Source: Ostrea edulis
Taxonomy: Eukaryota
Assembly (NCBI RefSeq): GCF_947568905.1
Contig: NC_079166.1
Coordinates: forward strand, 38,502,001-38,566,000
Reading direction: 5' to 3'
DNA: 64,000 nt
In this document: in pieces, positions 1 to 64,000 of the stretch
How the letters are laid out: each line of letters opens with the position of its first letter
Position numbering within the stretch: the first letter of the stretch is position 1
The notes under the pieces: model-generated
Told to the model about the DNA's origin: nothing
The model's input: only the letters and a program-made list of their open reading frames with translations
Databases searched by the model: none
Translations under genes and position numbers: made by a program

Positions 1-137
1 ATATTTTTTTTCGTTGGATGGAGGTATTCCACGAAAAAAATAGACGGAAAACTTTTGCATCATGCGCTACGCGCAATAATGCAGTTTTCCGTTGTTGTTT
101 TTTCGTTGAATACCTCCATTCAACGAAGAAATAATAA
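1..137. repeat. Long imperfect palindrome, probably a DNA-transposon terminus cut by the window edge
   Basis: TTCGTTGGATGGAGGTATTCCACGAAAAAA...GGAAAAC / GTTTTCC...TTTTTTCGTTGAATACCTCCATTCAACGAA arms around the centre GCGC-TAC-GCGC (64-74). Confidence 0.7.
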
Positions 138-796
138 ATTCATTCCTTAGATGTAATGCAAATAATTTCAGTGATTTATCCAACACTCGTTGAAAGACAA
201 TTATCTTTTATAAGAAAACAAATACTGGTCACAATGGTGCATGGTAATCAATTTGAAGGTCCGGATGAAATTCATTTCCGAGATAACTAGTGATGGGTAA
301 AATTTGATAAAAGAAATTCTAGCAATTCATTCCGGAATTTGGAGCCGTAAATTGTTATAAGATTTTTTTTTGTTTTTTTTTTGGTTGCAATAAAATCCAG
401 ATTTAGTGTCTTTTCATTTCTATAATTTTTACCTGTAGTAATTCTTATCTGAATCAATATGTTTTTGTATTATGGAAGAGAGCAATCCGTGATGTAAGGA
501 ACATGGATATGATGATGTACACTTATTAAAGGAAAAGGAAAATGTGTTTATGAATAAAATACTTGGGTGTGAAGATCAAATTAGAAAATCCTATGCAATT
601 AATGCAAATAACATAATTTAAGTGATTTATACAACACTTGTAGTAGTTTTTCATAAAAAAGACATACTGGCCAGTATGTATTGACTGTGTGGTAAACAGT
701 TTTATAAGTTATAAATAGCCAGACTTATCAGTAACACAACCGTAAAGGAAATTCCCATCGCTAATTATAGAAAAACAGAATATGGGAAGGAATAGT

Positions 797-876
797 ATGC
801 AAATGCTCGGAAATCACACACAGGTCTTTACTCGACAGTAGAGTATATATACTACACAACATGGTTTCTCTGTTAT
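797..876 (+). promoter_or_regulatory. Type-3 (U6-like) Pol III promoter of copy 1: octamer, PSE candidate, TATA
   Basis: ATGCAAAT at 797-804 (-80), a conserved block CTCGGAAATCRCACACAGG..TT.ACTCGACAGTAGAG, then TATATATA at -33. The same layout recurs at 3362-3441 (octamer variant ATGTAAAT), 4901-4980 and 6890-6969. Confidence 0.65.
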
Positions 877-947
877 GGAAGGTCCGAAGAGTCTAGGTTA
901 TCAATGATGGATTCAATACCCCTAGTTCAGCATTAGACCTCCCTTTT
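877..947 (+). ncRNA. Y RNA / stem-bulge RNA-like Pol III gene, copy 1 (71 nt)
   Basis: GGAAGGTCCGAAGAGTCTAGGTTATC...CCTAGTTCAGCATTAGACCTCCCTTTT. The 5' and 3' ends pair (GG.AGGTC/GACCT.CC), C is at position 9 inside GGTCCGA as in vertebrate Y RNAs, the upper stem is followed by TTATC, and a T4 terminator ends it. TATATATA lies at 844-851 (-33). Confidence 0.8.
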
Positions 948-1172
948 GTTGTTTTAATTACTGACCAGTATATCCATCTACTGATATTCAAAATATTTGA
1001 AAACATGATAACCTGAATCTTACATCATCCATCCTGTATCTTTATTCGTCTGATTGCAATTCATTGATATCTTAAATGATAAAAAGACTCGATTCATAAA
1101 ATCACAGAATGTCATTCTAATACTCCTTTATTTCATTTCATACAAAAACATTGTTTGGATGAAATTATAATA

Positions 1173-1401
1173 CCGAATAGCGGGTTTTTTCCGCGGGGTT
1201 ATAAATTTAGTTTATTTTAGTGGTTAGATGGCTTTCCGCCAAAATTTCAATCGCCAAATATGCACCCAATGGCGACTTCAGTATTTAAAAGAGAGACAAC
1301 TCTCCCCTGTCCGTCCAAATTCATTCCGTCAAAATTGTTAGCATACCTTTCAGCCAGCAAATCGCCAAGTTTTAGACCCGCGGAATAAACCCGCTATACG
1401 G
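1173..1401. mobile_element. MITE with TA TSD (Tc1/mariner-type signature)
   Basis: TIRs CCG(A/T)ATAGCGGGTTT(T/A)TTCCGCGGG at both ends, flanked by TA. The homologous site in the other array units (about 3925 and 5640) is empty. Confidence 0.75.
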
Positions 1402-2171
1402 TATACTAGTAGATTCATTCGTCAAAGATACTGACAGGGTTGCTATCACGATACCCCTATTTCAGAACTTTACTTTCCTTTTCCTCTTTTAATCACTAGC
1501 ACTTCCAACTAAAAATTAAAATATTTGAAATTAGACACTGAAATGTTTATATGATGATTACGATCATGATATTTTGAAAACGAAAGACATGTCAAGAAAC
1601 AAAGACTACATAGAAATGGATGGATAGACCTTCATTCAATTATTATATCAATTTAAAAGACACCGTTCATAGGTACATGCAGTTATATTTTCACCTCAAC
1701 TTAAAAACTTAAAAAGATGCTTTGTTAGTGACAAAAATAATAAAAGTACCCTCTATCTATAATGGATAGCAAAATCGGTTTACAAAACGGATTTATAGAC
1801 AGTAGTAATATACAGACACGTATAGAATATATATATATATAATGTAACAGTTATACATATACTCATTTTACATGTACATATGTAATATAAAATTGGACAC
1901 GATGAATAAGATGTAGCGAGGATGATTATAGTTCAGTTTGATGGACTGGGTGAAATTAATTTCTGAGATGTGCAGATTAAAATTACTACTGTTGGTTAAA
2001 ATTCAAAACGAAATTCTAGCAATTCATTCCACAACTGCGAGCCGTATATTGCAAACAATCTTCTGAATTACTGCATTATCCCCCTTGGGATACACACTGT
2101 ACTGCTTTAACTTGATTTTGTAGGTTTATTGCTAATTTCACTATTTTCTTTTGCAAAAAAAAATAATTCAT

Positions 2172-2960
2172 ATTTATACCGAGCGAAGCTCGGACGGGCC
2201 GAAGGCCCGTCCGCGAAGCAAGGCTCTAAAGGTAACACGTATGTAAAAGAAAAAAGTCAAAATCAGCAAAGGAAAAAGAGATAATCTCTATATACGTTCA
2301 CTGAAATTTTCATGATCCATATGGGCGCCGCCATTTATTTTTTCATTATCCGCTTCAACGTTTATTCGTGTTTTATTTTGAATGCCAATAATAGAAGACT
2401 CTACGTGCAATTCTAATTCAAACACTCAGTTTGTTCAAAGTGAATAGTATAATTATCATTGTAACAGGTTTTAGTACATAAATACATATAAAACCGTAAT
2501 ACGACTAAATAGATGAACGAGTTCATGAGTTTCTTTGAATAAGAATATACGATAACATTACGGTTACTTTTTTACCATTTTGAAGTTATTGGTTAATTTT
2601 GTTTAGTTTTAACGGCCTTTTTCATTGCATACGGAATGTATTATTGTTGTTTATAATTGTTTGCTTTGAAAAAGAGAAAAAAGTCGAGGCTAAATGTGAC
2701 GTCACGATGCACAGTTTACGTCGCCTTGCGTTTTATTTCCTGCGTTCAATGAATAGGCGGATCCCGTAAAACTAATTGTCCCCATATAAACCCCTTTAAT
2801 ACTTAGATGTTACTGGGTGTTTAGCGTAAGGAAAATTTCATTCAAAATATATATTTTTAAATGAATCATAATCTACCGTACTTAACGGAATTATGATTAC
2901 TACTTGGGACACTCCAATGACAATTACATGCTTCGCTCGGTCCAACGGTCACACCGTATA
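2172..2960 (+). mobile_element. Helentron/HINE-type non-autonomous element
   Basis: Sub-terminal inverted repeat ACCGAGCGAAGC (2178-2189) / GCTTCGCTCGGT (2930-2941), 5' mini-hairpin ACGGGCCGAAGGCCCGT, and 3' hairpin ACGGT-CAC-ACCGT (2945-2957). Absent from the other array units. Confidence 0.7.
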
Positions 2961-3441
2961 CATATTAATTTTTTATTTTTGAATTTCTTATCTGAAACGC
3001 TATATTTTTTGTATTATGAAAGAGAGCAGTTATTGATGTATAGAGCATGCATATGATAATGCATTAAAATAAAAAAAAAAGGGGGAAAACAACAACAGAA
3101 AAGAAATTCAACCGTATTTTGATTACACTAGTTCCATTACTTCGGTAGATTTAATTCATCTTTTCATGTGTTTATAAATAAAACACTTGGTGTGAAGATC
3201 AAACTAGAAAATCATATGCAATGCATTAAATTTCAGTGACTTATCAAATACTCGCTCTGGTAAATAACATTTCAAACGTATTATTCACACAACAGCAAGG
3301 GAATCCCCATCGTTAATTATAGAAAAAATAACCCAGAATATGGAAAGGATATCATTATAGTATGTAAATACTCGGAAACCGTACACAGGCAACCATTCGA
3401 CAGTAGAGTATATATACTACACAACATGGTTTCTGTGTTAT

Positions 3442-3512
3442 GGTAGGTCCGAAGAGTCTAGGTTATCAATGATGAATTCAATACCCCTAGCTCAGCATTA
3501 GACCTCCCTTTT
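3442..3512 (+). ncRNA. Y RNA-like Pol III gene, copy 2 (71 nt)
   Basis: GGTAGGTCCGAAGAGTCTAGGTTATC...CCTAGCTCAGCATTAGACCTCCCTTTT; TATA at 3409-3416 (-33); same fold as copy 1. Confidence 0.8.
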
Positions 3513-3585
3513 CCTGTTTTAATCACTGGTCAGTATATCCATCTACTAATGTTTATAATATTTGAAAACATGACAAACTGAATCA

Positions 3586-3793
3586 TGAAAGGTGAAGATA
3601 ACGAACAGTGATCAATTTCATAACTCCTATAAGCAATACAAAATAGAGAGTTGGGCAAACATGGACCCCTGAACACACCAGAGGTAGGATCAGGTGCCTA
3701 GGAGTAAACATCCCCTGTCTGCCGGTCACACTCGCGGTGAACCCTGTATCTTGATCGGGTATAGGGAGTTATCCGTAGTCAAAATCAGTGTGC
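3586..3793 (-). mobile_element. Penelope-like element, 3' end fragment
   Basis: Shares the TGAAAGGTGAAGATAACGAACAGTGATC terminus and 3' UTR with the RT-bearing copies at 44189 and 55069; inserted into array unit 2. Confidence 0.85.
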
Positions 3794-4980
3794 ATCAACA
3801 ATCTTCTATCTTTTATCCGTGAGATTGCGATTACAATATATAAAGATTAATAAAAACATCATCCTGATACTGCTTTATTATGTCTAATTCAAATACATAG
3901 TTTTGGATGTAATGAAAATGTACTAGTAGATGTATTGATGTTCGTCATAGATAGGTGACTGACATAGTCGTTATCACAATACCTCTATCTCAACACCTGA
4001 CTTCCCTGTTGGTCTCCTAATTATAACAGTTCTTCCAGCTACAATTTAAAATATTTGAAAAATTAATGCACACGGAAATCTCAATGATACAAGTCTATTA
4101 ACAATCACGTATGGGGCATCATGAATAATGAAAGACACGTCTCTATCTCGATTTCTACAAAGAAAACACAGGAATGGATGCACGAGCCTGCATTAGTTAT
4201 TATCAATCTAAGGTACCCTCAAATTTTGTTGAAGAATAATAATTGTTATATAATACAAAGCTTGGTATCAAATGAAAAATAATTAACATACACAGTGATT
4301 CACTGAAAGAATTTTCAAAATTGACCAAGACACATGAGGAGTATCTGTAATAGAGATTTTAAAAAAAAGTCTGGCAATGCATTTCGCGGCTGGGAGTCGT
4401 AAATTGTAAAAGATCTTCTAAAATATAATATTTATACGATACATCGCTTTGACTTGATTTAGAAAGTCCGCTGCTGATTTCACTGTTTTGTTTTGCAATA
4501 AAATTGAGAATACGTATCTTTTCATTTTGTAATTTTTACCTGAGATATTCTTTTTGGTATTATGGAAGATAAAATGGAAGATGCATGTGATAATGTATGC
4601 TTTTTACAGAACAAGACTATATGATTTTGTAAGCTGCAACTTTTCAGGGGATTTGATTCTTTTTTGCATCTTCACTTCGTCTGAAGATCAGTTAGAAAAT
4701 CACATGCAATGCAAATAATTTTAATGATTTATCCAGCACACGTTCAAAGATTAGCCAACACCTTTCATACGAAAAAGAATACTGGTCAGCATCTATTGAC
4801 TGTGTGGTAAGTAGTCATGTATAAAACGGTAAAGGAAATCCCCGTTGCTAAAAAAAGAAATACACAATGTTGAAAGGATATAATCATAATACATGTATAT
4901 ATGCAAATACTGGGAAATCGCACACAGGCCTTCACTCGACAGTAGAGTATATATACTACACAACATGGTTTCTGTGTTAT

Positions 4981-5050
4981 GGAAGGTCCGAAGAGTTTAG
5001 GTTATCACGATTGTTTCAATACCCCTAGCTCAGCATTAGACCTCCCTTTT
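4981..5050 (+). ncRNA. Y RNA-like Pol III gene, copy 3 (70 nt, divergent loop)
   Basis: GGAAGGTCCGAAGAGTTTAGGTTATCACGATTGTTTCAATACCCCTAGCTCAGCATTAGACCTCCCTTTT; TATA at 4948-4955 (-33); stems retained, loop changed. Confidence 0.78.
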
Positions 5051-5116
5051 GCTGTTTTGAATTACTGGTCAATATTTCAGTATTACTTACTAATATTTCT
5101 AAAAAAATATTTGAAA

Positions 5117-5450
5117 CCGGTCACAGTGGGAGAGCGTTCGCTTCGTAATCGGGAGGTGGTGAGTTCGATCCCCGCTTGTGTCATGACCGCGTTAAAACTA
5201 AAATGTCAACATAGGTAGTGATTGTTCTTTCGCCAAACACTCGGAATTTAAAAGTGAGAATCACGGATCTTTCGGATATAACTTTAAAACGGAGGTTCCG
5301 TGTCGCGATAGGCGTTGGTACGATAAAGAACCCTCACTGCTACGGCTCTGAGTACTATAAGCTTGGGTCTAATTGTTTGTGGTACTTCACCTACAGTTAG
5401 TGACGTTTCAATATGAGTGAAAATTCTCGACTTTACGTAACAAAACAAAC
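5117..5450 (+). mobile_element. tRNA-headed SINE (Nin/Meta-like core)
   Basis: tRNA-like head with B box GAGTTCGATCCC, core GGTTCCGTGTCGCG...GTACGATAAAGAACCC, (AAAC)n tail, and near-perfect 13-bp TSD AAAATATTTG(A/C)AA at 5104-5116 and 5451-5463. Confidence 0.85.
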
Positions 5451-6969
5451 AAAATATTTGCAAACCTGACCATCTGAATCATATATCAACAATCTTGTAT
5501 CTTTTTTTCCGTGAGATTGCGATTATTGGGTCTTAGAAGTGAATTATAAAGACTCTGTTCATAAAAATCGCAGAATACCATTCTCATACTCTTTTCTTAA
5601 ATTTAATTCGAATACAGTGTTCGAATGTACTTTTAAAATACTAGTAGATGTGTTGATGTTCGACAAAGATAGGGAACGGTCATGGTTGCTATCACGATAC
5701 CCCTATTTCAGCACTTTGATTCCCTTAAATGCTCTTTTAATTATACCAGGTCTTCCAGCTACAATGTAATCTATTTGATCATAAAAATTAATACATACGA
5801 AAATTTCATTGATATATATTTTAACAATGATATGCACCCCCCCCTTCCCCCCGACGATTCTGTTATCATGAATAATGAGAGACACGTCAAAATCTTAATC
5901 CCTACAAAGAATACATGTAATAGAAAAAAAAGATGGACGGGTCTTCACTATTTTATCATTTTCAAAGACACCTTATCATTATTATCATCAACAACATCTC
6001 TAATAATTGATACCCTATATTTATATGGGATAGCAAAATTCGTTTACAAAACTAGTTCGCATTGTTTTCTGGAGAACAGATTTACTGATACTGTAGTAAT
6101 TATGATAATAATATCCTCTATTTATACTAAATAGCACAGAATTAGTTTACATTGTGGTCCTGAAAACAGATTTAATTTACATAACTATTATAAAACTGCA
6201 CACAATTAATGAAATGTACATGTAATGAACATGCTTGTAATGAATTTGATAAGTTGTGTGGAATTAATTTCCGAGATATGTAAATTTAAAATCACTAATG
6301 TTGGATAAAATTTGAAAATAAATTCCAGCAATTCATTCCACAACTGGGAACCGTAAATTGTAAAAGGTCTTTCAACTAACTGTATTTATGCAATGCACTG
6401 CTTTAACTTAATTTAGTAGCTTTACTGCTAATTTTACTGTTTGGTTTTGCAATAAAATTCATCCTTAGTATCTTTTCATTTTTGTAATTCTTATCTGAAG
6501 CACTATATTTTTTTCAATTATGAAAGTGGGAAGTCCTTGATGTATGAAACATGCATATGATGATGCATACCTTTGATTTGAATATCTCTGCAGCAATGGA
6601 ATATGCTTCTGTAAGTTGCAACATTTCAGGGGATTTCATTTTTCTATTTATGCGTTTATGAATAAAACAATTGATGTGAAGATACAATTAGAAAATCATA
6701 TGCAATGCAAATTATTTAAGTGATTTATCCAACACTCGTTCAAAAACTAGTACCTTTGATAAGGAAAAAAGAAGAGGTCAATATCGCTTGAGTGGTCAAC
6801 AGCCATATAAATAGCCAGTCAAACCATCAGCGAAGGGAATCCCCGTCGCTAAATATAGAAAAACAATATTGAACAGATATGATTATAGTATGCAAATGCT
6901 CGGAAATCGCACACAGGCCTTCACTCGACAGTAGAGTATATATACTACACAGCATGGTTTCTGTGTTAT

Positions 6970-7040
6970 GGAAGGTCCGAAGAGTCTAGGTTATCAATGA
7001 TGAATTCAATACCCCTAGTTCAGCATTAGACCTCCCTTTT
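6970..7040 (+). ncRNA. Y RNA-like Pol III gene, copy 4 (71 nt)
   Basis: GGAAGGTCCGAAGAGTCTAGGTTATCAATGATGAATTCAATACCCCTAGTTCAGCATTAGACCTCCCTTTT; TATA at 6937-6944 (-33). Confidence 0.8.
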
Positions 7041-9056
7041 CCTGTTTTGATTACTAGTCAGTTTGATTACTAGTTAGTGTTTCCATCTACTAGCGTTTCG
7101 AATTTGTGAAAACAAACTAAAGAAAACATATAAATCTGAATGAGAATGATTTCCCTACTTTATTATTCCTTTTGTTGTTAACTCACTCCGATCTGGGGTT
7201 ATGGTCTCACTCTGAATTAGGAAGTAATAGAACAGACTTGAATTTACACTACATATAAAAATGCTTGAATATCATTCCATAGCAGATATGTAAAGATTTT
7301 TTTAATCTATTTATGCGTAAAAAATCATGTCCCCTCTAGATAATGATAGGATTTATAGTTCGTAACTGTTATTGTAATGTAAAGGTTTAATGGAAAGGTC
7401 GCTTAGATTTCACTTTTTACAGAAAATTATAAACAAGGAAGAATATTTCTAAATAGCTGCTACTAATATAAATGCACACATTAGGAAGTCTTGTATAAAT
7501 TGACATAGGGAAGTAGTTAACAAATAAAATAAAAGCGAAGGGGGAGGGGGTGTTACAGAAAGGAAAACACACAATAGTTCCTAACAATGTATTCCCCTAG
7601 TGTAACACTCCTAACATAAGTCAATGTAACAAATGATATTGAACCAAATCGGCATTTAATGAAGTAATAACATCTATTTTCGTATAAAATAGATGCCATT
7701 ATTTTACGAGAAATGCTGATATGTATATCAAATTCGGGTGCGGGATATTAGGGCCCGTATGAATAAGTATAAATATAACTCAAAATTACCTATTACTAAT
7801 TCCATATGTATTGTGTTGCCAGTGAATTTGAATCTGTTCTGCGCTATTGAACTATGGTTTGTAAAACTGTTACTGTTGTCAAAGTGAGTGTTTTTATCAT
7901 AACTCCTTGCGTAATTAAGCTAAATATAGGGCTAATTCAACATACTCTAATCAAGTAACCATCCGCGGTTAACCCGGGGTGATCAATTTTGAACTTGTTG
8001 ATTGGTGTTTCATTGTGTGTTGTTGATGTAGTATTTGTGTGGGTTTGCTCGTGCCAAACGTCATTTGGATACAACCATTCCTACGCAGAATACAATTGTG
8101 CTTTTAACGCAGAGTACAAGTAAACCCTTACGGCAGTTTACTATGCAGAGTAATATATAGAATTAAGAATTATATAGCCCATCAGGTGACGCAGTGAATT
8201 CTGGTTTGAATGATATATAGCATTTGGTCAGACCCCCTTCCACTTGCTCTTGACTTTAACACAGTTATAAGATTTCGTGTAAACTGGTCTCAGTCGTTCG
8301 TTTAGAAAAGTGTATTTGCCCTGTACTGTATCATGATCAGTGAAATTTTAAATAGAATTGTGTGAAATATTGCTGTTGGCATTATATTGTATTTCTAGTG
8401 ATATTGTCTTTGTTTTTCAATTTACATATTCAAATGACCGCCGGTAGAAAAGTCAATTTTACAGAAATTATGCTTTTAAACGTGTGTATCACACAAACGT
8501 TTTACGTAATATTTGGTACAATTACATCTCTTTGTACAGAAGTGCTAAGGTCCGCACCACTTTGAGCTGAGTGATTGAATAGAGGAGTCGATAAAATAAA
8601 CACACACCCCATAAAACCTCTCTCACACATGCACCGACTTTATTTGCATATACGTCAGCATGTCAGCATGGTGTCATTTCAGAGGTTGATATTACGCAGT
8701 TTTGTGTATCAAAAACATAAAGAAATAATTTAACATGTAATTTTTAATATTTACAGGCATTATCCTGTTATTCGCTCCGCGGAGCGAATAATATTTGACG
8801 TTGTTGACGTTACGCCAAAACTGTCAATGGAGGAAAAATAGCAACTGAAACAAAAAGCAAAACCTCGAGTACCATCCATTTTGAGAAGGTCAAGTGTTAA
8901 AAATAGGTGAAGGTGCAACTAAATAGAGAGAATATACCTTCGTAATAAACATGAAAATCTGAAGTTTTATTTTATTTGTAGCGTTTGTATTCGTATTGTA
9001 TTTTAAATATAAGATTTATTCAGAAATATATGAATGATATTTTGAAAGATCGTCCT

Positions 9057-9770
9057 TATATATATACTCCTGTTATTCGCACCGGTGCGAATAACAGGAG
9101 TATATATATACAGACGAAGTTTCCATTTCAAGCTAAAACGCTCTAAAAAGGGAAGAATTCCCGGGAAAAGGGTTTCTTTGGGGGAGAGTATATAAAAAAT
9201 GGGGCTTGGAAGTTTTGGGGGTGAATTTCAATGAATACGACATTTAATGAATGAATATAGTGCTAAAATTATTCGCACCGGTGCGAATAACAGGAGTATA
9301 TACAGACGAAGTTTCCAATTTCAAGCTATAACGCTCTAAAAAGGTAAAAAGGGAAGAATTTCGGGTGAATTTCAATGAATATGACATTTAATGAATGAAT
9401 ATAGTGCCATAATTATTCGCACCGGTGCGAATAACAGGAGTATATATATACAGACGAAGTTTCCATTTCAAGCTAAAACGCTCTAAAAAGGGAAGAATTC
9501 CCGGGAAAAGGGTTTCTTTGGGGGAGAGTATATAAAAAATGGGGCTTGGAAGTTTTGGGGGTGAATTTCAATGAATACGACATTTAATGAATGAATATAG
9601 TGCTAAAATTATTCGCACCGGTGCGAATAACAGGAGTATATACAGACGAAGTTTCCAATTTCAAGCTATAACGCTCTAAAAAGGGAAGAATTTCAGGTGA
9701 ATTTCAATGAATATAGTGCTAAAATTTTTAGCACCGGTGTGAATCACAGAAGTATATATATATAGACGAG
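9057..9770. repeat. Internal higher-order tandem repeat with palindromic cores
   Basis: TTATTCGCACCGGTGCGAATAA at 9073, 9269, 9413, 9609 and a degenerate copy at ~9728 (periods 196/144/196/~119). The first copy extends to a perfect 54-bp palindrome at 9057-9110. Confidence 0.9.
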
Positions 9771-10732
9771 GTTTACAAAATAAGGCATAATCATGTGATC
9801 CCCCATCCTCCCACACCTCCCACCTACAAGGTTGTTTTAATTTATACTTCTTTCACCTGTGCCATATGCAAATGTTTGAAAATTTGCATGTTCGTATAGT
9901 AATTGAAGGGAATAAACCAAATTTAAAGAGCAAATAACTCTTACACTTTATCGCGAATCAAATAACATGATAATGCCTAAAATAATTACACATTTACTTA
10001 AAACATACCTCTTTATTGTGAAAAGGAAACAGTAGCATACAATATGTAATAATTTTTACAGGTTAAACGTACAACAAATATATACATTTGAAAATGTGCG
10101 TCTCATTTTACAATTACTATACAGTACAATGGAATTCCTTCCCAAGAAATTTATACACAAATTGAACAGGAAAAAAAATAACATTTACATCAAATCCAAG
10201 TTTTTCCCTTGCAATTAACATACCATCATGTGTACATTCTATGAAAGGAATCGGGGTGTCTTAAAATAATTTAAACCTGTAGTTGTCCATCTCTACTCAT
10301 TTTGAAAAGGTTTTTAATTCAATAATAATAATTTTAAAAAAAGACCATTTCTTAAAATGTTTGATCCACCGTTCAAGCAAGATTTCCATTATACGGGACT
10401 AACTTGGCATGGTTTTTCCCTTTCTCACGCAATCTGAAAACGACCCCTCTAGGGAACAAAACAGAAATGATATCTTAAACCTAGTGTACCTCACTTGAAT
10501 AGAAAGCAATTATTGAATGCGAACAATAAAAAAAAATTGAACGCTACTCATGCAATTGTTAGTAAAGGAATGCCATTGTTAGTCAAAACTTAGAAACGGA
10601 ATAAACGTGCATTTCAATACACGATACAATTTTTTTTTATATAATTAAAATTAGAAAGTTTACTTTAACCCGTATTAACAAAACAAAAATGAAATTTAAT
10701 GCAAGAGACAAATACATAAGCATTTGAATGAA

Positions 10733-10768
10733 ATTTAGTTGACCAGTTAGCATTAATTTTATCTCATG

Positions 10769-10813
<45 letters not shown>

Positions 10814-11206
10814 GAGAATCACGGAATAGACGCTATACATTTTATTCCGTGATAATATTTCGATATTGAAATTGTGTAGTTTATAATTTTTTATTTGTAT
10901 TTAACGGAATAAACGCTATACTAAAATTTTCCTAATATTATATAAATTGAAACACACTATGAAAAGGTTTACCCCGTAATATTATATTTAGAGATTTAGT
11001 TGGCCAGTTAGCATTAATTTTATTTCCTTTTGGGGGGTGGGTGGATCAAGGAATAAACGCTATACGGTTTATTCCGTCACATTATTTAGAGATTAAATTG
11101 GGCAGCTAATAATTTTTTGTTTGTTTAAATCACGGAATAAATGCTGTACTCAAATTTTTCCCAGTATAATAAATATTACATTTAAGTAAGGGGGGGGGGG
11201 GGGGGG
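10733..11206. repeat. Second internal tandem duplication (~260 bp) with poly-G tracts
   Basis: TTTAGTTG(A/G)CCAGTTAGCATTAATTTTAT starts at ~10735 and ~10996; G42 at 10771-10812 and G17 at 11190-11206. Confidence 0.8.
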
Positions 11207-11304
11207 CGCTGCATGAAAACTGCATTTTGGTTGAAGGCTGCATCAACGCTATATTTAAAAATTTCGTGCGGCGGGAATTTATTAATCAATACCACGACAG
11301 CAGA

Positions 11305-11526
11305 ATGTCATCACGCAACAGACACATTCACGAATCTTGGATGGCCATTCCAGATGTTGTAGGACCAGCGGCACAATGGCCAATACTGGTGCGGCGATTA
11401 TTTTGGACCCCCTGTTTAAGTCATTGGGAGAGGTTGTTGATATGTACATTTGTTTACGTTAACGGGTTAAACCCAGTGATGTTCATTGAATGGGCAACAT
11501 TGCAATTTAGTACGAAAACAAATTAA
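11305..11526 (+). CDS. Small ORF of unknown function inside the TIR element, probably C-terminally truncated
   Basis: MSSRNRHIHESWMAIPDVVGPAAQWPILVRRLFWTPCLSHWERLLICTFVYVNGLNPVMFIEWATLQFSTKTN*. It is protein-like and more GC-rich than its flanks, and ends 4 bp before the right TIR. Confidence 0.45.
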   Translation: MSSRNRHIHESWMAIPDVVGPAAQWPILVRRLFWTPCLSHWERLLICTFVYVNGLNPVMFIEWATLQFSTKTN

Positions 11527-11989
11527 TAAATAACGTCAACAACGTCAAATATTATTCGCTCCGCGGAGCGAATAACAGGATAATGCCTATTTACATTTGC
11601 AACTGTTTTCTCCTACATAACACTATTACGAGCAATACGTATTTATTTCTGGATAAATCTACTACGGGGTCAACAGAGGTCACGGCTGTGCGTATGAACA
11701 TTTGTTAAAAGTAGGTAACAGGTACAACTTTTACTAAGGCAATACACATCTAGCAATCGCTCTCACTTACTACAGAAATCTTTCAATAGATGAAATCAAC
11801 ATCACAAAATGTATTTACGGTTTTATTTGTATTCCAAGCAGTGGACTTTCATCAATAATTGATAAAAGCATTTCTGTAAACAATGTCTTTAGTTACTAGC
11901 CTACTAGGCCTAATGTATGTCTAAAATTTCGTCTGCTACAACTTCACCCTGGTCATCGGTGATGCGGAATTGTACCTACTGCTAGACGA

Positions 11990-12929
11990 TGACATTAGGC
12001 TTTAGCAAAAAGGTCATTCACAGGATGTATGGGCGATAAGTCGTCAAAGTGCATTAAGACCTACACACCACACTGCTTCCGTGCCACAGCAGCCATAGTG
12101 CTTGATGTCGGTTTCCAAGTTTATGTCGGGACATCGAAGCGAGGCGTCGTTAAAAACCTATTACAAAAAATTATCGAGTCAAAAGAAGCGTTCAGTGAGC
12201 TCATGTTTATCAACAATTACATATCCAAATCCAAACCGTCCCTTACCTTCGTGCAGTTCCACATTCTCTGCGATGTTCAGTTCTTTCCGGAGATTCATCT
12301 GAGCTGCGTCCTCTGTCCTGTCTATAAATGATTTGCCTACACCTGACGACTGCCGCCCTGTTCTTCATGTTCCTCCATCTCAGTCTTCTGTTAACTCCGT
12401 AATATCCACAGAATATCTTTCAAAGTCGGTCTTCAACGTCTTCACTTTTCAAAAGTCAAAGCGCATCACAACTCTAAGTGTAACACTGCGCATTCCCGTT
12501 TAAATCATAATTCCCCCACCCCCTAAAATTAGACATATGGAAGAGTTTTCCATTATATACTCCCGAGTTAATATATAAGTATATGTTGATATACTTGCTT
12601 TCTAGCGTCTTAATAATTAAAACAGTTCTTCATTTTATAGAACTTTGTTTTGTGTTGTCGTCATTTTGAACATCTATGACGCTTCGTTGTGGATGTCAAC
12701 AATTTGAAATGTATGGAAACGTGTTGTTAACACAATTCAGCAATGTTACCGACCAAAAATGTAAATATAAGTAATAAGGTATCATTTTAAAATATTTATC
12801 GGGATATAAATACGGGTTGGTACATGATCAAATTTTCCATAAAGCCCTTCGGGCTTTATGGAATTTGATCACGTGACCAACCCGTATTTATATCCCGATA
12901 AATATTTTTAAATGATACCTTATTTCTTA
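11990..12929 (+). mobile_element. Crypton-type tyrosine-recombinase transposon remnant with terminal hairpin
   Basis: Frameshifted motifs YTPHCFRATA (HxxR) and MSGHRSEASLKTY (GH...catalytic Y), followed by a Ser/Pro-rich tail and a ~162-bp near-perfect palindrome at 12768-12929. Confidence 0.7.
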
Positions 12930-14324
12930 ATAAAATATTAAAATATTTAACATGATTAAATGAACAATGCTTGATATATCTAAGGGTAATGGTTGAAATT
13001 GACTTCTTCGAAACAGGTTGTAAATTTTTGCAACCGCGGTCTTAACTCAGAAATAACAAAAAATCATGCAAATAAAAATAAAACCGTATTTTTAAAAAAT
13101 CTAATCTTTGAACAATATCAACAGCGTTTTATTTTTTACTTTTTTCTCAAACTTGCAGCGACTGGTAAATTGATTTTCATTGATATGAAGAAAGCGCATC
13201 AAACAAAATTTAGTTCACTTGTATAGGTGAAATATTCATGAACATTTCTTATGGAATTCATGAGTTAACACTTTTGGACATGAATTTTGAAATGTTTGTA
13301 AATTTGACTATGATCAATGTTATTTCATCTGCAGTTCTCTTAAGGTATTCAATGTATAATGACTATATTTCATATCTAATAAATGGATGGTGGAATATTT
13401 GTAATCATGGTATCATTTTGAAGGGTTCATCAAATAAAAATAACCCACGGTAGGAATTTTCTAAATTTTGTTTACTGCTTGATATATTTCACCTAGAATT
13501 TAACATTGAAGTATATGGGAAAAGCATCTTTTATTACAATATTTTAAAAGCAAATTATATATTCATACTAATCTCTTGGTAGAAAGTTACATACACTTTC
13601 TTTTTATGAAAATATGAAATAAAATTAATCATTGACCACACACATTTTTAGAAAATTAGATTTTTCTTATTTTTACAAAGGGCAGACAACTCTTCCAAAA
13701 AGTCTTAAGTGCAAAAAGGTCAGCTTCTAATCATTTACCAGTCATGTGAATTTCATCTGCTTCACTTCCATCATTATTTAACAATAAAGTTTTATGTTGA
13801 TCTAAATCCTTCAAAATTGTTCATTATCCTTTCATTATACATGGAATACCTTAAAGTTTATCGAGAAATCTGCTTAAATAATTTTAAAGAGAGGTAACCC
13901 ATTATAAATGCACGGTGAAGAAAAAGCATTATGGTATTTGTAGAAAAATGTAAATGTAAAGGAGAAATATGCAGATATTGGAAACATGCAAACAACCGTC
14001 CAATTTACATCAAGCACATGTATATATACTGTGCAACACGATTGTTATGTTAATGAGACGGCCCAGACATTCTAGTAACCACTAGGATTACAATGCCCCG
14101 AGCTCCGTACTTGACCTTCATTTGCTACCTGTACCAGTACTTAATTTATCTTAGTGTCACTACATAATTTACCTCAAAACATACCTATCATGGCGGCATT
14201 ATGTTGTACTGCGGACTGATGTTTAGATTGTTAAAATGAGCATGATGACATTTAGTGGTGAGATTAAAGAGAAGTAGTACTTAATAAATAGGGGTTAAAT
14301 TTGTAATTATCTGGAGGCCACCGT

Positions 14325-14790
14325 TAATGGGCGACCGCTATGTAATTCATATGCATGCATATGTAAGCTGCCACTTGATTTAACTGGCGATCGCCATTTA
14401 TTATCTGGCGGCTGTAACTTATTATCAGGCGGTCACCACTTATTTAACAGGCGGCCGCCACTCAGTTTAGATAGTGACCGCTACTTAATTCATTTGGCGA
14501 CCTCTACTTAATTCAGATGGCGGTCGCTAGTTAATTTAGATGACGGCGCTACTTTATTTAAATGGCGACCGCTAGGTGATTTAAATGGCGGCCGCCACTT
14601 GATCTAAATGGCGGCCGCTAGGTGATTTAAATGGCGGTCGCTAGGTGACTTAAATGGTGGCCGCTACTTCATTTAAATGGCGGTCGCTAGGTGACTTAAA
14701 TGGCGGTCGCTACTTGATTTACATGGCGGCCGCTAGGTGATTTAAATAACGGCCGCTCCTTTATTTATCAGACGGCTGTCACTTATGTAC
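14325..14790. repeat. 23-bp minisatellite, about 20 copies
   Basis: Unit GGCGGCCGCTAGGTGATTTAAAT with starts at 14564, 14587, 14610 and 14633; degenerate at both edges. Confidence 0.9.
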
Positions 14791-16965
14791 CTGGCGTTTC
14801 TCTCTTATATCCCCTTTCCAAAAAGAAAGGGAGTGCAACTCCTTTACCCCCCCCCTCTCTCTCTCTCCAGTAATTAGTAATACGTGTGTGCTTTACAATT
14901 ACGAGCATCATCTTTAGTCGCTTTTACTGTCAATTTACAGAGTTATTTATGTGGATGTTCATGATATCAAATGTCGACAGATAGATGTGCACACGAGAAA
15001 ATATATCCAACAGAAGAATTTCTGAATTCCCCGATTTACACCTCCGTTTTTCTAGGATTAAATCTCAATAACCATTGTTGAGACAACACGTCAAGTTTAT
15101 GTAAATCAATCAATTGTACAATGTAGTTGGATAGTTTAAATATTTGTAGAAAAATGCATTAAGAGCGATAGCAGGCGTATAGTCTACAGATACTTTTCAG
15201 GTTTTCAGCTACATCATAGACATACATATATAACAAATTGAGGTTGGATGGGGGCGGTACAAATGTAACAAGCCAGCCTAAGGAATTTTTCTGGCACCAT
15301 ATTTGATACTCCCTTGTTACGGTGGGAGATGACGTCTCATCTTGTCTTTTTACGGTAAATGTACAAATGTTTTATTAAATTATGGTTAGTTTCTTAAGAT
15401 GTAATATCACATATAGATTTGTTAGTACATGTACATATTTTTACATTTATTGTTACGTGTTTGCATTATGTATTTCTATTATGACTCAGGGACACTTTCT
15501 TGTCATCCGTATTGTATTTTCAACGCGGGTGCATAATGTAAAAATGGATGTTTTTTCTAGTCAAACATTTTTTACTGAACCGACGCTTTTTGGCATAGTA
15601 TTGTCCCTACTCTATTTATTCCAACTGTATTATTTGACTGTGTATTTGAATAAATGACCATTCTTATTTCTTTAAGGTGGTTGTTACTGTTTTGATTTCA
15701 CAGGCTGAAAAACATAAAACTAATTATAGAGGACCGAATACAGACCCTTGAAGAACTCCAGCATGTAAAAATATTTAATTGGACATGGCATTTCGATGTA
15801 TAACTATTTGACTTCTGAAATTCAAATAATTTTCAAACCATTGTTGTAAATGACCACTAACACCACGCGACTTTAACTTAAAAAGAACTCCCTTATGCCA
15901 CACACGGTCAAATGCTTTTGACAGATCGCCAAAACAAAAAAAACCCTGCAACAATGTTTTCCCTCATCAATGGCTGTAGATAAACAATCATATGTCGCAA
16001 TAAACTGATACGCAGTCGAATGTCCAGTTAAGAAACCAGCCTGATATTTGTAAAAAGACCTTTTGAATGAAAATGATTGTCAACATATTTGAAAATAAGA
16101 CGTTCCATAATTTTGCCTACACAACTTAACAATGACACAGGTCAGTAATTGGAGAGGTCTGCTGGGTCATCTTTTTTAACAATGGTAATATATTAATAAT
16201 CTTCCATTGTTTAGGAAAAAGCGGTCCTTCAAAGACCGCTTAAACAGAACACACATAGAAAATGAGACTAAAAATAGTGACTTTTAACATTTTATGGCTA
16301 ATACTTCATGTATGTGGTCGAATTGCCTTGTTGGCAGGAAGAACGGAAATGATATCAATGATATCTTGTTTCACAACTGCAATTCTATTGAATATAGTTT
16401 TATAAAATAAGGAACATTCTGAGAGAGTGGGTTCGTTGTCAATTGAAGATGAAATAGATACAAAATAATTATTTTTGGCCTCAACCTTATCGAATTCGCT
16501 GAATTGATATGCAAGTTGCCATTTTCTTTAACAACCTGTAGAGGGGGGTGTGTGTTTCGATTTGAAAACATCTTTCAAGTGTTTCCAATAAATTTTGTAA
16601 CCTTTGATACTTGCGTCGATAAGACTGGTCTCTATATTATTATAATACTTTGCCATAGTTATTTTTTTCCACATTGTTAACTTTGTTACAGCAGTTTTAA
16701 ATAAATAAATAATTTAAATCTCAGTTCTTTTTTAATTTATCTTATCTTTTTTATTTTTGCGTTATTTCTCACGCGGTTTCATGAATGAATTATTTTTACG
16801 CTTTGCCAAATTAAATCAAGGGATATCTTTTGGTCTTATAGTATCGCTTACCAGAACTGGGTCAATGAAACTGAGCGTGTTCGTGTGCGCTGTGAGTCGT
16901 ATGCGTCAATGAGAGTGTTCGTATGTGTTTTGTGGTTCTCGAAGCCTCATTGATTGTGTTTTTAA

Positions 16966-17235
16966 TGATTGATTGATTGATTATATATTGTTTAACGCCC
17001 CTCTGGAGAATCTTTCACTCCTGTGGAGACGTCACCATTGCCGATGAAGGGCTGCAAAAGTCAGGCTCATACTCGATGCTTATAGCCATTGATCAGAGAG
17101 GGATCTTTATCGTGCAACATCTGTTGTGACATGGGACCTCGGTTTTTATGGTGTCACCTGAAGGACCGCCTCATTTAATCGCCTTTTAAGACAAGCAAGG
17201 GGTGCAGAGGACCTATTCTAACCCGGATCTCCACA
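16966..17235 (-). mobile_element. SINE with non-tRNA head and Nin/Meta-like core
   Basis: The reverse strand reads GGAGATCCGGGTTAGAATAGGTCC...GCACGATAAAGATCCC...(ATCA)n. TSD ATTGTGTTTTTAA at 16953-16965 and 17237-17249. Confidence 0.85.
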
Positions 17236-17281
17236 GATTGTGTTTTTAAAGGAATACTTTATGAGTATTGTATTTCCTTAA

Positions 17282-17488
17282 CTACGTATGTCCTTGGAAA
17301 TTTAGGACATTTATATTGAAGTCACTTATAATTATTATTTTGTTAAGAGCTGGACGGACTTTCATTATACTTAAATGTTTACAATGACATTTTATACTTT
17401 TAGTAAAATACAATACCATTTTCCGTGAATTTGACATCAGATATTCGCTAACAGAAGTGAAGTGCTGAGAACCTCTCCACTGACACAT
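17282..17488 (-). mobile_element. Degenerate LINE APE-endonuclease fragment
   Basis: IIIISDFNINVL resembles the GDFN motif of LINE APE domains, and VLYFTKSI resembles the upstream GVA.Y motif; no intact ORF. Confidence 0.4.
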
Positions 17489-18456
17489 CTACAAAATTAG
17501 TCTTTTGCAAGTTGCACACACTTGACATTACATATTCATGATTGCAAACCTGACTCAACCACATATGTTGGCAATTACTTTTAAAAGTAAACATTAATCT
17601 TCGTAAATTGACGTAAATGCAGAATTAAAGTTTAATATTAAAGGTTGGCATGAAGTTTGCTCGATTAATATTTAAAGTGGTTTAATGAGACAGTAATTTG
17701 ACTTCATCAGGGCCTTCGATTCCTGTTTAGATTATATAAAAAAAAAAATCCTTAAGTAGCCGTGTCTTTTAACATCATCTGATGACACTGAACAATTTAT
17801 GTATGTTTATACAGAATATATAAGACTTTGTCTGCCCTCCTTGATGTTCACCCCAATCAATATTGTACATGTATATTTATATCACTTTCTCTCATTCATG
17901 TCTATATTATATGTACATATGTCTGATGCATTTTAGTATATGTGTACAATTGTAGATTTGAGTATCTGTGTAAAATTTTAGAGTGTAATTTAATCACCAC
18001 TAGTAGTGATCTGACAGAAAATAAATGAACTAGAGTTAAATACTACAAATTTCAAATTTGAAGAGGCGTTGGTTGTTACAGTTAAAGCACGCATCCCTAC
18101 AGCTGTAGCGCAGACAAATAGCTCTAATCACCTAAACCGGGTTTAAATATAATCAGGTCATTGATACCAGGAAATGTCATAAGTTAGATGTAGTGTTCTT
18201 AACATTCAAATTGCATGTTGATTATTTTTATCATCATTGCATACAACACACTACGTGTAAAATAGGGTTACGGTTATTAAGGTATAGATATTCAATGCAC
18301 CGATATATAGATAACACAGAAGAAAAAACAAAACAAAACTACAAATGAAAAAAGCAAAACATTCACCTCTTCAGTAAAAAAAGAAGCGGAATATGATATT
18401 TAAAAAGTGATAACATGTATCCACGACATGGATTGCGTCCCCTTATTCGTATACAA

Positions 18457-18680
18457 GGGGGCGTGTTTTACAAAAGAACTTACGACTTACGACAAAACTT
18501 TACATACTGGAATTTTCCGGTTTATTGTAAGGTCATTCACTCCAAATGCAAAATATTTTTTTTTTAAATGTTGAAAATTAAGCCTCCGAAAAGTTTTACT
18601 TCATTCACTTAAAGTAATAACTTTGTAATACAACTTAAGACTTGCGACTTTGCCGTAACTTGTTTTGTAAAACGGGCTCC
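18457..18680. mobile_element. MITE, possibly PIF/Harbinger-like
   Basis: Imperfect ~29-bp TIRs GGGGCGTGTTTTACAAAAGAACTTACGAC / GCCGTAACTTGTTTTGTAAAACGGGCTCC; TSD not clear. Confidence 0.55.
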
Positions 18681-19595
18681 AGGTTTATTTGAATGTATAT
18701 ACTTATAATACACGAGTGCATTTCATTTTATGTGGTTTATTTCTATCTACCTACAGCTGTTGACCTCTCTCTAGAGGAGTGGAAATTTCTTGAATGGGAC
18801 GTAAAAGAACATACCCACAAATCAACAGTGCGCTGAGAAATACAGCGGGCAGTGTCCTAATTAATGTATATAATTATGTAATTGTTATAATTACGATACA
18901 ATGAAATACATCGATCACTGTCATAATTATTGTATATAATTATACAATTGTAATAATTACGATGCGAAGGAACACAGTGGGCAGTGTCATAATTATAATT
19001 ACAACTTCTTTGCAGATACAACACACCATCTTTTAATATGTATTTGATATCATTACACATGTATATACATATTTTCATTATTTCAATCGGTAAGAAATCT
19101 TTCAATTGAATTTAATATATCACGTTTGTAGGGGGCGAAATTTCAATTTACGACATCTATTCTAGAATAGGGAGGAATCATTCAACGTCAACACCTACTC
19201 TTGTTTTGAAGGACCTGCATTTGTTAAAAGGACAACGATTGTTGTTTAAGTCTTATTGATGTCTCTCAGATGATTTATAAAGGAAACGCATGTAATATAA
19301 AAATGGCATAAGCCTCTTGTTGCTCGGAAACACGTAATTTGTTAGCAATGTGAAGTATTTTGTTCTCTTTATGAAGAGAGTGCGGGGAGTGTATGATATC
19401 AGCTGGCTCAAGAGGGTCGATCTGAACAGCATTGGTGTATATTATAGTATAGAAATCTAATATGTCATGGTGAAAATATTTTTATATTTATTATGCATAC
19501 GTTGTCACAGGCTCTCAACGTTTTGAATATATATAGTAAACATGTCCTCCTGTAAACAAACTATGAATACTTTGTTTACAGGACGACAATTACTT

Positions 19596-19601
<6 letters not shown>

Positions 19602-19638
<37 letters not shown>
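19602..19638. repeat. (TA)n microsatellite
   Basis: Direct reading. Similar tracts at 25381-25427 and 43761-43804, and (CT)n at 41382-41435. Confidence 0.95.
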
Positions 19639-19639
<1 letters not shown>

Positions 19640-20874
19640 CACCGAGAGCACGTGGACGTCAAATTAGTACCTGCCAGTCGAGTTACATAATTTGAATGTA
19701 AACTAGGAACATGCACAAACAAACGAAACTCTAGACAAACAGGATTTTAAGTATCCCCCATGCATGTACATGAACAAACCCGACTTCGTTTCTTTTTTTT
19801 CTGAGAATAAACTAGTTGGCAATCGTGTCATTTTTGCGCACTGACACTTCGTCCCGTGAGTCTGAATCGATGGCATCCTGTCCCCAGGGGATCACACACT
19901 GAGAAAACGAAAGTTAAAGCCCTAAATCAAGTCACATGTTATCTTCTTTTATTCATGGATCGAGCTACATCTATAAATCATTTGTAAAAGCGAAAGTGTG
20001 GACTCTAAAAATGGTATATATTTCACTGTCAAACAGTACTGTCGAAAACAGTACACAAGTTTATATTTTTAAAAATGTTTTTCACAGACACCGCTCAAGC
20101 AATACTTCTCCAATAACGCGTGGATGATTTCTTGTAATTAATCATAAAAAAGCCAAAATATTTCCCCCTTTATAATTGATCACTTGCGACGAAATTGAAT
20201 AATTGTCGGCACGCGTCACCAGAGAATTTTGATACGTATCGTAGAAACGAGGGGCGTCGACACGCACTGTTTTGCCGGGGTTTTGAAGAAGTTGAAAGCC
20301 AGCACTCGTACTGCCTGGAGGATCCTGCTTAAGAAATTATTTGTAAACGCCCACCTAGAGAGCAACGGACATTTTACTGTCCGATGTAACTTGATACTGT
20401 GATAGTTTATGGGAGTGTCCCTTAAACTCTCCACAAACAAAAGGGGACATACTTTTCGATACCGCGTTTATCAATATTCTGATTTTGTGGATCACATTAC
20501 CTGGAGCAATAAACCTTATCTCAGCACACATGCAACTTAAGTCAACACTCTAAGTCTGTTCTGTGATTTATACAAACCTCACTTATGAAAGCGGCTCATT
20601 AACAAAGGTAGGTCATTTAATATACCTGTATCTTAAAAATAATTATGCACTCCTACGTTAACAATTGGAATCCGGTTTGAAAAGGAAGGAAAATAAATTA
20701 GTCTTGGTGTCTTTGTACCTGATATGTGTTAAAACTGCTTCAATGTGACTCTTACTCATCTCCCGTCAGTCTGTCCTCAGCCCGCAAGATATCAAATTTG
20801 TTATTTCTGCAAACTTCCCCGTGTTATTTATCGAATCACTTCTCATGGTACAGCTTCGTCTTTTTTACAGAGAT

Positions 20875-21040
20875 ATGTCAGGAATGGAGATATCTAGTAA
20901 AAGAACTTTTGGATTATTCTTCGTGATTGTGATAAAGTGTTCAAATTGTCAGGAGTTCGTGACAGATGCCCCTAAACCTTCTGAGATAGATGGGGCCACG
21001 ACCGATTTCGTAAGCGGGGCGGAAAATTCCTCGTCATTAG
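20875..21040 (+). CDS. Predicted first coding exon (signal peptide) of the adhesion GPCR
   Basis: Acceptor TTTTTTACAG at 20870; MSGMEISSKRTFGLFFVIVIKCSNC-QEF...; the phase-1 donor G|GTAGGA joins to 28277 to give ...SSL-D-PCSN, the usual start of this Cys domain. An upstream non-coding donor lies at 20607. Confidence 0.65.
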
Positions 21041-24000
21041 GTAGGACTATAACCTATTGTGTCATGATGTGGTGTACCTTAAGATTTTATTGTAATCGCT
21101 TAAAGTTAGTAACTTAGTCTTCATTTTTTAACAAAATGTGAAAGATTCATGTAAAATGGAAATAAAGTTGGTGAATTGCGATATTTCTAACAGAACGTCG
21201 GTGAAAAAGTTTTGAGAAAGTAAAGCGATCTATCATAGAACACTTGAACTCTCTCTAAAACACCTTTATGTAGTATGATCATATTGATTTTCAACAAATT
21301 TACTTACAAAGGAACAACAGGTGTTTGATAGTGAAATCATTCAAGCGATGTGGATCATTAATATGTGCATTTTCCATAGCCGGTAAAATTTGCCTGATAC
21401 ATCCGCATAGAACAGTCGCCAACACCCAATGCATGTATATAAGGATAAGGAGCTGATAATTGTCTTTTATCAAGATAAGGTATAACGATTAGACTGGTAT
21501 TCGTCATAATCATCACCTCATTCTTTGGGAGTAAAAACAACCTTAAATTTTAATCGCACATTCCAAGATTTGTGTAAATGTGGATGATTGACAGTAATAA
21601 CAAATGTAAAAACGAAGACGTAAACAGATACGCCGGAAAGCATAACCACTTCCTTTAAAGATCATTTTACCTGAAAAAAGGGAGAGTTCTGTCTACCGGA
21701 CTATAAATTCACCTTGGAAAGACAGGCTTAAAGTTAATGGCTTGAAACAGCGATATTGCATCAAACGTATGGAGTGATGTATCTTAAAACGATGAAACAC
21801 TTACGACACCCCCGGCGTTTTCTCTCACATATTACTTACAAACAAGATGGAGATAAGAGTGCACACGAATTTCCTCTGTCATCAGCCTAAGCAAAATATT
21901 ACCTCTGATATTACATGTATGTTTGACTAAACCTACATCATAAAGAGACTGGATTACAATTTACAACGATAAATTATCAGCTTAGGTTCTTTTAGTATGG
22001 TATAAAATATGTACAAACTAAGGGACAAATATACAGCTCCTAAATTCTTATAATAACCCTTACTCTCAACGTATTTGAAAATCAGAGCGTGAAATTTGCG
22101 TTAGAAGTCAATAATACAAAAGAATGCCATCGTGATTTAGATTGCTTTTATAAATTGTTTAATTTAAAGGTAACCAATATGAAAGACTGAAACCCAGCAA
22201 TGGTATGTTGACACTGAGGACATTAATGGATGCACTATCATATTAATCCTCTAGATGATGCGTGTCCTCTTTAGGAAAGAATTTCTTGACTTTTAAACCC
22301 TTTTACATTGGTGAAAGGTAACCAAGTACGAAGTGAGCGAAGGTTCAAGATCTATGGATTCGATAACATCCAGTCACCAGGTTTATTACAAAACGATAAA
22401 TAAAACCACATACACAAAACAGAAGGAGTTTGAGGACATTAAACTTGTAAGAAAGTCATTTTTACAACAACGATATTCTTGGTACGTGGGGAAAGGGATC
22501 CAACCATTCAAACAAGTTAATTAATTTTATTTTCTACAATTATCAAACCTACTGCAAGAATGCTTTATAGAGTTTTAAAAACACACCATGTCCAATTTAA
22601 ATGCGCTGTTGATCGTTTTAGTCCATACAAATACGACCTTGGTCGTTTTTTTGTCCGCATCAGTGTCCCATAAAAACACACGTTTGATAATATGGTCCCT
22701 TCCATTGTCTAGATCTATATGAACACATCCTTAATTGTTTTTGTACTTTCCAGTATTCCAATCAAACTCACCCTTGATCCTCTTGGTACTTCTCATTGCT
22801 TATGTAAACTCGCACTAAATCGTTTTGTCCCTCTTAATGTCCAATGTATACTCGTTATAAAACAGATCTTTAATACTTTGTCCTCATCTTCCGAGTGTCT
22901 TAGGCTATTACATATATTCCCTTGATACTTTTGGCACTCTCCATGTTTCGTACACATACACACACCTTGGTCGTTTTGGCTGCTGTCAGTATGAAAGACT
23001 TATTTGATAATTTTGGTTCCTTCCTGAGTCCTATGTAAGCACATGGTTAATCATGTTTGCCCCTCCTATTGCTCTATACAAAGACACACTTTCAAGTTCT
23101 CATTTTGGACCTTAAATCAATGGTGTATACAAATGCATCCTTGAACGTTTCTCCCTCCCAGTATTCTATACAAACACAGCTTTGGTCCTTGCCAGCAGTG
23201 TTATACACAAACTCACACCTCCTCATTTTGGACCCTCTGAGTGTCTTATACATACGCACCCTTGATCATTTTCGTCTCTATCAGTATCCTATACAAGAAC
23301 ACCCTTAATCGTTTTGGCTCCCATCAGTATCCAATACAAACACACTCGTAATCGTGTCTGCCCTTCCCAGTGTCTAATACAACCCCACCCTTAGTCGTTT
23401 TACTCCCTTCCAGTGTCTAATACAACCCCACCCTTAGTCGTTTTACTCCCTTCCAGTGTCTAATACAACCCCACCCTTAGTCATTTTGGTTCTTCCCAGT
23501 GTCTAATACAAACACACCCTTGATCGTTTTTGTCGTCTATATAAACTTCAATAAACTGTTTAAGTGTTATTTACAACTTTATCAGTTCAATTATGTTTCA
23601 ATTTTTGTTTTCTGATAACTTCTCCGATTTGAAATTGCGCCAGTAAATTACATGAGCAATATCTGGTTAGTGATGACAACTTACATGATTTTGATGAATA
23701 ACTTCTGTTTGCGATCGAGGCAAATGGTTGATATGTAAGGTAAATAACTCATTGACTATATATATGTATCCCGAGTTATTTTACTTACAAATCTCAATTT
23801 TTCATTATCTTTGCAGACATTTCAATTCCGAAATGAAATTTACATTAGTATAAATGTGTCGTAGAATAATTTAGCTCGCGTAACAAGCGCATAGCTTAAG
23901 GAAATATTCCATGTATTGAATAATTCAAGTTTGTTCATATGCCTCACACCTGGTTCATCTATTTTTCAAAAAAAAAAAAAAAAAAAAAATGCAAAAAATA

Positions 24001-25375
24001 CTTCCATTAAAACAAAAATCTTGAGACACATCGCTTAGAGAAAAAAGACGATATCTTGTTAATTTACTTTCCTGCTTTTAATGATTTTTGGAGGGTATGG
24101 GGACAGCATTTTAAACATTTAAAAAAACAATTGTAGATTTGTGTGAAATATGGATTTGAACGAGTAGTTTCGAGATTCTCAAGCACACAAAGGTTTGTTT
24201 CAGCTTATGATTTATAACACCCCAAAATAAAAATAAAGATCTTTAATAATCAGCCCAAATTAATCATAGAAGGAATAATTTAAACGAATGTAATTTTAAA
24301 GAGTATCATATAGGTCTTCCAACAAACTGCTGGAATTCCCATAGGCAGGAATTTATCACCTCGTCTGTGTTTTATATTCTTATGAGGAAGACTTTATTCA
24401 AAAGCCTCTACTTGAGAATAAAAAATCTCTTCCTGTGACCTTCGACTCGACCTTTAAAATATTGACGACTTTTTATCTATTAGCAATACTTATTTTCATT
24501 TAGATTCCATGAACTCGAAATAAAAGACATCACAGAGTCTTCCATAACTGCTTCGTATTTGGATATTTTAGTGAACATAGACGTAATGACAAATTAACAA
24601 CACCACTTTATAACAAATCACCCCGATTTAGCTTCTTCATCGACAACTTCCGATATTCACGTAGCACTATACCATTATCACCTGCAGATGGCGTTTATGT
24701 CACTTAAATAATACGATACGCGAGAGCATGTTCTGCATATGATTAGCTTTGCAATCGACAAAAGCTACTGATAAATAAGTTGATGTTACAGGGGCTTCAA
24801 CAATCTCATTCAAAGTCAAGATTTCACATATTCTATGGTCTTTAGAATTATCGTATTTGCAAATACCTTTTTTCATTAGGTCGAATGCTGTTTGACATGT
24901 TTCACACCATTGTTATGTTGGATCGTTCTTTACATACTCATTTTGACTACATATTACTCCATGTACCTGATATAGGGCTCACAGCCGGTCATTAGGGGAT
25001 GCACAAATGTAATCCTTGTGGACACATTATCCCATCTCTGGTATGTGCAGGGGCCCGCGTTTCCCCATTACGCAATTTTCTATTTGAAAGGATTAACCAA
25101 ATTAGTAATTGTTCTTTATCTTCGCTTTTTCATACATAAATGTCTGCTGCACGCAAGAAAGCATTATGACAGGTCCCTGGCCTTATTAACTTGACCAAGT
25201 GCCTGTCAATGACATTAATGGTAATGAATTATTTTGCATCGAAATTGGCGATCATTAATATTCATGATTTACTATTCGTAACGTTACTAGGAAAGACTAT
25301 GAAGACTTCAAATTCGGAATTGAATAATAATGCATTTAATTCATAAATGTAAAGGATTAGATAAATTAGTCACCC

Positions 25376-25428
<53 letters not shown>

Positions 25429-28400
25429 GACCACAAGGAAATTATTTGTATTTTATATCAAATAGAATTGTATTCATTAGGAGCAGACATATATGACCTA
25501 ATCAATAAGGAAAGAAAGATCTTAATACATTCACGACACGACACATTTTCTCCTGCATATTGTTAGCAAGTATCGTGAAAAAAATCAGAGAAAACTAGAT
25601 CCCAGTTCTTTAACCTGCCATGTGCAGTAACGGGAAATGTGCGTTTGATGAGCTTTAAAGTCATCTATATTACTTGCTCTAAAATCAAAGGTAATCGAGT
25701 CGATATCCTTGGGCAACCGCATACAACCTACTTAGCTGTTTAATGCGTTTCAATTGGGACACATTCTGGCTATTATAAATGAGACAGTATCTTTCAAAGA
25801 AGTCATGTTAGACAGAATTGTTCAATTTGATATTATCAATTTGATGGAAGATATGAATTCCTCAGTTTTCGTCACTGTTGGGCATTCCATCTGATTATTA
25901 CTTATGCAGGGATTACTTCAAACAACTTTAAATATGATGATGATGAATTGGATGTTTGTTTCACGTTCGGGGACAATTTATCACAAATATCTTTATTAAT
26001 TATCATTTTAGCTTCATCATCAATACTAGTTATCATTCACTTTTAAATAGGTAAAATAAACATTCATATATCTTAGATAATGCTGTATTGTCATCATGTA
26101 ATATGGAATAGATAATGAGCCATAATGATGCAGGCATGCAACAACAAGGGACTATCTCTTTTTCATAAGTACATTGTACATGCGAAGTCCTTTATAATTG
26201 CATGTAAAGTATGATTTACCAGCTGGTTGCCCCTTCCACTTTTCTATGATTTAGAATTTTCCAGGTTTGGATAAATCTACTATACTCTCGTTTTATTTGT
26301 TAAGGATTTTCAGACAATTACGAAGTCAATTTCTCAAGTTGAACCACTACCACGTTGAAAAATGATGCTTTACTGAAAATATTTGGTTGCACAAAGCCAT
26401 TTTTCTAGTACTTTATTACTGTAGAACATTTTATATAATGGAAAAAAAAAGAAAAAAGAAAAGAAAAAACAACATTTGAGTCTTTCGTATATTGCTATTA
26501 TTGCAACAGGTGCCATTAAATTGATTAAGACAGTAATTTGCCCAATGAAGGTTGTATTGGTAAATTAGATAGTTATAACGACCATAAGATTTGTGAAATG
26601 TTGACTTTAAATGATACTGCCGAAACCCCTGTAACATCAACTTATTTGTCAGTGGTCTGCCTCGATTTAAAAACTGACTATACACAGAAAAACACCGTGC
26701 GCATGGAATCAGTGGAGAGACAAAAACGCCATTTGCAGGCGAAAATGGAATATTGCTACATAAATACGGGAAGTTGATGATGGAGAAGCTGAACTATACC
26801 ATTTGTCATAAAGTTGAGTTGTTATTTTGCCATTAACATCTATACATTCAACAAAATATCTAAGTACGAAGCAGTTATCAAATAGTTTGTGGTGTATTTT
26901 ATTTCGAGTTCTCTGGGATGTATCAAATTTACATATGAATGAAAATTATTATATTGTTAATAGAGAAAACGTCATCGAAAATCTAAATGTCGAGTTGAAG
27001 GCCACAGCAAGATTTTTTTTTCTTCTCATGTAGAAGCCTTTGAATAAATTCTGCTTTGTAGGAATATAAAAACAGGTCAGCTAACGAAGGAGCACAATTC
27101 GTGCACATGGGAATTTCAACTGATTTTTCGGAGACATGATCACCAAAAACTATTGACATATTGTCAATGAGCAACTCCAGCAATATGATACAATCTAATA
27201 TAAAATTCAGAGTACTTGTGCGTAGAATTAGAGTGGTGTTTAACAAAGTAATTTTGTGGATGGCTTATCACAAGATGCGAATATTACCGTGCTCCAATTT
27301 TATTGAATAAGTAGCTATGATGTCAAAAATCCTAGTTTTAATTTTTTGTGAAGAATGGTATTGTATAGTGTTGGAAAAGCATACATTTTGTCGTTGACTT
27401 TGGAGAAAAAGGTTTTGTAATTTCTTAGAACCTCTATTTCATTTACACCTCTTCTCGCATATGTTGTGAGTGACACAATACGTTTGAAGTATCTGCTTCT
27501 CAGCTCAGTTGATATTTTGGTGAGGAGCAAAATATGGGTTTGGTAGAACATTTACTGGTTCCAGCAATCTATCTCTGTCAGGTTTTTCTTAAGTTTTAGA
27601 ATTCAGTATAGGTACGGTAACTCATATTCACTCGTCCCATTGACTGAATTTTGTTCAGTATATTCATGGGTTATAACACATTTTGATACGGATCACGCTT
27701 ATGAACTACGAGTTTTGTAAATAATAATAATAATAAAAGCAAAAACAAAAGAAGCTTAATCTGCGATACGTTTTGTAAACGCATTGAAATATTTTACCAT
27801 CAAATTCATTTTTCATGATTTACTTCAAATTCATTACTTGAGAAAAGCGTTTTGAAAAATGTTTTCAGCATGAATTATGAACAAGATGTGAAGCGATAAT
27901 GACCTATACTGTTATTGAAAAATTACGTGCATTACTCGACCAATCAAATTGCGTGTAAACAAAACAAAATTATTCCTATTTGTATAATTTCTGTCCATTT
28001 ATTGTAATGCATCACAAAAAATAGTGTACGTAACGGGAGTATGATATATAAGGACACGGAACGAAGGTATCACAATGTTATCGCTTGCTAGATACTATTT
28101 ATTCATGAGAAAAAGCTGAGACTTTGGACTACATTTGACTAGCATAAGAAATACTGGCAATTGAAAGTGTTCTCACCTGAAAAGAAAGGTACCAGAAACA
28201 AACTTCATTATAAACTATTGCAGGTATTTCTGAGACACATTAAAAAAAGCACTCAAATTTTTATGCATCGTTATAGACCCATGTTCCAACTCGTTTGAGT
28301 ACACGATTCTAACGGATGATGGTTACCGCTCGGCGGCTTGTCCTAGTTCCATTTCTAACCACTTGTGTGACAGTAGGCTGGAAGAAGCTTGGTATCGCCT

Positions 28401-31400
28401 GCAATCTTCTGACGAGTCATTGTACCTTAGGATACCCCAGGCATGTCCCTCCATTAGGAGCTGTGGAACAGACAACCCCATCTGGATGAATGGTACGGCT
28501 TACCATTTCAAACTAGAAGAAATATACATCGTAATAGTTTCCGATGAAATCATTGTACATAATGTAGATCTATATCTAGGGGAAACAATGACAGCAAGAA
28601 TTCTTGATAAAATCATAATTATTATGGGAAAAGCCAAAAGTAAACTCCGTACCATTGATGTGGAATTTTTTGCGAGACATAAATCTAGCGATTTTCCCCT
28701 CAGAAAAATGGGTATTTTTATATTTAAGGAGAACTAGTTTTAGGAACTTTATAATTCAAAGTAAGATAACTATTACCTTCAATATGGAATAAATTGTTAG
28801 CGATATTCAATTTTAGCGATCTCTTCACCTTCACTAATAATTCTGCTTTATGGTATTTAGAAATTATCTTCAGTCTTTTGAACGATCTAACGAAAATTTC
28901 ATTTTCATTAGGCGAAAGTTTTTCTTTGCATATTGAAAATGGTAAGACATTTGAAAAACTTGTAATTGTGACTTTTACAATATGTTGAAATATGATGTCC
29001 ATTAAACGAGGTGATAATTTAAATGCTTTGACATTATTAGGTTCTTACCCGTCAGTAGAGGAGGGGATAGTACGAAAACAGATGTGCATCAGAACGGCAT
29101 ATGGTTGTTGTCAGGACTCGTTTGATGTTAGGGTTAAGAACTGCTCCTCATTCTTTACCTTTAAACTCAAGCCTGTTCCTAAATGCAACCAGAGATACTG
29201 CTTTGGTATGTATATTGTTTACAGAACATTAGTGCATGTGCAAATCATATTTTCCGAACAAAAGGAAAAAAAGAAAAAAGACAACACAATTTTCATTTAA
29301 GTGTTACTTATTACATGCACTGTTTTGCAGTTTTATCTATGAAAGATTTCATACATTTAATACAAACGTGCATTACTTTTGTGACACAGAAGGGGGTGTA
29401 TGTGGACTGCCTTCCATGAATACTCCAACTCCAGATGTCACAGGTGAGTGTGTCATCACTAATTATTAAACATTAAAAATTCAAATTAGATCATCATGTC
29501 TGATTTAGAAAAAACAACAACCCTGTTTTCATGCTATATTTCTATTGTCAAAAAAGATTGGTTTTCAAAGTTCTAATTGCATTATTTTTAAGTATAGTAA
29601 AATGATGGAGTTTAGTATGAGACAATATCTGAACGCTAACTAAAGTGATGTTCTATTTATTCTAGTTCCACATCATCCTCTCTGTCCAAATGGAACCTAC
29701 AGGCAACCAAATAACTCATCCGACGATTCTAACAGGAGGAACCCGTGTTTATCATGTCCTTCTGGGTTCTTCTGCGTCAGAGGAAAGAAAAACAGGTGCC
29801 CACCAGGATTTTATTGCTCACCTGGTTCATCAGATCCAATCAGCTGTCCTTCAGGCAACTACTGTCCTCCTGGTCAGACGTACCCTGTCCAGTGCAGTGC
29901 GGGGTATTACAACCCTTCGAATACTAGTATTAACAGTTCAGATTGTCAGTCATGTCCGCCTGGATATTACTGTTTCCTTCCAGGTATAGATAAACCAACT
30001 GGGCCATGTCTTCCGGGATTTTATTGTTCCGGAGGATCAACAACAGGGACGCCTGTTGATGGTGTTATGGGTGGAATGTGTACAGTTGGTAATTATTGCC
30101 CTAGGGGTTCCGCAAAACCGATTCCCTGCCCCCAAGGATACTTCAACCCCGAAACTACTCGTGAAAGTTGTGAAGTTTGCCCTCAAAATCTGACATGTCC
30201 AGAGGGCTCAGTTTATCCTTTTGAATGTAATCCTGAAAGTGAAAACATCAGCGCACAATGTTCCTTAAGTCCTGGTACGTGTAATTCTTTAATACCATCA
30301 TTGATTTGTATGCGATGATATAAAATGATTGATTTTGATATCAAAAACTTATAGAACACATTTTGTTGATATATCTATTTTTATTCGACAGCACAACCCA
30401 CAACGAATCCATGTTTTAACAGGGATGGATCACAACAAGTTGGTATATGTGCGGAATGTCCAGTAGGACATTTATGTAGGGACGGTTTTAATATAACTTG
30501 TCCAGAGGGATACTATTGTCCGGATGGATCAAGCGTATTCATTTGTCCGGCAGGTTCTTACTGTCCCGAAGGACAAGTGCACCCTCTTCCATGTGAAACT
30601 GGAACCTTTAATCCTTATACCGGTAATGGCACAAAAGAAGCCTGTTTGCAATGTTCTCCCGGGCTGTATTGCGGAGAGGAAAATTTAGCAGTTCCCACGG
30701 GACCATGTTCATCTGGATTTTATTGTACAGGAGGAGCGACCACTCCAACACCGTTAAACGGCCGTGGGGGAGATATTTGCCGTGCCGGATATTTTTGTTT
30801 GGAGGGAACAGGAATTCTCACTCCTTGTCCAAATTCAACATACAATCCTTCCCGAGGACAGTCGAACATTGAATCGTGTTTGAAATGCCCAGATGGACTC
30901 ACATGCAACGGAACGGGGCTTAGTTTTCCAAACGAATGCCATTCCAATGTTTCACACGAAACGGACTGTTCTGGATCAGGTAACAAACTATGTTTTACTG
31001 ATGGAATATTCGTATTTGATAACCCTGTAAAATGAGTTTTTATGTAACCTCCAGAGCAATATACATGTATGTTGTTCAATCATTAATATAGAGTTACATG
31101 TGAGGTTTGGAATATTCCGTTATCGCGCATGTTTCACCATCATGATAAATTGAATGTAAAGAGTATATATGTCATGCTTAAAATATGTTTTTAAAAGGCA
31201 TTACTATTAGGTGACCAATTTTGTTTTTATTCAAAGCATATGTACTATGTAATTATTCTTTATTTTACTTTTTCTTACGGGTATATTCACGGCTGTTAAA
31301 TCTTGATATACACAGATACACGATGGAATGGTTTCCGTAACATCAAGCTAATACAGTCTTGTAATGTACATTTCTTTTAGGTGGCGATTATTGTAGTAAT

Positions 31401-34400
31401 GATGGTATGTGTCTTAACGATGGGAAATGTATAATCTACAATAGATCACGTGGGTTTTGTGAATGTGTACCACACTTCGAAGGGAATTTCTGCGAAACTG
31501 GTAAAAACTATTGACAATTTCAAGCAGTACAAAGTTTGTGTTTAGAAATGAATATACGAATATAGATACACTTGGTTTGTTTTGCTAGATACAACGTTAT
31601 TGTTTCTGGTGGAAAATTCGACTTTGACCTACCTAACAGTGGAGAGAGAGGAGACAATCATGGAAATTGTGTTCGGAACTTCGTTCATACAAAGCGAGAT
31701 GGAAATCACATGGTATAGGGGAAACCTGATGATCAGAAACTCCTCTCGTGTCATGCTGACGATTGAGATGATGGAGGATTCCTTTAGACTTTACAAAGCT
31801 AAACTCAGATTAAAGTCTGCAAAATCTTATGATAATGGTGGGTTGATTTTAAAATATGTTGAAGTAGTTATTCATAACTTAAGAGGAAATCTTTGAGAAC
31901 AATTAAATGCAAAAATATTAGACATCACTCAAAATTGAAATATGATGAATTACTGACAAATCATTTGAATGACAAACTGTCTGGTTTTACTTTATTAGAA
32001 CTATTTTATTACGGACTATATTTTGTGGTGAAGGATTTATGAAAGGAAAAAATTAAAATATTTAAACTTTTATCAATAATTTTGAAAGTATTTAAAATAG
32101 ACCGTAATATACATGTAATTATTTGCTGGAACAGAATTAATTTCAAAACTGCTTATAAGAGTCTATAGGGTAATGAGAGAAATGTAATATGATTAAACAC
32201 ATCGCATTGCAATGAACGTACATGTATCTATGCATTTCGAACAAAACAATCTTCCTGAAATTGAGTCAAATATACATTCTTATTCATATGTTTTTGAACT
32301 TTCTACGTGAATTTCATATGTTTTTTTTTACTGTTATATCAAATAAAAATTAGATTACATGCGTATCTGGAGACCGTAAAATTTGTGGGGTTTTTTTCTT
32401 CCAGAATATATGATATAAAATCATAGATGAGATTTCATGAATGTTAGTACAGCAATAACATGATCTTTTCTTTTTGTACCATTTCATTACTGCTCCATAA
32501 TTTGTAGAATATAATTAGTATCCTTGTGTAAATGCAAATAATATGAGGAAAATCTAGAAGAACAAATGTTTTGATAATGTATATATACACATGTACATGT
32601 ATCGATGTAGTAATGTACATTTACATTGTCTACCGTATCTCAATCTATAATGGGCTTTAAAATATTTTATAGAATTCAGTTCTACGATTTCTGCATAAAG
32701 TGTTTAGAAATTTATAATTTCATGTTATGCTTTAAAACAATATTTGTTTAAGGTACCCTGACAGTAGTAGCTAGTATTCAGCGGTTGGGTATTGCCGTCA
32801 CAGTCAACATGTCCCTAACAGTTCTAGAACTACCATCCGCCAGGGTATCACCATTGTCACTGAGCGTGCAGACGGGGGGAACCATTGAATTAAAGTGTCT
32901 TGTTGAAAATTCAGCACAACGAAATACGACAGTAAAGTTGGAATGGGTCAAAAACAGGGATATCATATCTAGGCAGAAAAGTTTGTGTATTTTGTTTTTA
33001 AAATATTTATAATTCATATCCACAATGTTGCTCAAATGCAAGAGAGAAAAATTCTGGTAATTAGCAGCTTGTTTTTCCTGTACGTTACATATGACAGAAT
33101 AAGAAAGAATACCATTATGTGAAATTTTCATTTATCAAATTAACAATTGCAGCTTATATAATCTTACATGTAAAATAATTGGCTGTGCTTAAATCAGAAA
33201 ATTAACTAATAACTACAAATTCACTAGTTAGAGTTTAAACAAGGCTGACTTTTCGCATGACACAAAGTAGCCTAATTGATTAAAAACAGAAAGGATTTTG
33301 TGGATCTGACAAACGTGTTTTAACATTGAAAGTGACTTGTAGCCGAAAATGATGATTTCAAGACAGGCATAGAAATATATCTTTCGGCTATTTTTCTCTT
33401 GATACAGACTTTTTGGGGAATGAGTCCGTTCTGAGAATTCCCAATGCCCAGAAATACCGGACAGGGAAATACTTTTGCTCGTTGACCTACAGTTTGTTGG
33501 GGGTGTCAGGCAGAACAGCGGCTGCGTCAGACGTATTTGTCTATTCGCCAGGTGGGTGGATATCTACTCTTCACATTTTGAACTCAAAAGAACAGACTGC
33601 CACTAATTGTTTATTCTACTAGGAGAAAGGACAATATCACCCAGTACTCGCTAGATATACTGTACACATCTTCCCATTTCAGACGACATTCGCTGTAAGA
33701 AAACTGTTGATGAGCTTAGGATAGAGTGGGGAGATGGAATAACAGGGACGACGTATTATGCCCTTTGCCCGAACCAATACGTGGGTTAGTATCAATTAGA
33801 AATTACTAAGAACGTACAAACATTTTGTTTATTTTGCTTAAAGTAATCCGATAAAACATGTATTTAGAAAATATATCCATATATCATCTTCACTTTAAAG
33901 GAAATGCGAGCAAACTGTGTAAAACAGACGGATCCTGGGACCGCACCGTGACGATAAACTGTGTTGAGAAAATCTTATCGGAGGCCAATGAAGAGGTAAT
34001 GGCGGAAAAGTATATCGGTATACGTTATTTGTCAGACAGAGTGTACTGTGTATGTAAGATTTTAATTTGTCAAGCACATTGTAATCCATAACACCTTTTT
34101 TTTTATTCAGTTAGACAACATTATCACAGATAATGTGATAGACACTGATTTCGTATCGTCAGTTGTCGATAGACAAATGTCTGCCTTGACAAACTGGACA
34201 GCTAAAAATATTGGTACTTCCGGTGATATTGATAAAACGGTTGGATTGCTTGACAAAATTCTGAAAGTAACAAATGCAGCAGATGCTAAACTACCAGATC
34301 AAGTGAGGATGATTAATTATTATTGTTTACTGAAATTCTAATCTGTGGCTATTATTCATAGAAATTGTGTATTCGTTGTGGCTTAAATTCACGGAAATTG

Positions 34401-64000: not shown

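Follow-up and report, generated by a model that had tools for sequence, protein, structure and literature searches.

Four tandem Y RNA-like genes with a Pol III type-3-like layout in the oyster Ostrea edulis

The window, by which we mean the whole 64-kb stretch of Ostrea edulis DNA that was analysed, holds four intact tandem copies of a 70-71-nt RNA gene, all on the plus strand, and a fifth unit that has decayed. A preliminary description made from the sequence had taken the host for a probable bivalve, and over 42 kb the window indeed matches chromosome OX387706.1 of Ostrea edulis at 100% identity; the positions that it gave for the four copies (877, 3442, 4981 and 6970) and their length of 70-71 nt proved exact. 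The features are given below, promoter elements under copy 1 with their equivalents in the other units.

581..641, plus strand: conserved distal element at about -275 that includes a second octamer (repeat families D5, D8 and D14); equivalents near 3204-3255, 4692-4743 and 6688-6739, and an extra copy at 136-201
747..756, plus strand: GGRAATYCCC palindrome, kappaB-like, about -130; also at 3299-3308, 4834-4843 and 6835-6844
797..843, plus strand: putative proximal promoter, -80 to -34, with the octamer ATGCAAAT at -80 and then a block where a proximal sequence element would lie; equivalents at 3362-3408 (where the octamer is ATGTAAAT), 4901-4947 and 6890-6936
832..858, plus strand: 27-nt block that contains the TATA box and is the same, letter for letter, in the four copies (chance expectation 0); equivalents at 3397-3423, 4936-4962 and 6925-6951
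877..947, plus strand: Y RNA-like copy 1, 71 nt including UUUU; Rfam Y_RNA 26.5 bits (model 1-96), 104 bits with our own model, 17 of 17 pairs standard
948..955, plus strand: second T4 run, 4 nt past the first terminator; TGTTTT invariant in all four units
3442..3512, plus strand: Y RNA-like copy 2; Rfam Y_RNA 26.2 bits; in the alignment it differs from copy 1 by A3U, G34A and U50C
4981..5050, plus strand: Y RNA-like copy 3, 70 nt; Rfam Y_RNA 24.0 bits; by alignment and pair counts its loop is the most divergent, and its C17U retains a U.G pair
6970..7040, plus strand: Y RNA-like copy 4; Rfam Y_RNA 26.9 bits
13906..14206, plus strand: fifth unit, decayed; TATA block retained, lower stem and T4 terminator gone

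In each case the promoter block and the RNA together form a self-contained gene of about 160 bp. All four copies have G as the first nucleotide of the RNA, whose 67 nt are followed by a U4 end; a pattern count with its 22-nt core gave four matches against 0.00 expected by chance. Three marks named in the preliminary description (a loop that starts with UUAUC, a UUUU end, and a TATA box that begins 33 nt ahead of the first G) recur in every copy, the TATA spacing being exact throughout (844 to 877, 3409 to 3442, 4948 to 4981 and 6937 to 6970). The UUUU follows directly 3' of the terminal stem in all four copies; this oligo-U end is a putative La binding site, and in the mechanism that we propose the U tail would bind La.

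The layout also bears out the earlier suggestion of genes like those of Pol III type 3, with TATA at -33, a conserved block from -80 to -34, and a T4 run followed by a second one. The conserved block probably acts as proximal promoter, and the distal element, whose octamers lie at 602, 4709 and 6705, may by analogy be an enhancer; the second T4 run is possibly a back-up terminator. The kappaB-like palindrome has only four matches in the 64 kb, one per unit, where 0.19 would be expected. RNA polymerase III would transcribe each gene from its external TATA promoter and stop at the T run, and the four intact copies are presumably active genes.

The copies are duplicated DNA units of 1.5-2.6 kb. 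Between copies the RNA is 91-99% identical and the stretch from -85 to -1 is 86-95% identical, but identity falls to 53-70% further upstream and to 35-44% in the duplicated downstream flanks. Such a peak of conservation on the RNA and core promoter, set against drifted flanks, would be the footprint of selection. The fifth unit, which the preliminary description had not noticed, has decayed to 56-61% identity, and its RNA-equivalent stretch (about 14054-14123) is 56% identical to copy 4. Our own model gives it 13.3 bits (E 1.6), it aligns collinearly, and its local alignment score is 68, against 22.4 +/- 3.4 for shuffles (z 13.5) and at most 34 for real-sequence controls; it is likely a pseudogene. 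Palindromes flank the modules, and a dispersed repeat (3578-3792) adjoins copy 2. Two open reading frames in the cluster, of 150 aa (5682-6134) and of 79 aa (from the start site of copy 3), gave no database record and no homologue.

One way to read such copies is as heads of retroposons or SINEs, or as some other repeat that resembles Y RNAs, and not as functional RNA genes. Automatic annotation of the golden mussel genome reports 9,316 'Y_RNA' loci (PMC10541798), a hint that some bivalves have a family of Y-like repeats, and the dispersed repeat beside copy 2 points the same way. The oyster locus itself argues otherwise. First, the 64 kb contain nothing beyond the cluster of four copies and one relic, and 108 kb of DNA from other oysters contain no copy. 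Second, the same promoter block precedes every copy at a constant distance, and retroposed copies would not be expected to have it. Third, they arose by duplication of DNA units of kilobase size. Fourth, the RNA ends at its terminator, with neither an A-rich nor a repeat tail, and fifth, the peak of conservation is sharp on promoter and RNA. We regard a repeat origin as very unlikely.

The fold put forward in the preliminary description has 17 of 17 standard pairs in all four copies. This covers both the lower-stem pairs that it listed (G1-C67, G2-C66, A4-U64, G5-C63, G6-C62, U7-A61, C8-G60, G10.U58 and A11-U57) and its upper stem, GAG(U)CUAGG/CCUAGYUC. In the lower stem GGUCCGA stands opposite UUAGACC, with nine standard pairs in every copy; position 9 is a C, and by both the Rfam alignment and the fold the 3' strand places A59 facing it. 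Between the two stems the 3' strand has four unpaired bases, A53-G54-C55-A56, where the 5' strand has A12, and the Rfam alignment puts this AGCA at the bulge position of the Y RNA family. The upper stem of 8 bp carries a 23-nt loop, whose opening UUAUC (positions 22-26) is invariant in all four copies. The minimum-energy fold lacks G10.U58 and A11-U57, the described model being 2 kcal/mol costlier (-13.0 versus -15.0), and the folding energy is no better than that of shuffled sequences (z -0.5 to -2.1, not significant). Both of the two stem substitutions among the paralogues retain pairing, and the other changes affect the loop or position 3, which is unpaired; pair counts revealed no two-sided covariation among the four, which are recent paralogues and count as one observation.

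These substitution patterns also bear on the idea that the conserved modules are DNA elements that make no stable RNA, such as a module with a regulatory or boundary role in the neighbouring adhesion-GPCR locus, kept alike by gene conversion. Gene conversion, instead of selection, could produce the high identity, and the palindromes flanking the modules fit such an element. Against it stand the exact Pol III type-3 anatomy (TATA at -33, G start, paired ends, T4 and second T4), substitutions that respect the RNA fold, and the distance of at least 13.8 kb between the cluster and the GPCR start codon, so that we hold it to be extremely unlikely.

Family membership was examined by searching positions 1-8000 of the window (8 kb) against 4227 Rfam families. 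The best family for all four copies is Y_RNA (RF00019), matched globally (model 1-96) at 24.0-26.9 bits with E values of 0.04-0.23, and in each copy the borders of the match are the start predicted from the TATA box and the end of the T run. At the gathering threshold there were zero matches in the window, the Y_RNA scores lying 11-14 bits short of the required 38. The Rfam Y_RNA model is built mainly from vertebrate sequences. The remaining 56 kb of the window gave no Y_RNA match at E<=10, nor did 108 kb of Saccostrea and Crassostrea DNA at E<=5. The nematode sbRNA family RF01656 (gathering score 38 bits) reached only 18.2 bits (E 6.9), in copy 2 alone. Vault RNA and 7SK had no Rfam match at E<=10 in 1-8000; as for a tRNA or tRNA-derived SINE head, ARAGORN found none in the window and Rfam no tRNA match in 1-8000.

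Published accounts describe the family as having a GGUCCGA lower stem, a UUAUC loop, a 3'-strand bulge and an oligo-U end (PMC4726728, PMC4450293). In canonical members GGUCCGA stands opposite UUGACC and leaves one bulged cytidine, the mark of the vertebrate Ro60 site, and three nucleotides bulge out of the other strand between the two stems. The oyster RNA shares with it GGUCCGA at positions 5-11, C9, the UUAUC loop start, the 3'-strand bulge and the oligo-U end. The upper-stem A/GUG-CAC/U motif (central UG-CA) is absent; CUAG/CUAG takes its place and only the central U-A pair is kept. The UG-CA motif is needed for initiating DNA replication (PMC4450293, PMC4726728). The preliminary description's identification of these loci as Y RNA genes is supported in part, by best family, end-to-end match and agreement of borders, but the scores stay below the gathering score and GUG-CAC is missing. 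Likewise its comparison of C9 with the vertebrate Ro60 site is right about the base at position 9 and not about its setting, since this is no lone bulge and A59 lies opposite.

Against vertebrate Y RNAs (hY1, hY3, hY4, hY5; RF00019) the likenesses run through the whole molecule: a 5' GG..GGUCCGAAG with C at position 9, UUAUC on the 5' side of the loop, a 3-4-nt 3'-strand bulge between the stems, and a 3' strand of ..CA-UU-GAC..CC followed by UUUU. They extend to the genes, which in vertebrates have external promoters with TATA near -30 and lie in tandem clusters (PMC4726728). The oyster RNA differs in its size (67 nt plus U4, versus 84-112 nt), in the C9/A59 mismatch that replaces the lone bulged C, in an A3xC65 mismatch in the terminal stem, and in an upper stem of CUAG/CUAG and not GUG/CAC; its Ro60 binding is putative. 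The stem-bulge RNAs and CeY of nematodes (Boria 2010 and Kowalski 2015, after PMC4450293) are likewise small end-paired stem-loops that have a lower-stem C, carry the motif UUA(U/C)C in the loop and end in oligo-U; they are encoded by multiple paralogues per genome with individual putative Pol III promoters. Like CeY, the oyster RNA is without the upper-stem replication motif; unlike the sbRNAs it lacks the central UG-CA tetranucleotide, and it matches RF01656 in one copy at 18 bits. Homologue candidates of the Y/sbRNA family have been proposed in Anopheles gambiae, Bombyx mori and Branchiostoma floridae (PMC4726728, PMC11825425). These resemble the oyster RNA as invertebrate members proposed from sequence and structure motifs, and they show that the family predates the vertebrates; none of the three species is lophotrochozoan, unlike the oyster.

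A motif pattern found one related gene outside the species, on a metagenome contig (L001:1235-1319). The motifs that the pattern fixed, among them UUAUC and the C9/A59 arrangement, are not independent evidence in this gene. Three of its features do count as independent: a TATA box that begins 33 nt ahead of the inferred 5' end, a T5 end, and compensatory changes on both sides of five pairs, in bases that the pattern left free. In Rfam the gene matches the nematode sbRNA family RF01656 best, at 25 bits, and unlike the oyster RNA it has the central UG-CA of the upper stem. The open reading frames of the contig gave no Pfam signal and its DNA no similarity to oyster DNA. Scans of viral contigs (with two patterns) and of prokaryote genomes returned 0 matches. 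In Saccostrea echinata, S. cucullata and Crassostrea virginica the 10 kb upstream of the orthologous adhesion-GPCR gene likewise contained no Y-like gene; because in O. edulis at least 13.8 kb separate the cluster from the start codon of this gene, which lies downstream, these three loci do not show absence in other oysters.

Could this be a lineage-specific Pol III small RNA that does not descend from Y RNAs, with only a generic end-paired stem-loop and a few short motifs reached by convergence and with another partner and function? The sub-threshold Rfam scores would fit, as would the altered geometry of the Ro60 site (C9 opposite A59), the missing GUG-CAC, and a single relative outside the species, detected with a pattern in which the shared motifs were prescribed. 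Several observations tell against convergence. The Y_RNA match is global and meets gene borders that were predicted independently; GGUCCGAAG, GGUUAUC and the 3' GAC..CC-UUUU all stand at their Y RNA family positions; no other Rfam family gives a comparable match (vault and 7SK absent, sbRNA at 18 bits); and 164 kb of background oyster DNA contains no Y_RNA match. We therefore think an unrelated RNA unlikely, and favour the reading of the cluster as four paralogues and one dead relic of a gene of the Y RNA/stem-bulge RNA family in Ostrea edulis, to which we assign a probability of roughly 0.75.

The oyster RNA resembles a miniature Y RNA, and it extends a known RNA family and is not a new kind of system. 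A further reading, which we hold to be unlikely, is that the oyster RNA and the metagenomic gene form a distinct 'UUAGACC' subclass of minimal Y RNAs in which the cytidine of the Ro60 site is mismatched with A, not bulged, and the replication motif is missing; with promoters that join vertebrate-style octamers to a kappaB-like site, these Pol III genes would be inducible by stress or immune signals, and their mode of recognition or partner would be unlike that of canonical Ro60-Y RNA.

The preliminary description was aware of no characterised molluscan Y RNA, and reviews up to 2025 agree: they cover Y RNAs and sbRNAs of vertebrates, amphioxus, nematodes and two insects, and list none from a mollusc or other lophotrochozoan. 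Our search for literature on molluscan Y RNA or oyster Ro60 met only the automatic mussel 'Y_RNA' count and one mussel transcript with a Ro60 annotation. If credible, an oyster Y RNA would fill the lophotrochozoan gap and support a bilaterian origin of the family; the overall picture of Y RNAs is unchanged by it. Pipelines that apply the Rfam threshold would miss these genes because their scores fall below it, and the genes could therefore seed mollusc genome annotation. As a natural minimal variant (67 nt, C/A mismatch, no replication motif) the RNA also offers a probe of which Y RNA features Ro60 binding requires.

Given family membership, the lower stem would dock a predicted oyster Ro60, an outcome to which we give slightly better than even odds, and Ro60 with the oyster RNA would make up a Ro RNP that serves in RNA surveillance and in responses to stress. 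For oyster biology the cluster is a possible handle on the Ro RNP and on RNA-surveillance stress responses. Ro60 homologues occur in most metazoa (PMC4726728), and the mussel transcript is annotated as 60 kDa SS-A/Ro (PMC6215123).

The preliminary description had proposed a tandem cluster of four Y RNA-like genes, and these genes are present in head-to-tail arrangement, each supported by sequence, repeat search and alignment:

877-947, forward strand, Y RNA-like copy 1
3442-3512, forward strand, Y RNA-like copy 2
4981-5050, forward strand, Y RNA-like copy 3 (70 nt)
6970-7040, forward strand, Y RNA-like copy 4

We interpret the cluster as tandemly arranged oyster genes of the Y RNA/sbRNA type, transcribed by Pol III, four intact and one a pseudogene, and give this reading a probability of about 0.75. 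The predicted RNA is 67 nt long plus U4. A 22-nt core occurs four times, against 0.00 expected by chance, and all 17 pairs of the originally proposed fold are standard in each copy. The UUAUC loop opening and the UUUU end were likewise found in all four, with a second T4 run 4 nt past the first. The folding energies are ordinary (z -0.5 to -2.1); the proposed Y-type fold lies 2 kcal/mol above the minimum-energy fold, and the overall architecture is the same in both. Copy 3 also holds a 79-codon ORF (4979-5218) whose ATG overlaps the RNA start site and whose frame is open across the entire RNA gene; this occurs in copy 3 only, because of a 1-nt deletion there, and the ORF is likely a non-coding gene-caller trap.

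At gathering thresholds, Rfam gave no match in the window. Below them, all four copies matched RF00019 (Y_RNA) over the full model (1-96) at 24.0-26.9 bits, where the gathering score is 38 (E-values 0.04-0.23, in a search of 8 kb with 4227 families). The borders of these matches coincide with the TATA-predicted start and the T-run end. Nematode sbRNA (RF01656) came next among the relevant families, with 18 bits in one copy only. As background, Y_RNA gave no match at E<=10 in the remaining 56 kb of the window and none at E<=5 in 108 kb of Saccostrea and Crassostrea DNA. A tRNA-like identity was considered and rejected, no tRNA-like fold being present.

The oyster RNA shares with the published Y RNA/sbRNA family (PMC4726728, PMC4450293) the conserved GGUCCGA, which places a C at position 9, as well as AGCA as a bulge of 3-4 nt in the 3' strand, UUAUC in the loop and an oligo-U tail. 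It differs in its 3' strand, UUAGACC, where an extra A59 opposite C9 creates a C/A mismatch in place of a lone bulge. The upper stem is CUAG/CUAG rather than GUG/CAC, with the central U-A pair alone retained, and relative to the Rfam consensus the upper helix is preserved through two-strand changes. The RNA is far shorter than the 84-112 nt of Y RNAs (PMC8973356) and, like C. elegans CeY, it is missing the replication motif; it is useful as a natural minimal variant.

Type-3 Pol III promoters, as in the vertebrate U6, 7SK and Y genes, combine a TATA box, a proximal sequence element (PSE) and distal octamers. The four copies share, without a single difference, a 27-nt block that includes the TATA box; in each the TATA box starts exactly 33 nt ahead of the first G, the spacing originally described. 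Upstream of this block, a conserved stretch (-69 to -34, relative to the first G) occupies the PSE position. An octamer at -80 is the exact ATGCAAAT, reading ATGTAAAT in copy 2, and another element with an octamer is found near -275; the cluster holds 7 of the window's 17 octamers, these 7 all on the forward strand. The arrangement parallels type-3 promoters, and each gene would be transcribed by Pol III. Two further motifs accompany the genes:

747-756, 3299-3308, 4834-4843, 6835-6844, kappaB-like palindrome GGRAATYCCC, one per duplicated unit, about 130 nt upstream of each gene
664-677, 958-971, 3524-3536, 4779-4792, 5063-5075, near-palindrome ATACTGGYCAGTAT

The former has these four matches in 64 kb against 0.19 expected. 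The latter lies on either side of the modules, at about -213 and +83, is found nowhere else in the window, and may be a binding site, a recombination junction or an element end.

Repeat search showed the copies to be embedded in duplicated units of 1.5-2.6 kb, whose similarity depends on position.

Pairwise identity between units
RNA, 91-99%
Core promoter (-85 to -1), 86-95%
-140 to -86, 74-89%
Far upstream, 53-70%
Beyond +150, 35-44%

Eight RNA positions vary among the copies: five in the loop, one at unpaired position 3 and two in stem pairs, both of whose substitutions keep pairing (C-G to U.G, G.U to G-C). Building a covariance model from the four copies, as had been suggested, we detected a fifth, decayed unit that the preliminary description lacks:

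~13,906-14,206, fifth unit, TATA block kept, promoter-collinear

Its RNA-equivalent stretch (14,054-14,123) retains only 56% identity to copy 4, its promoter 61%, and it has lost the lower stem and T4 terminator. In local alignment it scores 68, where shuffled sequences score 22.4 +/- 3.4 (z 13.5) and 138 real-sequence controls at most 34. The relic is genuine, and it pictures an unconstrained copy that offers a neutral reference for the intact four. Its decay beside four intact genes therefore argues for purifying selection on the latter, possibly aided by gene conversion.

For relatives elsewhere we used the pattern GGTCCGAAG, gap, GGTTATC, gap, TTAGACC. Viral contigs and 596 Gb of prokaryote genomes gave no match; one metagenome contig did, L001 (Ga0081606_1054241). 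Its Y/sbRNA-like gene, L001:1235-1319, presumably eukaryotic, measures 85 nt and is built on the same plan. Outside the pattern, it has a TATATAA box that begins 33 nt upstream of the inferred 5' end, T5 directly after the terminal stem, the third-position terminal-stem mismatch of the oyster RNA, and five two-sided compensatory pair changes (oyster pairs 2-66, 4-64, 14-51, 15-50 and 19-47). Its Y-type fold has an energy of -29.1 kcal/mol, and the minimum-energy fold one of -31.3 kcal/mol. In Rfam, nematode sbRNA RF01656 matches the gene best (25 bits), and the UG-CA upper-stem motif is present; the oyster-only covariance model gives it 28 bits. A UUCG-capped hairpin lies within its loop. L001 supports the family reading, not decisively, because it is a single sequence and the shared motifs were pre-selected by the pattern.

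Ro60 homologues occur in most metazoa (PMC4726728), and a mussel transcript is annotated 60 kDa SS-A/Ro (PMC6215123). The oyster RNA would be expected to bind La. Given family membership, we rate binding to Ro60 at even or slightly better, because the C9 context is unlike the vertebrate site. Y/sbRNA reviews of 2015 and 2025 name no mollusc among the animals they list, which are vertebrates, amphioxus, nematodes, Anopheles and Bombyx. Our literature searches found no characterised molluscan Y RNA; the preliminary description was aware of none. The sole molluscan trace in the literature is the golden mussel annotation (PMC10541798), where 9,316 'Y_RNA' loci were counted automatically; these look like a repeat family. 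The oyster RNA is useful as the first lophotrochozoan candidate; it adds a candidate member to a known RNA family, and will not surprise the field.

The source, first called a probable bivalve, is confirmed as one, the European flat oyster Ostrea edulis, by identity of window positions 10,845-52,868 to GCA_947568905.1 OX387706.1:38,512,845-38,554,868 (100% over 42,024 bases). Mapping a Saccostrea adhesion-GPCR protein by tblastn located a collinear adhesion GPCR orthologue at 20.8-42.9 kb:

20845-42865, adhesion GPCR gene, O. edulis LOC125673109, with D8C, Ig, GAIN/GPS and 7tm_2 domains (~27-31 tblastn matches)

The Ostrea edulis protein matches at ~95-100% per exon, and the gene has orthologues in Saccostrea, Crassostrea virginica and Magallana gigas. 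At least 13.8 kb separate the cluster from the GPCR start codon downstream of it. In Saccostrea echinata, S. cucullata and C. virginica, no Y-like gene was found in the 10-kb flanks of the orthologous locus, a negative that does not refute conservation in other bivalves. ORF-keyed look-ups for further assemblies of the cluster gave no match. Just downstream of copy 2 lies a dispersed repeat of ~200 bp (3578-3792), probably SINE- or MITE-like and common to ostreids; five copies with 68-85% identity occur in each of the S. echinata and S. cucullata loci. At 9050-9763, 340-bp repeats lie in tandem and contain internal units of 100 nt; the hairpin at 9050-9117, with sub-threshold Rfam miRNA-precursor matches (mir-3149, 39.8 bits, gathering score 100), is most likely a hairpin-forming repeat.
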